Below are positions 1 to 64,000 of a stretch of DNA of 64,000 bases, in pieces. Position numbers and translations under genes: made by a program. Every line of letters begins with the position of its first letter. Within the stretch, counting starts at the first letter, position 1. Location of the stretch: positions 248,001-312,000 of the IMG/VR virus record IMGVR_UViG_3300044712_000810, one strand, 5' to 3'. Below the pieces are notes generated by a model. That model was given only the letters and a program-made list of their open reading frames with translations, was not told the origin of the DNA and searched no databases.

Positions 1-31
1 TAATTTTTTATTAAACCTGTCGGAGGACAAA

Positions 32-448
32 ATGGCTGAAATGATTTTTGACCCTGTTCTTGGTAAAGAAGCTGAATGCATTAAGAAAGGCACCAACTCC
101 AAGGGCGATCAAGTTTGGATGAACAAAGAAACCAAAAAGCGTTTTTCCCAAACCCAGTCAGACGATGCAAAGAAGGCCGCAAAGCCTGGTAAGGCAAAGC
201 CCAAAACCCAAACTCGTCCTACTACCGCCGCTGCTACTACTCCTGCAGCAAAGAAAGTTGTAAAGAGTCTTATTTACGTCAACAACCAATGTGTCAAAAC
301 CATCGACGGCAAAGAAGTTAGTAAAGAACAAGCATTTGAACTTATCAAAGAAAACTTCCGCGAAGTCGCACTTCAGAATGCTGAAGTTACAATGAAGAAT
401 GGTGAAACCAAGATTTATTTCACCATCATGACCGGAAACAAAGGTTAA
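32..448 (+). CDS. Prokaryotic ubiquitin-like protein (Prok_Ub / PRTRC protein C-like) with N-terminal extension
   Basis: The C-terminal ~60 aa ends YFTIMTGNKG, resembling the PRTRC-C ending (YTF...GTKG). A K/A/T/P-rich linker precedes it, and E2, JAB and E1 genes follow. Confidence 0.7.
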   Translation: MAEMIFDPVLGKEAECIKKGTNSKGDQVWMNKETKKRFSQTQSDDAKKAAKPGKAKPKTQTRPTTAAATTPAAKKVVKSLIYVNNQCVKTIDGKEVSKEQAFELIKENFREVALQNAEVTMKNGETKIYFTIMTGNKG

Positions 449-455
449 TCTAATA

Positions 456-482
456 GGGGGAGGGATTCCCTCCCCCACTTTT
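456..482 (+). terminator. Intrinsic terminator-like hairpin after the Ubl gene
   Basis: GGGGGAGGG-att-CCCTCCCCC followed by ACTTTT. Confidence 0.7.
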
Positions 483-493
483 GGAAGGATAAA

Positions 494-1102
494 ATGATAA
501 GATCATACAAAAAAACGTTAACAATTACAGCGGATGAAATTCCAATTGAATGTTATCCTTCATTACAATTTAAATTAGATTCACCACGTGATGGTCATTC
601 AGTTAAAATATATAATGAAACTTGGAGTTATTTAATGTCGATGAAAGTTGCAAAAGAATTTATAGAAAAATATAAAGATTCTATCAAATATGTCAACTTA
701 CAACGACTTATTATTTTTATTAAAAATGAAATTGTTGGTGTACAAACTCAAATTCGACTGTCACCTTATGATTTTAAATATCCTAAAAAAACCATAACAA
801 CAAGTTATGGTAGAGAATATGTTACAGATGATTATTCAAAAAATCCTCATAGAACTCGTGTTTTACCAATAAATGAAGAAATTGAAATATTATGGGATTA
901 CTACCGCGTAACAAATAAAGTTGCAGAGTATGAAGAAATCGATTTTACCTTCAAAAATATATATTACTTCATTAAGTTTTTGAAAAAATATAAACAAGAA
1001 TTATTTGAAGCTATTATAATGGATAAAACACATTATCGTACTCTAGTTATTATGAAAACTCAAGAGGAACAAAATGCCAATAGAATTCTTACCAATATGT
1101 GA
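494..1102 (+). CDS. Hypothetical protein within the Ubl cassette
   Basis: 202-aa ORF with SD GGAAGGA; no motif recognised. Confidence 0.6.
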   Translation: MIRSYKKTLTITADEIPIECYPSLQFKLDSPRDGHSVKIYNETWSYLMSMKVAKEFIEKYKDSIKYVNLQRLIIFIKNEIVGVQTQIRLSPYDFKYPKKTITTSYGREYVTDDYSKNPHRTRVLPINEEIEILWDYYRVTNKVAEYEEIDFTFKNIYYFIKFLKKYKQELFEAIIMDKTHYRTLVIMKTQEEQNANRILTNM

Positions 1103-1427
1103 CGAACCTGTAAAAAATGATCATGATCATAGTTTTTATGGTCCATTAAAAAATCATGCTACTTGTAAAAATATACGAATAAATGATTATGAATTCCTTA
1201 CAAGAAATTCAGAAAATGTTAATATCACTCCTGAAAATGCATTAAAAAAACTTAATACCCATATTGAAAAAATGGAAACTAAGTTTTTGATGTTTTCACA
1301 GTTTGATATTAGTACAGATTATTGGTATCATTCTAGGCACTCTAAACAAAGAATTTATCTTGATCCACGGGACGGTGCATTTTGGAAAGAAAAACTAAAT
1401 TTGAAGTCAACTTTACTCAGTTTATAA
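1074..1427 (+). CDS. Hypothetical protein (possibly the N-terminal part of the next ORF)
   Basis: 117-aa ORF overlapping the E2-like ORF by 46 nt. Confidence 0.5.
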   Translation: MPIEFLPICDEPVKNDHDHSFYGPLKNHATCKNIRINDYEFLTRNSENVNITPENALKKLNTHIEKMETKFLMFSQFDISTDYWYHSRHSKQRIYLDPRDGAFWKEKLNLKSTLLSL

Positions 1428-2335
1428 ACAACGATAACAGTGAATATGAAACTATTTTATATTTTCCAAAAGATAATCCCAACACGATTATCATGGAACG
1501 TCCGGGAAGTAATACTTTTCGAAAAATAGATTCTCATCGTGCTGCGAATTTTATGAGACTTACAGAAATCAAAACCGATTGGATAAATATTCCAGGAAGT
1601 TTAGACTCTGTTTCTAAGTTTAAAATTCAAGGTGATATAATTAAATCGATTGTTCCTATCTTTGAAGATGATTATAAAGTATATAATACTACAATCAATT
1701 TTAGTTATATGTTAGAAACAAGTTCTAGAAATGATGTATATGATCCATTTCCATTGGCAGGATTTCATGATAAGAATTTCTCAATGACATGTTTTAAAGA
1801 TCCAAATGAAATGCGTAAAAATAGAATTAAGATTTCATGCAAACTTCCAGTATTCAAACCTTATGTTCGTTGCTCAAGTCAAAAGAGATCACCAATTATA
1901 ACAGTCGAAGACATGTTAATGAAAATTGGTGATAAATTCTATGGTTTCCCATACGGAAACGTTCATGCAAATGGACATATCTGTTATGGAGATGGAAAAC
2001 AAAGATTTAAAAATATGGACGATTTTAGATTGCATTTCTTTTCAACTCAATTCAATGGTCACTATCCATTTCAAATGAATTGTCACAGATATCATTTTAT
2101 GAAGTATGCAAACGCCGAAGATCTAAGAAGTAAAACTATAAGATATAGAACCACAGATTTTAATGATTATAAATTAGATATGGATTTAATCGAATCTGCT
2201 TTAGATTCAAAATACTTCGATATGTTTTCACTTAATTTGCCTCAAGCACTTTATTACTTGTCAAAAGTTGACCCTGAAAATGTAAACACTAAACTGTTTA
2301 TAGAACGTGATATATCACACTTAGAGAAGGTATAA
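1382..2335 (+). CDS. Prokaryotic E2-like protein (Prok-E2 family D / PRTRC protein B-like)
   Basis: FYGFPYGNVHANGHICYG resembles the P(F/Y)xNV...G.IC(W/Y)G motif; FFSTQFN follows; located next to JAB and E1. True start uncertain. Confidence 0.7.
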   Translation: MERKTKFEVNFTQFINNDNSEYETILYFPKDNPNTIIMERPGSNTFRKIDSHRAANFMRLTEIKTDWINIPGSLDSVSKFKIQGDIIKSIVPIFEDDYKVYNTTINFSYMLETSSRNDVYDPFPLAGFHDKNFSMTCFKDPNEMRKNRIKISCKLPVFKPYVRCSSQKRSPIITVEDMLMKIGDKFYGFPYGNVHANGHICYGDGKQRFKNMDDFRLHFFSTQFNGHYPFQMNCHRYHFMKYANAEDLRSKTIRYRTTDFNDYKLDMDLIESALDSKYFDMFSLNLPQALYYLSKVDPENVNTKLFIERDISHLEKV

Positions 2336-2337
2336 AT

Positions 2338-3240
2338 ATGAACATTAACGACCTCGAAGTATTAAAGAATATCAACAATGGAAGTATAACTAAAGTCATT
2401 TTCTATAATTCTGAAGATGATTTGTCACGCGAAAATCTTGATTCATTCAATATTATATTCGCAGGAAATGGTGTTTATTCGTGTATTAAAAATACTTTCG
2501 GTTGCATATTTGATAAAATTCAAGGATTTAAATATACCAATATGAATCTTCTTGAATTCGAATATGAAACCGTTGTTTATCCAAATGTACCTAAACTGCC
2601 GCTTGGAATGTTTGATGAAATAGTTCAAGCGTTTAAGTATGTAAGTAATAAAACTAAGGATGAATTGATGTTCAATGTCTATTGGGATATTGAAAATGAA
2701 GGATTCATTCTTGATTTGGTGAAACAGGATATTTCACCTGGTCATATTAAATATGAATATTCTCGTGAATTTGAATTGGACGAAAATTATATTCGTTATC
2801 TTCAGATTCATTCTCATAATACAATGACTGCAAATTTCTCCACAACAGATAACAATGATGAAACTGGAAGAATTGCATGTTATTTTGGAGTACTTGGATC
2901 ATTTAAAGATTCAACCACATGTTTAAATGTGGATAATAAATTCAGAGTTTATACTGGATCACGTTTCGTTGAAATGGATATTGCATCTATTATCGAAATG
3001 CCAAATACCGGATATGAACTTGATGAAGATTTAATTAAACAACTCGATGAAGTTATTGAAACGAGTGCAATGGCTAGAGTTGTTAAAACAACTACAAGTC
3101 CATTTTATACCGGAATGCGTACAGCAACTCCGACAGCTAATATTACAAGTGCAAAAACTGAACTTACAGATCATGAAGAAGAATTTATGAAATATCTTGA
3201 TGCTTCTGGTCCATTCACTTGGAGTGGAGCTAGTGTGTAA
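2338..3240 (+). CDS. Prokaryotic JAB metallopeptidase (PRTRC protein A-like)
   Basis: IHSHNTMTANFSTTDNNDE = HSHxxMxAxFSxTDxxDE JAB motif; upstream ELMFNVYWD. Confidence 0.8.
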   Translation: MNINDLEVLKNINNGSITKVIFYNSEDDLSRENLDSFNIIFAGNGVYSCIKNTFGCIFDKIQGFKYTNMNLLEFEYETVVYPNVPKLPLGMFDEIVQAFKYVSNKTKDELMFNVYWDIENEGFILDLVKQDISPGHIKYEYSREFELDENYIRYLQIHSHNTMTANFSTTDNNDETGRIACYFGVLGSFKDSTTCLNVDNKFRVYTGSRFVEMDIASIIEMPNTGYELDEDLIKQLDEVIETSAMARVVKTTTSPFYTGMRTATPTANITSAKTELTDHEEEFMKYLDASGPFTWSGASV

Positions 3241-4004
3241 TGATATTCGATCAAATTCGTAATTTACACGTATTTCAAATTGGAGTTGGCGGAACTGGCT
3301 CATGGTTAGTTGCGCCAATTGCAAAATTTCTAAATAATCTATCTCAACGTTTTGGTGTAAATACTGAAATGTCATATACAATCGTTGATGATGATACTGT
3401 CGAGGATAGAAATATCTTAAGACAGAATTTTACTCATGACGATATAGGAAGATCTAAATCCGTAGTTCATGTTAGAAAAAACTTTATGGTTTTTAAAAAT
3501 CTATTTCATGTTCCCAACAGACTTAAAACACCTGCACAAGTAAAAAACTTGTTTTATGGAGAGCTTGAAATAGATAAAGACGTAGTAGTACGTCGACAAT
3601 ATGAAAACTCATTAACAATCATATTTGGTTGTGTTGATAATAATGATGCGAGACAATTAATGTATTCATTCTTAAAAAATAGAATGGACACACCTGTTAT
3701 ATATTTTGACTGTGGGAATAACTTACATTCCGGTCAAATTGTAACTAATTGGTTTCGCATACCAGAAGAGTGGAATCTTACTGGTATTAAAAATAAACAA
3801 GTAAACTTTAAAAAAATGTTTCCAAAGAACGCAGAAGATGGTCCAACCCAATCTTGCGCATTCTTCGGTGACCAATCGCAGAGTATTAATATGTTCTCTG
3901 CAACAATGGCGTTTGCTAACTTACAAACGCTTATAATTAATAATCAAATGCCACCAGTGTTGAAAAACTTCAATAGTTCTGGTTATTCTACATTTGAAAT
4001 ATAG
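3240..4004 (+). CDS. ThiF/E1-like adenylating enzyme (PRTRC ThiF-like)
   Basis: IGVGGTGS, DDDTVEDRNILRQNF, GCVDNNDAR, YFDCGN and QSCA motifs. Confidence 0.85.
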   Translation: MIFDQIRNLHVFQIGVGGTGSWLVAPIAKFLNNLSQRFGVNTEMSYTIVDDDTVEDRNILRQNFTHDDIGRSKSVVHVRKNFMVFKNLFHVPNRLKTPAQVKNLFYGELEIDKDVVVRRQYENSLTIIFGCVDNNDARQLMYSFLKNRMDTPVIYFDCGNNLHSGQIVTNWFRIPEEWNLTGIKNKQVNFKKMFPKNAEDGPTQSCAFFGDQSQSINMFSATMAFANLQTLIINNQMPPVLKNFNSSGYSTFEI

Positions 4005-4015
4005 GAGCATTAAAC

Positions 4016-4354
4016 ATGGATACACTATCTGCTTTTGCAATGGGTGCAGCTACTCGTGGAAAAGAAAAAAAAGTATTTGATTGGCATAAAGCCGCGAAAC
4101 TTATAAATGAACATAATGCAATGGATGCTGTTGCTGGTTTATCTTCTGATATGGAATATACAGCAGGCGAAATCTTAAAAGATGGTAAAATTGTAGATCG
4201 TGATGAAACATATACATATTTGGCATCAACATGGGCAACACCTGTGTTGGTACTCGATAATGATGAAATTCCATGTTATGTAATGGAAAGTGAAACTAAT
4301 TGGGATGCTGAAACTTATTGGCCTGAAAGTGCCATAAAAATGCTTGACAGATAA
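4016..4354 (+). CDS. Hypothetical phage protein
   Basis: 112-aa ORF with SD AGGAG, followed by a terminator hairpin. Confidence 0.65.
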   Translation: MDTLSAFAMGAATRGKEKKVFDWHKAAKLINEHNAMDAVAGLSSDMEYTAGEILKDGKIVDRDETYTYLASTWATPVLVLDNDEIPCYVMESETNWDAETYWPESAIKMLDR

Positions 4355-4358
4355 CAAA

Positions 4359-4390
4359 TGGGGCCGAAAGGCCCCAATTTTAATATTTTT
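4359..4390 (+). terminator. Intrinsic terminator closing the Ubl operon
   Basis: TGGGGCC-GAAA-GGCCCCA followed by a T-rich tract. Confidence 0.75.
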
Positions 4391-4396
4391 GTGTTT

Positions 4397-4407
4397 CATA
4401 TAGAAAT
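4397..4407 (+). promoter_or_regulatory. Recurrent promoter-like motif
   Basis: CATATAGAAAT in intergenic DNA after a terminator. Confidence 0.6.
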
Positions 4408-4447
4408 GGTAGGGTATATTTCTTATTAACGTTTTAAGGAGAATATT

Positions 4448-4726
4448 ATGAGTGACGACGGCGAAAAGAAAGAATTTTATGAGTCATCTGAACAAGAAAT
4501 CGAAGCAGTTGCAAATAAGATCGAGGATCTTTCATTAACATTAAAGAATCTTGCCGATAAAGGCGATCTTAATGCAAGATGTTTCCATGACATTCTTATT
4601 ATTGCATATCATTGCATACAACATGATAAACTTCTACAAGCACGTAATACTATTGTTGAATTTTATCAAAAAGAAATCGTTCATTCCGGTCAAGAAACTG
4701 AAGAAATGGACGTAGTCCTTAATTAG
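4448..4726 (+). CDS. Hypothetical protein
   Basis: 92-aa ORF with SD AAGGAG. Confidence 0.6.
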   Translation: MSDDGEKKEFYESSEQEIEAVANKIEDLSLTLKNLADKGDLNARCFHDILIIAYHCIQHDKLLQARNTIVEFYQKEIVHSGQETEEMDVVLN

Positions 4727-4728
4727 TT

Positions 4729-4950
4729 ATGAAATACTATTTTTACACCGGATCAATCCAATCAAAATGCACAACTGATATTTACATTCGTAGTAATGTA
4801 TTATCAACAGAATTGGATTATTTTCCGTTTAACGTTGCATATGATGAATACAGAACTCAAGATGTAAGATTTACTATTATGGATTGGAAATTAATAAGTG
4901 AAGAAGAATTTAAAGCATATATAAATCGTCATAACCCGGTTGAATACTAA
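4729..4950 (+). CDS. Hypothetical protein
   Basis: 73-aa ORF, closely packed with neighbours. Confidence 0.5.
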   Translation: MKYYFYTGSIQSKCTTDIYIRSNVLSTELDYFPFNVAYDEYRTQDVRFTIMDWKLISEEEFKAYINRHNPVEY

Positions 4951-4951
4951 T

Positions 4952-5419
4952 ATGTCTGAAAAACAAGAAACACACACTGAACAATTAATTATTACATATG
5001 AAGATTTTAGTAAATATATGGATGAAGCGGTGAAACACTTTAAAGAGAAACCATTTGCTAATTATCATCCAATAACACATATTTATGGACCTCCTAGAGG
5101 AGCATGGCCAATCGTAGCACATCTTGCAAACCATTTAAATTTAAAAGTTATAACTGACTTACATGCATTTATACGCCAAGTCGATCACGATTGTGAAAAT
5201 TATCAACATGGTATACTTATCGTTGATGATGTTGCAGATTCTGGTAGAACTTTAGCGGATATTACTCGATTTATGATTGATTATGAATTTTATAACTATA
5301 CTATTTATACTATTTGTAAAAAACCACAAACAGTAGTATGGCCAAGTTATTATAATAAAGAAGTAAGTAATTACACATGGATTTACTTTCCATGGGAGGA
5401 ATTACCAAATGATAGTTAG
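4952..5419 (+). CDS. Type I phosphoribosyltransferase (xanthine/guanine PRT-like)
   Basis: IYGPPRGA, PRPP-binding loop ILIVDDVADSGRTL, and WIYFPWE. Confidence 0.85.
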   Translation: MSEKQETHTEQLIITYEDFSKYMDEAVKHFKEKPFANYHPITHIYGPPRGAWPIVAHLANHLNLKVITDLHAFIRQVDHDCENYQHGILIVDDVADSGRTLADITRFMIDYEFYNYTIYTICKKPQTVVWPSYYNKEVSNYTWIYFPWEELPNDS

Positions 5420-5588
5420 TGTTGGTGACGACGCAAATGGACCTTCCAGTAAAGACGACTCAAGATTAGATAATCTTTCTTCGTTTTTATGCGGACTAAT
5501 ATTATCATTATTAGCAGTATTAGGATTGGGGTGGATAATTTATGGAATTATTTATGTGTTTCAAGAGATTTTAAAAATATTACATTAA
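5409..5588 (+). CDS. Small membrane protein (not in ORF track)
   Basis: 59-aa ORF MIVSVGDD...LCGLILSLLAVLGLGWIIYGIIYVF; fills the gap before the next gene. Confidence 0.45.
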   Translation: MIVSVGDDANGPSSKDDSRLDNLSSFLCGLILSLLAVLGLGWIIYGIIYVFQEILKILH

Positions 5589-5599
5589 AAGGAGTTTGA

Positions 5600-7561
5600 A
5601 TGATCTCCTCAGTTAACCTTAGCGCAATACCATTTCAATCAAACACTGACAGTACCCGACTTCAAATGGCAGCCAAGCAATTGGCACAGAGTTTATCACA
5701 TAGGAATTGTGAAGTTCCTTATGTAATTGGTAAAGATTATAATTGTCTTTCTGATAACAGTCCAATCGGTTTATTATTTGCCGAAGATTCGGGCACTGTT
5801 TATTATAATAGAGATGATGTACTCATTTATCATTATGAAACTTTAAATAAATTGGAAGTAAAGTCGATTCCACCAATTAAAAAGACTCATGGAATTTATG
5901 CTAGTAGCTTAAGATCTTCACTTCCAGTAAATATGAAGTTTAATAAAGGTGATATTCTTTATGAATATGACTGTTTTAAAAATGGTATTCCAAGTATTGG
6001 CTATAATGCATTCTCTGCAATGATGCCTTGTTTTGGATTTAACCATGAAGATAGTATTTTAATTTCTGAAAGTTTTGCAGAAAAAACTAGAGCAAATTTT
6101 GTTGATAAAGTTTATGTTCCGATTTATGAATATACTTTATTGCAACAACTATATGATCCTTCAACAAACCATTTTGGATTCTTTCCAAACATTGGTGAAG
6201 AAATCAAAAATAGTTTAATTTGTTGCACACTAACACCTAAAATTACTGATAACATGAAATATGGCGCACATGCCAATATGAAAAACAAAATGATGCTATT
6301 ACTTAAATCTATGAACTTATCTGATTTACTTAGTATTCAAAACTCTTTACCAAACATGAACGTTGAAAAGATCAAAAGTAAACTTGAACATGGTAAAGTA
6401 TCTGGTATTAAAATTCATAAACTTATGGATAACGTAAAGTTATTGGATAAGCGTTTACAAACTGTTCTTGATGGTTTATATAAACTATACACAAACGTTT
6501 TTATTGATGCATATCATGAACTTGAAACAAAGTTCATGCAAGATGTAGCAAAAGATGTATTACGTCGTCACTATGTTTACAAAGATAAAGATAGTGTTCG
6601 AGGTAAATTAGATCTAAAAAACGTTGCATATGTATTGGAAATTGAAGTTACCGATGAGTGTCAATCACATGTTGGTGATAAATTTGCAAATCGTTATGCA
6701 AACAAAGGTGTAGTATCATTGGTATTTCCAGATGATATTGCACCAATTGCAGTACAATCAAATAAACCGGTTGATATTATATTTAACCCCTTTGGTGTAT
6801 TCTCACGTATGAACCTTGGACAATTAGTTGAAGGTATCGTATCTAAAAACGTAATGCATTGTGATAGTTATATCAAAGAAGGAAATAAAAAAGATCTTAA
6901 AGCTTCTATCTGGTGGTTAAATGAATATATCATTAAAAACCTTAATGATATGGAATATTACAATCGTGTAAATTCAGAAGTGATTGCCAGATTGGATGAA
7001 CCAAAGTTTAAAGAACAATTCATTGAAGACGTTAAACAACATAACCTTTTCATTGAAGCGCCAACATTTGGTGAAATTAATGTTCGTAATATTCTTAAAA
7101 ATGGTGTAAATCCAAACGAACAAGTATATATTAAGAAAGAATTTCTTCAATATATGAAAGACAAACTGAAATGTAATATTAATATGCCAATTCAGGATGT
7201 CGTATTGCCAAATATTTATTGTGCGCCGATGTATATTGAAAAATTATATAAATTGGCTAACAAACTTATTACGGCCCGAGATCTTGGTCCAATTAAAAGT
7301 ATTACTGGACAACCAAAACGTGGACGCGCAAATGAAGGTGGATCACGTCTTGGACAGATGGAACTTGAAGGTATTCTTGCACATGGATGTGAAAGAACAC
7401 TTAAAGAGTTCTTGACAGTTAAATCAGATCAACTTGATGCAAAACGTGACTTGATTATGCAGTTAATGAAAACTGGTAATTATCGTATGCGCGATGAATA
7501 TGGTGCATCTGGTAGAACAAAGAAAGTTGTTGACACACTTTTACACTTCCTGCGAGAATAA
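5600..7561 (+). CDS. Phage multi-subunit RNA polymerase, beta-like C-terminal half
   Basis: IPFQSNTDSTRLQMAAKQLAQ, GFNHEDSILISE, VGDKFANRYANKGVVS, NPFGVFSRMNLGQ and GGSRLGQME align with conserved beta regions. Confidence 0.9.
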   Translation: MISSVNLSAIPFQSNTDSTRLQMAAKQLAQSLSHRNCEVPYVIGKDYNCLSDNSPIGLLFAEDSGTVYYNRDDVLIYHYETLNKLEVKSIPPIKKTHGIYASSLRSSLPVNMKFNKGDILYEYDCFKNGIPSIGYNAFSAMMPCFGFNHEDSILISESFAEKTRANFVDKVYVPIYEYTLLQQLYDPSTNHFGFFPNIGEEIKNSLICCTLTPKITDNMKYGAHANMKNKMMLLLKSMNLSDLLSIQNSLPNMNVEKIKSKLEHGKVSGIKIHKLMDNVKLLDKRLQTVLDGLYKLYTNVFIDAYHELETKFMQDVAKDVLRRHYVYKDKDSVRGKLDLKNVAYVLEIEVTDECQSHVGDKFANRYANKGVVSLVFPDDIAPIAVQSNKPVDIIFNPFGVFSRMNLGQLVEGIVSKNVMHCDSYIKEGNKKDLKASIWWLNEYIIKNLNDMEYYNRVNSEVIARLDEPKFKEQFIEDVKQHNLFIEAPTFGEINVRNILKNGVNPNEQVYIKKEFLQYMKDKLKCNINMPIQDVVLPNIYCAPMYIEKLYKLANKLITARDLGPIKSITGQPKRGRANEGGSRLGQMELEGILAHGCERTLKEFLTVKSDQLDAKRDLIMQLMKTGNYRMRDEYGASGRTKKVVDTLLHFLRE

Positions 7562-7562
7562 T

Positions 7563-7784
7563 ATGGCTAGACCTATAATTGCAATGGGAAATCCTAGTAT
7601 GAATATGCATGGATTTAATATAACTGGTAAAAAAGAAGAGTCAGTAGCAAGTTTATTAAATGGTATTGATTTCGATAAATTATTCTCACTTCTTACTACA
7701 GATACTAAACTTAAAATTCTTGAATTACTAGAAGATGATAAATTTGTATTAAAGCTTAAAAAGTCATGTATTGAGGATATCTGA
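7563..7784 (+). CDS. Small protein with K(-7) C-terminal motif
   Basis: Ends KLKKSCIEDI; similar tail to the next gene. Confidence 0.6.
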   Translation: MARPIIAMGNPSMNMHGFNITGKKEESVASLLNGIDFDKLFSLLTTDTKLKILELLEDDKFVLKLKKSCIEDI

Positions 7785-8017
7785 TGAGTACTTTACATAT
7801 TGCAGATACAACAATGTGGATAACTAGAAATCAAGAATATGATAGTGCGACTATAGCTGTTAATTATTTACAAGTTATTGTTAAAGCATTAAATGATCCG
7901 GATTTAATAAAATATATAAATGAAAACTTGAATGAACAAGGTCGAAGAAATTTACTATCATTATTAAGTGATGATGCTAAATTTGAGTTAATAAAAACTG
8001 TAATAGAGGAGATTTAA
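7784..8017 (+). CDS. Small protein with K(-7) C-terminal motif
   Basis: Ends LIKTVIEEI; stop/start overlaps on both sides. Confidence 0.6.
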   Translation: MSTLHIADTTMWITRNQEYDSATIAVNYLQVIVKALNDPDLIKYINENLNEQGRRNLLSLLSDDAKFELIKTVIEEI

Positions 8018-9225
8018 TGAATCTACTCAAAAAACATACAACAATTGTTAATGAACCTGGAAAGATTATTCTAAATGATTTTAGACAGGAACAATTTAAT
8101 ATGTTAGGATACTTTCTTGATCTTTCAATGAAATATGTATCCAAACAAAATAAAAATTATCTCGATGGATATAAGATTACAATTAAAGATAAATTCTCAT
8201 ATTGTGGTTTATATAATAACGAGATTAAAGAAGTATGTATTGAAATCAATGTTGATCATATTGATAAAGATACAGGTGAAGTAAAAACTGAAGTTAAGAA
8301 ACTTTTAGATTTTTATGTTCCCAATCTTGTAGATAAACAATTTTACATATTAAATGGAACGATCTATGTTCCAACAATGTATATATTAGATAAACCAATC
8401 AGTATCAAAAAGAGCAGTTTTAAATTATATGGATTATTCAATAGTCTCACTGCATTTCTTGAAAAGAATATGGTAATCTTTACTGGTATTAACATGCCGT
8501 TTGATTACTTTTATCAACTATTTCTAAACAGTGAAGAAGATATTGAATTGTATAAGAAAATTGCTAAAGATCATAGTTTAGTTGAAAAAATACATACTAC
8601 TGATAACATTGAAAAATATTTTGATGGTATTATTAAGAAAAGTACTATTGCAGAAGCGCAAGCACATTTTGACAATCTTCTTATCGATGATTACACAAAA
8701 GAATTATATTGTGCATGTTACAATATGAAACCTGAAGATGTCACTACAAAAAACTTATTTAAAATGGCAATAGATATGTTTGTCACTGGTAAAGTTCCAG
8801 CATATATTAACTTAAATGCCAAGCGAATCATGTTCATGGAACTTATGTTAGCACCTGTATTTAAAGTAATGGCAAGAGTAGCACAACAAGCATCTATTGG
8901 ATATAAAGTCGATGAAATGAAACTCGACAAGTTTGCACTTATTAAATACTTTTTGAAAAACAAAGAAAAGAAAAGCAAAAGTCCAGAGTCTATTGGACTC
9001 AGTGGAAACTACATATATAATATTGCAAACTTGATGTCTAGTGTTATGGTACACAAAGTTTGTTTCAAAAACCCTGGAAGTGACAATCCACCAAGCACAA
9101 TATCTAATCTACATAAAAGTCATTTCCGTCGAATTTGTCCTGTTACAGTATCTAACGAAAATCCAGGCGAAACACTTAGCATCTTACCAGATATAAAACT
9201 CGATAAATTCGGTCAATTTTTATAA
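8017..9225 (+). CDS. Phage RNA polymerase, beta-like N-terminal half
   Basis: C-terminal LHKSHFRRICPVTVSNENPGETLS resembles beta H.THYGRVCPIETPEG; YVPNLVDKQFYILNG resembles the beta N-terminal IP...G.FIING. Confidence 0.7.
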   Translation: MNLLKKHTTIVNEPGKIILNDFRQEQFNMLGYFLDLSMKYVSKQNKNYLDGYKITIKDKFSYCGLYNNEIKEVCIEINVDHIDKDTGEVKTEVKKLLDFYVPNLVDKQFYILNGTIYVPTMYILDKPISIKKSSFKLYGLFNSLTAFLEKNMVIFTGINMPFDYFYQLFLNSEEDIELYKKIAKDHSLVEKIHTTDNIEKYFDGIIKKSTIAEAQAHFDNLLIDDYTKELYCACYNMKPEDVTTKNLFKMAIDMFVTGKVPAYINLNAKRIMFMELMLAPVFKVMARVAQQASIGYKVDEMKLDKFALIKYFLKNKEKKSKSPESIGLSGNYIYNIANLMSSVMVHKVCFKNPGSDNPPSTISNLHKSHFRRICPVTVSNENPGETLSILPDIKLDKFGQFL

Positions 9226-9278
9226 TCCAATCAAATTATCACGGAGGGGAGTAAAATCCCCTCCAATTGGAGATTCTT

Positions 9279-9692
9279 ATGAATTTAAAAGGTATTACAA
9301 ATGCATTAAATACCGTATTTTCAGTATCTTCAGGTGCAACATCCGGTACTGCAAATATTTCATTTTCACAACCTGTTGCAACTACTACTGCAACAACATA
9401 TTCAACAACTAGTAATGGAGCTGGACAATGGGTAACATATCCATATGGACATCCATATAATCCTGCACCACAACAACCAGCACCTGTATCAGCACCATAT
9501 CAACAAGTATACCCGACATATCCACAGTACATCCAAGTAGAACAATCAGCAGAACAGTTATTACTTTCACTTGACACTGAAAAAGTTAAAGAGAAATTAA
9601 AAGATATGTCAACTGTAAAACTTTTAGCATTTATTGAAATTCTTAACGAACTAAAAGAAGAAGCAACAAAAATGGCGGTAACAAATCTATGA
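9279..9692 (+). CDS. Protein with T/S/P/Q/Y low-complexity N-terminus and K(-7) C-terminal motif
   Basis: Ends EEATKMAVTNL. Confidence 0.6.
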   Translation: MNLKGITNALNTVFSVSSGATSGTANISFSQPVATTTATTYSTTSNGAGQWVTYPYGHPYNPAPQQPAPVSAPYQQVYPTYPQYIQVEQSAEQLLLSLDTEKVKEKLKDMSTVKLLAFIEILNELKEEATKMAVTNL

Positions 9693-9988
9693 ATCAACTT
9701 GATACACTTGTTGTTGATAGTTTACATGTAACTCAACAATTTTCAGCATCTTCATATCTAACGTCCTTCAATGGAAGTGAAATACAAATATCTAATAACT
9801 TAATGGTTGGACAAAATATTAAATGTAAAACACTTGAATGTGAAGATATAAAAATGTCTAGTACTAAGATTGTTTCATTTATGGAAGATATATTAAAACA
9901 AACACCAGTTGAACAAATCACTGCATATATTTTACATTTGGAAGAACTTAAAACGATGGCACAAAAGGTAGCTTTGGAGAAACTATGA
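9689..9988 (+). CDS. Small protein with K(-7) motif; C-terminal module similar to the previous gene
   Basis: Ends LEELKTMAQKVALEKL. Confidence 0.6.
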   Translation: MNQLDTLVVDSLHVTQQFSASSYLTSFNGSEIQISNNLMVGQNIKCKTLECEDIKMSSTKIVSFMEDILKQTPVEQITAYILHLEELKTMAQKVALEKL

Positions 9989-10383
9989 CAAAAAAAGAAC
10001 TAAACAAAAATCTTCGTATGCTTGGTAAATTTATTTATCATACTAAATGGAACGATGAACCAAGAAGACGATTATGTTCACATATCATGGATAAGGTATT
10101 TAATTATGGACCTATTAAAGATTTTCCAAATCAAAATACTCATGGTTGTGATATACCTGAAACTCAAGTAACACATCTTGGAAATTATGAAATTGAAACT
10201 AGAGATAATAAAAGAATTAGAAAATTTACACATGGATTTAATTTTAAATTCGCAATAAGTTTTCAAAAATGGAGAGGCAGAGATAAAGAACATTATTTAG
10301 TTGATTATTTAGAATCAAATGGTGCACTTGAAGATGAAGCATATCTTCTTGAAATTACAAAACTTATGATTGAAGCAATATAA
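9985..10383 (+). CDS. Small protein with K(-7) motif
   Basis: Ends EDEAYLLEITKLMIEAI. Confidence 0.6.
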   Translation: MTKKELNKNLRMLGKFIYHTKWNDEPRRRLCSHIMDKVFNYGPIKDFPNQNTHGCDIPETQVTHLGNYEIETRDNKRIRKFTHGFNFKFAISFQKWRGRDKEHYLVDYLESNGALEDEAYLLEITKLMIEAI

Positions 10384-10799
10384 TGACAGAACGACAATTT
10401 AAAATCTTATATAATAAAGTTATAAAAACTAGTTGTAAAAAGAAAACAATAAATCCCGGAACCCAATGGGAAAAACAAGTATCTGAATTTAATCATGAGA
10501 TTATTCCAGATATATTAAAATTTGGAGTTTTTAAAACATTTGAATTAGAATCTGGATATCATTGTTGTTTAATTAAACCAAAAAATATTGAAGATTTTTC
10601 ATTAAAACTTGATGCGTTCAATCTATCATTAAATATAGAAAAAATGGAAGCATATTATGTTGGCGGAACTATTAGAATTAAAGTATCAAATATGAAAAAA
10701 GTATACTTTAATTTCTTAAATTATTTAATTACAAATAAGGCACACGAGGATGAAGATTATATTATTAATCTTCAAAAAATACTAATAGTAAATCTATGA
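10383..10799 (+). CDS. Small protein with K(-7) motif; tail paralogous to the previous gene
   Basis: Ends EDEDYIINLQKILIVNL. Confidence 0.6.
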   Translation: MTERQFKILYNKVIKTSCKKKTINPGTQWEKQVSEFNHEIIPDILKFGVFKTFELESGYHCCLIKPKNIEDFSLKLDAFNLSLNIEKMEAYYVGGTIRIKVSNMKKVYFNFLNYLITNKAHEDEDYIINLQKILIVNL

Positions 10800-11023
10800 T
10801 GGACATTTTATATTTCATTAAAACACATCGATATATCGAACTTGATGATATACGAATAATGTTCGATGGACAAATTAGAAAAATGCATGACTATAAACAT
10901 ATATTTAGTAATAATTTATATAGGACTATGACCATTGATGAATTATTAAATAGATTTGACTTAGATTGTTTACCTGAATATTTTAGAATTGAAGTACAAA
11001 AACTTTTACTACTCGGAGTGTAA
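10796..11023 (+). CDS. Small protein with K(-7) motif
   Basis: Ends RIEVQKLLLLGV. Confidence 0.55.
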   Translation: MMDILYFIKTHRYIELDDIRIMFDGQIRKMHDYKHIFSNNLYRTMTIDELLNRFDLDCLPEYFRIEVQKLLLLGV

Positions 11024-12286
11024 ATGTCACTAAAACATATTTATGAAGCGATACAAGATATCGCGGCCTATTCCGGACGTATTGATAAAGAAAACTGTAT
11101 TGAAAAATATAAAAATGATCCATTGTTTAAAGCAGTGGTTCATTTTGCAGTAAATCCATTTAAGAAATATAATATGACTTCAGTTGATTACATACCCGAA
11201 CATGTAACCGAAGAAGTGAAAACTCATCAAACCAATGACAATATATTTAAAATGTTGAATTATCTTGAGAGTAAGAATGGAGCTACAAACGCTGATAAGT
11301 TAAACTTGAATCTACTCGCATCAATAGATCGTGAAACTGCCGAAGTCGTTAATATGATTGTGGCCAAAGATCTACGTTGTGGTGCAAATTCAAGAACTTT
11401 TAGAAAAATATTTCCTGATATTCCCGAATTTGGACTTATGTTATGTGAGGATGAATTCAAAAAATTTGAGAAAAAAATAAAAATAGATAAAGTCGCACTT
11501 TGCGATTGTATGTGGTCTATTAAATTAGATGGTGTTCGAAACTATTGTGTTTCTTCACAAAAGATTCAACACTTATCCAGAAATGGTCGTGAATATCCAA
11601 ACTTCGGCAAAGCATTTAATGAACATATTCATGAATGGACAAAGATTTGTCGTAAACAAACTGGTATTCGTGAACCAATTATGGATGGAGAAACAATTAG
11701 CAAATGTGATAACTTCCAAAACTTGATGACTCAAGTTAAGAAGCTTAAAGATGCAGATCCTAGTATTTTCAATTTCTTTGTATTTGATCTGGCCGTACCA
11801 AACATCAAACTGAAACAAAGATATGAAATGCTTGTAAGTATATTCGACGAGTTCCAAAAACTTGGTGACTCTAATATATTTTTACTTGAACATAAAACAC
11901 TAACTAATATTAATACAGAACAAGAACTGTATGATTTTTCATATTCATATTCGGATCAAGGATATGAAGGATTGGTAATTAAAAATCCAGAAAGTTATTA
12001 TGAACCAAAAAGATCGGCCAACTGGCTTAAGATTAAGAAGTTTAAATCACTTGATCTTCCAGTAATCGGTTGGGAGTACGGCAAAGGTAAATATGAAGAC
12101 CTACTTGGTTACTTTATATGTGACTACAATGGTGTAAAAGTAGAAGTTGGTTCTGGACTTTCAGACGCTCAACGTGAAGAGTTTATGGAAGATACACCAA
12201 AACTTATCGAAGTTAAATACTTTGAAGAAACCAAAGACAAAAGTTTGCGTTTTCCAATATTTTTAAGAGTGAGAGATGATAAATGA
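11024..12286 (+). CDS. lig: ATP-dependent DNA ligase
   Basis: KLDGVR (motif I), MDGE, VFD, GYEGLVIK, KRSANWLKIKK, VGSG and C-terminal LRFPIFLRVRDDK. Confidence 0.95.
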   Translation: MSLKHIYEAIQDIAAYSGRIDKENCIEKYKNDPLFKAVVHFAVNPFKKYNMTSVDYIPEHVTEEVKTHQTNDNIFKMLNYLESKNGATNADKLNLNLLASIDRETAEVVNMIVAKDLRCGANSRTFRKIFPDIPEFGLMLCEDEFKKFEKKIKIDKVALCDCMWSIKLDGVRNYCVSSQKIQHLSRNGREYPNFGKAFNEHIHEWTKICRKQTGIREPIMDGETISKCDNFQNLMTQVKKLKDADPSIFNFFVFDLAVPNIKLKQRYEMLVSIFDEFQKLGDSNIFLLEHKTLTNINTEQELYDFSYSYSDQGYEGLVIKNPESYYEPKRSANWLKIKKFKSLDLPVIGWEYGKGKYEDLLGYFICDYNGVKVEVGSGLSDAQREEFMEDTPKLIEVKYFEETKDKSLRFPIFLRVRDDK

Positions 12287-12585
12287 TATTAAATTTTATA
12301 TTATATGGTATATTTTGTGTCTTGAATTATTTTGATTATGATACAACGAAACGTCTGTTAAATGATTATCCTGGCGAAGTATATGAATCAAATCCAGTAG
12401 TCGCTTATATAATTAATAAATTTGGAATGACAACATTTCAAGTTATAAAATTAGGTGTAATACCTATTATTGCCGCCTTTGTTTTAAATAATATTATAAT
12501 GACAATAATCATTGTTGCATACGCATATTTTGTATATAAAAACTATGATAATTTAAAATTCTTAGAAAGGAATGAAAATGAGTAG
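12283..12585 (+). CDS. Small membrane protein (DUF5658-like)
   Basis: DYDTT...YESNP motif plus hydrophobic helices. Confidence 0.5.
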   Translation: MILNFILYGIFCVLNYFDYDTTKRLLNDYPGEVYESNPVVAYIINKFGMTTFQVIKLGVIPIIAAFVLNNIIMTIIIVAYAYFVYKNYDNLKFLERNENE

Positions 12586-12754
12586 ATATTGTGTAAAATG
12601 CGATAAAGACTTTGAAATTACTGATGATATTTGTCCAATCTGTAAAGCAAGATTACAAGTATCAAAAAATTGTCTTATCGTTACCGAATACGGTGATGTT
12701 GAAGATGTAATGCGAGAGAAAAATAAAAACAAAATTGAAATTTTAACAAGCTAA
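12572..12754 (+). CDS. Zinc-ribbon protein
   Basis: CVKC...CPIC. Confidence 0.5.
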   Translation: MKMSRYCVKCDKDFEITDDICPICKARLQVSKNCLIVTEYGDVEDVMREKNKNKIEILTS

Positions 12755-12760
12755 ATATAC

Positions 12761-12792
12761 GGGGAGGGAAACCTCCCCATATTTTATTTTTT
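12761..12792 (+). terminator. Intrinsic terminator
   Basis: GGGGAGG-GAAA-CCTCCCC followed by a T tract. Confidence 0.7.
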
Positions 12793-12806
12793 TATGGAGG
12801 AATACA

Positions 12807-14072
12807 ATGGCAGGATCTACAGGATTATATGAAATCTCATTTAAAATGGGAAAGAATGATACAAATAATATTCAACATTTCTCAATTATTAGAGTACCAT
12901 TAGAAAAACATGCATCTTTTGCTATTTGTAAATTAAATCTAAGTCCGACTCAGATTAAAGCAATTCAAACGGCTTGTGGGCAAAATAAATACATTGAAGC
13001 GGTTGTTGAAATATATCAAGTTGACCGTGAAACAAAGAAAAGACAATCTCCAATAAGTCAAAAGAAATATTTAATATTATCTGCAAAACCAGATAGTGGT
13101 GAAAATATTGATGTCCGCCAAGCAAAACAAAGTGCTATATTAGTTTTGGCACACCCAGTATTATTTGAAATGAACTCAAGAAATCAATATAATATGAAAC
13201 ACAATAATATGACATGTCTTGATGCAATTAAACAATATGAATCTAAAATACCTGAATATTATGGTGATGTATTTCATATAAATCGTATTGGTGAAAATAC
13301 AAAAAAGAATGATTTCAGATATGAAGAACAATTAATAAAAGCACCAAATGATCTATATGTTCCAAGATTACTTACTGGTATGTATAAGTGCTATCATAGT
13401 TACAACTTATTCTTTTTCGATTGTTTTAATTTATCTAAAACTGCGAAAAAGGAGATTACTATACATCATTTAAACTTTTATGATCCAAAAGATTTTAAAA
13501 AGATTGACATTCATAAAAGTGATGATATCATAAAGTTTTCAATACCAGGAACTGAAACTCCATTTACAGATGTGAATCGTGAATATAACTTTACAACAGA
13601 TCCTAATATTACATATATCACAAGTAACAATCAATATATTCATGAAAAGACAAAGGAAGGTCAATCTAAACAATACGATTCAAAAGATCGTGGAACACAA
13701 AAATTAGCAGGTGATCGTGAATATACTATTACACAAACTGGAAGTGCAAAATACAAAAAAGTTAATCGCGGAACACAAACTATACAAGTAGAAGTGCCAG
13801 AAACTGATATTAAAAATGCCAAAGAAAGAATTACATGTATAAAAGAAACAAAAATTGAAAGTATTAAACAATTTGTGTTTCAAATGTGTTTACCGGACTT
13901 TCCAAACTTTGGTGAAATCTATAACTTGGAACTTGATAATCGATCTGAATATTTATATACTCCAATTGCAATATGTAATAATTTCGTTCGTGAATCAGGA
14001 ACAGATCCTTGGATGAAGCATTATTCTGAAGCAAATTTTGTAAAATATCAGTCTAAAACTACACAGGCATAA
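12807..14072 (+). CDS. Hypothetical protein, possibly virion/baseplate hub
   Basis: 421-aa ORF with strong SD; function guessed from size and beta-rich pattern only. Confidence 0.3.
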   Translation: MAGSTGLYEISFKMGKNDTNNIQHFSIIRVPLEKHASFAICKLNLSPTQIKAIQTACGQNKYIEAVVEIYQVDRETKKRQSPISQKKYLILSAKPDSGENIDVRQAKQSAILVLAHPVLFEMNSRNQYNMKHNNMTCLDAIKQYESKIPEYYGDVFHINRIGENTKKNDFRYEEQLIKAPNDLYVPRLLTGMYKCYHSYNLFFFDCFNLSKTAKKEITIHHLNFYDPKDFKKIDIHKSDDIIKFSIPGTETPFTDVNREYNFTTDPNITYITSNNQYIHEKTKEGQSKQYDSKDRGTQKLAGDREYTITQTGSAKYKKVNRGTQTIQVEVPETDIKNAKERITCIKETKIESIKQFVFQMCLPDFPNFGEIYNLELDNRSEYLYTPIAICNNFVRESGTDPWMKHYSEANFVKYQSKTTQA

Positions 14073-14092
14073 AGTTAAATATTTGCTTTCCT

Positions 14093-14103
14093 CATATAGA
14101 AAT
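14093..14103 (+). promoter_or_regulatory. Recurrent promoter-like motif
   Basis: CATATAGAAAT about 20 nt before ATG 14124. Confidence 0.6.
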
Positions 14104-14123
14104 ATAGTATATAGGAGGCAAAC

Positions 14124-14753
14124 ATGAAACTTCGTTATCACGAGCACGAGTCAAACTTACACTTGTATAAGAGTGATAGGAACATGACTTGGGCACAATT
14201 GTCAGAGGCAGTTGGTATAAAGCCAGCCGTGCTAATTGGATTATCAACTGGTTCAATTTCGCCATTTAAAGAAAATGGCGAAATGCGTAAAGGTATTCAA
14301 AGTCTTATCGAATATCTTGACGTGGAGTTTGAGGATGTGTTTCCGAGGTACTTCTGTCGTCTTAATAAAGCAGAAGAATCAATGTGTAACCTAGAACTTG
14401 TAATTAGTGAACATACGCTGCGAGCAGCAATTGATCCAGAACAACATCTAATCAATGCTGAGTATGTGGATCAATTGAAAAAACTCGATGATCTCAAGCC
14501 AAGAAGTTTTGAGGTCTTAAAGTTACGTCTTAATGGGTACAACTATGAAGATATTGGTTACAAATACAATGTAACTAATACCACCGTGCATGTTGAGTTG
14601 CATAAGATGCTTGAACGCTCTAACATTCTTCCCGAAGAAGCCCACAGTCGATTATCAACTGTTGTGGAAAAAAGGAAAAAAGAAGAAGAGCGGAAACAGC
14701 GAGAAGAACGAAAAAGTGAGGAACGACTTCGAAAACTTCGCATCAATTGGTAA
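14124..14753 (+). CDS. DNA-binding protein: XRE-like HTH plus sigma70 region-4-like HTH
   Basis: MTWAQLSEAVGIKPAVL and LKPRSFEVLKLRLNGYNYEDIGYKYNVT. Confidence 0.6.
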   Translation: MKLRYHEHESNLHLYKSDRNMTWAQLSEAVGIKPAVLIGLSTGSISPFKENGEMRKGIQSLIEYLDVEFEDVFPRYFCRLNKAEESMCNLELVISEHTLRAAIDPEQHLINAEYVDQLKKLDDLKPRSFEVLKLRLNGYNYEDIGYKYNVTNTTVHVELHKMLERSNILPEEAHSRLSTVVEKRKKEEERKQREERKSEERLRKLRINW

Positions 14754-14824
14754 GATAACAATGCAATTAACCTATTTATAAGGATGCCGAAAGGCTTCCT
14801 TTTTTTTCATATTTTCTTACATTT

Positions 14825-14835
14825 CATATAGAAAT
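14825..14835 (+). promoter_or_regulatory. Recurrent promoter-like motif upstream of the ter cassette
   Basis: CATATAGAAAT. Confidence 0.6.
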
Positions 14836-14907
14836 GGTATACGTAATCGGATGTAAAACCGACATGTGTTTCATTAAAAACAACTGAAAAACAGGAAGGA
14901 GACAATC

Positions 14908-15528
14908 ATGGCCGAAGTGTTGAACCTGACCAAAGGCGAAAACATCTCTCTCGACAAAACCGCTGACCAGCTGACCAACATCTTCGTCGGTCTGGGCTGG
15001 AACCCGCAGAAGGGTGCCGGCGCTGATTTCGACCTGGACGCCACGGTCTTGTGTCTCACCAAGGAAGGCAAGGCCCGCAACGCGGCTGACATGTGCTACT
15101 TCGGCAAACTGAGCCTGTACGACGGCGTCATCAAGCACTCCCCCGACGATCTCACCGGAGGCTCGTCCGACGACGGCGACGACGAGATCATCACCTTCGA
15201 TCTGACCAAGATGCCGGCCGATGTGGCCGAAGCCATCGTTGCGGTCACCATCTACCAGGCCAAACAGCGCGGCCAGACCTTCGGACAGGTCGACAATGCC
15301 TACATTCGCGTTGGCACCGCCGACGTGAAGGGCAACTTCGAGCTGGAAAACGTGAAGGTCCTCGCCAAGTTCGACCTCACCGAGAACGCCTCCGGCGCCT
15401 CCGCCGTCATCATGGCCAAGCTGTACAAGACGGACGAGGGCGAGTGGAAGTTCAAGGTCATCGAGGAAGTCTTGAAGGACTTCGAGATCTCGCACCTGGC
15501 CGATCGCTACGGCGTCATGCACAAGTAA
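14908..15528 (+). CDS. terD: TerD-family stress protein
   Basis: NLTKGENISL, VGLGW, DFDLDA, HSPDDLTGG...GDDE, FGQVDNAYIRV, GEWKF; GC-rich codon usage. Confidence 0.92.
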   Translation: MAEVLNLTKGENISLDKTADQLTNIFVGLGWNPQKGAGADFDLDATVLCLTKEGKARNAADMCYFGKLSLYDGVIKHSPDDLTGGSSDDGDDEIITFDLTKMPADVAEAIVAVTIYQAKQRGQTFGQVDNAYIRVGTADVKGNFELENVKVLAKFDLTENASGASAVIMAKLYKTDEGEWKFKVIEEVLKDFEISHLADRYGVMHK

Positions 15529-15579
15529 CACCTGTGGGGTCGGCTCGAAAGAGTCGGCCCCTTTCTACTGGAGACACAA

Positions 15580-16515
15580 ATGCAACACTACTCGTTCGCG
15601 AACATTTTGATCTTTGGATTGTGCGTAGTTTTAGCACTTTTCATTGATCTCCACACTCACAAAAAGGACGAACCAATCAGCGTTAAAAGCGCTGCACTCT
15701 GGTCTGTCTTCTGGGTAGGTCTGGCGCTCCTGTTTTCCGTCTATATTGGCGCAACACACGGAGCCGATCAATCATCGCTATTCCTCGCCGGATATCTACT
15801 CGAGAAATCTCTCTCAGTGGACAATCTGTTCGTGTTCATGGCGGTGTTTGCATCATTCGGAATTCAAGACAAATATCAGCACCGAATTCTATACTTCGGT
15901 ATTATCGGTGCTCTCATCTTGCGATTTATCTTCATTGCCATCGGCAGCAGTTTCTTGCTCATTGCCGGAAAATGGGCATTAACAGCTTTTGCCTTATTCG
16001 TTTTGTGGTCCGCATGGAAAATGTGGAAATCCACGGATGATGACAATGAAGAAATAGTCGATTACACGGATCATTGGTCTGTAAAAATCGCAAAAAAGTT
16101 CCTTCCGGTATATCCTCACCGAGACGGCCATAACTTCTTTCACAAAGGAGCTTGTACGCCGTTCTTCCTGTGTCTGATAGTAATCGAAGTCGCAGACGTA
16201 ATGTTTGCATTCGACTCTGTTCCTGCCGTCATAGCAGTAACACAGGAACCATTCTTGGTATATACATCCAACATCTTCGCCATTCTCGGCTTGAGGTCAA
16301 TGTACTTCTTGCTGTCAGCGGCTAAAAGATATCTCTGTCACCTTGAAAAAGCAGTTATCATCGTGCTGGTCTTCATCGGCGTCAAGATGCTTCTTGATGT
16401 CTTTGGGCTTGTCCACATTACTCCGGTGGCAAGCTTGATCATCGTGGCAGCTGTACTCATCGGCGGCGTCATTTCGTCATTCTGTTACCCTGAAAAAGAA
16501 GAAATCACACAATAA
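15580..16515 (+). CDS. terC: TerC/Alx-family membrane protein
   Basis: GYLLEKSLSVDNLFVF, QHRILYFGIIGALILR, ADVMFAFDSVPAVIAVT, TSNIFAILGLRSMYF. Confidence 0.95.
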   Translation: MQHYSFANILIFGLCVVLALFIDLHTHKKDEPISVKSAALWSVFWVGLALLFSVYIGATHGADQSSLFLAGYLLEKSLSVDNLFVFMAVFASFGIQDKYQHRILYFGIIGALILRFIFIAIGSSFLLIAGKWALTAFALFVLWSAWKMWKSTDDDNEEIVDYTDHWSVKIAKKFLPVYPHRDGHNFFHKGACTPFFLCLIVIEVADVMFAFDSVPAVIAVTQEPFLVYTSNIFAILGLRSMYFLLSAAKRYLCHLEKAVIIVLVFIGVKMLLDVFGLVHITPVASLIIVAAVLIGGVISSFCYPEKEEITQ

Positions 16516-16526
16516 GGAGCTACATC

Positions 16527-16979
16527 ATGGGATTCTGGGACGATATCAAAGGTGCTGTTTCCAGCGGCTTTAAGTCGCTTTCGGATGAAGTGTCAAAATA
16601 CAAAAACCAGCCCTTCCTGGATGCTGTCCTTGCTGCTGCCGCAATGGTCGCAGCAGCAGATGGTAAGGTCGATTCTTCCGAAAAGAAGAAGCTCATGTCG
16701 TTCGTCACAAACAACGAACTTCTTTCGGTCTTCGAACCCGCCGTGGTCATCGAGACTTTCAAAAAATATCTCGACATCGTCGAACGCGATCCGGACTTCG
16801 GTCCAACTGAATGCATGGCAGTCGTCAAGAAGCTGAAGGGCAAACCCGAAGCTGACATTGCCATCAGCGTATGCTGCGCCATCGGCAAAGCTGATGGCGA
16901 CTTCGATAAGGACGAAAAAGAAATCGTCAAACAAATGTGCGTTGCTCTCGGCATCGATCCGGCGCAGTTCAGTCTGTAA
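16527..16979 (+). CDS. terB: TerB-family protein
   Basis: AMVAAADGKVDSSEK and IGKADGDFDKDEK...MCVALGIDP. Confidence 0.9.
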   Translation: MGFWDDIKGAVSSGFKSLSDEVSKYKNQPFLDAVLAAAAMVAAADGKVDSSEKKKLMSFVTNNELLSVFEPAVVIETFKKYLDIVERDPDFGPTECMAVVKKLKGKPEADIAISVCCAIGKADGDFDKDEKEIVKQMCVALGIDPAQFSL

Positions 16980-16986
16980 CCCCTGT

Positions 16987-17020
16987 AGGGGAGGTTCGCC
17001 TCCCCTGCTTTTATTTTTAT
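16987..17020 (+). terminator. Terminator of the ter cassette
   Basis: AGGGGAGG-TTCG-CCTCCCCT followed by a T tract. Confidence 0.8.
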
Positions 17021-17032
17021 TTTCTCAAGTTT

Positions 17033-17043
17033 CATATAGAAAT
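17033..17043 (+). promoter_or_regulatory. Recurrent promoter-like motif
   Basis: CATATAGAAAT. Confidence 0.6.
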
Positions 17044-17142
17044 GGTATAGACAGAGTAGGCACACTCTCTCCCCCTGGTAAAGTGGGGGAGTTTTTCGGC
17101 TGCTCCCCCACTTTTTTAATTGGTTTTTATTTTTTCTAGTTT

Positions 17143-17163
17143 TATATAAAAATAATACCCATG
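17143..17163 (+). promoter_or_regulatory. Promoter-like motif, AAAAAT variant
   Basis: ATATAAAAATAATACCCATG, identical to 26493-26512. Confidence 0.55.
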
Positions 17164-17194
17164 GACTCTTTTATTATTATAAATTGGAGAAAAC

Positions 17195-18163
17195 ATGCGA
17201 AAGTACATAAACTATTTAATGCCACATGAAACAATATTAAAAATTCTTGAGAGAATGAATAAAAAGAGAGTCAACTTTTTTATTGACTTACAAAGTATCT
17301 GTAAAGGATTTTATAATAAAGACATCGTAATGTATGAAATATCTGAATATGCAACAAATAATGCAATATCAGACAAATTAATCACCGAACTTAAAGAATA
17401 TCTTAATGGTCTATATTTCAAATATAAACCATATGATCCATTCTTTGTAATTTTTTATGATGATGGTTATAACTCTCAAGCTAAAACCATCAATACTGCA
17501 TATAAATCTGGTCGAACAACATTGAATATGTTCCTCGATTCAGATCATGATGCAGAATTGTTTAGGCAAATAAAGAAATATTATTTTGAAAGAATCGCAG
17601 TAGATTTTAAAAAACCTGAAATATGTGAACCTATTTATTTAAGACAGTGGGAATCAGATATGATTCCACATTATTGTATAATGAATAATTTATTTGATTC
17701 GCATGAAGCTGATGTGCTTAATATTATATTAAGTACGGATAAAGACTTATTACAGTCTTGTAAATATCCAAATACAATTCAAGTGTGTACAACATTCAGA
17801 ACAGGCCAAAGTGGGAAAAAAGAAATCCATTTTGGTTTATATGATAAAAATAATGCACCTGAATATGTATATGAGAATTTCAAAAAAGGCATCGTAACAG
17901 CTGAACATATCCCATTGATATTGGCCATTGCCGGTGACGACAGCGACAACATCAAAGGTATAAAGAAAGGTATTGGAAAGGCGCACGCTATAAAAATGAT
18001 CGAACAATTCAATATTCCAACAAAAATACACGAGATACGTCAACAACTCGACAAGATGCCAGAAGTTATACAAGAACACTTTGATAAACTTTGTGAAAAC
18101 CTAAAATTAATAGATTTTGAAGAACAAATAACTAGAGTGCCACAAGCCGCACTCAAAATCTAG
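17195..18163 (+). CDS. 5'-3' exonuclease / flap endonuclease (T4 RNase H-like)
   Basis: FFIDL, WESD, STDKDLLQ and H3TH motif AIAGDDSDNIKGIKKGIGKAHA. Confidence 0.85.
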   Translation: MRKYINYLMPHETILKILERMNKKRVNFFIDLQSICKGFYNKDIVMYEISEYATNNAISDKLITELKEYLNGLYFKYKPYDPFFVIFYDDGYNSQAKTINTAYKSGRTTLNMFLDSDHDAELFRQIKKYYFERIAVDFKKPEICEPIYLRQWESDMIPHYCIMNNLFDSHEADVLNIILSTDKDLLQSCKYPNTIQVCTTFRTGQSGKKEIHFGLYDKNNAPEYVYENFKKGIVTAEHIPLILAIAGDDSDNIKGIKKGIGKAHAIKMIEQFNIPTKIHEIRQQLDKMPEVIQEHFDKLCENLKLIDFEEQITRVPQAALKI

Positions 18164-18176
18164 GAGGATCTGTTCA

Positions 18177-18575
18177 ATGTTACATGGAGAAATTAACGAG
18201 CTTCTGCGCATGGTCATTGATCAACTTGAGAAAGACGGATATAAACGTCGTGACATGTGCAATCTCACTCTCGGTAACCAATGTGGACCAATGTTCAGTG
18301 AATTTATGAAAGGTAAAGATCTCGGCGTAAAGCCACTTTCAAGAATCATTGATGCGTTTGGCTACGATTTACATTTAGTTCCAATTCCGAAGAAGTCTAA
18401 CGTTGAGACAGCATCTCTCGTTGATACAACTACACGCGACTTTATTGAAAACTGCAAAATTGCAATGATCGGCAACTTAGATAATGCCGACGCTGTAAGT
18501 AAAGCAAAGAATAAAGTATCTGCTGTATTTGAAGAAATTGGACAAGATCTCCTTAAAGAAGCCTTAGGCGAATAA
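18177..18575 (+). CDS. HTH-like DNA-binding protein
   Basis: GKDLGVKPLSRIIDAFGYDLHLVP resembles the tail of an XRE HTH. Confidence 0.45.
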   Translation: MLHGEINELLRMVIDQLEKDGYKRRDMCNLTLGNQCGPMFSEFMKGKDLGVKPLSRIIDAFGYDLHLVPIPKKSNVETASLVDTTTRDFIENCKIAMIGNLDNADAVSKAKNKVSAVFEEIGQDLLKEALGE

Positions 18576-18576
18576 T

Positions 18577-18852
18577 ATGAGTTATACTAATCTAGCTGAA
18601 ATAAAAAAACATTTAGCATCAGTTATGATACAATTCAAAGATGATAATGGTGAATTTAATGTGGATAAAACAAATGTGTTTGAATTACACACATTGATGA
18701 CAAATACAAAAAAAGATCTTGAAGAATATGCTTTAAAATGTTCTGATGATGAAAAACATGATTTAAATATCGGTTTGAATTTGATCAATAATTTTCTCGA
18801 AACAACAACAAAAATTATAAATAAAGATATTAAAAATATTAAATTTAATTAG
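18577..18852 (+). CDS. Hypothetical protein
   Basis: 91-aa ORF. Confidence 0.5.
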   Translation: MSYTNLAEIKKHLASVMIQFKDDNGEFNVDKTNVFELHTLMTNTKKDLEEYALKCSDDEKHDLNIGLNLINNFLETTTKIINKDIKNIKFN

Positions 18853-18861
18853 GAGGCATAT

Positions 18862-19569
18862 ATGCCCCAGACATGGAATAATGTTATTGAATACATCAAG
18901 ATTAATCTTGGTGGTCCATTAAATATGTTGGAAATCAATGATGAAGATTTAGTTAAATTACTTAAAAATCAAGTGTTACCATTCTTTTCACAATACTCAC
19001 CAGCACAAAAATATACTTATATTACGGACGCCGATATGGAAGTAATTGAAAAAGCAGGCGCACCAATGTATATATATAAAATACCGTTGGCAGTAGATGA
19101 AAAGATTATTGACATCATTGATGTTTATAATAGTAAACAAACAGCATTAGTTGATGCATTTGGTGGAGCAATTGTTACAGCTAGAACTGCAGAAGATTTA
19201 GTAATGAGTAACAGTTATATTGATGCCATTCGATCTTTATCAGTTCGAAATACATGGGAATTCTTTCCACCAAATAGAATAGGTCTAGATGTAGATATTA
19301 CCGGATGTACAATTGTATATAATACGGTACACGAAACACTCGATACTATTCAACCAGATATGTATGAACTAATGTTTAAAAAATTGTGTCTTGCCAACGT
19401 TAAAGTTTGGATTGCAAATATGCGTTCGAAATTTAACAACTTGGCGACACCATTTGGTCAAATGGATTTGAATTGGGATAGACTATTACAGGAAGGTCAA
19501 ACGGAGAAACAGGAAGTTATGGTTGACCTTAATTCAATTCCACCAGATCATTTCTTTGAGATTAGTTAA
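18862..19569 (+). CDS. Neck protein, T4 gp13-like
   Basis: N-terminal VIEYIKINLGGPLNMLEINDEDL matches the gp13 pattern (YIxxxLGxPxxxxExxDE); ends PPDHFFEIS. Confidence 0.65.
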   Translation: MPQTWNNVIEYIKINLGGPLNMLEINDEDLVKLLKNQVLPFFSQYSPAQKYTYITDADMEVIEKAGAPMYIYKIPLAVDEKIIDIIDVYNSKQTALVDAFGGAIVTARTAEDLVMSNSYIDAIRSLSVRNTWEFFPPNRIGLDVDITGCTIVYNTVHETLDTIQPDMYELMFKKLCLANVKVWIANMRSKFNNLATPFGQMDLNWDRLLQEGQTEKQEVMVDLNSIPPDHFFEIS

Positions 19570-19639
19570 GGCAATTGCGGTTAATAACCGGAGAAAGAAC
19601 CGCTGAGATCCGTGAAACTATTAAATAGGAGATTTATTT

Positions 19640-20380
19640 ATGGCATCACTTACACCGCTAATGACACGAAGCATCACTGGTTACAACAAAGTTCAACTTA
19701 GTTTAGTTGAAGACAATGAAGCAGAACAATTCAAAAATAGTTTTATCGTATTCATTAAAGGAATTGAAGCACAGAAGAACCAACAAGGTGGCAATGGACT
19801 TCAATTCGATTACAAAGGTTCCATCAATATGAAGATGGATGCCGAAGATTTGTTCGCTTTAGGCTTTGCTTGTCAAAAAGCGGCTGAAGGTCAAGGACCA
19901 AACTACGAAAAAGCATTTGGATCTTACAGTAAGTTTGCTGATTCGTCAAGAAGTTCATACTCAAATGGCGATAGCGCTGCTGGAACAAAGACTCTTCGTG
20001 TCGGTCAAATGTTAAACAAAGATCAAAAAACTGTTCTTAGTATTAGTTTTAATGCCGGTGGAAAAGGTGGCAAGAACATTGCTATTTCGCTTTCACCATA
20101 TATGATGTTTGCATTCTCTAAAATTTGTTACGACTTTGCACAACGCATTCTAGATCTTGAATCTAGACGCGGTGGCGTTGCTGTAGCAAAACCTGGAGCA
20201 CCTGCGGCTAAACCACAACAATATCAAAAACCTGCATATCAGAAACCACAACAGGCTCCACAAAATACTTTTGACAGTGAACCATCTTTTGGTGGCATTG
20301 AAGATAGTTTTGCATCTGGACTTGAAAGTGCAATGGGTGGAGACGATATGCCTCCTCCGATGGATGCACCACCGTTCTAA
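19640..20380 (+). CDS. Putative single-stranded DNA-binding protein
   Basis: Folded N-terminal domain, P/Q/A-rich linker, and acidic tail ending DDMPPPMDAPPF. Confidence 0.5.
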   Translation: MASLTPLMTRSITGYNKVQLSLVEDNEAEQFKNSFIVFIKGIEAQKNQQGGNGLQFDYKGSINMKMDAEDLFALGFACQKAAEGQGPNYEKAFGSYSKFADSSRSSYSNGDSAAGTKTLRVGQMLNKDQKTVLSISFNAGGKGGKNIAISLSPYMMFAFSKICYDFAQRILDLESRRGGVAVAKPGAPAAKPQQYQKPAYQKPQQAPQNTFDSEPSFGGIEDSFASGLESAMGGDDMPPPMDAPPF

Positions 20381-20389
20381 CATAAATGT

Positions 20390-20415
20390 GGGCCTGGGAA
20401 ACCAGGCCCTTTTTT
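20390..20415 (+). terminator. Intrinsic terminator
   Basis: GGGCCTGG-GAAA-CCAGGCCC-TTTTTT. Confidence 0.8.
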
Positions 20416-20426
20416 AAGGAGAAGAA

Positions 20427-21098
20427 ATGGATATTAAAAAGACTACAATTCGTGCGGCTGTTGGTGTACCTGTCAAAATCACACTCGAATCAAATCCTAC
20501 AACAGGATATTCATGGAGTGAACAACATGACAGAAAGAAAATCGTATTAGAATCTAAAAAGTTTAAGACTAGTTTCCCACTTGGTGAAACAGTCGGTAAT
20601 TTATTTGGATGTGGCGGAATTGATATCTTTGATTTTATGCCAACAAGAGATGATTGTATTACTGAAATTACTTTCACATATCTTTCCCCTTGTGGTGATA
20701 TTGAAAGAAGAGAAGTATATGAAGTCATCATTGGCGAAGGTGAAGAAGTAATTGCGCCACTTGATTTTGATAAAGATGAAAGAGATGACACTCCAGTCAT
20801 TAACGAAACAGATTTAGTCAATGCAACAACAATTGTTAGTACAATGAATACATATCAGAATGATGTGAATATTCCAGGTGTTGGTATTATACCTGCTCAT
20901 ATTATTCGTGAATCTTTCCATCATTGTGATTGTGAAGATCAACCTACTCATACTCACCATTCATATGAATCACATTCTCGTTCTTGGGATGATTCATCAA
21001 GCTCAAGTTCGTCATATTCATCCGATTCCTCAAGTTCTTACTCTAGTTCTGATTCAAGTTCTTGTGGCGGTGATTCTGGTGGATGTGGCGGCGACTAA
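20427..21098 (+). CDS. Chagasin/I42 protease-inhibitor-like domain fused to a His/Ser/Gly-rich tail
   Basis: KITLESNPTTGYSW signature; C-terminal SSSSSSYSSDSSSS...CGGDSGGCGGD. Confidence 0.65.
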   Translation: MDIKKTTIRAAVGVPVKITLESNPTTGYSWSEQHDRKKIVLESKKFKTSFPLGETVGNLFGCGGIDIFDFMPTRDDCITEITFTYLSPCGDIERREVYEVIIGEGEEVIAPLDFDKDERDDTPVINETDLVNATTIVSTMNTYQNDVNIPGVGIIPAHIIRESFHHCDCEDQPTHTHHSYESHSRSWDDSSSSSSSYSSDSSSSYSSSDSSSCGGDSGGCGGD

Positions 21099-21109
21099 CA
21101 GGAGACATT

Positions 21110-21304
21110 ATGAACGACAACTGGTTATCACCACAAATACAAGCTTACTCAAGACTTTTACGTACTGAAATGCCTTTTATGGTTGATTATGAATCAACAT
21201 TCGATTTATCAACGTTAGGTGATAGAATTGGACTAACAAAAATAAAATCAAGACAAAAAGTTGATAAATTCAAAGATATTACTAATATATTAGATTGGGA
21301 GTAA
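21110..21304 (+). CDS. Small protein ending in DWE
   Basis: ...ITNILDWE. Confidence 0.55.
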   Translation: MNDNWLSPQIQAYSRLLRTEMPFMVDYESTFDLSTLGDRIGLTKIKSRQKVDKFKDITNILDWE

Positions 21305-21306
21305 TT

Positions 21307-21501
21307 ATGGGAATTTTAGATAGTATAAGATATGAAAATGAGAAACGCATGTATGAAAGACAATTAAGTACTAGAATAGGTAATATCAAAATAGGAAACC
21401 CATGTGGTGAATTAGTTACAAAAGGATATGTAGATTGTTCATTATCACCGTACAAATATAAATCAATGTCGGAATGTTTAAATATATTTGATTGGGAGTA
21501 A
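21307..21501 (+). CDS. Small protein ending in DWE
   Basis: ...CLNIFDWE. Confidence 0.55.
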   Translation: MGILDSIRYENEKRMYERQLSTRIGNIKIGNPCGELVTKGYVDCSLSPYKYKSMSECLNIFDWE

Positions 21502-21504
21502 TAT

Positions 21505-21726
21505 ATGTCAATAGATGATTATTTACAAGATAGTATGTGGCAACAACCAAATAATAATTCATTATTAAATCATCCAGGTCTACAAATGATTGGACCTTTA
21601 AAGAATGATACATTACCATATGCAATGTCACATGAACAAATTGAAAAATTAAAGGAACTATTTGCAGTTCCTCAAAAGCAACCCAAAACAATGTCAGACA
21701 TCTTCGACACACTAAACTGGGAATAA
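21505..21726 (+). CDS. Small protein ending in NWE
   Basis: ...IFDTLNWE. Confidence 0.55.
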   Translation: MSIDDYLQDSMWQQPNNNSLLNHPGLQMIGPLKNDTLPYAMSHEQIEKLKELFAVPQKQPKTMSDIFDTLNWE

Positions 21727-21727
21727 A

Positions 21728-23047
21728 ATGGATTGGAAATATGTTCACACCTTGACCAAATTTACATTTTCAGATCATGAAATTACTTTACTCAATCAAC
21801 ATGTTGATAGTTACTTAATTAGTTTAATTACAGGACTACAACAACAATCATTTGGATTTGATACTGTTACAGAAGTAGCAAAACGAATCCGTGGTTTACG
21901 CGCGAGATTTGGTCAAGATAAAGAATGGTTTATTGACTCAGGTGGATATTCCATTATTGTTGGGGATATCCACCCTAGAGATATGACAAAGTGTATTCAA
22001 TGCTATAACTATTATTTAGAAACATTCGCTGAAAAGGATTGTGATAAAATATTTAGTTTAGACATTCCAATACTACTTAAATATCCAGAATATAATACAG
22101 TTCAATATATTAAAGAACAGAATTATAAGTCTGGAGTAATGTCAAAAGAAATTTTAGACAGTAATAAATCATTATATGAAAAATTTATGTTCATTTGGCA
22201 GTTTAAAACTCTAAATCAGTATAAGATTTGGAAAGAATATTATAATGATATTTATGCAGATACGACTGAATTGCATAATTTTGGTATAGGAGGTCAAGTC
22301 GGACTTCGACAAGCTGCCGGAATTGATTTCAGTCCATTTACTGCACTGACGTATAAACTTATACAACTAATTCGAGAAAAAAACCTAAATAAAAAAAGTA
22401 CAATTCATATGCTTGGGATATATTCTTATCCTGATCGTTTTTTAATGGCGTTTTTTCAAAAGTTATTCAATCAAGTTTACTTTAAAGATCTTGCGCCATC
22501 CGTCGAAATAACATTCGATACAGTTCATCATACTATTCAAGGACATTTTCGCGGCCAAACAATGACGCCGTTTATACTTGATGAGAATAATAATGTTCAT
22601 AACAAATTTATTCCAGATTTAGTTGATAAACTTGATAATATCATACATGATCCTGATGTTCTTAATGCGGTTTTAAAACAAGTTGAAAAAATCAAAAATG
22701 GTGAACGACTTACTGATCCCCATTTGATTGCGACGTTAGAAGTTATCAAACATTCACAAATTGATAAGGTTATTGATATGGTTCTTGACCAATATAACTT
22801 TATTGATTTATTTGTGCAATCTGGTAACTTCAATAAATTTAAAAACAAAGCTACTGCAATATTTCAAACATTAGAACAAAAGTATCCAATCGCATTTAAG
22901 AATAGGACGGCTCAAAATCTACTTAATTTCCAATATGTGTATCCTTTACACAATTGGTTTGTAAATTCTGGTGATTTATCTAAATTCGAACCTATGATGG
23001 AAACATTTATCCGTCATATTAACTTCCCGTTTGACTTGAAGGAGTAG
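21728..23047 (+). CDS. TGT/DpdA-fold transglycosylase-like protein
   Basis: FIDSGGYS (TGT DSGG motif), IFSLDIP, FGIGG, IHMLG and TFDT appear in TGT-like order. Confidence 0.6.
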   Translation: MDWKYVHTLTKFTFSDHEITLLNQHVDSYLISLITGLQQQSFGFDTVTEVAKRIRGLRARFGQDKEWFIDSGGYSIIVGDIHPRDMTKCIQCYNYYLETFAEKDCDKIFSLDIPILLKYPEYNTVQYIKEQNYKSGVMSKEILDSNKSLYEKFMFIWQFKTLNQYKIWKEYYNDIYADTTELHNFGIGGQVGLRQAAGIDFSPFTALTYKLIQLIREKNLNKKSTIHMLGIYSYPDRFLMAFFQKLFNQVYFKDLAPSVEITFDTVHHTIQGHFRGQTMTPFILDENNNVHNKFIPDLVDKLDNIIHDPDVLNAVLKQVEKIKNGERLTDPHLIATLEVIKHSQIDKVIDMVLDQYNFIDLFVQSGNFNKFKNKATAIFQTLEQKYPIAFKNRTAQNLLNFQYVYPLHNWFVNSGDLSKFEPMMETFIRHINFPFDLKE

Positions 23048-23050
23048 TTA

Positions 23051-23287
23051 ATGTCTGTTGAATATGCATATCGTTGTGATTATTGTGGTGAAAAACTTGA
23101 AAGAATTAGTCATTCACCAAGTTGGGATGAAGGAGTTGAGACTACAATTTCAATGGAAACAAAAGTAGCATATAATTCTTCTCCAGAAAATTCACGACCA
23201 ACTGAAACAACTTTACATTTTCATTTAGAATGTTTAAAGAAATTTAATGAAAAATTTGAAGATTTACTTGCAAATCCAACAAAATAA
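23051..23287 (+). CDS. Small Zn-binding protein
   Basis: CDYC...HLEC. Confidence 0.5.
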   Translation: MSVEYAYRCDYCGEKLERISHSPSWDEGVETTISMETKVAYNSSPENSRPTETTLHFHLECLKKFNEKFEDLLANPTK

Positions 23288-23473
23288 TGGAGTAATCAAT
23301 GTCTGATAATAAAGTATCACCGGATGAGTTTTTGGATAATTCAAAAGAATATAATCCAAATGCTGCCGATGAATCGCGTGAAAGACTTCGTAAACTATCA
23401 GATAGTACGAATATGAGTGCAAGTGAATACGCACAACATTTACGCAATATTCGTATGATTTATAGAGATTAAA

Positions 23474-23695
23474 ATGATTATAGAGCATGTAACCAATCAT
23501 GAACCTAAAAAAGCATTGTATTTATGTTTAGATAGACATGAATCAGCAGATTTTATTCAACATCTAGCATCAACATATGCAATGCAAACAGGTAAATATA
23601 GCGAAGAAGTATTTAATGACTTTGTTAAAATTATGCAAGGTCAAACTGAATTTGACGTTATCTTAAAATTCAACGACGAGAGACAAGAAAAATGA
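23474..23695 (+). CDS. Hypothetical protein
   Basis: 73-aa ORF in a packed array. Confidence 0.45.
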   Translation: MIIEHVTNHEPKKALYLCLDRHESADFIQHLASTYAMQTGKYSEEVFNDFVKIMQGQTEFDVILKFNDERQEK

Positions 23696-23916
23696 TTTCA
23701 CCTAATTTGGCGAGAACTGCTGCACTAGAACAGAAAATTGATTACGATCTTAAATATAGCCCAACCAAAATGATTAGAATATCATTGGATGATAATGACT
23801 TATTTCAAAAATATTTAAAAAAAGAATACGAAAAACTCGGTTGGATTATAACATATTGCAAAACAGAAAATGAAATGTATGCAATATATCGTTTTACGGA
23901 AAAATGCGATGATTAA
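23692..23916 (+). CDS. Hypothetical protein
   Basis: 74-aa ORF with ATGA overlap. Confidence 0.45.
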   Translation: MISPNLARTAALEQKIDYDLKYSPTKMIRISLDDNDLFQKYLKKEYEKLGWIITYCKTENEMYAIYRFTEKCDD

Positions 23917-24278
23917 ATATCATATCGATCCTAGAAATATTGATGTGTATGATTATCCTGAATTGAAAGCAACAATCGTTGGTCATTTTCCAAAAATCTC
24001 TCATCAAGAAATGCAAAAAATAATGTTATTAGTTACCCAAACATGTCCTAATTGTTTGGCAAAAAGTAAACATTCCTGTCACTGTTCGGAGGGATAGTCT
24101 TGAGCTCAGAAAAAACTTGCGGAAACTGTCGTTACTGGAAACTTGAGGAAATGATTAAAGATGGTGCTGATAACTTTATCGCGCCATGTGTTAACATCAA
24201 ATCCCCATATAAAAACAAGAAAAGTTCCATTGACAGTTCATGTGGTGAGTTTAAACGCGAATATTAATGGAGAGTTAA

Positions 24279-25289
24279 ATGGCTAAAAAGCCAACAAAAA
24301 AAGAACAAGAAGTTATTAACGATATAAAAGAACATTTGGAACAAACAAAAGAACAAGTAGTTAAAGAGATATTAGATCCTTTAGGAAATAAAGAAACCGA
24401 ATTACTTAATAAAAAATATGCCATTGCGCATATTGCACAAGTATGTCTAACTATACAAGGCGAAGGACCAAAACTTGGAACTCCTTGTATATTAGTTAGA
24501 TTTGCTGGATGTAATCTACAATGTCCATTCTGTGATACAAAGTGGGCAAATAAAGAACTTCCAGATATGCTAACATTTAAAAATATATTAGAAACTGAAT
24601 TTCCAATTAAGTTATCAACTAGTGATAATTCGATTGAAAAGTTTGCTAAATATTTAAAAGACACATATTTTGATCATTATCCGATTAAACATATTATGTT
24701 CACTGGTGGTGAACCTTTTATTTCAGATAATTTAAGAATACTTACTGAAATCATGTCATTTTTAAATAATAAATTTCATACGGGAATTAAATCTATTGAA
24801 ATTGAAACCAACGGAACGCTCGTAACCGCAAGTGATATTTATAATCGATTTGTAAGTGCTAATTATGATGTACAATTAAATATTAGTCCTAAGTTAGATC
24901 TTACGGCACATAATAAACAGTATAGTTCGTTCCAGTCACTTGTGGACAAGTTTAAAATTGTACATTTATATGTTTCAGATAGAAATAATGTATTAACAAA
25001 TTTTAATTATAATTATAAATTTATTTATGATAAGGCGGGCGAAGATCTATTACGTTATTTTATAACGCAAGTAGGAATTCCAAGTGATAAGATTTGTATC
25101 ATGCCACTTACTCCGCATTTGTCAAATATGCCAAAAGATGAATTTTATAAAAAATTCAAGAAGTCATGCGAAGATACTATTTTATTCTGTGTAAAGAATA
25201 ACTACAAATTTACTGACCGTGCTCATGTCTGGATTTATGACATGAAAGAAACCAAAAACGAACTAGACGACGTCTTAAGGAGACAGTAA
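24279..25289 (+). CDS. queE: 7-carboxy-7-deazaguanine synthase, radical SAM
   Basis: TIQGEG...G.PCILVRFAGCNLQCPFCDT (CxxxCxxC), FTGGEP, IEIETNG, ISPK. Confidence 0.85.
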   Translation: MAKKPTKKEQEVINDIKEHLEQTKEQVVKEILDPLGNKETELLNKKYAIAHIAQVCLTIQGEGPKLGTPCILVRFAGCNLQCPFCDTKWANKELPDMLTFKNILETEFPIKLSTSDNSIEKFAKYLKDTYFDHYPIKHIMFTGGEPFISDNLRILTEIMSFLNNKFHTGIKSIEIETNGTLVTASDIYNRFVSANYDVQLNISPKLDLTAHNKQYSSFQSLVDKFKIVHLYVSDRNNVLTNFNYNYKFIYDKAGEDLLRYFITQVGIPSDKICIMPLTPHLSNMPKDEFYKKFKKSCEDTILFCVKNNYKFTDRAHVWIYDMKETKNELDDVLRRQ

Positions 25290-25291
25290 TC

Positions 25292-25606
25292 ATGGCTGAC
25301 AAAGTTCTTTACTTCGTGAATGAACATTTCTTTAACATGAATCTGAACAACGCTGGCGATAAGTACAACAAGAAAATGCAGATCGACAATGTCACTCTTG
25401 ATATCGTCGATGAATCACAGAAGTTTTATATCGACGAAGCAGAAAGAACTTTTTCGAAAGAAAAGTATTTCGAAACTCCTGGCGAAGCTGGTCAGTACAT
25501 CCAGAAAAGGATGTCCGACGAACTGCAGAAGTATCGTGAAATCATCGACACCATCGATAAGGAACGCGAAGATATCGAGGTGGAGATTCTTTCCACCACA
25601 AACTAA
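25292..25606 (+). CDS. Hypothetical protein, GC-richer codon usage
   Basis: 104-aa ORF with SD AGGAG. Confidence 0.6.
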   Translation: MADKVLYFVNEHFFNMNLNNAGDKYNKKMQIDNVTLDIVDESQKFYIDEAERTFSKEKYFETPGEAGQYIQKRMSDELQKYREIIDTIDKEREDIEVEILSTTN

Positions 25607-25890
25607 TGGTTGTAAAACGTTACAATCCAAAAGATGATCGTCGTACTGTATATTATGTATGGTACGACGATTCTGAATTTAATTTAAAAAAGATACCGGA
25701 CTTGAAGATTATCAAAGTCGGTAAAAAATTAAAACGTCGAACATACGCTCGAAGACCTAAAGAAACAATTCATATCAATAGTTTTGATTCTTATGCTAGT
25801 ATAGTATTTGAGAAGTTAAAACTATACAATCATTATATTAGTAAAAATGAAATGTTAAATATAATGAAATATATAATTGCGGATATATAA
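25606..25890 (+). CDS. Small protein with K(-7) motif
   Basis: Ends LNIMKYIIADI; N-terminus similar to the next gene. Confidence 0.55.
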   Translation: MVVKRYNPKDDRRTVYYVWYDDSEFNLKKIPDLKIIKVGKKLKRRTYARRPKETIHINSFDSYASIVFEKLKLYNHYISKNEMLNIMKYIIADI

Positions 25891-26151
25891 ATGGTTATTC
25901 GCAGATCATTAAGAGGTCGAGGCACACGATTTTATGTTTGGTTAGATGCTAAAGACTATGTCGCTGGTAACTGGCCAAATTATAGATTTAACTATGATGG
26001 TAATCGTCATAGTCCATTAACGTATGAAATTGAAAGACCAAAAGATTCTATGCATACGTTAGAAAGAATTGCACGTAATGCCAGAAATGGTGTTAATGCA
26101 ACTCCAGAACAATATTTAGCAATACAAAAGTTAATAATAGAAAATTTGTAG
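25891..26151 (+). CDS. Small protein with K(-7) motif
   Basis: Ends LAIQKLIIENL. Confidence 0.55.
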   Translation: MVIRRSLRGRGTRFYVWLDAKDYVAGNWPNYRFNYDGNRHSPLTYEIERPKDSMHTLERIARNARNGVNATPEQYLAIQKLIIENL

Positions 26152-26160
26152 GAGCAGAAA

Positions 26161-26481
26161 ATGAAACTTGATCCTGAACATAATGTTCTTGAAGACAATA
26201 CAAATATTGTCATGGATCTTTTCAAAGATGTAACCCCACCGGAGATTGAACTTACCCCAACTGAACAGATTAAGAAACTAGCATGGGAAGTCGAAATCTA
26301 TGTTGGTTACAAAGATCATATTTGGAAGACAGAAAAACTATATATTGAGAAGAAAATTCCCGATAGTGAATGGATTGATATAATTAGTAAGGTTCTTAGT
26401 GAAAGATCAAATAGTGATCAAATTGAATTTTACGGCATATATAATTACCCAGAAAACTACGAATCTGAAAAAATTGAATAA
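26161..26481 (+). CDS. Hypothetical protein
   Basis: 106-aa ORF with SD AGGAG. Confidence 0.55.
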   Translation: MKLDPEHNVLEDNTNIVMDLFKDVTPPEIELTPTEQIKKLAWEVEIYVGYKDHIWKTEKLYIEKKIPDSEWIDIISKVLSERSNSDQIEFYGIYNYPENYESEKIE

Positions 26482-26491
26482 TGTCTGATTT

Positions 26492-26512
26492 CATATAAAA
26501 ATAATACCCATG
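26492..26512 (+). promoter_or_regulatory. Promoter-like motif, AAAAAT variant
   Basis: CATATAAAAATAATACCCATG. Confidence 0.55.
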
Positions 26513-26683
26513 TCCAATCAACGACTAAATCCGTAGTATCGTCTAGGCGAGTAAACCTCGGTTTTGTTCGATTGGAAACTCCTAGGAGGGGAGGAGTAGT
26601 TCCTCTCCCGGCCAACTTCGTGTTGACAGCCGGTGATGATAAGCTCCTCCCACTTCTATGCCTTTAACTTACTGGAGACACTG

Positions 26684-27589
26684 ATGAAGAAATGCTTTTT
26701 TCACTCATCGGACATGGATGGATTCGCATCAGCTGCGATCGTCCAACTGAAATATCCTGATGTTAAACTCATCGGGATTAACCATGGTCAGCCTTTCAGG
26801 CACGACATGATACGCAAAACCGATGAAATCTATATGGTCGACTTCTGTCTTGAGCCTGCAGATGAAATGCGAAAACTCGCAAATAACTGTAAAACTCTTT
26901 ACTGGATCGATCATCATGTGTCTCAGATTGATAAGATGGTTGAGGCTAAAATCAAGCTTCCTGGTCTTCTCAGTTACGACGACGATGAAAAAGAAGCACC
27001 TGAAGGCACTATCGCTGGCAGTTTTGCCGCGTGTGAGCTTGTCTGGCAATATCTGTTTCCTGACAAAGAAATGCCTTATGGTATATATTTGTTGGGAAGA
27101 TATGACGTTTGGGATCTCGATGTAGATCCAAATGTCTTGAAATTTCAATACGGTTCTCGTTTACAATCTGTCTTTGTTGATAAAGATAGCGATTTCTGGA
27201 AGCGTTTATTCGCTTCTGATAAAGAATTCATGGATCACATCATCGCAGAAGGTGATGTAATCTTGAGATATGAACGGCAAATTAATGCCAGACTCATGCG
27301 TGGGTATTCATATCTTAAAGATTTCCATGGATATCGTGCTCTTGTCATCAACAGACAATACTCGTCAACACTGACGTTTGAGTCTGTATGGGACGGAGAT
27401 AAACATGATATCATGGTTGCTTACTCAAGAAACCCTGACTGTTGGCTCGTCAGCCTCTACACCGCAAAAAAAGATATTGACGTATCTGCGATTGCGAGGT
27501 CATACGAACACAACGGTAAACGTGGCGGTGGTCATAAGAAAGCGGCGGGATTCCAAACTCAAGATATCTCGCCCTTGTTACCTGCCTGA
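26684..27589 (+). CDS. DHH/DHHA1 phosphoesterase (NrnA-like)
   Basis: HSSDMDG, MVDF, WIDHH, GRYDVW, GGGHKKAAGF. Confidence 0.88.
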   Translation: MKKCFFHSSDMDGFASAAIVQLKYPDVKLIGINHGQPFRHDMIRKTDEIYMVDFCLEPADEMRKLANNCKTLYWIDHHVSQIDKMVEAKIKLPGLLSYDDDEKEAPEGTIAGSFAACELVWQYLFPDKEMPYGIYLLGRYDVWDLDVDPNVLKFQYGSRLQSVFVDKDSDFWKRLFASDKEFMDHIIAEGDVILRYERQINARLMRGYSYLKDFHGYRALVINRQYSSTLTFESVWDGDKHDIMVAYSRNPDCWLVSLYTAKKDIDVSAIARSYEHNGKRGGGHKKAAGFQTQDISPLLPA

Positions 27590-27643
27590 ACTCTTCATAC
27601 GAAATTATGAAGATTAAATAAAAAAAATCAAAAAACAAAATAA

Positions 27644-27719
27644 GCCTGATTAGCTCCAATGGTAGAGCAATTGCCTTGTAAGCAATGGGTTGTTGGTTCA
27701 AATCCGACATCAGGCTCCA
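27644..27719 (+). tRNA. tRNA-Thr(TGT)
   Basis: Cloverleaf; ATTGC-CT TGT AA-GCAAT; CCA encoded. Confidence 0.9.
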
Positions 27720-27770
27720 TCTTTAACTGGGGGTCGAAAGACCCCCCAACTTTTATTATTGTGAGAATTT

Positions 27771-28193
27771 ATGGAACTTACACAAAAACAAAAAGGCAAT
27801 CTTTCAGAAATGAAAATTGCCGCAAAACTTATGGAATATGGATATACTGTTTGTTTTCCATATGGTGAAAATACAAGATTTGATTTAATTTTTGAATGCA
27901 ATTCAAAATTATATAAAGTTCAAGTTAAAACTGGAAGATACGACGAACAAACTGAAACTATTACAATTTCTTGTCGTAGTAATAAATGTTATATCAATCT
28001 TGAATCTACAGAAAATAGATCTCAAGATTATAAAAATGATGTTGATTATATAGGAACATATTGTCCACAATTAGATAAATGTTATATGATTCCTATTAAT
28101 GTTTGTGGAAAAGCTCAATTAAATTTACGAGTTGGAAATTCACAAAAAACAAATCAACATGGTACAAATTACGCATCACATTATCAAATTTGA
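27771..28193 (+). CDS. PD-(D/E)XK endonuclease (homing-like)
   Basis: KGNLSE.....LMEYGYTV.FPYGENTRFDLI...KVQVKT. Confidence 0.8.
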   Translation: MELTQKQKGNLSEMKIAAKLMEYGYTVCFPYGENTRFDLIFECNSKLYKVQVKTGRYDEQTETITISCRSNKCYINLESTENRSQDYKNDVDYIGTYCPQLDKCYMIPINVCGKAQLNLRVGNSQKTNQHGTNYASHYQI

Positions 28194-28207
28194 ATATTCT
28201 CAAATTT

Positions 28208-28218
28208 GATATGGAAAT
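28208..28218 (+). promoter_or_regulatory. Promoter-like motif variant upstream of the atypical tRNA cluster
   Basis: GATATGGAAAT. Confidence 0.45.
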
Positions 28219-28236
28219 ATTCAGTTGTACAAATTT

Positions 28237-28315
28237 CCGAGGCCTAGCTTAATATTAAAGCGCCTATCCGTTACACGATAGGAGAATACTGGTGAAATTC
28301 CGGTGCCGAGGGCCA
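28237..28315 (+). ncRNA. Atypical tRNA-like gene 1 (TTACA loop)
   Basis: Cloverleaf by hand; D-loop without GG; T-loop TGAAATT; arm CCTATC-CGTTACAC-GATAGG; ends GCCA. Confidence 0.6.
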
Positions 28316-28320
28316 TTTAT

Positions 28321-28397
28321 CGGGGACATAGCTTAAAAGAAAGCGCCTGTTCTTACAGACAGGAGAATCGTTGGTGTGATTCCGACATCCTCGACCA
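28321..28397 (+). ncRNA. Atypical tRNA-like gene 2 (Val TAC-like, one extra nt in anticodon arm)
   Basis: CGGGGAC/ATCCTCG acceptor; CCTGT-TCTTACAG-ACAGG; T-loop TGTGATT; ends ACCA. Confidence 0.65.
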
Positions 28398-28402
28398 TTT
28401 AT

Positions 28403-28477
28403 CTCGGTGTAGCTTAATTTAGAGCGCCTGTCCTTACAGACAGGAGATGATAGGCGAACCTCCTATCCCCGGGACCA
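28403..28477 (+). ncRNA. Atypical tRNA-like gene 3 (Val TAC-like, one extra nt in anticodon arm)
   Basis: CTCGGTG/CCCCGGG acceptor; CCTGTC-CTTACA-GACAGG; T-loop CGAACCT; ends ACCA. Confidence 0.65.
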
Positions 28478-28480
28478 ATT

Positions 28481-28560
28481 TTGCTGTGCATATCGAAAGA
28501 TGTGTAGTTTTGCCTCATAGTAGTCGCGAGCTATATAGAGAAATCTATCACAGCAGACCA
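28481..28560 (+). ncRNA. Atypical tRNA-like gene 4 with 8-bp acceptor stem
   Basis: TTGCTGTG/CACAGCAG-A-CCA; CATATC-GAAA-GATGTG; ATAGA-GAAA-TCTAT. Confidence 0.55.
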
Positions 28561-28563
28561 TTT

Positions 28564-28638
28564 GCGGTTGTAACTCAATTGGTAGAGTGGCAGCCTTCCA
28601 AGCTGTTAGTACGAGTTCGAGTCTCGTCTGCCGCTCCA
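28564..28638 (+). tRNA. tRNA-Gly(TCC)
   Basis: Cloverleaf; CT TCC AA loop; TCCA end. Confidence 0.9.
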
Positions 28639-28652
28639 ATTAACACAAACCT

Positions 28653-28686
28653 GGAGGCCCCGAAAGGGGTCTCCAACTTTATTTTT
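28653..28686 (+). terminator. Intrinsic terminator
   Basis: GGAGGCCCC-GAAA-GGGGTCTCC followed by a T tract. Confidence 0.75.
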
Positions 28687-28789
28687 GCATATCTTGTCGT
28701 CGCGGTCAAGAAACTCAGGCATGAGGAATTGGCGGGAGAACTGGTCACTTTCCCGCCAATTTAATCTGAAATTTAATATTCTAAAATTT

Positions 28790-28800
28790 GATATAGAAAT
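28790..28800 (+). promoter_or_regulatory. Recurrent promoter-like motif
   Basis: GATATAGAAAT, 20 nt before tRNA-Pro. Confidence 0.6.
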
Positions 28801-28819
28801 ATTGAGTTGCACAAACAAT

Positions 28820-28897
28820 CGGGGCGTAGCTCAGTTTGGCTAGAGCGCCTGCTTTGGGAGCAGGAAGTCGCGTGTTCGAATCATGTCGCCCCGACCA
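28820..28897 (+). tRNA. tRNA-Pro(TGG)
   Basis: Cloverleaf; TT TGG GA loop. Confidence 0.9.
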
Positions 28898-28911
28898 TTT
28901 TTCTTTATTGT

Positions 28912-28998
28912 GCTACTGTGGTGGAATTGGTAGACACCCGGGACTTAAAATCCCGTGACTGCGAGGTCGTGCCGGTTCGAGTCCGGCCAGTAGTACCA
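28912..28998 (+). tRNA. tRNA-Leu(TAA)
   Basis: Class II cloverleaf; CT TAA AA. Confidence 0.9.
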
Positions 28999-29010
28999 CA
29001 AAATTTCTGT

Positions 29011-29086
29011 GGGAGATTAGCTCAGCTGGGAGAGCGCCGCCCTTACAAGGCGGATGTCAGAGGTTCGATTCCTCTATCTCCTACCA
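29011..29086 (+). tRNA. tRNA-Val(TAC)
   Basis: Canonical cloverleaf; CT TAC AA. Confidence 0.92.
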
Positions 29087-29098
29087 CTTTTCCATTGT

Positions 29099-29181
29099 GC
29101 TCCAGTGGCGGAATTGGTAGACGCGCTAGCCTTAGGAGCTAGTGTTAATTCGTGGAGGTTCGAGTCCTCTCTGGAGTACCA
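29099..29181 (+). tRNA. tRNA-Leu(TAG)
   Basis: Class II; CT TAG GA. Confidence 0.9.
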
Positions 29182-29186
29182 CCTGT

Positions 29187-29264
29187 GCACCGGCCGTCTA
29201 ATTGGCTTTGGACATCTCCCTTTCAAGGAGAAGATAGCGGGTTCGAATCCCGTCCGGTGTACCA
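29187..29264 (+). tRNA. tRNA-Glu(TTC)
   Basis: CT TTC AA loop. Confidence 0.9.
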
Positions 29265-29279
29265 TTAAATTTCTTAAAT

Positions 29280-29354
29280 TGGGGAGTCGCCAAACGGTAA
29301 GGCACTGGGTTTTGGTCCCAGCATCTGAGGGTTCGAGTCCTTCCTCCCCAGCCA
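29280..29354 (+). tRNA. tRNA-Gln(TTG)
   Basis: TGGGGAG acceptor; TT TTG GT loop; G73. Confidence 0.9.
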
Positions 29355-29378
29355 AAAATTTCAAACAATCTCACACTA

Positions 29379-29389
29379 TACATAGAAAT
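29379..29389 (+). promoter_or_regulatory. Promoter-like motif variant
   Basis: TACATAGAAAT, 11 nt before tRNA-Lys. Confidence 0.5.
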
Positions 29390-29399
29390 AGTGTAATAT

Positions 29400-29475
29400 G
29401 CGCCGTTAGCTCAGCTGGTAGAGCAGTTGGCTTTTAACCAATTGGCCACAAGTTCAAATCTTGTACGGCGTACCA
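29400..29475 (+). tRNA. tRNA-Lys(TTT)
   Basis: CT TTT AA loop. Confidence 0.9.
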
Positions 29476-29481
29476 CCTTTC

Positions 29482-29520
29482 TTGAGGCACCGAAAGGTGC
29501 CTCAAATCTTTTATTTTTGC
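29482..29520 (+). terminator. Intrinsic terminator
   Basis: TTGAGGCACC-GAAA-GGTGCCTCAA followed by a T tract. Confidence 0.75.
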
Positions 29521-29526
29521 AATTTT

Positions 29527-29537
29527 CATATAGAAAT
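29527..29537 (+). promoter_or_regulatory. Recurrent promoter-like motif
   Basis: CATATAGAAAT, 15 nt before tRNA-Ala. Confidence 0.6.
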
Positions 29538-29551
29538 AATCAGTTAGAAGT

Positions 29552-29626
29552 GGGGGCTTAGCTCAGCGGGAGAGCACCTGCCTTGCACGCAGGGGGTCAA
29601 GAGTTCAAATCTCTTAGCCTCCACCA
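29552..29626 (+). tRNA. tRNA-Ala(TGC)
   Basis: GGGGGCT acceptor with G3:U70; CT TGC AC. Confidence 0.92.
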
Positions 29627-29639
29627 CTTTAAATTTAAT

Positions 29640-29715
29640 GGATACTTAGCTCAGTTGGTAGAGCACCTGCCTGAAGAGCAGGGTGTGCGCGGTTCGATTC
29701 CGTGAGTATCCACCA
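29640..29715 (+). tRNA. tRNA-Phe(GAA)
   Basis: CT GAA GA loop. Confidence 0.9.
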
Positions 29716-29721
29716 TTAAAT

Positions 29722-29945
29722 TTATTCCTCGAAAGAGGAATAAGATACTCCGTAGCGACTGTCGCAAGTCGACGACTGCTACAATGGGAGGTCTTTTAGG
29801 TTCCCTTTCAACCTCTTGAGGTTTTTGTCAAAATAACACTTTAGACTCCGAATCAAAAAGTGTTGCCGGACGCGAGGCGCCACCCTCACCCCTGATCTTT
29901 GACTACCTCTGCTGCTGGGAAAAAACTAACTGACCTCCCACCTTT
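29722..29945 (+). ncRNA. Candidate structured RNA
   Basis: No ORF; several hairpins inside a long-range TGGGAGGTC/GACCTCCCA stem. Confidence 0.4.
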
Positions 29946-29980
29946 TAACCTTCACCATAAACTCCAAAGGAGATAACAGA

Positions 29981-30157
29981 ATGGATGGAGCGCACCAAGA
30001 ATCTACTGGCAAGAACAATTCACGGAAACAAGATTTTCCTTACCTCCGTGACAATCCTTTTGAATTTGGCTTTCATTTCGATGAAAGCCCTCTTTCTTTA
30101 TGTTGTTACATGAACGAAGGATGTTCGTGGATTCCCAAAAGGAAGCCCTGTCAGTAA
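29981..30157 (+). CDS. Small hypothetical protein (58 aa, not in ORF track)
   Basis: SD AAGGAG before ATG; MDGAHQEST...KRKPCQ. Could instead be part of the structured RNA. Confidence 0.35.
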   Translation: MDGAHQESTGKNNSRKQDFPYLRDNPFEFGFHFDESPLSLCCYMNEGCSWIPKRKPCQ

Positions 30158-30165
30158 TCTAGAGC

Positions 30166-30255
30166 GGAAGTGTGGCCGAGTGGTTTAAGGCGGCGGTCTT
30201 GAAAACCGTTGGATCTTCACGGGTCCCTGGGGTTCGAATCCCTGCACTTCCGCCA
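30166..30255 (+). tRNA. tRNA-Ser(TGA)
   Basis: Class II; CT TGA AA; G73. Confidence 0.9.
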
Positions 30256-30267
30256 TTTTTAACTAAA

Positions 30268-30582
30268 ATGGCAAAACGAGATCAGCGTCGTAGACGCAAA
30301 GATCGGGGTCGAGAATTTATCGACCAATATAAAAAACATCAATGTTGTGTCGATTGTGGCACAAAAGAAAACTTAACCTTTCATCACGTCAAAAAGAAGG
30401 CAGCTAAAATTGCCTCAATGCCTGGAAAACACCAAAGTATCCGGGCCATTATGAAAGAGTTAAGAAAGTGTATCACGTTATGTGAAGACTGTCATAAAAA
30501 AGTCCATAATGAACCCGTTAAAAAACGCAATCGGGCGTTAACGGAAAAGATGCTTCAAAATGTTAAAAAACATTTGAGGTAA
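30268..30582 (+). CDS. HNH endonuclease
   Basis: CVDCG...LTFHHV...CITLCEDCHKKVH. Confidence 0.85.
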   Translation: MAKRDQRRRRKDRGREFIDQYKKHQCCVDCGTKENLTFHHVKKKAAKIASMPGKHQSIRAIMKELRKCITLCEDCHKKVHNEPVKKRNRALTEKMLQNVKKHLR

Positions 30583-30593
30583 GGAGAAACGAC

Positions 30594-30788
30594 GTGGCAA
30601 AAGGTGATTCCAAAGGCGGTTCCAAGGGAGCTTCGAAAGCTGGAAGCAAAGCAGCTTCCGGAAACGTCAAGCGCGGCAAGGGTATTCCCAAGCGCACGTC
30701 AATCGGCCTGTCTCCTCAGAGCCGTCCGAAGAACAAAAACAAACGTCGTCTGGCTGGCAAACGCGTCTATCGCGGACAAGGCAGATAA
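30594..30788 (+). CDS. Small, highly basic K/R/G/S protein
   Basis: SD AAGGAG before GTG; ends KRVYRGQGR. Confidence 0.6.
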   Translation: MAKGDSKGGSKGASKAGSKAASGNVKRGKGIPKRTSIGLSPQSRPKNKNKRRLAGKRVYRGQGR

Positions 30789-30798
30789 ATAAAATTGC

Positions 30799-30889
30799 GG
30801 TGGGGTGGCAGAGCTGGCTTAATGCGCGAACCTGCTAAGTTCGTGGGTCTTAAAACGCCCCGAGAGTTCGAATCTCTCCCCCGCCGCCA
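30799..30889 (+). tRNA. tRNA-Ser(GCT)
   Basis: Class II; CT GCT AA. Confidence 0.88.
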
Positions 30890-30919
30890 TTTTTAACTAC
30901 AAACACAACAGGACACAAA

Positions 30920-31303
30920 ATGAGTAAGTATTTCTCTTTTTTTGACGAATCTTCAAACATGAGTGTAATTGGTCTTATTAGCATGACCAGTAATAAAGTA
31001 CATATGTACGAGATTGATTCGGCTTTCATTGAAGCTCATCTTAATGCTATCAAACAATCAGAAAATGAAAATCTTGACATTAATGGAATTCTTGTATTTG
31101 GAGAATGTGAAAAAAATGATAAAGATCAATTTTCATTTGGTGATGCAGTTTGTGGATTTTATGAAGGTGTAAATATGAAAGACGAATTTTTAAAAGAAGA
31201 TAATTCTAAGTTTTATAAAAAATATCTGATGGAAACTGTCAATCAATATCATGATGCGACAGATTTGATTTCCACAGGCTATGAAAATGCAACAATTAAT
31301 TAA
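30920..31303 (+). CDS. Hypothetical protein
   Basis: 127-aa ORF. Confidence 0.55.
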   Translation: MSKYFSFFDESSNMSVIGLISMTSNKVHMYEIDSAFIEAHLNAIKQSENENLDINGILVFGECEKNDKDQFSFGDAVCGFYEGVNMKDEFLKEDNSKFYKKYLMETVNQYHDATDLISTGYENATIN

Positions 31304-31805
31304 AATTATTCGAAAACAATACAAACTGGACTTCTTAAAAGGAGTTCATGGAATCTCCCATTGGGCGAGATTATATACATATGGAAACATACTCTGTGAT
31401 GGAAATAGCAATATTGATCGCAAAGTTGTGTCCATGTTTTCTATTTTTCATGATTCTTGCAGATTAAATGATCATGATGATCCAGGACATGGTAAACGCT
31501 CATGTAAATTGCTTGAAAATATTTTACCAGATCTTGGCGGATTAAATATAGAACAATATACACAACTTTATTATGCGTGTGGCAGACATACGTTTGGTAC
31601 ACCTGATGAAGTTGATGATGTGACTATACTTACATGTTGGGATATTGATCGACTTGATTTATATAGAGTTGGTAATTATCCTGATCCTAAATTACTTTGT
31701 ACACCAGCTGCAAGAGATAAAGATTTAATATGGCGTTGTAGTGAATTGGCCGAACATCATCATGTGTATCATGATGTAATAAATAATTGGGGAGTAGATA
31801 TCTAA
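31281..31805 (+). CDS. HD-domain phosphohydrolase
   Basis: VHGISHWAR, FHDSCR..DHDDPGHG, CWDIDRLDL.RVG. Confidence 0.8.
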   Translation: MKMQQLIKIIRKQYKLDFLKGVHGISHWARLYTYGNILCDGNSNIDRKVVSMFSIFHDSCRLNDHDDPGHGKRSCKLLENILPDLGGLNIEQYTQLYYACGRHTFGTPDEVDDVTILTCWDIDRLDLYRVGNYPDPKLLCTPAARDKDLIWRCSELAEHHHVYHDVINNWGVDI

Positions 31806-32233
31806 TGTACGTTTGTCCTTCATGTTATGGTATTTTCAATGAATTAGATAACTATGGTGATGAAGTACTTTGTCCAAATAAACTTTGTGATGAAGTAGAA
31901 CTTGTACAGATTGATGAAGCATTATGTGATGTTATTAGCACTATGTGGCGTCAAGGAATTGAAACTAAATTCTGTTGTGCCGGTCATCTATATGAGAAAT
32001 TTTCAAGAAGTTATATAGTTTTAGAAAAACCAATGTTAGTACACGTTGCAAAGATATTTAAACATTTCCCTAATGATTTTACTAATATTAAAATCGATCT
32101 CGAAAATGCACCTGAAGAATGTTTTGCACTTCGAGTAACTGATGATGAAAACTTTAATGTATTTGAACGTATAAATATTCAAACAGAATTTTTAAAGTTC
32201 TTATACATGTTAACCGATGAATATCGGAAGTAG
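31805..32233 (+). CDS. Hypothetical protein with N-terminal Zn-ribbon
   Basis: CPSC...CPNKLC; TKFCCAGH. Confidence 0.55.
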   Translation: MYVCPSCYGIFNELDNYGDEVLCPNKLCDEVELVQIDEALCDVISTMWRQGIETKFCCAGHLYEKFSRSYIVLEKPMLVHVAKIFKHFPNDFTNIKIDLENAPEECFALRVTDDENFNVFERINIQTEFLKFLYMLTDEYRK

Positions 32234-32474
32234 GATTTATTATCCAATTGACTCCGATAGTATTGTAGTAGGTTATATTACTAAAATTACACGTGAACGT
32301 GGACATAATTTCCTTGAAATGAGTTTTGACGGATGCGAATCAAAAACTCATATACGCGAAGATCTAGTATTTGAGTATCCAGAAAATTTTACTGGAACTC
32401 CAAAAGAATTAGTCGATCGTGCAACAGCATTATCATATTTTCGCAACTTGTGCGCCCGTAGCTCAGCGGATTAG
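32217..32474 (+). CDS. Hypothetical protein
   Basis: 85-aa ORF whose end overlaps tRNA-Arg. Confidence 0.45.
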   Translation: MNIGSRIYYPIDSDSIVVGYITKITRERGHNFLEMSFDGCESKTHIREDLVFEYPENFTGTPKELVDRATALSYFRNLCARSSAD

Positions 32475-32528
32475 AGTACTTGGCTACGAACCAAGGGGTC
32501 GGAGGTTCGAATCCTTCCGGGCGTACCA
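32452..32528 (+). tRNA. tRNA-Arg(ACG)
   Basis: CT ACG AA loop. Confidence 0.9.
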
Positions 32529-32549
32529 CTTTTACCTGGAGATTAACTA

Positions 32550-32852
32550 ATGTGGAAAGACAAATTCGGAAGAGATGTAAATATCGGTGATTTTATCATT
32601 TATGGCCGTGCACTCGGAAGATGTGCCGGAATATCTATTGGTAAAGTTATTGGATATAAAACATCAACTCCAAAATATTATACTAACCCAATTGAAAAAT
32701 TGCAAATTATCACAGAGGAAGGAAGCAAGACTTATCTTGAATTCCCAAGTCGTGTAATTGTAATCCCTGATTATCATCCTGACGTTCCTGTCTTAAGACA
32801 TGGAGCATGGGGTGAACCTAAATATGAACCAATAGAATGGAAAGATGAATAA
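32550..32852 (+). CDS. Hypothetical protein
   Basis: KDKFGRDVNIGDFIIY start, typical of small SH3/KOW-like phage proteins. Confidence 0.55.
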   Translation: MWKDKFGRDVNIGDFIIYGRALGRCAGISIGKVIGYKTSTPKYYTNPIEKLQIITEEGSKTYLEFPSRVIVIPDYHPDVPVLRHGAWGEPKYEPIEWKDE

Positions 32853-33027
32853 GTTAACCAAACAACAAAAACGAAAATTAGAAAAGATAGTAGAAAGAAT
32901 TAGAATAACTATAATGATTATTATAATATTAATAGGTATTATAGCATTTGCGCTCATCGCTGCTAAAAGTGGCGGCAAAACTGCACCATCGGGGAATTAT
33001 CCGTTGTTGTTATTCCCATTCTTCTAG
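32845..33027 (+). CDS. Small membrane protein
   Basis: Basic N-terminus plus an Ile-rich TM helix. Confidence 0.5.
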   Translation: MNKLTKQQKRKLEKIVERIRITIMIIIILIGIIAFALIAAKSGGKTAPSGNYPLLLFPFF

Positions 33028-33035
33028 GAATTAAA

Positions 33036-33359
33036 ATGACAAAATATGAAAGACTCAAACAAGAGCTAGAAACAACAGGCAAAGGTAATATGAAATGCTT
33101 CGGCAATAGTATGTTACCTATACTCGCAAATCCAACAACTAATGAATATGTAAAATGTGAAGAATATGAAGTCGGTGATATCGTCTTCTGCAAAGTTAAA
33201 GGACGATATATCGATGCTCATAAGATCACTCAAAAAGCTGCCGATGGTAGTTATTTGATATCTAATAATAAAGGTCATGACAATGGCTGGACTAGACAAA
33301 TCTTTGGCAAAGTTGTAAAAGCAACTGATAATGCCGGAAATGTCAAGGAGTTTAAATAA
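33036..33359 (+). CDS. S24/S26 peptidase-like protein
   Basis: GNSMLP...VGDIVFC...HKI. Confidence 0.65.
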   Translation: MTKYERLKQELETTGKGNMKCFGNSMLPILANPTTNEYVKCEEYEVGDIVFCKVKGRYIDAHKITQKAADGSYLISNNKGHDNGWTRQIFGKVVKATDNAGNVKEFK

Positions 33360-33455
33360 TGTCATATATCGAAACTTCTGATGAAGTACTCGATCAAGGC
33401 GAACAGGAAATTCAAGATGTTCATGACGTTCCTGAAGACGAAGTTTAAATAATAT

Positions 33456-33542
33456 GCAGCTGTGGTGGAACTGGTAGACACGCTAGCTTGAGGGGCTAGT
33501 TGAAGCAATTCAGTGCAGGTTCGAGTCCTGTCAGCTGTACCA
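33456..33542 (+). tRNA. tRNA-Leu(GAG)
   Basis: Class II; TT GAG GG. Confidence 0.88.
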
Positions 33543-33556
33543 CTTTTGGAGGCTCC

Positions 33557-33796
33557 ATGAAACACTTCATGGTTACACTTAAACAGAATTGGACAAATAA
33601 TATAACAACTGATGATCTTCGTAGATATCTCGAAGAAGATCATGATTGTAAAATTGATTTCATATCAAAAAGTAATAATTATGTTGCTATATTTGCGACT
33701 GATAATACTGTCGCAAGTCTTTTGATGAAGCCATCGGGGATCATCGAGACTATTTCTGAAGTGCAACCCATGAAAGCGTTGGAGACAAAATCATGA
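33557..33796 (+). CDS. Hypothetical protein
   Basis: SD GGAGG; starts MKHFMVTL. Confidence 0.5.
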   Translation: MKHFMVTLKQNWTNNITTDDLRRYLEEDHDCKIDFISKSNNYVAIFATDNTVASLLMKPSGIIETISEVQPMKALETKS

Positions 33797-33969
33797 ACTG
33801 GTATGTTCTCGGCATCGTGTGTGTACTCGCATTGGTGCTTTTCTCGATTCTTATGTTCTTGAAACTAATTGTGATGAACATCAAAACTCTTGTCGTATGC
33901 GGTATTATCGTTGCGGCGGTGTACTGGTGTTATAAACGTTTCTGTTCAGGTAGCAATACCGGAAGCTAA
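33793..33969 (+). CDS. Small membrane protein (not in ORF track)
   Basis: 58 aa, MNWYVLGIVCVLALVLF..., SD GGAG, ATGA overlap. Confidence 0.5.
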   Translation: MNWYVLGIVCVLALVLFSILMFLKLIVMNIKTLVVCGIIVAAVYWCYKRFCSGSNTGS

Positions 33970-34020
33970 ATGTTGGTGCGGGGTTTCGACCCCGCATCCA
34001 TTTAATCCTTCGAGATTATT

Positions 34021-34317
34021 ATGCGAAATCCAGTTAAATTCAATGCAAATGAACATATATCTAGCCTTATTAAAGGCAAAGATTTTAAACATTTAAGAAT
34101 TGTATTTAATCGAATTACGGATATAGTAAAGAAAGTATCAATGGGTAGATGTTATGGTGTATCTCATAGAATGGCACCCGGAAGTATAAAATTTCAAAAA
34201 TTTACAGACAACGGCATACACTTTGTAGGATATGGCGAACGTGGACTTGTAAATTTCTACGTCATATGCGATGAAGAAAATCGGGATGAAATAATCAAAG
34301 AGGTTGCCAATGTCTAA
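34021..34317 (+). CDS. Hypothetical protein
   Basis: 98-aa ORF. Confidence 0.5.
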   Translation: MRNPVKFNANEHISSLIKGKDFKHLRIVFNRITDIVKKVSMGRCYGVSHRMAPGSIKFQKFTDNGIHFVGYGERGLVNFYVICDEENRDEIIKEVANV

Positions 34318-34454
34318 CCCACATAAAATCTGTGGAACTATATTAGCAATCATGTTGATGTTTGGAAGTATAATCATAGACGATGTAAATTGTCTTAAAG
34401 GACTATCAGCATCAGCATGGTTCTTAGTAATCTTAGCATTACTTAAATAACAAT

Positions 34455-34531
34455 GCCAGCTTGGTGAAGTGGCCTAACACGGGGGTCTCATAAGCCCCTA
34501 TTCACTGGTTCGAATCCAGTAGCTGGTACCA
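34455..34531 (+). tRNA. tRNA with CAT anticodon (Met or lysidine-Ile2)
   Basis: GGGGT-CT CAT AA-GCCCC. Confidence 0.85.
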
Positions 34532-34550
34532 TTTAAACACTGGAGGTTTC

Positions 34551-35009
34551 GTGTTCACTGAATTACTTGGTAAAATAATAGTTGATATCGAAATAGGACA
34601 CGATGAAGAAGACAATGATGCAATATATTTCTTGTTAAATGATAAAACAAAACTCAAAATGTATCATCAACAAGATTGTTGTGAATCAGTATCAATTAAA
34701 GAAATAGTTGGAGACATAAATAATTTAATTGGGCATCCAATTCTCGAAGCGGATGAATCAGTTAAAGAAACTCGTGGCGATGATGAAGAATCTGAAACAT
34801 GGACATTTTATAAATTAAGCACGATAAAAGGTAATGTAAACATATCATGGTATGGAACATCCAATGGATATTATTCTGAATCTGTTAATATTGCATATGA
34901 AGATTTTGATATGGAAGATGAAATCTTAAGACTTTCAAAAAAATTAACAGAAATAACCAATGGTGATGTTGCATTAGCAATTAAAAAATATATAATTGAA
35001 AATATGTAA
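34551..35009 (+). CDS. Conserved phage protein with K(-7) tail
   Basis: MYHQQDCCESV...ETWTFY...WYGTSNGYYSESV; ends IKKYIIENM. Confidence 0.65.
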   Translation: MFTELLGKIIVDIEIGHDEEDNDAIYFLLNDKTKLKMYHQQDCCESVSIKEIVGDINNLIGHPILEADESVKETRGDDEESETWTFYKLSTIKGNVNISWYGTSNGYYSESVNIAYEDFDMEDEILRLSKKLTEITNGDVALAIKKYIIENM

Positions 35010-35057
35010 TTGGGAGCTATATGCTCCCATTTTTTTAGTTTGTTTTTTGGAGGTCTC

Positions 35058-35303
35058 ATGGATATTAAGGAAAACACAATAATCATTAGATGTGATTATT
35101 CTTTAAGTGATCAGAGTGACTGTAAATTATATAAATCAAATCCTGGACAAAATATGATGTTCAATGTGTGTGCACATATTTTAGGAACCAGATGTGATTG
35201 GTGTAATCATCCACAAAGAATTAAAGAAAAAATAGTTGAATTATATTTACAACATTTTGAAACACATGAAGAATTTCAGAAACTATTATTGGAAAAGATA
35301 TGA
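35058..35303 (+). CDS. Cys-rich small protein, K(-7) family
   Basis: Ends EEFQKLLLEKI. Confidence 0.6.
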   Translation: MDIKENTIIIRCDYSLSDQSDCKLYKSNPGQNMMFNVCAHILGTRCDWCNHPQRIKEKIVELYLQHFETHEEFQKLLLEKI

Positions 35304-35575
35304 ATTTTGATCTACATGTCATGTGTGATTTTGATGATGACTTTAATCAATGCCCATGTTTTAAAAAAGAAGAATATGCGCGTATGCAATATTACCATGA
35401 TGAAAATGGAAAACCCGGACATAGAGAAGCGGGAGTAATAACTACTTGTGAATTTTATGATTCAGATAATAATGGTTGTTATGAACAATCACGGTATGTA
35501 CAAAGTGTTGTAGAACTATATTTACTACATTGTAAATCTGAACTGTTTCAAAAGGTATTAATAGAAAAAATATGA
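35300..35575 (+). CDS. Cys-rich small protein, K(-7) family
   Basis: Ends ELFQKVLIEKI. Confidence 0.6.
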   Translation: MNFDLHVMCDFDDDFNQCPCFKKEEYARMQYYHDENGKPGHREAGVITTCEFYDSDNNGCYEQSRYVQSVVELYLLHCKSELFQKVLIEKI

Positions 35576-35847
35576 TAGATCTACCATTTGAACCAACATG
35601 GGTTTTATATGAATGTCCTCATTGGTTAAGTTACGCAGTATATAAATTAAATCGTAATTGTGAATTTTATGAAGAAGGTAAAGTATATGAATCAGATTTA
35701 ATGACACGTCGATGTAAATTCTCAAAAGAAATAAACCATCGTGATTGTCGGTGTACTGAAAGACAAAAACGATTAATTATTAACGAGTATTTACGTTTAT
35801 TTGAAACTCCTGAGGAGTTTCAAAAGTTGTTGTTGGAGAAAATATGA
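35572..35847 (+). CDS. Cys-rich small protein, K(-7) family
   Basis: Ends EEFQKLLLEKI. Confidence 0.6.
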   Translation: MIDLPFEPTWVLYECPHWLSYAVYKLNRNCEFYEEGKVYESDLMTRRCKFSKEINHRDCRCTERQKRLIINEYLRLFETPEEFQKLLLEKI

Positions 35848-36155
35848 GTGCACATCAAGACTTTATGACAGCATTGGATACATATTTAGATTTACTTAAA
35901 ACCACACGTATTCGAACTATTTATTTAAATGGATACATATATGAATTAGTATTAGTAGAAGGCGAGTTATTAGTATATGAATTTTATAATCATGATAAAA
36001 GTGATCATATTGTGTATGAAACAAGATCTCATGATTATCCTGGTGATTGTACAATGTTACAGACTCTTATGATGGGTGCACATATGCACTCATCAGATCA
36101 AAAAATGAAAGAATTAGAAATTGATATACAGAAACGTATAATGGAATTAATATGA
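35844..36155 (+). CDS. Small protein, K(-7) family
   Basis: Ends IDIQKRIMELI. Confidence 0.6.
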   Translation: MSAHQDFMTALDTYLDLLKTTRIRTIYLNGYIYELVLVEGELLVYEFYNHDKSDHIVYETRSHDYPGDCTMLQTLMMGAHMHSSDQKMKELEIDIQKRIMELI

Positions 36156-36439
36156 CAGATTATGATATTGATAATATTGCAGATGCATTATTAAACAATA
36201 CTCCAATAATGGCATTTAGAGTAGAATATCACTGTGACTATCAATTTTCAACAGATCGTACAGCGTGTCCATATTTTTCAAAGAGTAATTGGTCATCTAA
36301 ACGGTGTAGTCACTCGCAACATGATGATCATAAATTATGCGATAATAAAGAAAAAATTAAGAAAACAGTTGTTAAAGAATTCATTAAACATTTTGATAAT
36401 ATAACAGATTTTCAAAAACTTTTACTCGAGGAAGTATGA
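36152..36439 (+). CDS. Cys-rich small protein, K(-7) family
   Basis: Ends TDFQKLLLEEV. Confidence 0.6.
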   Translation: MTDYDIDNIADALLNNTPIMAFRVEYHCDYQFSTDRTACPYFSKSNWSSKRCSHSQHDDHKLCDNKEKIKKTVVKEFIKHFDNITDFQKLLLEEV

Positions 36440-36672
36440 TAAAATTAGAATACAAATGCGCACACAGCACTTTAAAAGAAAAACGCACATGTTCAAAATT
36501 TAAATTAGTATATCATAATGCAGGTACCGAATATAAATATGCTGAATGTAAATGGATTAAATATGGCCAGTGTAATAATTTTGATCTTATGAAACAAGAA
36601 TTATTACAAGAATGTTTAGTCATGTTTGATGATAATGAACTAGTTCAAAAAGCAATAATTGCCGAAATTTGA
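36436..36672 (+). CDS. Cys-rich small protein, K(-7) family
   Basis: Ends ELVQKAIIAEI. Confidence 0.6.
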   Translation: MIKLEYKCAHSTLKEKRTCSKFKLVYHNAGTEYKYAECKWIKYGQCNNFDLMKQELLQECLVMFDDNELVQKAIIAEI

Positions 36673-36686
36673 ATATTGTCTGATTT

Positions 36687-36697
36687 CATATAAAAAT
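36687..36697 (+). promoter_or_regulatory. Promoter-like motif, AAAAAT variant
   Basis: CATATAAAAAT before tRNA-Cys. Confidence 0.55.
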
Positions 36698-36720
36698 AGT
36701 AAACAAGTACGCGTGTAATA

Positions 36721-36800
36721 GGTGACGTGGCTCGAGTGGTCGAAGGCACGGGTCTGCAAAACCTGTATTACCGTCAGTTCGAATCTGACCGTCACCTCCA
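36721..36800 (+). tRNA. tRNA-Cys(GCA)
   Basis: CT GCA AA; U73; slightly long variable region. Confidence 0.85.
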
Positions 36801-36824
36801 TTTTAACTTTTTTGGAGAAACACA

Positions 36825-36995
36825 ATGAAAATGCAATTAATGGTTAAATGTCATTATTCAAACAAACGTGATTGTCCATTTTATGGCGAAACAGAATTTC
36901 ATCATACTGAAGGATGTTCACATTGTGTAACTTCATTGTGTACCAATAAGATTGCAATTAGCGATTTTTTAAAACAACTTATAGCTGATAAATAA
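36825..36995 (+). CDS. Cys-rich small protein, K(-7) family (not in ORF track)
   Basis: 56 aa, KCHYSNKRDCPFY...DFLKQLIADK; SD GGAG. Confidence 0.55.
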   Translation: MKMQLMVKCHYSNKRDCPFYGETEFHHTEGCSHCVTSLCTNKIAISDFLKQLIADK

Positions 36996-36996
36996 A

Positions 36997-37071
36997 GCGG
37001 GTGTAACTCAGCGGTAGAGTTCAACATTGCCAATGTTGCTGTCGTGGGTTCGAATCCCATCACCCGCTCCA
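36997..37071 (+). tRNA. tRNA-Gly(GCC)
   Basis: CAACA-TT GCC AA-TGTTG. Confidence 0.9.
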
Positions 37072-37083
37072 TCTTTCTTAAAC

Positions 37084-37159
37084 GGGTCAGTAGTTCAATT
37101 GGTAGAGCAGCGGTCTCCAAAACCGTTAGTTGTGGGTTCGAGTCCTACCTGGCCCGCCA
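37084..37159 (+). tRNA. tRNA-Trp(CCA)
   Basis: CT CCA AA; G73. Confidence 0.9.
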
Positions 37160-37180
37160 CCTTTTAACCGGAGTAGTAAC

Positions 37181-37414
37181 ATGCCTGCATTAATTTGGTT
37201 GATTACAGGCGCAGCAACAGTCGTGTCAGCATTGAAGTATCTTGCCGACAAACAGGAAACCGACAACAAACAAACCGAACTTGGAAACAAGATTGTTGAA
37301 CAGAATTTGAAAATTCAACAACTTGAACAAAAGATCAAGTCCGATGCAGAAGTTCGCGCCAAGGCAGTTAAAATCATCGAAGAACACTACAAGCCTGAAG
37401 AGGACGATAAGTAA
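37181..37414 (+). CDS. Membrane-anchored coiled-coil protein
   Basis: N-terminal TM helix followed by a coiled coil. Confidence 0.55.
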   Translation: MPALIWLITGAATVVSALKYLADKQETDNKQTELGNKIVEQNLKIQQLEQKIKSDAEVRAKAVKIIEEHYKPEEDDK

Positions 37415-38136
37415 TGAAACGTTATCTTCTGCTCCTGTTTATGTGCATACTTCCTTTCATCACTGGTTGTGAACCTGGTGAAGGTGAAGTTAAGTACAAA
37501 AACAAATTCTTGCCATTACTATCTGCTCCTGAAGCAGCAATATATAAGAAAGTTCAAAAAGAATGGGATTATTCATATTTGATGCCAATCCGAAATGCGA
37601 TTTATCTTCGTCTTTCAGCGCCGGCTGATACTGATCTTCCATTCTATGATATTGCACCAACATTGGTGTTCATGAATGAGAAATATCTTAAAGAAAAAAA
37701 TAAAGATTTTAAATCCAAAAACATACTCTTTAGTGATATTAATGAATCATGGTGGGCGGCATTAGTTTCAAACGTTGAAAAAAGTGGCATCGATCTCAAT
37801 CAAATGATGGTTGATAAAGATAAACAGATTATCGTAACTATTTACGATGGTCGTCCACAAAAGAATCTGACTACTCCACAACCACCAAAGGTTGAAGTAA
37901 AGAAACCTGATATTAAAGAAACTAACATCGACAAAGTTGATGTTTCCGAATTACTTCCATATACTGAATATGAAATGCTTATGAAAGAAACCAAAACTTG
38001 CAGTTACGCGACTGAAATGCTTCTTAAGAAGCTTCGCGGTCAAAGATATCTATTCAAACAAGATAAAGATGAAATCATGCGTGAAGTTCTATTCTGTAAG
38101 AATATTGAACTTCAACAGCTGATTACAACTAAATAG
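37414..38136 (+). CDS. Lipoprotein
   Basis: MKRYLLLLFMCILPFITGC lipobox. Confidence 0.65.
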   Translation: MKRYLLLLFMCILPFITGCEPGEGEVKYKNKFLPLLSAPEAAIYKKVQKEWDYSYLMPIRNAIYLRLSAPADTDLPFYDIAPTLVFMNEKYLKEKNKDFKSKNILFSDINESWWAALVSNVEKSGIDLNQMMVDKDKQIIVTIYDGRPQKNLTTPQPPKVEVKKPDIKETNIDKVDVSELLPYTEYEMLMKETKTCSYATEMLLKKLRGQRYLFKQDKDEIMREVLFCKNIELQQLITTK

Positions 38137-38144
38137 TATAGCAT

Positions 38145-38220
38145 GTTGGCGGTAGCTCAGTGGTAGAGCGCCTGGTTGTGGCCCAGGTGGTCGCGGGTTC
38201 AAATCCCGTCCGTCACCCCA
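38145..38220 (+). tRNA. tRNA-His(GTG)
   Basis: G-1:C73; TT GTG GC. Confidence 0.88.
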
Positions 38221-38249
38221 TTTTTACACATACCAAAGGAGACTAAACG

Positions 38250-38765
38250 ATGGCACTAGAGATCGAACGCAAATTCATGGTGAAGCGAGTTCCAACAGAA
38301 CTCAAATGCATCAAAGAGGTGCATATTTGGCAAGGCTATCTTGCCAATGCTCCCGGAAAGACCGTTCGAGTTCGAGTCATCGACTCTACTCCCGGTCCTC
38401 GTATTGGCATGTTGACCATCAAGATCAATGTGTCAGATTTGTGCAGTAAACACAACTGCCGCGAGGAACTCGAATACGAGATTCCTTTGGAAGACGCATA
38501 TCTACTCCTCAAGAACTGCGGAGGCATCGCAATCGAAAAGATCAGAAAGGTCTATGTTTGCGAACATGGTTATCATTGGGAAATTGACAATTTCCTGGAT
38601 GAAAACAACAGAGGTCTCACAATGGCCGAAGTCGAAATGAAGTCTGAACAGGATTACATCCCGGACAACAAACTTCCTGAATGGCTTGGCTATGAAGTGA
38701 CCAATGATCCCAGATATCTCAATGAGAATTTGGCAAATCGCGGATTTAACACTTGGGGAATTTAA
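38250..38765 (+). CDS. CYTH-domain protein (triphosphate tunnel metalloenzyme)
   Basis: EIERKF, VRVR, IEKIR, WEID, AEVE, EVTNDPRY. Confidence 0.9.
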   Translation: MALEIERKFMVKRVPTELKCIKEVHIWQGYLANAPGKTVRVRVIDSTPGPRIGMLTIKINVSDLCSKHNCREELEYEIPLEDAYLLLKNCGGIAIEKIRKVYVCEHGYHWEIDNFLDENNRGLTMAEVEMKSEQDYIPDNKLPEWLGYEVTNDPRYLNENLANRGFNTWGI

Positions 38766-38771
38766 CAAAGT

Positions 38772-38849
38772 GGTCTGGTAGTTCAGTTGGTCTAGAACGC
38801 TACACTGTCACTGTAGAGGTCGAGGGTTCGAATCCCTTCCAGATCGCCA
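38772..38849 (+). tRNA. tRNA-Asp(GTC)
   Basis: CT GTC AC; G73. Confidence 0.9.
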
Positions 38850-38871
38850 TTAACTTTTACACGAGGTAAAC

Positions 38872-39462
38872 ATGTTCGACCCGGCAACTGCACTTTTTGC
38901 ATCAATCATGGCTCTTACAGGTTGGGGTTTCGTAACCGCAATCGGCACTTTCGTCATCGGATGTCTCGTCATGATCTTCATGCTCGAGGAGTCGATGTAC
39001 GGTAAAGGTTCCATCACGATCATCGTGTGGTACGCAATCATCGACTGGCTTCTCCAGTGGAAGATGTCACTCTTCATCTGGAACAATCCGATGAAGTTTG
39101 GCATTTACGTCGTTGCATTCTGCTGTATCGGCCTTGTCTGGTCGGTCATCAAGCTTATGTTCTACATGAGCAAAAGACGTTCGAAGTTCCAGGAATATAA
39201 AGATTCCTGGATGAAAGCGAATAAACCAAACATGTCAGACATTGATGCTGCATGGTTGGAACACTACAAAACAAATTATGTTCAAGGCATGATTCCTTCT
39301 TTCCCGAAGGCAAAGATCATGGCGTGGATGGCCTATTGGCCGTTCTCCATTTTGGAGTCATTCCTTAGTGACGTTGTGCGTAGTCTGTTCAACGCATTGT
39401 ACGATACATTCGGAAAAATCCACAGAAACATTTACGCGTACTATCGCAAGCAATTCAATTAA
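38872..39462 (+). CDS. Membrane protein
   Basis: Several TM helices at the N-terminus; AWMAYWPFS. Confidence 0.6.
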   Translation: MFDPATALFASIMALTGWGFVTAIGTFVIGCLVMIFMLEESMYGKGSITIIVWYAIIDWLLQWKMSLFIWNNPMKFGIYVVAFCCIGLVWSVIKLMFYMSKRRSKFQEYKDSWMKANKPNMSDIDAAWLEHYKTNYVQGMIPSFPKAKIMAWMAYWPFSILESFLSDVVRSLFNALYDTFGKIHRNIYAYYRKQFN

Positions 39463-39468
39463 CAACGT

Positions 39469-39544
39469 GGGAAGTTAGCTCAGTTGGTAGAGCGCAGTGC
39501 TGATAACGCTGAGGTCAGTGGTTCGATCCCACTACTTCCTACCA
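39469..39544 (+). tRNA. tRNA-Ile(GAT)
   Basis: CT GAT AA. Confidence 0.9.
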
Positions 39545-39568
39545 TTTTTACTAATACACGGAGAAAGC

Positions 39569-40084
39569 ATGAAACGCATCTTACCGTTGCTGTTACTTGC
39601 AGTGTTTCTCGCATCTTGCGGAGATAATAAACCTCCCAACCCTGTTCAGATTGAACAAACATCATCTGATAACGTCGTCACAAAAAAGATTGTGGTGAAC
39701 AAAAACTCACCACTATTCTACGACGTGAAACTCAGTGATGGAACAACTCGTCGGTTCGCAGCGACTTTCAAAGATGTCGAAAGACTCTCTGATGGTCGGT
39801 CAGTTCCGATTGATGTTGCATGGCAGGTTGAAGTGGCGGAAAAAGAGATCCTCAAAAACCAACTTGAGGAAAATCAACCATCAGAAGAACCTGCATACAA
39901 ATACAAGTCTCGTAATGTTGAACTGTACTATCAAGAAAAACTTGTAGCACAGTATACAACACATGCACCATTCTCAACGGATGGTTGGACGTATGTTGGT
40001 ATTGTTGGAAAAAACAATATCAATCATCACATTTACATCAACGGTGCATACCGAATGGTATTAACTTCTGATGAAAACGAATAA
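39569..40084 (+). CDS. Lipoprotein
   Basis: MKRILPLLLLAVFLASC lipobox. Confidence 0.65.
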   Translation: MKRILPLLLLAVFLASCGDNKPPNPVQIEQTSSDNVVTKKIVVNKNSPLFYDVKLSDGTTRRFAATFKDVERLSDGRSVPIDVAWQVEVAEKEILKNQLEENQPSEEPAYKYKSRNVELYYQEKLVAQYTTHAPFSTDGWTYVGIVGKNNINHHIYINGAYRMVLTSDENE

Positions 40085-40619
40085 ACTATATTCCGTGGCA
40101 TTGATCTGGTTTCTCTTCATGGGAGACTCGATTACCCTCGGTCTAAACAAAAAAGAAAATCGTGATCTATTGCCCCAAAACAGCGTCGTAAAGGCGATGA
40201 ATGGAGCGACCACGAATTTCATGTTGATGTACGACGAGTACATCTGGAAACCAAAACAACTCAAACGCGTGATTCTCATGTTCGGTGTGAACGAGATTTC
40301 TGCGACTTCATACAATGAGAACTTCCTTGTTAACTACGAGGCGGAACTCAAGTATATCCAGAAGTTTCGACCGGACGTTGAAGTTTACGTGATGAGCATA
40401 TTACCAGTGCGATCTAAGAAGATCAACAATATACTGGTAAGTGAAGCGAACCAACGGTTACAACAACTTGTTGAATCGCAACACAACTCCAAGATCAAAT
40501 TCATTAACTGTCATGACGCATTTGTGTCGCCTGATGGGAAGATGAATATGGCACTATCGACTGATGGTATACACCTAAATCGAAAAGGCTATGAGGTCTT
40601 GGCAACCTTTATACAATGA
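40071..40619 (+). CDS. SGNH/GDSL hydrolase
   Basis: GDSIT, FGVNE, DGIHLN..GY. Confidence 0.85.
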   Translation: MKTNKLYSVALIWFLFMGDSITLGLNKKENRDLLPQNSVVKAMNGATTNFMLMYDEYIWKPKQLKRVILMFGVNEISATSYNENFLVNYEAELKYIQKFRPDVEVYVMSILPVRSKKINNILVSEANQRLQQLVESQHNSKIKFINCHDAFVSPDGKMNMALSTDGIHLNRKGYEVLATFIQ

Positions 40620-40659
40620 ACATCCGGGAGGATGAAATACTCCTCCCGGTTTTCTAATT

Positions 40660-40745
40660 GCGATAGTGTCCCGAGCGGCAAAGGGGGAAGACTGTAAATC
40701 TTCTGTCATTCGACTTCGGTGGTTCGAGTCCATCCTATCGCACCA
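40660..40745 (+). tRNA. tRNA-Tyr(GTA)
   Basis: Class II; CT GTA AA. Confidence 0.9.
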
Positions 40746-40766
40746 TTTTTAACTTTTTATTATTGT

Positions 40767-40861
40767 GCTCCAGTAGCTCAATTGGCAGAGCATCCGGCTT
40801 ATACCCGGCTTAGCGGCTGATTACCGTAAGGTTGTGGGTTCGATTCCTACCTGGAGTACCA
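40767..40861 (+). tRNA. tRNA-Ile(TAT) with long variable arm
   Basis: CCGG-CT TAT AC-CCGG; V-arm CTTAGCGG/CCGTAAG; A73. Confidence 0.8.
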
Positions 40862-40888
40862 TTTTTTAACTTTTCTTTGGAGGCTTCT

Positions 40889-41071
40889 GTGAGTATCGAA
40901 ATTTGTATGAGTGTTAAGAAAGCAAAGAAAATTATCGATGCGATTGATAAATACGAAGAAACACTCCCAAAACTTGAAATTCAAGATGGTAATTTACAAT
41001 CAGATACTTATGGAATTTTATCTACATTAGATGAACTTCGTAATATGATAGTAGAGGAAATGGATGAGTGA
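40889..41071 (+). CDS. Hypothetical protein
   Basis: SD GGAGG before GTG. Confidence 0.45.
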   Translation: MSIEICMSVKKAKKIIDAIDKYEETLPKLEIQDGNLQSDTYGILSTLDELRNMIVEEMDE

Positions 41072-41246
41072 TATAACTGTTGGTTTATATAATGATGAAG
41101 TAGAAGATTTTATTGAAGCTATTGTTGATTTAAAACATTTAGCAGAACAAACATCTATTGAAACGATTAATGAAAAACAAAGATTACATAATATTATTAC
41201 ACGCATTGAAGTAGTTCAAGGACATATCCTTGATGAATATGTATAG
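41064..41246 (+). CDS. Hypothetical protein
   Basis: 60-aa ORF, coupled to the previous gene. Confidence 0.45.
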   Translation: MSDITVGLYNDEVEDFIEAIVDLKHLAEQTSIETINEKQRLHNIITRIEVVQGHILDEYV

Positions 41247-41415
41247 GAGAAATAAATATGGCCGATGATACTTTTGATTTTATAGTTAAAAAGATCGAAC
41301 AAGTAACCGATACTGTGTCCGAAGTGGCATCAGTTGAAAGTAAAATAACGGCTAAAAAGGAAGAGTTTAAGAAACTCATTGAAGAAGTTCTAACAGAGAA
41401 GGGAGTAATTTAGAA

Positions 41416-42036
41416 ATGCGTGATGATCTGACTGAAATCGTATTTATTGTTGATCGTTCCGGTTCAATGGGCATGATTCGTAATGACGTAATCGGTGGAT
41501 TCAACACATTTATCAAGGATCAAAAAGCTGTTCCTGGTAATGCAAATGTTAGTTTAATTCAATTCGATGATAAATACGAAGTCAATTATTTGACAAAAGA
41601 TATTAATCAGGTTGAAGATCTGAATGCTGCTACTTATCAGCCTCGTGGAATGACTGCTCTTAATGATGCAATCGGCAAGACTATCATCAGTGTTGGTGAT
41701 AAACTTGCAAAGATATCTGAGACTGATCGTCCTGGAAAGGTCGTATTTGTTATCATGACCGATGGACATGAAAATAACAGCAAAGAATATGTTGGTGCCG
41801 CAGGTACTGAACAGATTAAAAAGATGATCACACATCAAAAAGAAAAATATAATTGGGAATTCTTGTTCATCGGCGGAGATCTGGATGTACAGGCAATGGC
41901 CCAAACTTATAACTTTGATACAAACAAGGTCCTTTGTTTTGATAAATCAGCCAAAGGAACTGAAACCATGTACGCCACACTGTCTGCTTCAATCAGCAAC
42001 TATCGTGGTGGCGCAAAGCTTTCATTCGAAAAATAA
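41416..42036 (+). CDS. von Willebrand factor A domain protein
   Basis: MIDAS motif DRSGSM, TALNDAIG, VIMTDGHEN. Confidence 0.88.
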   Translation: MRDDLTEIVFIVDRSGSMGMIRNDVIGGFNTFIKDQKAVPGNANVSLIQFDDKYEVNYLTKDINQVEDLNAATYQPRGMTALNDAIGKTIISVGDKLAKISETDRPGKVVFVIMTDGHENNSKEYVGAAGTEQIKKMITHQKEKYNWEFLFIGGDLDVQAMAQTYNFDTNKVLCFDKSAKGTETMYATLSASISNYRGGAKLSFEK

Positions 42037-42154
42037 AGGAGACCACTATGTGGTAGGTGAAAACTAGTCCACCGTAGGGTAATTCTAGAAGTCCTCCTTA
42101 ATCTAATTGTTGGTTGGTGCAATGCCATCTTAACTTTTAGACAGGAGAACTACA

Positions 42155-42499
42155 ATGTTTGGTCTTTACGATCTTAAGAATCATCAAATTCGTTTGGCAA
42201 AGGCTATTAAAAATAGTAACAACAATAAAATTGGTTATTCTGAATTTCAATCAGAACTTGAAGGTTGTAGAAAAATCTACGGCGATAAAGCTTTAAAAAG
42301 AGCTTATTATGATGCCAGTTATGAATTCAGACATCATCATATCGCATATTGTGAACTTCGCGGCAAAACTCGTGAAATGATTGAAATTCCAGCAGATAAT
42401 CATTTACCAAACGAAGACTATATTAAGGAAATCAAAAAATTTTGGCAGGAGAAGATCGATGAAGCTTTACGTGCTCGTCAGGAAAGATCTAACTCCTAG
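42155..42499 (+). CDS. Hypothetical protein
   Basis: SD AGGAG; RHHHIAYCELRGK. Confidence 0.6.
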   Translation: MFGLYDLKNHQIRLAKAIKNSNNNKIGYSEFQSELEGCRKIYGDKALKRAYYDASYEFRHHHIAYCELRGKTREMIEIPADNHLPNEDYIKEIKKFWQEKIDEALRARQERSNS

Positions 42500-42746
42500 T
42501 CAACAAGCGGTGCAGGCAGGTCATGCAGTCGCTGAATATTTAATTAAAAATACAAACCAATGGACAAACGAAACACTCGTTTATCTTGGAGTTCAAAACT
42601 TAGAAGAATTGCATAAGTGGATGCAGAAACTAGATTCAAAAAACATTGAATACACACAATTCAATGAACCAGATTTAGAAAATCAAGCAACTGCAATCGC
42701 TATTTGCAATAACGATAAGGAATTCAAAAAACTAAAACTAATTTAA
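42459..42746 (+). CDS. Peptidyl-tRNA hydrolase Pth2-like protein (short phage type)
   Basis: LYVLVRKDL...QAVQAGHA...FNEPDLENQATAIA. Confidence 0.7.
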   Translation: MKLYVLVRKDLTPSQQAVQAGHAVAEYLIKNTNQWTNETLVYLGVQNLEELHKWMQKLDSKNIEYTQFNEPDLENQATAIAICNNDKEFKKLKLI

Positions 42747-42821
42747 CTCTGTATAGCTCAGTGGCAGAGCTGGGAACTCTAAATTCCCCGGTCGCGAGTT
42801 CGAGTCTCGCTACAGAGGCCA
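42747..42821 (+). tRNA. Amber suppressor tRNA (anticodon CTA)
   Basis: CTCTGTA/TACAGAG, G73, CCA; GGGAA-CT CTA AA-TTCCC; canonical D-loop GG and TTCG. Confidence 0.88.
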
Positions 42822-42825
42822 ATAT

Positions 42826-43090
42826 TAAGTACAACTCTCCGTAAACCGCTAACATTCAACATCATAGATATTTATTGAAGAATGAAAATATACTTTTATG
42901 AAAGTATATTATATTTCTATGATGATCACACGATGACAAAATTGAATGTATATGTTTACAAGAGGTCAGGGTAACGAGGCTTTGTTGACAGCCAAAGGCC
43001 ACGGCTCGAGAAGCTAAGTGTCGACAGTTTATATAACTTAGAATTATATTAAAATTTGTCGACGGTTGGTTCGAATCCAACGTGTACTTA
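42826..43090 (+). ncRNA. About 265-nt structured RNA with tRNA-like acceptor stem and T-arm
   Basis: TAAGTACA/TGTACTTA closes the element; GTTGG-TTCGAAT-CCAAC T-arm; 130-nt rod hairpin inside. Confidence 0.6.
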
Positions 43091-43095
43091 CAACA

Positions 43096-43140
43096 CGGGA
43101 TGGTGTAAAAACCATCCCGAATTTTTATTATTTCTCTTTT
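43096..43140 (+). terminator. Intrinsic terminator
   Basis: CGGGATGGT-GTAAAA-ACCATCCCG followed by a T tract. Confidence 0.75.
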
Positions 43141-43151
43141 CATATAGAAAT
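43141..43151 (+). promoter_or_regulatory. Recurrent promoter-like motif
   Basis: CATATAGAAAT. Confidence 0.6.
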
Positions 43152-43190
43152 AATACGAATACAAAACCTCATATGACGGAGGTATCAAAG

Positions 43191-43601
43191 ATGACAGAAT
43201 TTACTGTCAAGAAAAAAATGAACATTATGTTCGATTTACATGGGGTAATCGGTGAATATCCCGATCTTTTTAAACCTTTTATGAAATCCTTACGGATTCT
43301 TGATCATAAAGTATTTGTTTGTAGTGGTCCAACACTTCCAAAAATCAAACAAGAACTTGAAGATTTAGGATATCGCAGAGGATGGCATTACGATGAAGTT
43401 ATTTCCGTAGTCGACTATCTCGTTGCAAATGGCACAGAATTCGAATACGATGAAAAAGGCGATCCTTGGACTGACGATGAAACATGGTTTAAGTCTAAAG
43501 GCGAAATCGCTAAATTAAACAACATTCATATTATGATTGATGATTCTGAAAAGTACAAACAATTCGTGGACAAGGAAACATTATTTTTCCTAGTTAAATA
43601 A
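43191..43601 (+). CDS. HAD-superfamily-like protein
   Basis: MFDLHGVI, VCSG, MIDDS. Confidence 0.55.
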   Translation: MTEFTVKKKMNIMFDLHGVIGEYPDLFKPFMKSLRILDHKVFVCSGPTLPKIKQELEDLGYRRGWHYDEVISVVDYLVANGTEFEYDEKGDPWTDDETWFKSKGEIAKLNNIHIMIDDSEKYKQFVDKETLFFLVK

Positions 43602-43675
43602 CGTGTTATATATGCCAAGTTAGAGGTTTACATAATCTCTAATGAAACATATGTGACCAAACAAAGGAGTTTGAC

Positions 43676-45097
43676 ATGTTATGTCAAGACAACATTTTGG
43701 TTAATACTGATTCGTATAAATCTTCTCACTTCCTCCAATACCCTCCTGGTACTGAGGTGGTGAGCAGTTATATCGAGTCACGTAACGCTGGCAGATGGCC
43801 TCGCACCATCTTTTTCGGTCTTCAGATGTTCATCAAAGAATATCTGCTCAGACCATTTACTCTTGCGGATATTGAATTCGCCAAAGATTTCTGGGAAATG
43901 CATGGCGAACCTTTCAATTTCGATGGTGCAAAATACATCTATGATCAATATGGCGGATACCTTCCGGTCACCATTCAGGCGGTCAAGGAAGGAACAAATA
44001 TTGAAACCAGTAACGTCCTTGTGCAACTGAGAAACAATGGTGGTGAAAAAACCTCATGGATTACCAACTTCCTTGAAACTTCATTGCTTCGTGGTGTTTG
44101 GTATCCAACTTCAATTGCAACTCTCAGTTTCATGTGTAAGAAGATCATTTACAATGCTCTTCAACTCACAGCTGACAATCCTGATGCTGAAATTCTGTTT
44201 AAACTTCATGATTTCGGTTTCCGTGGAGTCTCTTCGTGGGAATCTGCCGCTATCGGCGGTTGTGCCCACTTGGTGAACTTCATGGGTTCTGATACAGTAG
44301 CAGGCGTTTTGGCAGCACGCAATTACTACAATGAAAAAATGGCTGGATTTAGCATTCCTGCATCTGAGCACAGCACGATTACATCGTGGGGTCCAGGTAT
44401 GGAAGCAGAAGCATTCTTGAACATGATCAATCGTTTCGGAGGCAAAGGCAAGCTTTACGCTTGTGTGTCCGATTCGTATGATATTTGGAATGCCGTCGAA
44501 AACATCTGGCCATCTCTGAAAGACGCAATCATCGAGAAGGGCGGAACTCTTGTAGTTCGTCCCGATAGTGGAAATCCTGTAGCAGTTGTTGCAGGTGTCA
44601 TTGAAAGACTTATGTCGAAGTTTGGATGGACTGAAAACTCGAAAGGTTATCGTGTCCTTCCTGAATACATTCGCGTTATTCAAGGCGATGGAATCGATGA
44701 AGAATCAATTCGTGATATCTTACAAGAATTGCAATTCAGAAAGATCAGTGCATCAAACGTTGCTTTTGGCATGGGTGGTGCGCTTCTTCAACATCTGAAT
44801 CGTGATACCCTTAGATTTGCAATGAAATGCAATAGCATTAAGCGCAACGGTTCTTGGCAGGACGTAAGCAAAAATCCAGTAACGGATTCCGGAAAGGTAT
44901 CTAAGGCAGGTCGTCTTGCCCTTATAAAAATCGATCCTGAAAAGGAAGGTCGCAGAGGCGAACCATACTTCAAGACCATCCGTGAGGATGAACTTGGAGA
45001 TCGTGAAAATTGTCTCGAGACAGTTTTTGAAAATGGTGAACTGATGCGTGAACAGTCATTCTCTGAAATTCGTGAACTCGCAGCATCGAGTTTGTAA
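43676..45097 (+). CDS. nadV: Nicotinamide phosphoribosyltransferase (Nampt)
   Basis: TDSYKSSH..QYP, KLHDFGFRG, PASEHS, VSDSYD, VRPDSG, QGDG. Confidence 0.95.
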   Translation: MLCQDNILVNTDSYKSSHFLQYPPGTEVVSSYIESRNAGRWPRTIFFGLQMFIKEYLLRPFTLADIEFAKDFWEMHGEPFNFDGAKYIYDQYGGYLPVTIQAVKEGTNIETSNVLVQLRNNGGEKTSWITNFLETSLLRGVWYPTSIATLSFMCKKIIYNALQLTADNPDAEILFKLHDFGFRGVSSWESAAIGGCAHLVNFMGSDTVAGVLAARNYYNEKMAGFSIPASEHSTITSWGPGMEAEAFLNMINRFGGKGKLYACVSDSYDIWNAVENIWPSLKDAIIEKGGTLVVRPDSGNPVAVVAGVIERLMSKFGWTENSKGYRVLPEYIRVIQGDGIDEESIRDILQELQFRKISASNVAFGMGGALLQHLNRDTLRFAMKCNSIKRNGSWQDVSKNPVTDSGKVSKAGRLALIKIDPEKEGRRGEPYFKTIREDELGDRENCLETVFENGELMREQSFSEIRELAASSL

Positions 45098-45098
45098 A

Positions 45099-45626
45099 AT
45101 GACAACTATACCAAGAGCTGGTGTATATATTGGACGTTTCTGTCCATTGCACCATGGACACATGAAAATAATCGATGAAATGATTAAACATCATGGAATT
45201 GATAAGTGTCTGATTCTTATCGGCAGTTGCAATGCCGACATATCATTCAGAGTATTATTCAAACATAGTGATAGACGTCGTTGGATAAAAAGAATATATC
45301 CAGATCTTAAACAATTAGGATTGCCCGATTATCCCAACGATGATACAGCATGGCTTACACAAGTAGAAGATATTGTATCTCTTGTATTTGGCAAAGAATG
45401 TGAACCTACGTTCTATGGCGGATGTCAAGAAGATATTGAAATCTTTTATGATGCAGGTCATCATGTAAAAATTATTGATAGAATGGAATATCCGGTAAGC
45501 GCAACAAATGTTAGACAATTACTATTAATGAATGAAGATATTAATACGTTAGTCGACACTCGTATTTCGAGTGAAGTTATCGATGTATTTCGAAAACGTA
45601 TGAAAGAACTTGACAAACTACGTTAA
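45099..45626 (+). CDS. NMN adenylyltransferase (Nmnat, NadM/NadR-type)
   Basis: YIGRFCPLHHGH (HxGH), LIGS, VSATNVR. Confidence 0.85.
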   Translation: MTTIPRAGVYIGRFCPLHHGHMKIIDEMIKHHGIDKCLILIGSCNADISFRVLFKHSDRRRWIKRIYPDLKQLGLPDYPNDDTAWLTQVEDIVSLVFGKECEPTFYGGCQEDIEIFYDAGHHVKIIDRMEYPVSATNVRQLLLMNEDINTLVDTRISSEVIDVFRKRMKELDKLR

Positions 45627-45634
45627 CCCAATGA

Positions 45635-45662
45635 GGAGGGGTACTATACCCCTCCTTTTTAA
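45635..45662 (+). terminator. Intrinsic terminator
   Basis: GGAGGGGTA-CTA-TACCCCTCC-TTTTT. Confidence 0.75.
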
Positions 45663-45679
45663 CTACAACCGGAGATACC

Positions 45680-47359
45680 ATGTCTGAAGTGAAGAAGGCT
45701 GAAATCGGAAAGAAGCAGCATCTGCGTGACTCCAAGAAAGTCGAACGCCTGAAGAACGTTCAGTTCGAGTACCATCGTGGTGATCCCTGCATCATCTTCA
45801 AGACCCATGGCGAACCTCAGAAGGTAATGAACTTTGCTCACTTTCTGAACGGCCACGACGAGATTCGTCTCGACGGCATGGGCGAACGCATTCGCGTTCG
45901 TTGCACCGAACAGAACTTTGCAGAGATTCTCGACGAGATCGCCACATGGGATGATGCAACAAAATATTCGGACTATTTCGATCAACTCAAGGTCGAACGC
46001 ACTTCTTTCCAGGAGCGCGTTGAAAAAATCCTAACCCACATCAGAAATCGTGGGCAGATTCAATTCGAGGATATCAATATCCTCCTGAAGAAGGATGTAA
46101 AAGTCCTTCTCAAGACTGGATTCGATACGGTCGAAGGCGGTGTCGTCGTCGATCTGTATCGCCAGACCTCATTCATGGGAGGCCAGTATTGGACCATCCG
46201 CGTCAATCAGATTGAATACGATGGCGGAAAATACCATGAACAGACTCATCATTATTCCATTCACGAATACAATGGATACATGAATATCACGGATCTTCCG
46301 GTCCGTCCCGTCAATGACGAAGAAATGATCTCACTTGAAGAGCGTGGCAAAAAGTTCATGACTTATGCCAACAATGCATCCTACGTTTATTGCGAAGGAT
46401 ACATGTATCGCAAAAGCTGGCTTGGCATCAACAAATGGAACTCCGAAGGGCGTGTCATGATTGACAACGAATCCTTCGGAAAATTCGATTCGAACTACGG
46501 TCGTGGATATCGCGATGATGAACACGGCACCGAAGTCTCCAAAGACATGATTTTCGCTCTTCCTTCCACTGTGAAGGGATACTCGATGAGAATCAAGTAT
46601 TGGGGCGAATTCCGCGTCGATGACCTTCGTCCTATCGAATTCCGCGAGAATGCTTTCGATCTTCTCGTTATGGACAACACCAAAAAGAAACTGGTGCGCG
46701 CTCTTGTCGAGAACAAGGCCACTTTCCGCGATCTGATCTCCGGAAAGGGCGGCGGCACCATCTTCCTGCTCTACGGTCCTCCGGGAACCGGTAAGACCCT
46801 GACCGCAGAAACCGTTTCGGAATTCCTGAAGCGTCCTCTGTACATGGTCAGCGTCGGTGAGCTCGGAACCACCGCAAATGAACTGGAAGCTCGTCTTCGC
46901 GACATTCTGGAACTCGCTACCACCTGGAACGCGATTCTCCTGATCGACGAAGCTGATATCTTCCTGGAGAAGAGAACCACAAACAACATCGAACGCAACG
47001 CCATGGTCGGCATCTTCCTGCGCCTGCTGGAATACTACTCCGGCGTTCTGTTCATGACCACCAACCGTGCGGAAACTCTCGATGAGGCATTCCTTTCGAG
47101 AATCTCCCTCGCCATGCACTATGACAAGCATGACGAAAAGACCCGCATGAAGATCTGGATTTCCCTGCTGTCCGAACAGGGCATCAAGCTGGATTCCCAG
47201 GATCTTGAAAAACTGGCCGTTTACGAACTGAACGGTCGTCAAATCAAAAACATGATCAAAATGGCCATGACTCTCGTCGCAAGCGACGGCGGTCGTGTTA
47301 CCATCGAGGTGATCGAAGAGATCATCAAACATCAAAAGCTCGAAACCAAAAAGAGCTAA
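45680..47359 (+). CDS. AAA+ ATPase with long N-terminal domain
   Basis: GPPGTGKT, LLIDEADIFLEKR, FLRLLEYYSGVLFMTTNR, LNGRQIKN. Confidence 0.9.
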   Translation: MSEVKKAEIGKKQHLRDSKKVERLKNVQFEYHRGDPCIIFKTHGEPQKVMNFAHFLNGHDEIRLDGMGERIRVRCTEQNFAEILDEIATWDDATKYSDYFDQLKVERTSFQERVEKILTHIRNRGQIQFEDINILLKKDVKVLLKTGFDTVEGGVVVDLYRQTSFMGGQYWTIRVNQIEYDGGKYHEQTHHYSIHEYNGYMNITDLPVRPVNDEEMISLEERGKKFMTYANNASYVYCEGYMYRKSWLGINKWNSEGRVMIDNESFGKFDSNYGRGYRDDEHGTEVSKDMIFALPSTVKGYSMRIKYWGEFRVDDLRPIEFRENAFDLLVMDNTKKKLVRALVENKATFRDLISGKGGGTIFLLYGPPGTGKTLTAETVSEFLKRPLYMVSVGELGTTANELEARLRDILELATTWNAILLIDEADIFLEKRTTNNIERNAMVGIFLRLLEYYSGVLFMTTNRAETLDEAFLSRISLAMHYDKHDEKTRMKIWISLLSEQGIKLDSQDLEKLAVYELNGRQIKNMIKMAMTLVASDGGRVTIEVIEEIIKHQKLETKKS

Positions 47360-47407
47360 ACAACAGGGGCCGAAAGGCCCCTTATTTATTTTTATTTTCT
47401 AAATATA

Positions 47408-47418
47408 CATATAGAAAT
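47408..47418 (+). promoter_or_regulatory. Recurrent promoter-like motif
   Basis: CATATAGAAAT, 12 nt before a tRNA. Confidence 0.6.
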
Positions 47419-47429
47419 ATAGTTAATGC

Positions 47430-47505
47430 GCGCCTGTACCTCAATTGGCAGAGGACCCGGCTCATAACCGGAGCGTTCGGGGTTCGAGTCCCTGCAGGCG
47501 CACCA
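47430..47505 (+). tRNA. tRNA with CAT anticodon (Met or Ile2)
   Basis: CCCGG-CT CAT AA-CCGGA. Confidence 0.88.
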
Positions 47506-47526
47506 AACTTTAACAAGGAGACTGTC

Positions 47527-47832
47527 GTGGAGCAATCGCCTTTTATCTTCCTTGCCATCGGTGCAGTAATCGCACTGGCAATCGGCATAATCGAGTCGAA
47601 CCTGCAGAAGTATCGCGGATACGTTTCTCAGGAAATTCGGGAAAACTGCAAGAAAGAAGGCAGATCTGCCCCCGACCTGTCTCATGATTGGCCTGCACTC
47701 CAAAAGGCTGAAGCCGAACGGTGCATGACAATCGCAACAGACGCCAAGAAGAAGGGTCCCTGGGTGAGAACCTGGGAGCGTGACCACGAGAATGGCGGTT
47801 GGAAGAAGGCCACGGTCGCGAAAGCGGCTTAA
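47527..47832 (+). CDS. Membrane-anchored hypothetical protein
   Basis: SD AAGGAG before GTG; N-terminal TM helix. Confidence 0.55.
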   Translation: MEQSPFIFLAIGAVIALAIGIIESNLQKYRGYVSQEIRENCKKEGRSAPDLSHDWPALQKAEAERCMTIATDAKKKGPWVRTWERDHENGGWKKATVAKAA

Positions 47833-47887
47833 CCTAAAAGGCGGGGGACAGGATGTTCCCCGCTGAATTATTTTTACTTGGAGAAAT

Positions 47888-48064
47888 ATGTCACAATCAA
47901 CTGAAGAACTTGTAAATATAGCACATTATCATACAATGAAAGCAAGAATGCATGAACTAACTGCATATTCATATTTAATTCCTGAAAAATTCATTGATGA
48001 GATGATTGACGAATTAGAAAATATAAAAATAAACTTACTTAAACGCAAAATTGAGGACCTTTAA
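47888..48064 (+). CDS. Small protein with K(-7) motif (not in ORF track)
   Basis: 58 aa, SD GGAG; ends NLLKRKIEDL. Confidence 0.5.
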   Translation: MSQSTEELVNIAHYHTMKARMHELTAYSYLIPEKFIDEMIDELENIKINLLKRKIEDL

Positions 48065-48475
48065 ATGTCAGAAAATAAAGAACCAAAACAAGTTATTGTC
48101 ATGCGCAAAGATTTAAATATGCGCAAAGGCAAAATGTGTGCACAAGCAGCACATGCAAGTCTCGCTGTCATTTTAAGAAAGATGGTAGTTGAACAAAACT
48201 ACGACATGGTATCACGCATGTTAGTTACAATAAAAGATAGTCCATTCGATGAATGGTTGACTAATAGATTTAAAAAAGTAGTACTATCATGTGATAGTGA
48301 ACAAGAAATAATCGATATCGAATCAAAATGCAACGAACTTCGAATTCCAAACGCATTAATTACAGATGCAGGTCTTACTGAATTCGATGGAGTTCCAACA
48401 AAAACCTGCATAGCAATCGGTCCATGGGATCCTGATGAAATTGATAAAGTAACTGGAAACTTAAAGTTGTTGTAA
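48065..48475 (+). CDS. pth2: Peptidyl-tRNA hydrolase Pth2 (archaeal/eukaryotic type)
   Basis: KQVIVMRKDLNMRKGKMCAQAAHAS, KKVVL, ITDAGLTEF, TCIAIGP. Confidence 0.92.
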   Translation: MSENKEPKQVIVMRKDLNMRKGKMCAQAAHASLAVILRKMVVEQNYDMVSRMLVTIKDSPFDEWLTNRFKKVVLSCDSEQEIIDIESKCNELRIPNALITDAGLTEFDGVPTKTCIAIGPWDPDEIDKVTGNLKLL

Positions 48476-48476
48476 T

Positions 48477-49016
48477 ATGGAAGAAGTTATAGAATGGGTT
48501 TGTATGACATGGTTAAGAATCTTTGGAAGTAAAAAAACCAAAGAAAATATATATGCTGCTAAAAAATTAAACATGCCCATTGATGGAAGAATTTTTACAG
48601 TTGTAAATGAAGTTTTAGATACTACACTTGAACAACTTTGTACAAAAAAACAAATAACAGCATTCACACATGATAGAAATTCAGGAAATATAAAAGTTAC
48701 ATTTAACGGAAACATAATATTAACTACAATTAAATCATCTGGACGATTTTTATCATATGGAAAAATATTCCGTAATGATAAACAAATTTATGAATGGAAT
48801 TCTAACAATGATGATGGTAATATTTCACCAAGAAATCACTACTTGTTTATAAAAACTTGTAATAATTTTGTGATAAATAATATAGTCGACAATAAAAATT
48901 TTAGTTTAAAAAATTTTGTTAAAATAGAAAATGATACTGAAGTTTTACTTAACATACTTAATGAAATTGACGATGTTAAAATAGAACTACAAAAAAAACT
49001 AATACAGGAGCTATAA
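48477..49016 (+). CDS. Hypothetical protein, paralog of the next gene, K(-7) tail
   Basis: Shared YEWN and NFSL motifs; ends IELQKKLIQEL. Confidence 0.6.
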   Translation: MEEVIEWVCMTWLRIFGSKKTKENIYAAKKLNMPIDGRIFTVVNEVLDTTLEQLCTKKQITAFTHDRNSGNIKVTFNGNIILTTIKSSGRFLSYGKIFRNDKQIYEWNSNNDDGNISPRNHYLFIKTCNNFVINNIVDNKNFSLKNFVKIENDTEVLLNILNEIDDVKIELQKKLIQEL

Positions 49017-49520
49017 GTGTTTAACACTATACGCGAATGGTTTGCACCAAAAAATGTTCTTACTGATAAACGCGCAAGAGAAGCATTAGAATTAACAGGA
49101 AACCTTAATTATCCAATTGATACAACTCTTGATAGTGTTCTTTATAAATTATTAACAACAAGCGCATTAACAGAAGTAAAACAACAACCATATGAAATAG
49201 ATTTTGCATTCTCAAATGGAATTAAGTTTGTTAATGTTTGGAATTCAAATAAATACTATGCATGGTTAAATAAAGGTAAAATCATAAATGAATCTGAAGT
49301 TCTATATGAATGGAATGATTCGTGTGTTACTCCTATAACTATGGCCACATTGAAAGTAAAAATTGCACAATTTTGTGTAGGTAGAATATTATCACATCAA
49401 AACTTTAGTCTAATAAAACATATTGAAAATATTGATAATTTAAACCAATTAACACGAATGTTAGATGAAATTGATGAAGCAAAAATATTATTGCAAAAGA
49501 AAATCATAACAGAATTATAA
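49017..49520 (+). CDS. Hypothetical protein, paralog of the previous gene, K(-7) tail
   Basis: Ends ILLQKKIITEL. Confidence 0.6.
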   Translation: MFNTIREWFAPKNVLTDKRAREALELTGNLNYPIDTTLDSVLYKLLTTSALTEVKQQPYEIDFAFSNGIKFVNVWNSNKYYAWLNKGKIINESEVLYEWNDSCVTPITMATLKVKIAQFCVGRILSHQNFSLIKHIENIDNLNQLTRMLDEIDEAKILLQKKIITEL

Positions 49521-49545
49521 ACAGTTTAACCGGAGTTTAAGATTT

Positions 49546-50628
49546 ATGTATGTAAGTATTGTAAATGGTAAATTTCAATATGATTTAACTAAATTCAATT
49601 CTGAAACAGATTTAGAAAAACAAGAACAAATAGCAATTGAAATAGTAAAAGAAATTTACGATAAAGCATCACAAATACAAAATGAAGGAATTGTTAGTGG
49701 TAATAGAATTATTATCATGGAAGTTTCTCCAGAATTATCACCAGTGTTTCTTAAAACTATGATAAAAAATAGAGCAATATCAGAATTGCATGTTAAAAGA
49801 ATTAAAGCGCATATTGAAAATAACACTTTTAATTTAACTCCACAACCTATCATTTTTGATAGTGATTTTAAATTATCAGATGGACAACATAGACTTCACG
49901 CAATAATCAAATCTAAAAAAAGTATTCCACTCTATATATCATTTATGGATAAAAAGCATTCAGATTTAGAATATCTTGATCTTGGAAAAACAAGAACACG
50001 TTATGCAAACCATCTAATGCATACAAATGGTAATATGCCGTGGGATGAAGATGGTGATAAATTAATAAGCGTATTATATAATTTTTCAAGTGCATCTAAA
50101 AATAAAACACCATTAACATCAAACGGTTTTAGAATTAAACCATTAATGTCATACCAATCATGTATGACAATTTGGAATTATGATACAACTCTATGTGAAA
50201 ATGCCATATCCTATGCAAAAGAAATCAAAGCACAATGTATTGGTAATAATAATCATTTAAGAGTATATACAAATGTTATAGCATTTTCACATTTTATTTT
50301 AAATTGGTCATGTCAAGATAACTATTATCGTCAACATGTAAGAAATAATAAACAAGATGTTGATGATTTCTTTAATACATTATTAAATGGATATGACACT
50401 TCTGGAAGATCACCCTTAAATAATGCCGCATTAAAACTACGAGATGTATTCCTTTCAGGAATTAATGCAAAAGATGATAATCATCGAACATTTATGCAAA
50501 TAATGTTCATTTTTAAATGTTGGGATAATTATAAAAATAAGATAGATACGCCGAATGTAAGTATGTCGGCATTTAATATAAAACATGGCTCTACTGTTGT
50601 ATGGCCAATTATTGATAATTTAATTTAA
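49546..50628 (+). CDS. ParB/Srx-like domain protein
   Basis: QPIIFDSDFKLSDGQHRLHAII; DLGKTR. Confidence 0.7.
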   Translation: MYVSIVNGKFQYDLTKFNSETDLEKQEQIAIEIVKEIYDKASQIQNEGIVSGNRIIIMEVSPELSPVFLKTMIKNRAISELHVKRIKAHIENNTFNLTPQPIIFDSDFKLSDGQHRLHAIIKSKKSIPLYISFMDKKHSDLEYLDLGKTRTRYANHLMHTNGNMPWDEDGDKLISVLYNFSSASKNKTPLTSNGFRIKPLMSYQSCMTIWNYDTTLCENAISYAKEIKAQCIGNNNHLRVYTNVIAFSHFILNWSCQDNYYRQHVRNNKQDVDDFFNTLLNGYDTSGRSPLNNAALKLRDVFLSGINAKDDNHRTFMQIMFIFKCWDNYKNKIDTPNVSMSAFNIKHGSTVVWPIIDNLI

Positions 50629-50679
50629 AAAAATAATACAAAGGCCTTCGGGCCTTTTCTTTTTGTTTGGAGGAAATAT

Positions 50680-51567
50680 ATGGGCGCAAGAAATGAAATG
50701 CTATTAAATATAGCAGATAAAGAATGGGAAGGATTTACACTTCCTGATTTAGATCCAAAACGTCAAGGACGTTACAGAGTTCATATTCCACAACTAATGG
50801 ATCAAATGGAAGAGAATGAAGGAATATGGTGTCGTAATCACTGTTCAAGTGGCAATTTAACACCTAGTAATCGTGGCGTTTATGGTTCCCAGTTACCGTT
50901 ACAACCCAATACAAAAGTAATTGTTAAATTTAGAATGAATAGTTTAAATTCAGGTTATATTGAAAAGATTGTATCTGATAGTGAACCAAATAGTAACGTT
51001 GATGTTGGTAAAAATGAATCAAGTACTCCAGTAATAAGTGAATTTGATAGAGACGAACAATATATAGTAATGAAGACTCCAAAACGATATCAAATCATGT
51101 ATATGAATGAAGATACTAGTACTGATCCAAATACTATCTTTATTGTATTTAATAGGGATAATGGCCCAACATCTGGACGGAGCATTACTAAGTATAGTGA
51201 GGACGGTATTCATCACTATACTAGGAACAATTATCGTGAACGTATTTTACAAGATAAAACAGTTCAAATAGATGAAAATTACATGAACAAAATTGCTGGA
51301 AAAAAGAAAACTAGTATAGGTACTAGTAATCATCTTTCAATCGGTGAAGATAATATTATTGAAATCGGTGGAAAGAAACACGAAAAAATAAAAACTGAAT
51401 ATGTAATTCAAGTTGATGAAATACAAATTCAAGCAAAAAATATAGTATTTAAAGGTTCTGAAAGTATAGTAATTGATGCACCAGTGGTTGCAATAAATAC
51501 TGGACCAAATGATAAATCAGTAGATACACCTGAACCAACACCTATAGTTCCAAAACTGGAGGAATAA
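50680..51567 (+). CDS. Baseplate hub/spike, gp5/VgrG-like OB-fold protein
   Basis: DPKRQGRYRVHIP...IWC; P..NTKVIV.F; beta-helix-like repeats in the C-terminal part. Confidence 0.65.
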   Translation: MGARNEMLLNIADKEWEGFTLPDLDPKRQGRYRVHIPQLMDQMEENEGIWCRNHCSSGNLTPSNRGVYGSQLPLQPNTKVIVKFRMNSLNSGYIEKIVSDSEPNSNVDVGKNESSTPVISEFDRDEQYIVMKTPKRYQIMYMNEDTSTDPNTIFIVFNRDNGPTSGRSITKYSEDGIHHYTRNNYRERILQDKTVQIDENYMNKIAGKKKTSIGTSNHLSIGEDNIIEIGGKKHEKIKTEYVIQVDEIQIQAKNIVFKGSESIVIDAPVVAINTGPNDKSVDTPEPTPIVPKLEE

Positions 51568-51573
51568 AAGAAA

Positions 51574-51600
51574 GGCCGCCGAAGCGGCCCTATTTATTTG
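51574..51600. terminator. Bidirectional terminator between convergent genes
   Basis: GGCCGC-CGAA-GCGGCC flanked by A-rich and T-rich tracts. Confidence 0.6.
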
Positions 51601-51815
51601 TTATAGTGTGCACGACATCTGGCTTTATCTTCTTCTGAGAGGTATTTCCCTTCCCAGTCCAAGATTCCAAGCCGTTTATCTATCGCCCACTGTTCTTCAG
51701 GCGATAACTTCATGAAGTTTGATGGGCGTTCGAATGATTTTTCGAACATTGCACGTTCACGATCATAATCGTGTGGTTTATCACTGTTTAACACTTGTAG
51801 GCACCTCGTGTTCAA
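51594..51815 (-). CDS. Hypothetical protein
   Basis: 73 aa; follows 51781..52032 on the minus strand. Confidence 0.5.
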   Translation of the reverse strand: MNTRCLQVLNSDKPHDYDRERAMFEKSFERPSNFMKLSPEEQWAIDKRLGILDWEGKYLSEEDKARCRAHYNK

Positions 51816-52032
51816 TGATTGTAAATCTACTTATGATGTCTTCGCCATTACCGAATCGTTCCGCAAATGCCTTTTCACTGATTACGGTTATAGTGTATGA
51901 TGCGGTTTTGATGATGATTTCATCAACACCACATTCTTTAAGTCTCTGATCAGCAACAAACTTTAAAAATCCAAGGTCATTTACTAAAGAATCCATGACA
52001 GATACTACTCGATTTTTAATATCCTGAAACAT
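51781..52032 (-). CDS. Hypothetical protein
   Basis: SD AAGGAGG on minus strand; minus-strand promoter motif upstream. Confidence 0.6.
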   Translation of the reverse strand: MFQDIKNRVVSVMDSLVNDLGFLKFVADQRLKECGVDEIIIKTASYTITVISEKAFAERFGNGEDIISRFTIIEHEVPTSVKQ

Positions 52033-52056
52033 GTTTGCCTCCTTGGTTAATGATAT

Positions 52057-52067
52057 ATTTCTATATA
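52057..52067 (-). promoter_or_regulatory. Recurrent promoter-like motif on the minus strand
   Basis: Reverse complement TATATAGAAAT, pointing at the minus-strand genes. Confidence 0.65.
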
Positions 52068-52084
52068 AAAGTGAGGAATATTAA

Positions 52085-53080
52085 ATGGGTTGCTTAATTA
52101 CATCCGGTCAAATATCCGGAAATATGGATATAGATATTAAACATTTAAAGACATTAATCAAATCAAGAATTCAAGATATGGCAATGGGATATCTTGAATC
52201 TCCACTTAACAGAGTAATGACTGGCACCAATGTACTTGGTGGAACAATGAATAGTATTAAAGATGCTATGAGTAATCCACAATTTCCATATATACCAAAA
52301 GATGGTGCTAGTATAAAACAAATGGTTAGAAATTTAGGTCAAGGAATATTACAGAATGGTCAAGGAATGGTTAAAAATATGATAACTTCTGGTATGCAGA
52401 ATATCATAATGCCATTACCCGCAATGGCCATGAATAATTCTAACTTAGCATTTGAAAACGTAAATGCATTCAGAAGTAATGTTAATAATTTACGCATACC
52501 ATTATCCGATAGAACGTCGGCACTTAATTTACCAAAAACAAAAGATGACATGAAGACTTTACTGACTGATATGTTTTGTGGTGGGGCGCAAAATCTACTT
52601 GGAATGTCTGGAAACTTCACTAGTGCAAGTCAATTTGGTAATATTACAGGTATGTTAAATCAAAATATGACACAATCATTAATGTCTGGTGCAATGGGTG
52701 CGCTCGGAGGTCTTGAAGGGAATTTATTAAGTCAAGGCATGGGTATGGAAAAACTTGCACCTATGAGTAAAATTACTAAAGTTCAAGATATGGAAATGAA
52801 TTTAGGTCGTGCACCAACAGATTTTTCAGATACACTTGGAACTGCTGGATTAAAAAGTACAGGTGCTGTTGATTGGGTAAATCCAAATCTACAACCAGAA
52901 AATCCAGTACCGATGAGTCAACAAGTACAAGATAATTATGAAATGGTAAAAGAAGAAATTAATACACATGTTAAAGATTTTGGTGATATGATTGATTCAC
53001 ATAGTGATAAAATGAAAGAGCTTTATTATAATAAAGATTTTAATTTTTCAAATTATCAACAAGAAGTTGACAACTTGTAG
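52085..53080 (+). CDS. Met/Gly/Asn-rich hypothetical protein (possibly virion)
   Basis: 331-aa ORF next to a baseplate-like gene. Confidence 0.5.
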   Translation: MGCLITSGQISGNMDIDIKHLKTLIKSRIQDMAMGYLESPLNRVMTGTNVLGGTMNSIKDAMSNPQFPYIPKDGASIKQMVRNLGQGILQNGQGMVKNMITSGMQNIIMPLPAMAMNNSNLAFENVNAFRSNVNNLRIPLSDRTSALNLPKTKDDMKTLLTDMFCGGAQNLLGMSGNFTSASQFGNITGMLNQNMTQSLMSGAMGALGGLEGNLLSQGMGMEKLAPMSKITKVQDMEMNLGRAPTDFSDTLGTAGLKSTGAVDWVNPNLQPENPVPMSQQVQDNYEMVKEEINTHVKDFGDMIDSHSDKMKELYYNKDFNFSNYQQEVDNL

Positions 53081-53088
53081 GAGTATAT

Positions 53089-53334
53089 ATGGGTAATGCG
53101 GCAAAAAATATTGGATTTGTCTTAAATCAAGCTAAAACAAAAATCATGGGTTTTATGACATGGACATCAAAAGAACCACACAAATTAATGATGTTTAAAG
53201 AATCGTGTTGTTTTTATGTAGATTCAGAGACGAATTTACCAATGGTTAAGTGGGCTGATAGCTCGGGCAAGATATGGAAAGGACAATTACAGTTAAATAG
53301 TATTGTTCCTGATGGTCAAGTTGAGAGTGAATAA
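53089..53334 (+). CDS. Hypothetical protein
   Basis: 81 aa; SD AGGAG. Confidence 0.5.
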   Translation: MGNAAKNIGFVLNQAKTKIMGFMTWTSKEPHKLMMFKESCCFYVDSETNLPMVKWADSSGKIWKGQLQLNSIVPDGQVESE

Positions 53335-53354
53335 TATTTAATATTCATAAGTTT

Positions 53355-53565
53355 GATATAGAAATATTAATGAAAGCTCCGGAGAGGCATCGCCCCACCC
53401 CACGCTGGCCCGGACATGATCTGACGCCATAGCGTAGCTTCGCCACAGCGTAACCCGATAGGCAGATTTGCACACGGGCATCGGCCATCGACGCTAACTG
53501 GCGATCTGGCACATCGCCTCTCCACTCGCTTGAGGGGACCTTCGGGTCCCCTTTCTACTTTTTTT
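53355..53565 (+). ncRNA. Candidate sRNA unit A (promoter, rod-like GC-rich RNA, terminator)
   Basis: GATATAGAAAT; GGAGAGGC/GCCTCTCC and ATCGCC/GGCGAT stems; AGGGGACC-TTCG-GGTCCCCT plus T tract. Confidence 0.5.
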
Positions 53566-53579
53566 GTTTTCTGTATTTT

Positions 53580-53740
53580 GATATAGAAATAGTAAAGTAC
53601 GCATAATGGAAACGCCGGGATGCCTCCTTGGCTCTTGTGGGATTGGCTCACAAGGGTAATAAGGTCCGGTTGATCCATGCGTGGTTGGCGGGGTAGAGTC
53701 TGTATAGATTCCCCCGCTAACCGATATTTATTTTTTTAAT
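53580..53740 (+). ncRNA. Candidate sRNA unit B
   Basis: GATATAGAAAT; nested stems ACGCA/TGCGT, TGGA/TCCA, CCGG/CCGG, CTCTTGTG/CACAAGGG; terminator GGTTGGCGGGG/CCCCGCTAACC. Confidence 0.45.
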
Positions 53741-53752
53741 ATTTACTTGTTT

Positions 53753-53970
53753 CATATAGAAATAGTTAATTAAAGAGTTCTGTTCAAAAAAAACAAAACT
53801 CATCTAAGTAGCACCACCCGAAGAAATTCGGTACTTAGATGAAACCACCACCTAAGCAGAACTCAGAGAGGCCTCCCTTCAACCTACAGCACCACCCTAC
53901 TGCTAAAGAGGGAGCCTCAAGACAACAACCAGGACAGTTTCACGACTGCCCTGTTTTCATTTCTTTTTTT
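53753..53970 (+). ncRNA. Candidate sRNA unit C with repeated CACCACC loops
   Basis: CATATAGAAAT; 10-bp stems GAGTTCTGTT/AGCAGAACTC and CATCTAAGTA/TACTTAGATG; three unpaired CACCACC. Confidence 0.55.
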
Positions 53971-53981
53971 GGAGGATTTTT

Positions 53982-54170
53982 ATGGGATGGATTAGAGATA
54001 TAGATTGTCCATTTTGTGAACATGAGTTCGAATGGGAAGTCTGGGAAAATGGTAAATGTCCAAAATGTGGTGAAGAATTTTATTGGTCAGAAGATTGCAC
54101 TGAAGATTATTCAGATTGTTGGGATAGTTTATGGTGGAATAAATGGGATGAAGAAAGGAGAAATAAATGA
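53982..54170 (+). CDS. Zinc-ribbon protein
   Basis: CPFC...CPKC; Trp-rich. Confidence 0.6.
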   Translation: MGWIRDIDCPFCEHEFEWEVWENGKCPKCGEEFYWSEDCTEDYSDCWDSLWWNKWDEERRNK

Positions 54171-55468
54171 AACTTAATTTATTAGATATAAATGAGTTTG
54201 TGACTAAAAACAATGTTAGACAAGTAAGTACAGTTCGTGTATATGAACGTCCAAATAAACTTGATGAAACCGGTCTATTTAGTGAAGTAATCTTTGGTCG
54301 TATTGGTTCAAATGACCGTCGTAAACGCTTTGGTTATATTAATTTAAAATGTCGAGTATTACATCCAGAAACTTATAGTTTACTAGTTCGTTTAGATCCT
54401 TCAATCAGTAAGTTTATAATGCAAAAAGCAACTTATGAACTTAGTGAAAATGGTGAACTCATAGAATCTGAAAATGGTGTTAATGGTGTATATAATCTTG
54501 TTGAATTCTTACCAAAAATGAAATTTGATAAGTTCAAGAATCAAGAAATTGCAAAATTTGTAAAAAAGAATCTTGATAAAATTATCATTGATAAAATTCT
54601 AGTTTTACCTGCAGGTATTCGTGACTTAAAATTATCAAAGATATCTGGTAAATCTCAAGTACAATTTGCTGAAATTAATAAATTATATGAAGCTATTATT
54701 AAACAATCAAACTCAATTCCTGATGATTTGTCTAGTTTACCACAAGAATTCTCATCAAGTTTTGTTCAAACAATTCAAAGAAAAGTACTTGAAATAAATG
54801 AATGGATCAAATCAAAAATGAAAGGTAAGTCTGGTCTTATTCGTGGTGGACTACTTAAGAAAGTAATCGACTACTCCGCCCGTCTTATCATTGTTTCTGA
54901 TCCGACTCTTAAATTAGGTCAACTTGGTTTACCTTGGCAAGTAGTACTTAAACTTTATGAACCATTTACTTTAAATTACTTTTTACATAAAGATCAAACT
55001 TCATTAGCGCTTATTCAAGATAATCTTGGCGCAAACATGACACCAGATATTAATGATCTTAAAAGATTTATTCAAAAAATAAATGAAGATCCAACAAGCA
55101 TTAGTGAACTATTAAAAGACCATCTTATTGCTGCTGCACATGACATTAGTAAAGGTAAAACCATTTTATATAAACGTGACCCGGTTGAAGCTCGTGACAA
55201 CTATATGGGCGCTGATGTTCGTGTTGATCGTGAATCTAGTGTTGCACGTATGAATCCACTTGATCTTCCAAGATGCGGTGGTGACTTTGACGGTGACCAG
55301 ATTGCTATATTCCCACTATTTACAAAAGAAGCAAATGCAGAAGCAAGTGCGAAGTTACATCCATCAAATTCAAAAGCAATGTGGACAAGTTCTGTAAGTT
55401 TAAGCAGACAACCATATTTCTTACAACTTGATGCAGCAACAACTCTTTATGCAATTACTAAGGAGTAA
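54167..55468 (+). CDS. Phage RNA polymerase, beta-prime-like N-terminal/catalytic part
   Basis: GLFSEVIFG...RKRFGYINL, ILVLPAGIR, KGKSGLIRGGLLKKVIDYSAR, KRDP, catalytic GGDFDGD. Confidence 0.9.
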   Translation: MKLNLLDINEFVTKNNVRQVSTVRVYERPNKLDETGLFSEVIFGRIGSNDRRKRFGYINLKCRVLHPETYSLLVRLDPSISKFIMQKATYELSENGELIESENGVNGVYNLVEFLPKMKFDKFKNQEIAKFVKKNLDKIIIDKILVLPAGIRDLKLSKISGKSQVQFAEINKLYEAIIKQSNSIPDDLSSLPQEFSSSFVQTIQRKVLEINEWIKSKMKGKSGLIRGGLLKKVIDYSARLIIVSDPTLKLGQLGLPWQVVLKLYEPFTLNYFLHKDQTSLALIQDNLGANMTPDINDLKRFIQKINEDPTSISELLKDHLIAAAHDISKGKTILYKRDPVEARDNYMGADVRVDRESSVARMNPLDLPRCGGDFDGDQIAIFPLFTKEANAEASAKLHPSNSKAMWTSSVSLSRQPYFLQLDAATTLYAITKE

Positions 55469-55471
55469 AAC

Positions 55472-57415
55472 ATGTCAGAAGATCTATTTAATGAAATAAT
55501 GGGATTCACAGTTGATCCACATCGTATTCAACAAACATCAATGAATCAACCACAACAAGGATATATTGCACCAACAACAATGCAACAACATGATAGACAA
55601 GACTTTGGTATTGAATTTTCACATTGCGCAACAATGGAACCATGGCAACGTAGAATTTCTGACGTTTTAAAACATGGTAAAGATGTATATGTTGTTGCTG
55701 CACCAGGAGGTGGTAAAACACTTCCAGTATTTTGTCACTGGACAAATAATATTCTTAATTTAAATACAATGATGACTGGCCCAGCAAACGATAAAGCATA
55801 TACAGAATGTGTAAAAAATATATTTTTGGAACCTAATAAAATACCAAAAATCCTATTCTTAGTTCCAACAAGATCACTCGCAATGCAAACAGAACAAGAA
55901 GTTCGTGCTGTATTTGGTGATATTATATCACAAACAATGAATCGATTTTTAAAAGTAACACAATTTGAAGAATCGATTGATAGTGAAACTTTTGGACCAT
56001 CCGCACCGGGACATTATACTCCTCATGATGCAGCACAAAGAGCTTATAATAACAATTTACAAAGACAAATATTTGAAAAACTTGGCAATAGCAATTTAAT
56101 AATGATGATGACTGAAATTGCCAGACTTGCGGAAGAACGTCGAAGTGCAACAAACGATTATGAAAAATCAAGAATTCGAAATATAATCGATTCATATAAA
56201 CGTCAATTTAAACAAGAATTAATTGAATCTTTAAGAAATTATATGAATGGAAATCTGTTACGAGTAAAAACTGGCGACTATAATATTGATGGAAATAATG
56301 CATTAGTTCATATTTCTATTTATGAATCCGCAGTAAATATAGTTAATAATATGTCTAACCTAGGATTAATTATTATTGACGAAGCGCACTTAATTCAAAA
56401 GTCAGGTGAAATTGGCGACGAATCACGTAATAGACAAATAGCAGAAGCATTATATACAGTTCTACATAAATTAAAAGGTAGTAAAACAAATATAGTTTTA
56501 CTATCTGGAACTGAACATCCAGAAAGTGCACAAGAAATCATTAAATATTTAAATCATTGTTTTGGAAGAAACTTTGAAAAATCTGATGCACTTATTCAAA
56601 GTTCCAGTGGAAACAGATCACAATTAAGTATTGTTCCAGATGATAGTTTGATGAATGATTCAAAACTTGTCGATATCGTCGTCAACGCTGTAAGGAAAAA
56701 AGATTGGGGTGAATTAATTGTATTATTTTCTGCAAGAAAAATTGTAAAAATTGCAGAAGAAGCAATTAAAAAATTAGGAACAAGAGATTTAAAAACTGTA
56801 AATACTAATGTTCAGTATGGTCATCAATTTACTAGTATTTATGGTAATATAGAAAAACAAGCTCCATCAATGTCAATATCAAGAAATGATGCACATGCTA
56901 TTTCACAACCAAAACCAGAATTATCTGATGCCTCAAATATTAAAGATCCACTATTACGCGCATGTGTATCCGCTGGTTTTGGTTTTTATTTCCGTAATAT
57001 GCCAGATGGTGGTGGCGAAGTAAGTGACAACGATAAGTTTATTGTAAGTAAATTATTTAAAGATAAAAAAATACACGCAATGCTCGCAACAGACGGTGTT
57101 GGTATTGGAGTTAATATTGACGTTAAACGTATTTATATTCCAAGAATTGAAAAATTCGAAGCTATAATTGGTGATAATAAAGAAATTCCATTACGTGACT
57201 TAGCACAAATACTTAACAGAGCTGGTCGTGGTAAAATTCCATTCGCATCAATATTTACACCATCAGGAAATGTTGAAATGGTAAGATCTGCATTATCAGC
57301 TACTGCAGAACAATTCAATGTTGTCCCCGCATATAGTAAAATTGGTTTTGGAATGATATGTCATAAGTTCGAAGCCTTCTATAGTATGTGGAAAGAAATG
57401 TCTGTCAAATTTTAA
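55472..57415 (+). CDS. Superfamily 2 helicase (DEAH/Ski2-like)
   Basis: APGGGKT, LVPTRSLA, IIDEAH, LLSGT, ATDGVGIGVN, QILNRAGR. Confidence 0.85.
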   Translation: MSEDLFNEIMGFTVDPHRIQQTSMNQPQQGYIAPTTMQQHDRQDFGIEFSHCATMEPWQRRISDVLKHGKDVYVVAAPGGGKTLPVFCHWTNNILNLNTMMTGPANDKAYTECVKNIFLEPNKIPKILFLVPTRSLAMQTEQEVRAVFGDIISQTMNRFLKVTQFEESIDSETFGPSAPGHYTPHDAAQRAYNNNLQRQIFEKLGNSNLIMMMTEIARLAEERRSATNDYEKSRIRNIIDSYKRQFKQELIESLRNYMNGNLLRVKTGDYNIDGNNALVHISIYESAVNIVNNMSNLGLIIIDEAHLIQKSGEIGDESRNRQIAEALYTVLHKLKGSKTNIVLLSGTEHPESAQEIIKYLNHCFGRNFEKSDALIQSSSGNRSQLSIVPDDSLMNDSKLVDIVVNAVRKKDWGELIVLFSARKIVKIAEEAIKKLGTRDLKTVNTNVQYGHQFTSIYGNIEKQAPSMSISRNDAHAISQPKPELSDASNIKDPLLRACVSAGFGFYFRNMPDGGGEVSDNDKFIVSKLFKDKKIHAMLATDGVGIGVNIDVKRIYIPRIEKFEAIIGDNKEIPLRDLAQILNRAGRGKIPFASIFTPSGNVEMVRSALSATAEQFNVVPAYSKIGFGMICHKFEAFYSMWKEMSVKF

Positions 57416-57428
57416 TTTTGTCTTAATT

Positions 57429-57439
57429 CATATAGAAAT
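57429..57439 (+). promoter_or_regulatory. Recurrent promoter-like motif
   Basis: CATATAGAAAT. Confidence 0.6.
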
Positions 57440-57643
57440 ATTACAATAACCATCGGTAAGGACAAAAACGTGAAGGAGAAGACATTCGAGCAAATTGCTG
57501 ACGAATTTGATGAAGAATTCGAGAAGCAGATGTTCGCCCTTCTCGACGATGAAGAATATTTAAATTTATTGTTCAAAGTAGAAGAAGAATGTTCAGGTAG
57601 ATCTTGTCGCGCCGATAGGCGTAAAACTGACAAGAAATAATGT

Positions 57644-57720
<77 letters not shown>

Positions 57721-57902
57721 TATTGAAAGTTGGTGGAATCCAGTAAAAGATCCTTATCAGGATCGATGCCAAACCGTGAAGTGGGTCCGAGTCTACGACT
57801 AACGGCACTATCCAACCGGGCATAAAAGAGACTGGTACTTCCACTATCTCGCGGGGGCCTGTTCGCAGGCCCTCCTTTTTAACTTTTATTATAGGAGGAT
57901 AA

Positions 57903-58349
57903 ATGGATTTAGAAACAGCAATAGCATTAGCAGTCGTTGCACATAAAGGTCAAGTTGATAAGGCTGGAAAGCCATATATTCTCCATCCTTTGCGTGTAAT
58001 GAATAAACTTGAAGATGAATATGATATGATTACCGGAGTACTTCACGATACTGTTGAAGATTGTGATGTTACTCTTGATGATTTACGTAAAGCAGGATTT
58101 CATGAAGATATCGTATATGCTGTTGACTGTGTAAGTCGAAGAACAGGCGAATCATATAAAAATTTTATTGGTCGTGTAATGACCGATAAACGCGCAATTC
58201 GAGTAAAAATTGCAGACATTGAAGATAACCTTCAAGTTTGCAGAATGGCTATGATTGATAGTGAAAAGTTTTCCAAATTCACTAACAACATCAAAATGTA
58301 TGTTGAATCTTATACGAAACTAAAAGAACGGCTAAAACTTTTAAAGTGA
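57903..58349 (+). CDS. Stand-alone RelA/SpoT-type HD hydrolase (small alarmone hydrolase / Mesh1-like)
   Basis: AHKGQVDKAGKPYILHP, VLHDTVED, VKIADIEDN. Confidence 0.85.
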   Translation: MDLETAIALAVVAHKGQVDKAGKPYILHPLRVMNKLEDEYDMITGVLHDTVEDCDVTLDDLRKAGFHEDIVYAVDCVSRRTGESYKNFIGRVMTDKRAIRVKIADIEDNLQVCRMAMIDSEKFSKFTNNIKMYVESYTKLKERLKLLK

Positions 58350-58518
58350 GGTTCACATGTTCCAATCTCTTCGTGACTACAAAGACTTGTTCGAAAATAT
58401 CGGACTTGTTGCTTTAATGATCACCGTGTGTTCACTGTTTGTTGGTTCCGGTATTTGGAAAATGTTTTAAACAACCGGCGGGGAAACCCGCCATATTTTA
58501 TTCTTATGATTCTGGTTT

Positions 58519-58529
58519 CATATAAAAAT
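58519..58529 (+). promoter_or_regulatory. Promoter-like motif, AAAAAT variant
   Basis: CATATAAAAAT. Confidence 0.5.
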
Positions 58530-58586
58530 AATCCATAATGACCGGATAACGGTTGTCAATTAAAACAATACATTAAGGAGCCTTTT

Positions 58587-59240
58587 GTGAAGAGAGAACT
58601 TATTTTGGCAGTAAAAGAATCAGATATTAAATTACCCGCGAACGGGTTTACATTAATTACGGAAGAAAATACAATTGAACTTGATGAAACAAACACATGG
58701 TTTGGTCCTAGATGCATTTTAGAAAATGATACGAGTTTCCGACAAATCATTCCATACGCGATTATCAAGAAAGATGATAGTATTCTAATGTATGAACGTC
58801 AAGTAACTGGCGGTGAAGCCCGTTTACATGGTCTTAAATCTATCGGTTTCGGTGGTCACGTAAACCTTCGTGACGACTTCCCAACTGATGATGGAATGTT
58901 CGATGCAGAATATGTAATTCCTGAAAATTTTGTATATAGTGCATATGCGAGAGAATTATATGAAGAATTGGGAGCTAATATATTTGAATACGTCAGTAAT
59001 GTCAATAGCGTTGGATACATTCACTACGCTAACGATTCTGATGTTGATGATGTAAATAAAGTTCATATGGGTATTGTATTTATTGTTGATTTATCATCTG
59101 AGAGTGATGAAGAAACTATCTCTGCAGATGAACTTGAAATCGGCAAATGTACATGGGTTCCTATCTCAGAACTCGAATCACATATTCCTGATATGGAAAT
59201 GTGGAGTAAAGAAGCAAGCAAATATTTGATCGGTCAATAA
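58587..59240 (+). CDS. NUDIX-like phosphoesterase
   Basis: FRQIIPY, SIGFGGHVN, RELYEELG, VHMGIVF. Confidence 0.8.
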   Translation: MKRELILAVKESDIKLPANGFTLITEENTIELDETNTWFGPRCILENDTSFRQIIPYAIIKKDDSILMYERQVTGGEARLHGLKSIGFGGHVNLRDDFPTDDGMFDAEYVIPENFVYSAYARELYEELGANIFEYVSNVNSVGYIHYANDSDVDDVNKVHMGIVFIVDLSSESDEETISADELEIGKCTWVPISELESHIPDMEMWSKEASKYLIGQ

Positions 59241-59278
59241 TTACACTTTGATAATAAAATATAAATAGGAGTCATTTA

Positions 59279-62065
59279 ATGGCTGTTAAGAAGAATCCAT
59301 ATGAAGGTATTAACTGGACTCAAAGAGAAGCTAAAATCGTTGCAATGGACGGAACTGTCAAATTCCAAGAAACAGTTGAGTTTCCTGATTATTTTGATGA
59401 CAATTCCGTTGGGATCGTTGCTAGCAAGTATTTATGTAATAGCGCAAAAAAGAAAGAAAAAAGCCTCAAAGACTTAATTGATCGTGTTTCTGATACGATC
59501 ACTAATTGGGGTGAAAAAGACGGTTACTTTGCAAATAAGAAAGCACGTGATGAATTTAATTATAAACTAAAACGTTATCAAGTACAACAATATTTTGCAT
59601 TTAACTCACCTGTTTATTTTAACGTTGGATTAAAAGATAATCCACAAGGCAGTGCATGTTTCATTCTTGATATTCAAGACAACATGGATAGTATTTTTGA
59701 TGTAGCAAAACTCGAATCACGAATCTTTAAACAGGGTTCTGGATCGGGAATGAATATTAGCACGCTAAGATCTGCTAAAGAACCAGTTACCGCTGGTGGA
59801 TATGCATCTGGTCCAGTTAGTTTCATGAAAGCTCATGATACTGTAGCCGGTGTTATTAAATCTGGTGGTACTCTTAGACGTAGTGCTAAAATGGTATGTA
59901 TGGATGTTGATCATCCAGATATTGAAGAATTTATTAATTGTAAACAATATGAAGAAGAAAAACTTCGTGTATTAAGAAATGCCGGAATTCAATCAAAACC
60001 AGGATGTGAATTAGGCGACGAAGTATTCTATCAAAATACAAATATTTCTGTAAGACTTACAGAAGAATTTATGAATGCCATCGAAACCGATGGAGATTTC
60101 TTCACAAAGTTTGTTGCCAATGGTACTCTTTGTGATAAATTTAAAGCCCGTGATCTACTTAAACTCATTGCACAAAAGGCATGGGAATGTGCTGATCCAG
60201 GTTTAATGTATCATGATAATACAAATAAATGGCACACTTGTAAAAACAGTGGACCAATTGTCGCATCTAATCCATGTGGCGAATTTGTATTTATTAACAA
60301 CTCCGCATGTAATCTTGCAAGTATTAACTTACTTAAAGTATTTAATAAAACTAAATGTGACTTTGAAACATTTAGTGACGTGATTGAGATCGTAACATTA
60401 GCACAAGAAATTATTATCGACAATGCATCATACCCTGATTCTAGGATTCGTGAAAATAGTATTAAGTTTAGACCGATTGGTTTAGGTTATACAAACCTCG
60501 GTGCACTTCTTATGCTCTTTGGTTTCCCATATGATAGCGACGAAGGTCGTGAACTTGCGGCAACAGTAACAGCAATATTAACAGGTGTTTCATATCTTAC
60601 AAGTTCCGCAATTGCTATGCGCAAAGGTCCATTTAGTGGATTTAGTGAAAACAAAGAAGCATTTTATGAAGTAATGGATCTTCACACAAAAGCAGCACGT
60701 GAAAATTTTAGAAATGGAAAAAACAAAGAATTGTGTGAATATGCACTTGATGTTTGGGAAAAGGTCAATGATATTTGTCATAAGAAAGGACCATTTAGAA
60801 ACGCCCAAACAACATTGTTAGCACCAACTGGAACTATTAGTTATCTAATGGGTGCGGCAACAACTGGTATTGAACCTGAATTTAGTCATATCAAATATAA
60901 AAACTTATCTGGTACTGACGGTGGTTGTATTAAACTCGTTAATCCAATTCTTGAACAAACACTTAGAAATCTTGGATATACCGAAAAAGAAGTTCAACTG
61001 ATGAAAGAAGAAATACTTGCATCAGGACATCTAGAAAATAGCCAATACATTAATGATGAACATTTGGCAATCTTTGATACTAGTACTAAACCATTTGGTG
61101 GATCAAGAACGATTCATTATATGGGTCATATCAAAATGCTCGCAGCAGTTCAACCATTCCTAAGTGGAGCTATTAGCAAAACATGTAACTTGCCGAATGA
61201 AATCACGGTTGACGAGATTTATAATATATTTGTCGAAGGCTGGAAAATGGGTCTTAAAGGTATTACCGTTTATCGTGACGGAAGTAAGACTTTTCAAGCA
61301 CTTAGTACATCGTCAAAAGATGAGAAAAAAGAACAACCCACTTTCGACTTGTCCGAATATTTCGGACCCGACGAAGTGGAGGAAGTAAAAAATCAATTAG
61401 AGATTATTAAACAAAAAGTAGTTGCAAGACGTACTAGCCGTAAGAAACTCCCAGATGAAAGAAAGGCCGTAAACCACAAATTTAATATCGGAACAACAAA
61501 AGGTTACATTACATGTGGTCTTTATGACTCTGGTGAAATTGGTGAAGTATTTGTAAAGGTAGCAAAACAAGGAAGTACTCTAGCAGGACTTCTCGATGCA
61601 CTTGCAACAATTACTAGTATTAGTCTACAATATGGCGTACCACTCAAGGTACTAGTAAAGAAACTAATGAATCAAAGATTTGATCCGATGGGATTCACAT
61701 CTAATGAAAACATTAGAACAACTTCAAGTATTGTTGACTATCTATTTAAATATTTGGGAATTAAGTTCCTAAATAAAAAAGACCAAGAAGAACTTGGTAT
61801 TGCACTTAAAAAGAAAATTGTTGAAGAAGTACCAGATCAAAGTGTTGTAAAACAAGTGACTGATGAACTTCTAAATACAATTCTAGGCGATGGTGATTTT
61901 GATTTACCATCAGCTGAAGATGATGACACACAAGAATATATTGATGTATATGATTATTCTGGAGACAGCGTAGGCAGTTGTCCAGAATGTGGTTCCCTTT
62001 TAGTTCGTAAAGGATCTTGCGATTTTTGCGTAAATTGCGCATATAATGGCGGATCTTGCGGCTAA
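59279..62065 (+). CDS. nrdJ: Class II (B12-dependent) ribonucleotide reductase with C-terminal TSCPD-like domain and Zn-ribbon
   Basis: FNSPVYFN, SACFI, ASNPCGEF, ACNLASINL, RPIGLG, LAPTGTIS, AISKTCN, VYRDGS, CPEC...CVNC. Confidence 0.93.
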   Translation: MAVKKNPYEGINWTQREAKIVAMDGTVKFQETVEFPDYFDDNSVGIVASKYLCNSAKKKEKSLKDLIDRVSDTITNWGEKDGYFANKKARDEFNYKLKRYQVQQYFAFNSPVYFNVGLKDNPQGSACFILDIQDNMDSIFDVAKLESRIFKQGSGSGMNISTLRSAKEPVTAGGYASGPVSFMKAHDTVAGVIKSGGTLRRSAKMVCMDVDHPDIEEFINCKQYEEEKLRVLRNAGIQSKPGCELGDEVFYQNTNISVRLTEEFMNAIETDGDFFTKFVANGTLCDKFKARDLLKLIAQKAWECADPGLMYHDNTNKWHTCKNSGPIVASNPCGEFVFINNSACNLASINLLKVFNKTKCDFETFSDVIEIVTLAQEIIIDNASYPDSRIRENSIKFRPIGLGYTNLGALLMLFGFPYDSDEGRELAATVTAILTGVSYLTSSAIAMRKGPFSGFSENKEAFYEVMDLHTKAARENFRNGKNKELCEYALDVWEKVNDICHKKGPFRNAQTTLLAPTGTISYLMGAATTGIEPEFSHIKYKNLSGTDGGCIKLVNPILEQTLRNLGYTEKEVQLMKEEILASGHLENSQYINDEHLAIFDTSTKPFGGSRTIHYMGHIKMLAAVQPFLSGAISKTCNLPNEITVDEIYNIFVEGWKMGLKGITVYRDGSKTFQALSTSSKDEKKEQPTFDLSEYFGPDEVEEVKNQLEIIKQKVVARRTSRKKLPDERKAVNHKFNIGTTKGYITCGLYDSGEIGEVFVKVAKQGSTLAGLLDALATITSISLQYGVPLKVLVKKLMNQRFDPMGFTSNENIRTTSSIVDYLFKYLGIKFLNKKDQEELGIALKKKIVEEVPDQSVVKQVTDELLNTILGDGDFDLPSAEDDDTQEYIDVYDYSGDSVGSCPECGSLLVRKGSCDFCVNCAYNGGSCG

Positions 62066-62072
62066 AAAAGAC

Positions 62073-62112
62073 AAGGACCGGGTATTTCTACCTGGTCCTT
62101 TTTAAATTTTTT
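62073..62112. terminator. Bidirectional terminator
   Basis: AAGGACCGGGTA-TTTC-TACCTGGTCCTT between convergent genes. Confidence 0.75.
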
Positions 62113-62276
62113 TATTGCGGTATCGCAAGCTGGTCATGTTCTTTGGGCGGTTTCTCGACGACAGTGTATTCATCGTGCGAAAGATCGAGGATCTTAATCT
62201 TTTCGACTTTCGCGATATACACTCCGAAGAATCCTCTGACTTGTGTGATTTCGAGCGCATCAATCTCAGTTACCAT
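62112..62276 (-). CDS. Small hypothetical protein
   Basis: MVTEIDALE..., SD GGGAAG; 3' part of track ORF 62112..62507. Confidence 0.45.
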   Translation of the reverse strand: MVTEIDALEITQVRGFFGVYIAKVEKIKILDLSHDEYTVVEKPPKEHDQLAIPQ

Positions 62277-62277
62277 T

Positions 62278-62556
62278 TCACTTCCCCGCTTCTTGTAAAG
62301 TTGATGGCCAAGGACCGAGGTATTGTTTACCTTCCGGATCCTTGATGTATAAGTAGCAAATGGGTCCGAATCTAGCTTCGGTGCCATATTCATGATCGGG
62401 TGAGGCTTCATTGATTTCCCGACAACACTGGATACAATACCACGCATGTGTATATTTGTTCCAGCATTTTGCACGGCGATTATCACACGCTGTGCGATTA
62501 CATTCACCGTTGTACACTTTGCCTTTATTGGGAAGTGTTTCTTCTTTTTGATTCAT
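62278..62556 (-). CDS. Cys-rich hypothetical protein
   Basis: CNRTAC...YCIQCC..IN. Confidence 0.55.
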   Translation of the reverse strand: MNQKEETLPNKGKVYNGECNRTACDNRRAKCWNKYTHAWYCIQCCREINEASPDHEYGTEARFGPICYLYIKDPEGKQYLGPWPSTLQEAGK

Positions 62557-63017
62557 TGATGCATCCTTACAAATCCATCAACGACGTTATTTGGAAGCAC
62601 GAACTGATCGACTTCCAAATTGTTGTACAACGTGTCAAAATCCATACCGTCGTTAAGAGCTTCCAGAAACAGGATCAAATCCCGTCTGGTTTTGATCGTT
62701 GAAAGACGATCATACTTCTGATGGTTACCATATGCAGAACATATGGCGTACATATCGGGTCTGTCAATTGGAACCGCGTTCACAGGTTTGTGCGCATAGA
62801 TATATGAGCCAACGGCTCGACATAATATCTTAAGATTATCCGGCACACCTGTGATCTTCACACCTTTTTCGGTTTTGTCATACCGAAGGTATAAAGCATC
62901 TGAATCAAGTCGAATCACGCGATATCCATTGTCGACTAAACTGAACAGAATGGTTAAGATTTGTTCAATGTTATGAAACGTGATTGAATCATTAATCGAT
63001 GAATACATTTGAAACAT
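62553..63017 (-). CDS. Hypothetical protein
   Basis: SD GGAGG; minus-strand promoter motif upstream. Confidence 0.6.
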   Translation of the reverse strand: MFQMYSSINDSITFHNIEQILTILFSLVDNGYRVIRLDSDALYLRYDKTEKGVKITGVPDNLKILCRAVGSYIYAHKPVNAVPIDRPDMYAICSAYGNHQKYDRLSTIKTRRDLILFLEALNDGMDFDTLYNNLEVDQFVLPNNVVDGFVRMHQ

Positions 63018-63058
63018 GAGGATGCCTCCCAAGTTTATAGGTTAATCTATACTTAAAT

Positions 63059-63069
63059 ATTTCTATATA
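63059..63069 (-). promoter_or_regulatory. Recurrent promoter-like motif on the minus strand
   Basis: Reverse complement TATATAGAAAT. Confidence 0.65.
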
Positions 63070-63075
63070 AGTGAA

Positions 63076-63570
63076 TTGAATATTAAAATAAAAAATGAGG
63101 TAGTTATGGATAATTCATCATTATTAAATAATATTCTGAATTTTTTAAAATTTAATGATAAACGTAATTTTTCTAAACCATTAAAGGAATTACCAAAAGA
63201 TGAAACAAACCCATTTGAAAGTGAAATTGATGAACAAGAATTAAAAACGGAAATAAGTAAACATTTAGACTTATTACCAACAGATGTTTTTGAAATAGAT
63301 TTTGAAAACGTCAAATTAAGTAAACAAGGTTTTAGCGCTTTATTAGAATCCATATTTGAGACTCACAAGAAATCCTTAAATTCATTAGAAGAAGGACAAG
63401 AAGATGAGTTTCATATGGACAATGTTTTTGAAAAGAGACATGTTAAAACATATTATACGATTAAAAAACAACTTGTAATATGTGCATCAATTAACATGTT
63501 ATTAGGTATATTTGAAATTCCCGAAGAACACTGGGAAGTTGACTATAATGATGAAATAAGGTGGCATTAA
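63076..63570 (+). CDS. Acidic hypothetical protein
   Basis: 164-aa ORF; true start probably ATG 63106. Confidence 0.5.
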   Translation: MNIKIKNEVVMDNSSLLNNILNFLKFNDKRNFSKPLKELPKDETNPFESEIDEQELKTEISKHLDLLPTDVFEIDFENVKLSKQGFSALLESIFETHKKSLNSLEEGQEDEFHMDNVFEKRHVKTYYTIKKQLVICASINMLLGIFEIPEEHWEVDYNDEIRWH

Positions 63571-63571
63571 A

Positions 63572-64000
63572 ATGAAAATAGCATATTCTGGAACTCATGG
63601 TACTGGGAAAACAACTAAAGTAAGTAAATTATTTAACGAAATTAAAATACAAGAACCTAAAAAAAGTGTCGGATTACTACTAGAAAATGCAAGTTTTAGC
63701 CCACTTCCAATAAATAAAGACACTTCCGAATTATCTCAGTTTTGGATTTTCACAAATCAAATGGCTGAAGAAATTCGTTTACATAATCATTATGACATAC
63801 TTGTAACTGACCGAAGCATCATGGATGCTATTGCATATAGTAAAACAATGGGTTATGATTCATGGAAAGGAATGTTTGAACATGCCAAATATTTCATGAA
63901 TACTTACAATAGAATATACTATGTAAGCATTGAAAATAACGATTATTGGCATAATGATGGTGTTCGAGATGCAGACGATTTAGAATATAGAAGAGATGTT
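63572..64000 (+). CDS. P-loop nucleotide kinase-like protein (AAA_28/NadR or dNMP kinase type), runs off the window
   Basis: IAYSGTHGTGKTT; VTDRSIMDAIAY. Confidence 0.75.
   Translation, partial: MKIAYSGTHGTGKTTKVSKLFNEIKIQEPKKSVGLLLENASFSPLPINKDTSELSQFWIFTNQMAEEIRLHNHYDILVTDRSIMDAIAYSKTMGYDSWKGMFEHAKYFMNTYNRIYYVSIENNDYWHNDGVRDADDLEYRRDV

Follow-up and report, generated by a model that had tools for sequence, protein, structure and literature searches.

An 80-nt tRNA-shaped RNA gene with GNRA-capped arms in the tRNA island of an uncultured jumbo phage

Bacteriophage T4 encodes two stable, structured RNAs that are not tRNAs, rnaC (species 1) and rnaD (species 2), which lie a few nucleotides after a tRNA-Arg gene and head-to-tail with the tRNAs of the phage tRNA unit, an arrangement in which they would share the co-transcription and processing route of those tRNAs; the T4 cluster contains a homing endonuclease (segB) too. 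The two RNAs are 139 and 119 nt long; a canonical T arm, its loop of the GGGUUCGAAUCCC type, is retained in rnaC. To our knowledge, no function has been assigned to either in the course of decades. Described tRNAs can themselves depart far from the canonical cloverleaf. In bacterial tRNA-Sec the acceptor branch measures 13 bp (8/5) and a D stem of 6 bp closes a 4-nt loop; in the tRNA-Pyl of M. alvus the D stem follows the acceptor stem without a linker, the D loop has 4 nt, and the anticodon stem carries a bulge (PMC7609411). Allo-tRNAs have a 12-bp acceptor branch split 8/4 or 9/3 and a long variable arm, and some members of this group and of the irregular tRNA polycistrons are suspected of a non-translational role (Mukai et al., PMC5389517). 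Phage tRNA arrays are now viewed as a means of countering host defences that cleave tRNA (for example PMC10264068).

The RNA gene studied here, which we refer to as the element, lies in a 64,000-nt window, meaning the whole stretch of DNA that was analysed (bases 248001-312000 of an IMG/VR virus record that is 314,837 bp long and carries direct terminal repeats; positions are those of the window unless stated otherwise). The genome has a G+C content of 33% and carries 32 tRNA genes called by ARAGORN, which cover all 20 amino acids and include three CAU tRNAs and one CUA (amber-reading) tRNA. The phage also encodes split multisubunit RNA polymerase (RNAP) subunits, an ATP-dependent ligase, a class II ribonucleotide reductase and NAMPT. 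Since its RNAP beta is only 24-28% identical to that of jumbo phages of the PBS1/AR9, S6 and phiR1-37 types, we regard it as an uncultured, deep-branching jumbo phage. A 439-aa protein encoded upstream of the element (21728-23047) has relatives at 49-61% identity, and the contigs of three of them (L279, L280 and L282) keep the gene order (RNAP beta, ligase, 5'-3' exonuclease, gp13-like, 439-aa protein, radical SAM, RNAP beta-prime, DEAD helicase, ribonucleotide reductase) and have no tRNA at all; the two closest relatives (P0122 and P0123, 60-61% identity) are represented by contigs of 2-3 kb. In our phage, ~29 kb (window ~25300-54160) separate the radical-SAM gene (24279-25289) from the RNAP beta-prime gene (54167-55468) and hold a DHH protein, 26 tRNAs, three irregular tRNA-like genes (the trio), the element, HNH and PD-(D/E)XK endonucleases, NAMPT and an AAA ATPase. 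Because these ~29 kb are absent from the syntenic relatives, we place the element in a lineage-specific, endonuclease-rich tRNA island.

Two further tRNAs of the window depart from the ordinary. The CUA tRNA (42747-42821; 'Pyl' in the ARAGORN output) looks canonical and is an amber suppressor, and the large open reading frames of the window are intact under code 11. The tRNA-Ile(UAU) at 40767-40861 is 95 nt long, and a long extra arm separates its anticodon arm from its T arm, which is unusual for an Ile tRNA.

Outside the window, a second tRNA cluster (genome 37360-43629) holds a 540-aa Ro60/Rsr orthologue (TROVE + vWA_Ro60), with a YrlA-like Y RNA and an RtcB ligase nearby. The Y RNA lies between tRNA-Met and tRNA-Asp and matches RF02553 at 36 bits, below the gathering score of 69. 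On the linear record this locus is ~239 kb away from the element, a distance that shrinks to ~76 kb if the ends are joined. It resembles the bacterial rsr-yrlA-rtcB RNA-repair module, here inside a tRNA cluster. With its full tRNA set, RtcB, and Ro60 together with a YrlA-like Y RNA, the phage shows a heavy investment in conflicts over tRNA. Domain searches of the genome found none of the synthetase domains PF09334, PF00587 and PF00133, and neither the CCA-adding enzyme domain PF01743 nor Pth (PF01195); a phage synthetase or CCA-adding enzyme dedicated to the element was rejected on the absence of the first four.

The element would be transcribed as the fourth of five cistrons, following the trio and preceding tRNA-Gly(UCC), between a promoter-type motif and an intrinsic terminator (Table 1). 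Against an expectation of 0.1, the window contains 13 occurrences of the 14-nt motif, TTNATATRRAAATA, 12 in + orientation; they lie mostly ahead of tRNA groups, also ahead of some genes (compare repeat families D7, D8, D10 and D18). Each trio gene has an 8-nt anticodon loop with UUAC and non-canonical D and T loops. ARAGORN calls these genes at relaxed thresholds only, as tRNA-??? (ttac) with the 4-base anticodon read 'Stop|Val', and their Rfam tRNA scores (24.6, 26.5 and 18.4 bits) all fall below the gathering score of 29. Tandem G.A/A.G mismatches occur in the acceptor stem of the first. UUACAG in the trio loop is complementary to CUGUAA, the sequence that would be expected for the anticodon loop of a GUA (Tyr) tRNA. 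The element starts after a 3-nt spacer (ATT) that follows the CCA of the preceding tRNA-like gene. Beyond the terminator, and before the next promoter motif, stands a second strong hairpin (28727-28761; 11-bp stem, 13-nt loop). An open reading frame running across the element (28447-28764) was judged spurious, as it overlaps tRNA-Gly and the terminator.

A wastewater metatranscriptome contig of 151 nt, at a depth of 2, is identical to 28525-28675 and covers the 3' part of the element, the spacer, tRNA-Gly and the terminator stem; it represents a precursor and not the mature 80-nt species, its length is that of one read, and the library may contain DNA. As weak evidence, it fits a polycistronic transcript that ends at the predicted terminator. 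The single DNA run containing the stretch is a rhizosphere metagenome, and the 100% identity of a wastewater contig to a phage assembled from the rhizosphere places the same or a near-identical phage in a second habitat.

Table 1. Positions of the element, its parts, its neighbours in the unit and the distant Ro60 locus
Feature	Position	Strand	Remarks
Promoter-type motif, TTGATATGGAAATA	28206-28219	+	heads the unit of the element
Three irregular tRNA-like genes (trio)	28237-28315, 28321-28397, 28403-28477	+	upstream of the element, same unit
Element (tRNA-shaped RNA gene)	28481-28560	+	80 nt
Acceptor stem, 5' strand, TTGCTGTG	28481-28488	+	pairs with 28549-28556 in MFE and centroid structures
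D-like arm	28489-28504	+	CATATC/GATGTG, 6 bp (one G.U); GAAA tetraloop; abuts acceptor without linker
Central (anticodon-position) arm	28505-28533	+	TAGTTT/GAGCTA, 6 bp; bulged U at 28511; 2 G-C pairs
Central-arm loop, CTCATAGTAGTC (RNA form CUCAUAGUAGUC)	28514-28525	+	12 nt
Single unpaired U (variable-region position)	28534	+	sole junction nucleotide of the element
T-like arm	28535-28548	+	ATAGA/TCTAT, 5 bp; GAAA tetraloop replacing the 7-nt T loop
Acceptor 3' strand, CACAGCAG, with discriminator A and CCA	28549-28560	+	
Canonical tRNA-Gly(UCC)	28564-28638	+	3 nt (TTT) downstream of the element; ARAGORN; Rfam 65.7 bits
Intrinsic terminator	28652-28675	+	10-bp stem, GAAA loop, T-rich tail; closes the unit
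Ro60 / Y RNA / RtcB locus	L278:4361-5983, L278:6628-6747, L278:9515-10630		

RNAfold predicts the element to be a four-way junction cloverleaf, with identical MFE and centroid structures and an energy of -23.1 kcal/mol (z = -2.65; 2 of 200 shuffles fold equally well), and the same cloverleaf is retained when the whole 456-nt precursor is folded. The complement folds poorly (-14.6 kcal/mol, z = -0.43); the fold is strand-specific because it contains four G.U pairs, among them the first pair of the 8-bp acceptor (U1.G72) and two within the 6-bp stem of the central arm. All of the predicted pairs are standard (27/27), both tetraloops are exact GNRA loops, and the CCA is intact. The tail consists of an A at 28557 and a genomically encoded CCA at 28558-28560, and CCA is also encoded by those array tRNAs whose 3' ends were read. 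The first six bases of the 12-nt loop are CUCAUA, which also stands at positions 32-37 in the anticodon loop of each of the three tRNA-Met genes of the phage. Every stem named in an earlier, sequence-only reading of this DNA is present where it had been placed. That reading had also given the central arm an apical CTCATA loop; its TAGTTT/GAGCTA stem holds, but CTCATA turns out to be the 5' half of the 12-nt loop, which is reached past the bulged U and two further G-C pairs.

GAAA-capped hairpins with stems of at least 5 bp number 101 in the genome against ~36 in shuffled sequence, a ~3-fold enrichment, with 68 of them on the + strand; such hairpins are the usual stable-RNA device of this phage. 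GAAA loops also occur in all three top terminator predictions near the element.

Searches with standard tRNA tools left the element unassigned. None of the 4227 models of Rfam recognised it. The tRNA clan gave no match at the gathering score or, with the cut-off relaxed to E ≤ 10, on stretches of 671 nt and of 91 nt, and at E ≤ 10 no match to tRNA, tRNA-Sec, tmRNA or YrlA was obtained, only a meaningless snoRNA alignment; the tRNA-Sec comparison to which the sequence-only reading had looked thus returned nothing, even at the most permissive setting. ARAGORN made no call on the + strand of the element by default, at the relaxed settings -ps80 and -ps60, or in mitochondrial mode by default and at -ps90, and it called no tmRNA. 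A minus-strand 'mtRNA-Ala' that it placed over the element was dismissed as a relaxed-threshold artefact.

The predicted structure departs from a canonical tRNA in its central arm and at the elbow. Its central arm is not a 5-bp stem with a 7-nt loop, and no register gives a 5-bp stem around CUCAUAG. Nor can the canonical elbow be recognised, as both the D and the T loop are GAAA, without G18/G19 or T-psi-C, and one junction nucleotide stands against the linkers 8, 9 and 26. The resemblance to tRNA-Sec that the sequence-only reading had noted is real in its dimensions: its acceptor of 8 bp, its T stem of 5 bp and its D arm of 6 bp and a 4-nt loop have the proportions of bacterial tRNA-Sec. It does not extend to membership, since the variable region is 1 nt, there is no UCA anticodon in a 7-nt loop, the T loop has 4 rather than 7 nt, and no linker separates acceptor and D stem; the discriminator is A73, where bacterial tRNA-Sec has G73. 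With allo-tRNAs the element shares the Sec-like D arm (6 bp, GAAA tetraloop) and a lengthened acceptor stem, and, as with the irregular tRNA polycistrons of soil bacteria and phages, it is found in an irregular tRNA polycistron from a soil-type sample (PMC5389517). The kinship with 8/4 allo-tRNAs proposed earlier nevertheless fails, for the branch is 8/5 and so 13 bp instead of 12, a single U takes the place of the long variable arm, and neither the anticodon loop nor the T loop is normal. The element is not a tRNA, a tRNA-Sec or an allo-tRNA.

Other tRNA-like RNAs offer partial parallels. As in M. alvus-type tRNA-Pyl and type II mitochondrial tRNAs, there is no nucleotide between acceptor and D stem, the D loop has 4 nt, and the variable region is very short; as in these compact-core tRNAs, an unpaired base interrupts a lengthened anticodon stem and G18/G19 and T-psi-C are lost (PMC7609411). 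Compact-core tRNAs, however, keep a 7-nt anticodon loop and a T loop of ~7 nt, and they decode. YrlA-type Y RNAs, whose tRNA-mimicking module is bound by Ro60/Rsr, resemble the element as non-coding imitators of tRNA, but in them the T and D loops are genuine, a long stem binds Ro, and a CCA-ended acceptor is absent; RF02553 does not match the element, whereas it does match another locus of the same genome. By kind, the nearest known things are T4 rnaC and rnaD, which we consider the closest analogues: in both phages a structured RNA that is not a tRNA lies a few nucleotides from tRNAs in a phage tRNA unit. The T4 RNAs differ from the element, with its 80 nt, GAAA caps and encoded CCA, in length and fold, and rnaC in its canonical T arm. 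No homology was detected, blastn of 28150-28700 against 50,697 phage records having matched tRNA-Gly only. Overall, the description 'divergent tRNA mimic' given in the sequence-only reading is a fair one for a tRNA-shaped gene in a tRNA operon that is too aberrant for a working tRNA.

In other large-phage tRNA arrays we observed gaps that fold as cloverleaf-like four-way junctions and are left uncalled by ARAGORN (for example L102 4639-4736, L090 2910-2996 and L120 3929-4044), which suggests that irregular tRNA-shaped RNAs may be common and under-annotated in large phages. None of these gaps resembles the element.

A covariance model built from the element alone found no paralogue in the phage's own genome. 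In ~2.3 Mb of phage loci (80 DHH-linked viral loci, the phages RTH11 and Tunturi_5, 72 further loci with a similar tRNA-Gly and, with filters off, the syntenic relatives) it returned noise only, with best E values of 0.44-1.4. Part of the element and the trio anticodon arm, each used as an exact pattern against IMG/VR, gave no match, and locus searches through a single protein (the DHH neighbour or RNAP beta) turned up no relatives. The structural pattern GAAA..CTCATA..GAAA-N13-ACCA occurs in at least 119 stretches of IMG/VR; among those listed, the phage's own copy alone passed a stem filter, with 19/19 pairs against 12/19 for the runner-up. In metagenomes, the tRNA-Gly arm had 0 matches. The central 21-mer of the element had 0 matches in genome contigs and 1 in metagenomes, which we attribute to chance, as it falls on the other strand at a GC-rich DnaJ-like coding start with unrelated flanks. 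Across the sequences searched, the element thus appears as a singleton, with no homologue or paralogue located. The failure to locate relatives is explained by the absence of the tRNA island from the syntenic relatives.

Chance is no serious explanation for the element. AT-rich sequence does form many weak hairpins, and a z score of -2.65 is modest when taken alone; a fortuitous fold in an intergenic spacer is nonetheless hardly conceivable. A genome-wide descriptor (7-bp stem, NCCA, three inner hairpins, E ≤ -18), applied to both strands of the 315 kb, returned 20 matches, namely 17 annotated tRNAs, the element and 2 matches of 97-98 nt elsewhere, so that 630 kb of strand contain two false positives, both loose and long. 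Given this rarity, finding the element precisely in the gap between two tRNA-type genes, 3 nt from each, is far beyond chance, and exact tRNA-like spacing is here combined with an encoded CCA, strand specificity and two GNRA caps. The element is clearly a real and well-formed gene. Could it then specify a genuine aminoacylated tRNA of extreme structure, which would translate with its CAU in the expanded loop or after remodelling of that loop? The encoded A73-CCA and the CU-CAU-A shared with the phage tRNA-Met genes would suit such a role, compact-core tRNAs such as that of M. alvus tRNA-Pyl exist (PMC7609411), and the phage RtcB ligase could reseal a cut loop. We nevertheless consider it very improbable. 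The 12-nt loop, the 4-nt loop at the T position and the loss of G18/G19 and T-psi-C all speak against it, as do the lack of an ARAGORN call on the + strand, including the relaxed and two mitochondrial-mode runs, and of any Rfam tRNA-clan match. The stack of D and central arms is too long for tRNA geometry, and in tRNA-Sec a 13-bp acceptor branch lowers EF-Tu binding (PMC7609411). Moreover, the phage already possesses three CAU tRNAs and a full 20-amino-acid set, and the three synthetase domains sought were not found in it.

Two main rivals are both compatible with the data. In one, a duplicated tRNA or tRNA-like gene would have drifted in a fast-turnover island, leaving an RNA that is transcribed and excised yet functionless. 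The singleton status of the element is in keeping with such an origin, as is the character of the ~29-kb island, which is missing from syntenic relatives, full of homing endonucleases and fast-evolving, and the likeness of its T stem to that of the preceding tRNA-like gene (ATAGA/TCTAT and ATAGG/CCTAT) hints at local duplication. Drift, however, degrades helices, and the wholly standard pairing, GNRA loops, near-perfect junction and context-robust fold look maintained or newly built; in our model of the fold, this perfection would count somewhat against a drifted by-product, which we judge unlikely. In the other, the element would be a processing or insulating module like the plant-mitochondrial t-element, supplying a stable fold and a site for RNase P, whereby the poorly structured trio ahead of it and the tRNA-Gly behind it would mature independently. 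It does lie between sub-threshold irregular tRNA-likes and a canonical tRNA, its architecture is that of a minihelix with A-CCA, and in the precursor fold it folds alone while the acceptor strands of tRNA-likes 1 and 3 mispair. Against this, other tRNAs of the array are only 5-15 nt apart without any such module, the neighbouring genes have acceptor stems of their own, and an 80-nt four-arm structure with a 12-nt loop exceeds what a cleavage signal needs, so that we hold a mere spacer of this sort to be decidedly unlikely.

We favour instead, at a probability of about 0.55, the reading that the element is a co-transcribed structured small RNA of ~80 nt, matured by the tRNA-processing route and serving as a look-alike of tRNA that does not decode. 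In the modelled structure, the acceptor would stack on the T-like arm to give a 13-bp minihelix with a GAAA cap, an A-CCA tail and a U at -1. Bacterial RNase P and 3' trimming exonucleases accept minihelix/ACCA-type substrates, and these features would therefore lead one to expect excision of the element like that of its neighbours. The 3' end of the element would be set once RNase P has freed the 5' end of tRNA-Gly and exonucleases have trimmed what remains, leaving a CCA-ended RNA of 80 nt that would be paired over almost its whole length, very stable and persistent. Decoding would not be expected of an RNA that has neither a 7-nt anticodon loop nor a D-loop/T-loop elbow and almost no junction nucleotides, and whose D and central stack, at ~14 bp plus the bulge, is predicted to be several base pairs longer than in tRNA. 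Two GNRA caps and the absence of linkers make a tRNA-like L shape improbable, and recognition by enzymes that read the elbow is hence uncertain.

What such a non-decoding look-alike would do is a matter of more tentative proposals. Either the minihelix with its CCA end or the exposed 12-nt loop with its CUCAUA, which resembles the Met anticodon region, would engage a tRNA-binding protein. Our guess, offered with well under even confidence, is that the element acts, as a decoy or a competitor, on a defence or toxin of the host that is directed at tRNA, for example an anticodon nuclease or a CCA-end-modifying toxin; we favour a decoy because the acceptor end and the Met-like loop are retained and because the gene context is one of tRNA conflict. 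More speculative, and in our view doubtful, is the proposal that it would be the first known member of its own class of small RNAs in phages: a 'locked' cloverleaf with GNRA caps in place of the D and T loops and a linkerless junction, made by the tRNA machinery and used as a decoy. Such an RNA would soak up an immune nuclease or a CCA-end toxin, or offer its Met-anticodon-like loop as bait, and it would act alongside the 8-nt-loop trio and the phage's repair set of RtcB, Ro60 and Y RNA. An alternative use of the loop, as an antisense regulator of phage genes, was discarded, there being 11 near-complementary sites against ~16 in shuffles.

The element keeps an acceptor minihelix and CCA without any decoding feature and is thus a clean and easily synthesised object on which to ask, first, which of the enzymes that handle tRNA and of the defence proteins read the acceptor end alone and, second, whether phages deploy decoys of tRNA. 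Should it be merely debris, it would show the speed at which tRNA islands generate new structured RNAs.

What the first reader, a model, noticed from the sequence alone, without database searches (positions are those of the whole stretch)
42826..43090. 265-nt RNA closed by a tRNA-like acceptor stem and perfect T-arm, directly after the suppressor tRNA
Seen: TAAGTACA (42826-33) pairs with TGTACTTA (43083-90), just 3' of a canonical T-arm GTTGG-TTCGAAT-CCAAC. Before the T-arm is a long stem GTCGACAG/TTGTCGAC ... ATATAA/TTATAT capped by an anticodon-like loop CT-TAG-AA. In place of a D-arm there is a 130-nt rod (CTCT/AGAG, GTAAAC/GTTTAC, ACATTCAA/TTGAATGT, CATCATAGA/TCTATGATG, AATATACTTT/AAAGTATATT) and another hairpin. 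A terminator follows. There is no G3:U70, no encoded CCA and no tag ORF, so it is not a standard tmRNA. Inference: a new tRNA-mimic ncRNA (processed by RNase P/Z, binding EF-Tu, ribosome or a synthetase), or a tRNA carrying a large insertion.
Basis: partly seen in the sequence, partly recalled or inferred. Interest (0 to 1): 0.78.

Follow-up and report, generated by a model that had tools for sequence, protein, structure and literature searches.

The report
Orphan tRNA-shaped RNA after suppressor tRNA
A 315-kb phage carries, right behind its amber-suppressor tRNA gene, a 265-base element that folds like an oversized tRNA and is built on the same plan as phage T4's still unexplained "species 1" RNA, but only a fragment of one near-identical relative was found elsewhere, so its function cannot yet be tested by comparison.

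Summary
42826-43090 (+) has an 8-bp closing helix, a textbook T-arm, a 13-bp hairpin with an anticodon-like loop CUUAGAA, and a 130-nt AT-rich rod where a D-arm would be. It starts 4 nt after the encoded CCA of tRNA(CUA) and ends 5 nt before a strong intrinsic terminator. It is non-coding. It is not a tmRNA, a YrlA/Y RNA, a T-box, a group I intron or a canonical tRNA, and it is not a copy of a host tRNA end.

The closest known thing is T4 RNAC (species 1 RNA). RNAC has the same order of parts, no encoded CCA, the same position behind a tRNA near the distal end of the tRNA cluster, and no known function. A covariance model of the RNAC family matches only the T-arm, so this is an analogue, not a homologue.

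No homologue was found in phage, IMG/VR, metagenome or bacterial collections. Only a 151-nt contig of a near-identical relative exists: its 3' domain is invariant and the 3' strand of its rod is hypervariable. Covariation and expression remain untested.

Best reading: a tRNA-derived RNA co-transcribed with the suppressor tRNA and probably processed by tRNA enzymes (confidence 0.45). Main rival: a decaying tRNA gene. Interest is moderate.

The parts
42459..42746 (+). PTH2-like (peptidyl-tRNA hydrolase 2 family) small ORF, first gene of the unit (context)
   Evidence: Pfam PF01981, 27.5 bits against a cut-off of 23. In related loci a tRNA(CUA) nearly always follows it.
42747..42821 (+). Amber-suppressor-type tRNA (anticodon CUA) with encoded CCA
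   Evidence: ARAGORN; Rfam tRNA 63.3 bits; sequence.
42826..42833 (+). 5' strand of the acceptor-like closing helix (TAAGTACA)
   Evidence: Pairs perfectly with 43083-43090.
42835..42964 (+). 130-nt AT-rich rod (27% G+C) of nested perfect helices, in the place of a D-arm. Its closing pairs are CUCU/AGAG.
   Evidence: Folds; G+C. In the X2 relative, positions 42916-42949 carry the 6 listed substitutions and 4 deleted bases.
42965..43019 (+). Central 55-nt region, weakly structured (about -11 kcal/mol, several alternatives), G+C-richer
   Evidence: Suboptimal folds. Identical in the X2 relative.
43020..43063 (+). Long hairpin (7 + 6 bp) capped by the 7-nt anticodon-like loop CUUAGAA (43037-43043)
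   Evidence: It is the only hairpin in the element with a 7-nt loop that has U at position 2 and a purine at position 6.
43065..43081 (+). Canonical T-arm GTTGG-TTCGAAT-CCAAC
   Evidence: It is also the only part matched by the tRNA and rnaC models.
43083..43090 (+). 3' strand of the closing helix (TGTACTTA). It is followed by CAAC, so there is no CCA.
43096..43129 (+). Intrinsic terminator (stem 43096-43119, then AATTTTTATT)

Best explanation
This is a tRNA-derived, tRNA-shaped non-coding RNA made as the last part of the transcript PTH2-like gene, tRNA(CUA), element, terminator. Its acceptor-like helix stacked on a canonical T-arm is the minimal shape that tRNA-processing enzymes recognise.

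The likely path is as follows (inferred, not shown). RNase P cuts at or next to 42826. The 3' end is set by the terminator and trimmed back to the closing helix. The product is a stable RNA of about 265 nt that cannot be aminoacylated as encoded, because it lacks CCA.

It is an architectural analogue of T4 RNAC (species 1 RNA). The rod is a fast-evolving expansion segment. The conserved 3' domain (central region, UAG-loop hairpin, T-arm) would carry whatever trans activity exists, most plausibly the binding or titration of a protein that handles tRNA.
For: - Exact tRNA-like closure plus a consensus T-arm. The fold is far more stable than shuffles (z = -4.69).
- Its spacing matches that of the phage's tandem tRNAs: 4 nt after the CCA of tRNA(CUA), against 5-15 nt between neighbouring tRNAs.
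- A same-strand terminator lies 5 nt after it.
- It is non-coding. TAA or TGA stops occur in all three + frames. The only open frame, on the minus strand, is broken by a net 4-nt deletion in the relative and has no protein homologue.
- In the X2 relative, 42950-43049 is 100/100 identical, while the PTH2 gene piece of the same run shows 4 differences in 150 nt.
- T4 rnaC has the same order of parts: closing helix, long hairpin in the D-arm place, hairpin in the anticodon place, canonical T-arm, and no CCA. It follows tRNA-Arg and rnaD and precedes a terminator. Its fold is supported by 19 of 46 pairs with compensatory changes, and it accumulates in vivo (PMC9697503).
- RNase P is known to process non-tRNA substrates of this shape (PMC11143913).
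- Other large phages carry oversized tRNA-like genes beside their tRNAs: L012, L021 and L032.
Against: - No homologue was found anywhere, so there is no covariation.
- The only RNA-library signal has the same depth as the neighbouring mRNA (11.8 against 11.4), and DNA in that library cannot be excluded.
- Helices are nearly all Watson-Crick and fold equally well on both strands. That fits recent or DNA-level origin as well as it fits an RNA.
- One rod helix (ACAUUCAA/UUGAAUGU) has its 3' strand rewritten in the relative, with the 5' strand unseen.
- There is no CCA, although the 21 tRNAs whose 3' ends were inspected all encode it.
- No phage CCA-adding enzyme was found.
Confidence: 0.45

Rival explanations
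1. It is a decaying tRNA gene: a former tRNA whose D-arm was replaced by a palindromic insertion and whose anticodon stem grew. It would be transcribed only as a 3' trailer and have no function of its own.
For: - No D-arm, no CCA, and an Rfam tRNA score of only 14.3 bits.
- Lineage-restricted, with no homologues.
- The rod is AT-rich (27% G+C) and partly hypervariable.
- Helices are almost all Watson-Crick and strand-symmetric.
- The anticodon-like UAG plus A at 43090 would fit a tRNA-Leu ancestor (inference).
Against: - A perfect 8-bp closure and a perfect consensus T-arm are retained.
- 100 nt of the 3' domain are invariant in a relative whose adjacent coding DNA differs.
- It has no similarity to any of the 32 tRNAs of the phage beyond the T-loop.
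- The rod has no other copy in the genome, so it is not a repeated mobile element.
Confidence: 0.25
2. It is purely a cis-acting punctuation or stability element, like a plant-mitochondrial t-element. The tRNA-like fold only directs RNase P or 3' exonuclease cuts and shields the 3' end of the tRNA(CUA) transcript, and the released RNA is discarded.
For: It sits between the tRNA and the terminator. RNase P cleaves tRNA-like non-tRNA substrates (PMC11143913).
Against: A 265-nt ornate structure is far more than is needed. Most related phages place an ORF or another tRNA directly after tRNA(CUA), with gaps of 0-60 nt and no such element.
Confidence: 0.15
3. It is a partner or sensor of the suppressor tRNA. 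The loop CUUAGAA displays UAG, which can pair over 5 nt (UUAGA with UCUAA) with the anticodon loop of the co-transcribed tRNA(CUA). The effect would be either a kissing complex that titrates the tRNA or a T-box-like control of the terminator.
For: The loops are complementary (duplex -3.6 kcal/mol). A terminator and downstream genes follow.
Against: - The chance of the complementary triplet is 1 in 64 once both loops have U33 and A37.
- Among 96 suppressor tRNAs in related loci, no other has a UAG-loop hairpin within 400 nt downstream: 1 of 82 such hairpins, and that one is this element.
- There is no T-box match in Rfam, and by eye I saw no antiterminator alternative beyond 5 bp.
- The phage uses the standard code.
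Confidence: 0.05
4. It is a divergent tmRNA or another ribosome-rescue RNA working with the adjacent PTH2-like hydrolase.
For: - Acceptor and T-arm are present without a D-arm, as in the tRNA-like domain of tmRNA.
- A short frame GCC...UAA (AKGHGSRS*) lies in the central region.
- Related phages carry true tmRNAs in the same tRNA regions, and this genome has none.
Against: - Pair 3:70 is G-C, there is no CCA, and no enclosing P2 helix or pseudoknot is evident.
- ARAGORN tmRNA mode is negative even at an 80% threshold.
- Rfam tmRNA families do not match.
- The putative tag lacks a hydrophobic degron-like end.
Confidence: 0.03
5. It is a DNA-level feature, either an attP-type copy of a host tRNA 3' end or a palindromic origin or recombination site.
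For: Orphan T-arm plus acceptor 3' strand. Strand-symmetric perfect palindromes in AT-rich DNA.
Against: - No bacterial or archaeal representative genome holds the 25-mer covering the T-arm plus acceptor strand.
- The 8-bp complement 257 nt upstream is not needed for an att site.
- The record is a 315-kb phage with direct terminal repeats, and the element is oriented with the tRNA array and the terminator.
Confidence: 0.05

Closest known systems
Bacteriophage T4 RNAC (species 1 RNA, rnaC; 139 nt) and its relatives in Tevenvirinae
   Same: - The order of parts matches: acceptor-like closing helix, long hairpin where the D-arm would be, second hairpin where the anticodon arm would be, canonical T-arm (UUCGAAU loop), then the 3' strand of the closing helix.
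- No CCA is encoded.
- It lies at the distal end of a tRNA cluster, behind tRNA-Arg and rnaD, with a terminator downstream.
- Its function is unknown (PMC3014915, PMC9697503).
   Different: - There is no sequence homology. The rnaC covariance model scores 14.5 bits, on the T-arm only.
- The family's conserved motifs are absent: the tandem U-U mismatches in the closing helix, the loop GUAGCGUCAAC, and UUCGAGGA.
- This element is about twice as long, has an extra 55-nt central region, a perfect 8-bp closure and a 7-nt anticodon-like loop.
tmRNA (tRNA-like domain)
   Same: Acceptor helix plus T-arm without a true D-arm, and a large insert between the two acceptor strands.
   Different: No G3:U70, no CCA, no P2 helix or pseudoknots, no credible tag frame, and no model match.
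YrlA / bacterial Y RNA-like tRNA mimics
   Same: A phage-encoded tRNA mimic with a consensus T-arm. The same genome carries several YrlA-like modules and a Ro-like gene.
   Different: YrlA is circularly permuted (T-arm, then an acceptor closed by a loop, then a D-arm) and has a D-arm. This element has tRNA order and no D-arm. The YrlA model does not match it. The Ro-like gene is about 250 kb away.
Oversized or interrupted tRNA genes of large phages (for example L021 3750-3921, L012 5133-5262, L032 2532-2677, L040 4217-4329)
   Same: Consensus T-arm and 7-bp closure spanning 110-170 nt, beside ordinary tRNAs.
   Different: Several of them keep a recognisable D-arm and an encoded CCA (L021, L040). 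None shares sequence with this element.
tRNA-like processing signals (plant mitochondrial t-elements, the mascRNA type)
   Same: A tRNA-like fold in a longer transcript that recruits RNase P or RNase Z to define RNA ends.
   Different: Those are eukaryotic or organellar and close to tRNA size. Processing here is only inferred.

Membership tests
Canonical tRNA | Cloverleaf with a D-arm (G18G19 loop) and a score above the Rfam or ARAGORN thresholds | tested here: not met
   There is no D-arm: a 130-nt rod takes its place. Rfam tRNA scores 14.3 bits against a cut-off of 29. ARAGORN is negative, including in intron mode.
Canonical tRNA | T-arm with a T-loop consensus, stacked on a 7-bp acceptor helix | tested here: met
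   GTTGG-TTCGAAT-CCAAC, then 8 perfect pairs with one G between them.
Canonical tRNA | 3' CCA, encoded in this phage's tRNA genes | tested here: not met
   TGTACTTA is followed by CAAC. All 21 annotated tRNAs whose T-arm matched the motif end in CCA.
tmRNA | G3:U70 alanine identity pair and a CCA end | tested here: not met
   Position 3:70 is G-C in the 7-bp register, or A-U in the 8-bp register, and there is no CCA.
tmRNA | Match to tmRNA covariance models or to the ARAGORN tmRNA search | tested here: not met
   The same tools find tmRNAs in L007 and L020.
tmRNA | Tag reading frame with a resume codon and a degron-like end | tested here: inconclusive
   Only AKGHGSRS* is available in the central region. 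It has no hydrophobic C-terminus, and no homologues exist to test conservation.
YrlA / Y RNA | Permuted order (T-arm, loop-closed acceptor, D-arm) inside a Ro-binding stem, and a match to the YrlA model | tested here: not met
   The order here is tRNA-like, and RF02553 gives no hit on the element. True YrlA-like modules lie elsewhere in the genome.
T4 RNAC (species 1 RNA) family | Architecture: closing helix, long hairpin, second hairpin, T-arm, no CCA, behind a tRNA at the distal end of the cluster | tested here: met
   Compare.
T4 RNAC (species 1 RNA) family | Sequence and profile homology, and the family's invariant motifs (tandem U-U mismatches in the closing helix, GUAGCGUCAAC loop) | tested here: not met
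   Model R1, built from 5 family members, scores 14.5 bits on the T-arm only. The motifs are absent.
T4 RNAC (species 1 RNA) family | Accumulates as a discrete stable RNA after RNase P processing | not testable with these tools
   Only 151-nt Logan contigs from one RNA library cover part of the element, at the same depth as the neighbouring gene.
T-box riboswitch | Stem I specifier, conserved T-box sequence and an antiterminator alternative | tested here: not met
   No Rfam T-box match at E up to 10. By eye, only a 5-bp alternative (CGUGU/ACACG) overlaps the terminator side.
Group I intron in a tRNA gene | Match to the intron model, with exons that rebuild a tRNA | tested here: not met
   No Rfam intron match. 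ARAGORN intron mode is negative.
attP copy of a host tRNA 3' end | Identity to the 3' part of a bacterial tRNA gene | tested here: not met
   The 25-mer GGTTGGTTCGAATCCAACGTGTACT is absent from 185,579 representative genomes.

The most novel reading that the evidence does not exclude
tRNA-rich phages from unrelated lineages may repeatedly evolve a "terminal tRNA-like RNA" at the end of a tRNA transcription unit. T4 RNAC would be the first example and this element a second, independent one. These RNAs would be matured by tRNA enzymes and act in trans as tRNA mimics, for example as decoys for host tRNA-targeting defence nucleases, or as modulators of a co-transcribed tRNA. In this case the displayed UAG triplet would pair with the suppressor's anticodon.
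Probability: 0.15. Interest if true: 0.7.

Novelty: new variant of a known kind. Interest (0 to 1): 0.42.

Why it matters
T4 RNAC and RNAD have been known for about fifty years and still have no function (PMC3014915, PMC9697503). An independent, unrelated RNA with the same plan, in the same kind of place, in a distant 315-kb phage suggests that the plan is selected. The plan is a tRNA acceptor/T-arm handle carrying non-tRNA hairpins, made at the end of a tRNA unit. That gives a second system in which to ask what such RNAs do.

The same genome also encodes a Ro-like protein, several YrlA-like mimics and an RtcB ligase, so tRNA mimicry and RNA repair look like a theme of this phage.

If the element is instead a decaying tRNA gene, it is a minor curiosity.

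Tried and rejected
**Homologue searches, all empty**
- blastn against 50,697 phage records.
- blastn and nhmmer against 48 IMG/VR loci and 80 metagenome loci that share the neighbouring PTH2-like gene.
- BLAST against the 48 whole IMG/VR records.
- Full-length covariance model R2 against the 48 whole records and the 80 metagenome loci. As a control, R2 scores 325 bits on the element itself, and it finds no paralogue in the genome.
- Three exact patterns in IMG/VR and one in bacterial genomes.
- Protein search with the spurious minus-strand ORF as a proxy for homologous DNA.
- Synteny through the downstream 136-aa ORF of unknown family (no Pfam match): the best relative is 60% identical and sits in a different context.
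- Synteny through the PTH2-like protein: the best relative is 64% identical.

**Identities rejected**
- tmRNA, YrlA, T-box, group I intron, 6S, SRP and RNase P RNA.
- A coding region, including one read with TAG as sense. The genome uses the standard code.
- A recent duplicate of one of the phage's 32 tRNAs.
- A repeated mobile element.
- A conserved theme of a UAG-loop hairpin behind suppressor tRNAs.

**Not attempted**
- I did not type a hand-made dot-bracket structure for a model that includes the T-arm. R2 therefore uses the free fold, which lacks the T-arm pairs.

Full report
**Setting.** The window is bases 248001-312000 of a 314,837-bp IMG/VR virus record with direct terminal repeats, so this is a large phage. 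ARAGORN finds 27 tRNA genes in the window and 32 in the genome, covering all 20 amino acids, plus a tRNA with anticodon CUA at 42747-42821. All 21 annotated tRNAs whose T-arm matched a simple motif are followed by an encoded CCA. ORF statistics show that the phage uses the standard code. Reading TAG as sense raises ORF coverage only from 0.854 to 0.868, and TAG ends 17% of long ORFs.

**Gene order around the finding (all on the + strand).**
- a vWA-domain protein, 41416-42036
- a small ORF
- a PTH2-family peptidyl-tRNA-hydrolase-like ORF, 42459-42746
- tRNA(CUA)
- the element, followed by its terminator
- a 136-aa ORF with no Pfam match, 43191-43601
- nicotinamide phosphoribosyltransferase
- a cytidylyltransferase-like protein (probable NMN adenylyltransferase)
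- an AAA ATPase

**The observation.** They are the 8-bp closure 42826-33/43083-90, the T-arm GTTGG-TTCGAAT-CCAAC at 43065-81, the 7 + 6-bp hairpin 43020-63 with loop CUUAGAA, and the nested helices of the rod at 42835-42964.
- The unconstrained fold (-70.7 kcal/mol, z = -4.69, 0 of 200 shuffles as stable) keeps the closure, the rod and the long hairpin. It pairs the 5' strand of the T-stem elsewhere.
- Enforcing the T-arm costs 2.4 kcal/mol, so the cloverleaf-like form is fully competitive.
- The element begins 4 nt after the CCA of tRNA(CUA), within or just below the spacing seen between the phage's tandem tRNAs (5-15 nt).
- It ends 5 nt before a 9-bp, 6-G-C terminator with a T-rich tail.
- It is non-coding. 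All three + frames have TAA or TGA stops. The one open frame, on the minus strand, has no homologue among 5.8 billion proteins and is frame-shifted in a near relative.
- A consensus GGTTCGAATCC with a closed 5-bp stem is not a chance event in 315 kb, and an adjacent perfect 8-bp closure adds about a hundred-fold (my estimate).

**What it is not.**
- ARAGORN's tmRNA search is negative even at an 80% threshold.
- Rfam finds nothing at gathering score in the window except tRNAs. At E up to 10, only noise falls on the element, with tRNA at 14.3 bits.
- Dedicated genome-wide searches with the tmRNA and YrlA models do not hit it. The same tools recover true tmRNAs in two related phage contigs.
- The third acceptor pair is G-C and CCA is missing, so the two hallmarks of a tmRNA tRNA-like domain fail.
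- It shares nothing with the phage's 32 tRNAs beyond the T-loop, and it has no second copy or repeated sub-element in the genome.
- The 25-mer covering the T-arm and the 3' acceptor strand is absent from 185,579 representative bacterial and archaeal genomes, which argues against an attP-type copy of a host tRNA end.

**Relatives.** I could find no independent homologue.
- DNA, profile and covariance-model searches were all empty. They covered the phage collection, 48 whole IMG/VR records, 80 metagenome loci that share the neighbouring PTH2-like gene, and exact-pattern scans.
- The flanking proteins show how isolated this phage is. The best PTH2-like relative is 64% identical and the best relative of the downstream 136-aa ORF is 60% identical.
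- The only comparative datum is a 151-nt Logan contig from a wastewater "RNA-Seq" library, laid on 42896-43049. Positions 42950-43049 are identical: the end of the rod, the whole central region and most of the long hairpin. Positions 42916-42949 carry the 6 listed substitutions and 4 deleted bases.
- The changes rewrite the 3' strand of the helix ACAUUCAA/UUGAAUGU. The matching 5' strand was not recovered, so this is neither covariation nor disproof.
- A contig of the PTH2 gene from the same run has 4 differences in 150 nt, so the invariance of the 3' domain is only weak evidence of constraint.
- Depth is the same on the gene and on the element (11.4 and 11.8), and the tool warns that DNA may be present. 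Expression is therefore not shown.

**Closest known thing.**
- The T4 record annotates two "small, stable RNAs" behind tRNA-Arg: rnaD, then rnaC (species 1 RNA, 139 nt).
- rnaC folds with z = -4.6. Its parts, in order, are a closing helix of the two ends, a 60-nt hairpin in the D-arm place, a 10-bp hairpin in the anticodon place, and a canonical T-arm CCGGG-UUCGAAU-CCCGG next to the 3' strand. There is no CCA, and a terminator lies downstream.
- Five diverged family members from Tevenvirinae align well. The consensus fold has 19 of 46 pairs with compensatory changes, including pairs in the closing helix and the T-stem.
- The order of parts and the genomic position are those of the present element. 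That element is about twice as long because of its rod and an extra 55-nt central region.
- It is not a family member. A covariance model of the rnaC family gives no hit in the window with default filters, and 14.5 bits on the T-arm alone with filters off. The family's invariant motifs are absent.
- Reviews and a recent omics study state that the roles of RNAC and RNAD are unknown. The omics study classifies both as late RNAs, with Northern-blot validation (an RNAC riboprobe is described) (PMC3014915, PMC9697503).
- Related large phages also carry oversized tRNA-like genes beside ordinary tRNAs. L021 is 172 nt, with a D-arm and CCA. L012 is 130 nt, L032 is 146 nt, and L040 is a tRNA with a 36-nt insert in the anticodon loop. 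Expanding the tRNA scaffold is evidently common in this kind of phage.

**Mechanism.**
- *Shown:* the sequence, its fold potential, its position in a tRNA-terminator unit, its non-coding nature, and the exclusions listed above.
- *Inferred:* the element is transcribed with tRNA(CUA). RNase P, which needs little more than an acceptor/T-arm stack and is known to cut tmRNA, 4.5S RNA and phage RNAs (PMC11143913), releases its 5' end at or next to 42826. The 3' end is trimmed from the terminator back to the closing helix. The product persists as a stable tRNA-shaped RNA that is not aminoacylated.
- *Speculative:* the conserved 3' domain binds a tRNA-handling factor. I put 0.45 on the expressed, processed ncRNA reading.
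- *Main rival (0.25):* a degenerate tRNA gene. In its favour are the missing D-arm and CCA, the lineage restriction, the AT-rich and partly hypervariable rod, and helices that are almost purely Watson-Crick (5 G-U in 91 pairs) and equally stable on the other strand.

**The suppressor-pairing idea.** The loop displays UAG, which can pair with the suppressor's anticodon loop over 5 nt. I tested this and find it weak. Among 96 suppressor tRNAs in 128 related loci, no other has such a hairpin within 400 nt downstream. The coincidence is 1 in 64.

**Verdict.** The element is a real, well-formed tRNA mimic. It is best filed as a new, unrelated variant of the T4 RNAC kind, not a wholly new class. Its function is unknown, and neither conservation nor expression could be established with the data available. 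Interest is moderate: it gives a second handle on an old unsolved RNA, but it rests on a single genome.

Noticed in passing
window 42459-42821; loci L002-L049 and L088-L167: A small PTH2-family ORF is followed directly by a tRNA with anticodon CUA in most related phage loci: 96 such tRNAs in 128 loci, often within 0-60 nt. This phage nevertheless uses the standard genetic code. The pairing looks like a conserved two-gene module of unknown purpose. PTH2-like homologues also occur in Lak megaphages.
   Followed up: partly
own genome outside the window: G000:C1 about 37,000-43,700 (loci L050, L053, L168): A Ro60/Rsr-like ORF (TROVE match 20.6 bits, in a 540-aa frame) is followed by three permuted tRNA mimics of the YrlA type (T-arm, loop-closed acceptor, D-arm) at about 39175, 39664 and 40720. 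The best Rfam YrlA score is 36.2 bits. tRNAs Met, Asp and Tyr and an RtcB RNA ligase (187 bits) come next. The layout resembles the Salmonella rsr-yrlBA-rtcBA operon. ARAGORN misses the mimics.
   Followed up: partly
own genome outside the window: G000:C1 163,800-164,100 (L051 1000-1290): Two more permuted tRNA-like modules lie in tandem. Each has a consensus T-arm, then an acceptor helix closed by a loop that contains CCA, then a D-arm. The Rfam YrlA score is 27.7 bits.
   Followed up: no
L024 3928-4180, L035 4241-4435, L026 2075-2272, L022 4543-4744, L025 4736-4921: A different, unannotated structured element, rich in G+C hairpins, lies within about 40 nt after tRNA(CUA) in three of these phages (L024, L026, L035) and 0.8-1.1 kb downstream in two (L022, L025). 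Shared motifs include GGATTTTCTAG and TATGATACCC. nhmmer E-values run from 1e-22 to 4e-6. There is no Rfam match in L024, the only one of the five that was scanned.
   Followed up: partly
L005 about 4240-4590 (same contig as L107): An exceptionally stable non-coding stretch of about 330 nt lies after the suppressor tRNA and a terminator. It has a 13-bp closing helix (GAGAAAAACAGAG/CUCUGUUUUUCUC), the whole gap folds at -0.31 kcal/mol per nt, and there is no Rfam match.
   Followed up: no
L021 3750-3921, L012 5133-5262, L032 2532-2677, L040 4217-4329, L008 4207-4621, L089 1192-1595: These are oversized or interrupted tRNA-like genes that ARAGORN misses. L021 is a 172-nt form with D-arm and CCA. 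L040 is a tRNA with a 36-nt hairpin in its anticodon loop. In L008 the insert appears to encode an HNH-type motif (CPNCH). L089 is a 404-nt CCA-ended closure that may be a tmRNA-like gene.
   Followed up: partly
L007 222-599 and L020 1356-1752: True tmRNA genes (88 and 74 bits) lie in the tRNA regions of related phages. The phage studied here has none.
   Followed up: yes
window 43676-45626: Nicotinamide phosphoribosyltransferase (PF04095 and PF18127) and an overlapping cytidylyltransferase-like ORF (probable NMN adenylyltransferase) form an NAD+ salvage pair directly downstream of the element's terminator.
   Followed up: partly
window 40767-40861: tRNA-Ile(UAU) is 95 nt long and has an unusually long variable arm for an isoleucine tRNA.
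   Followed up: no
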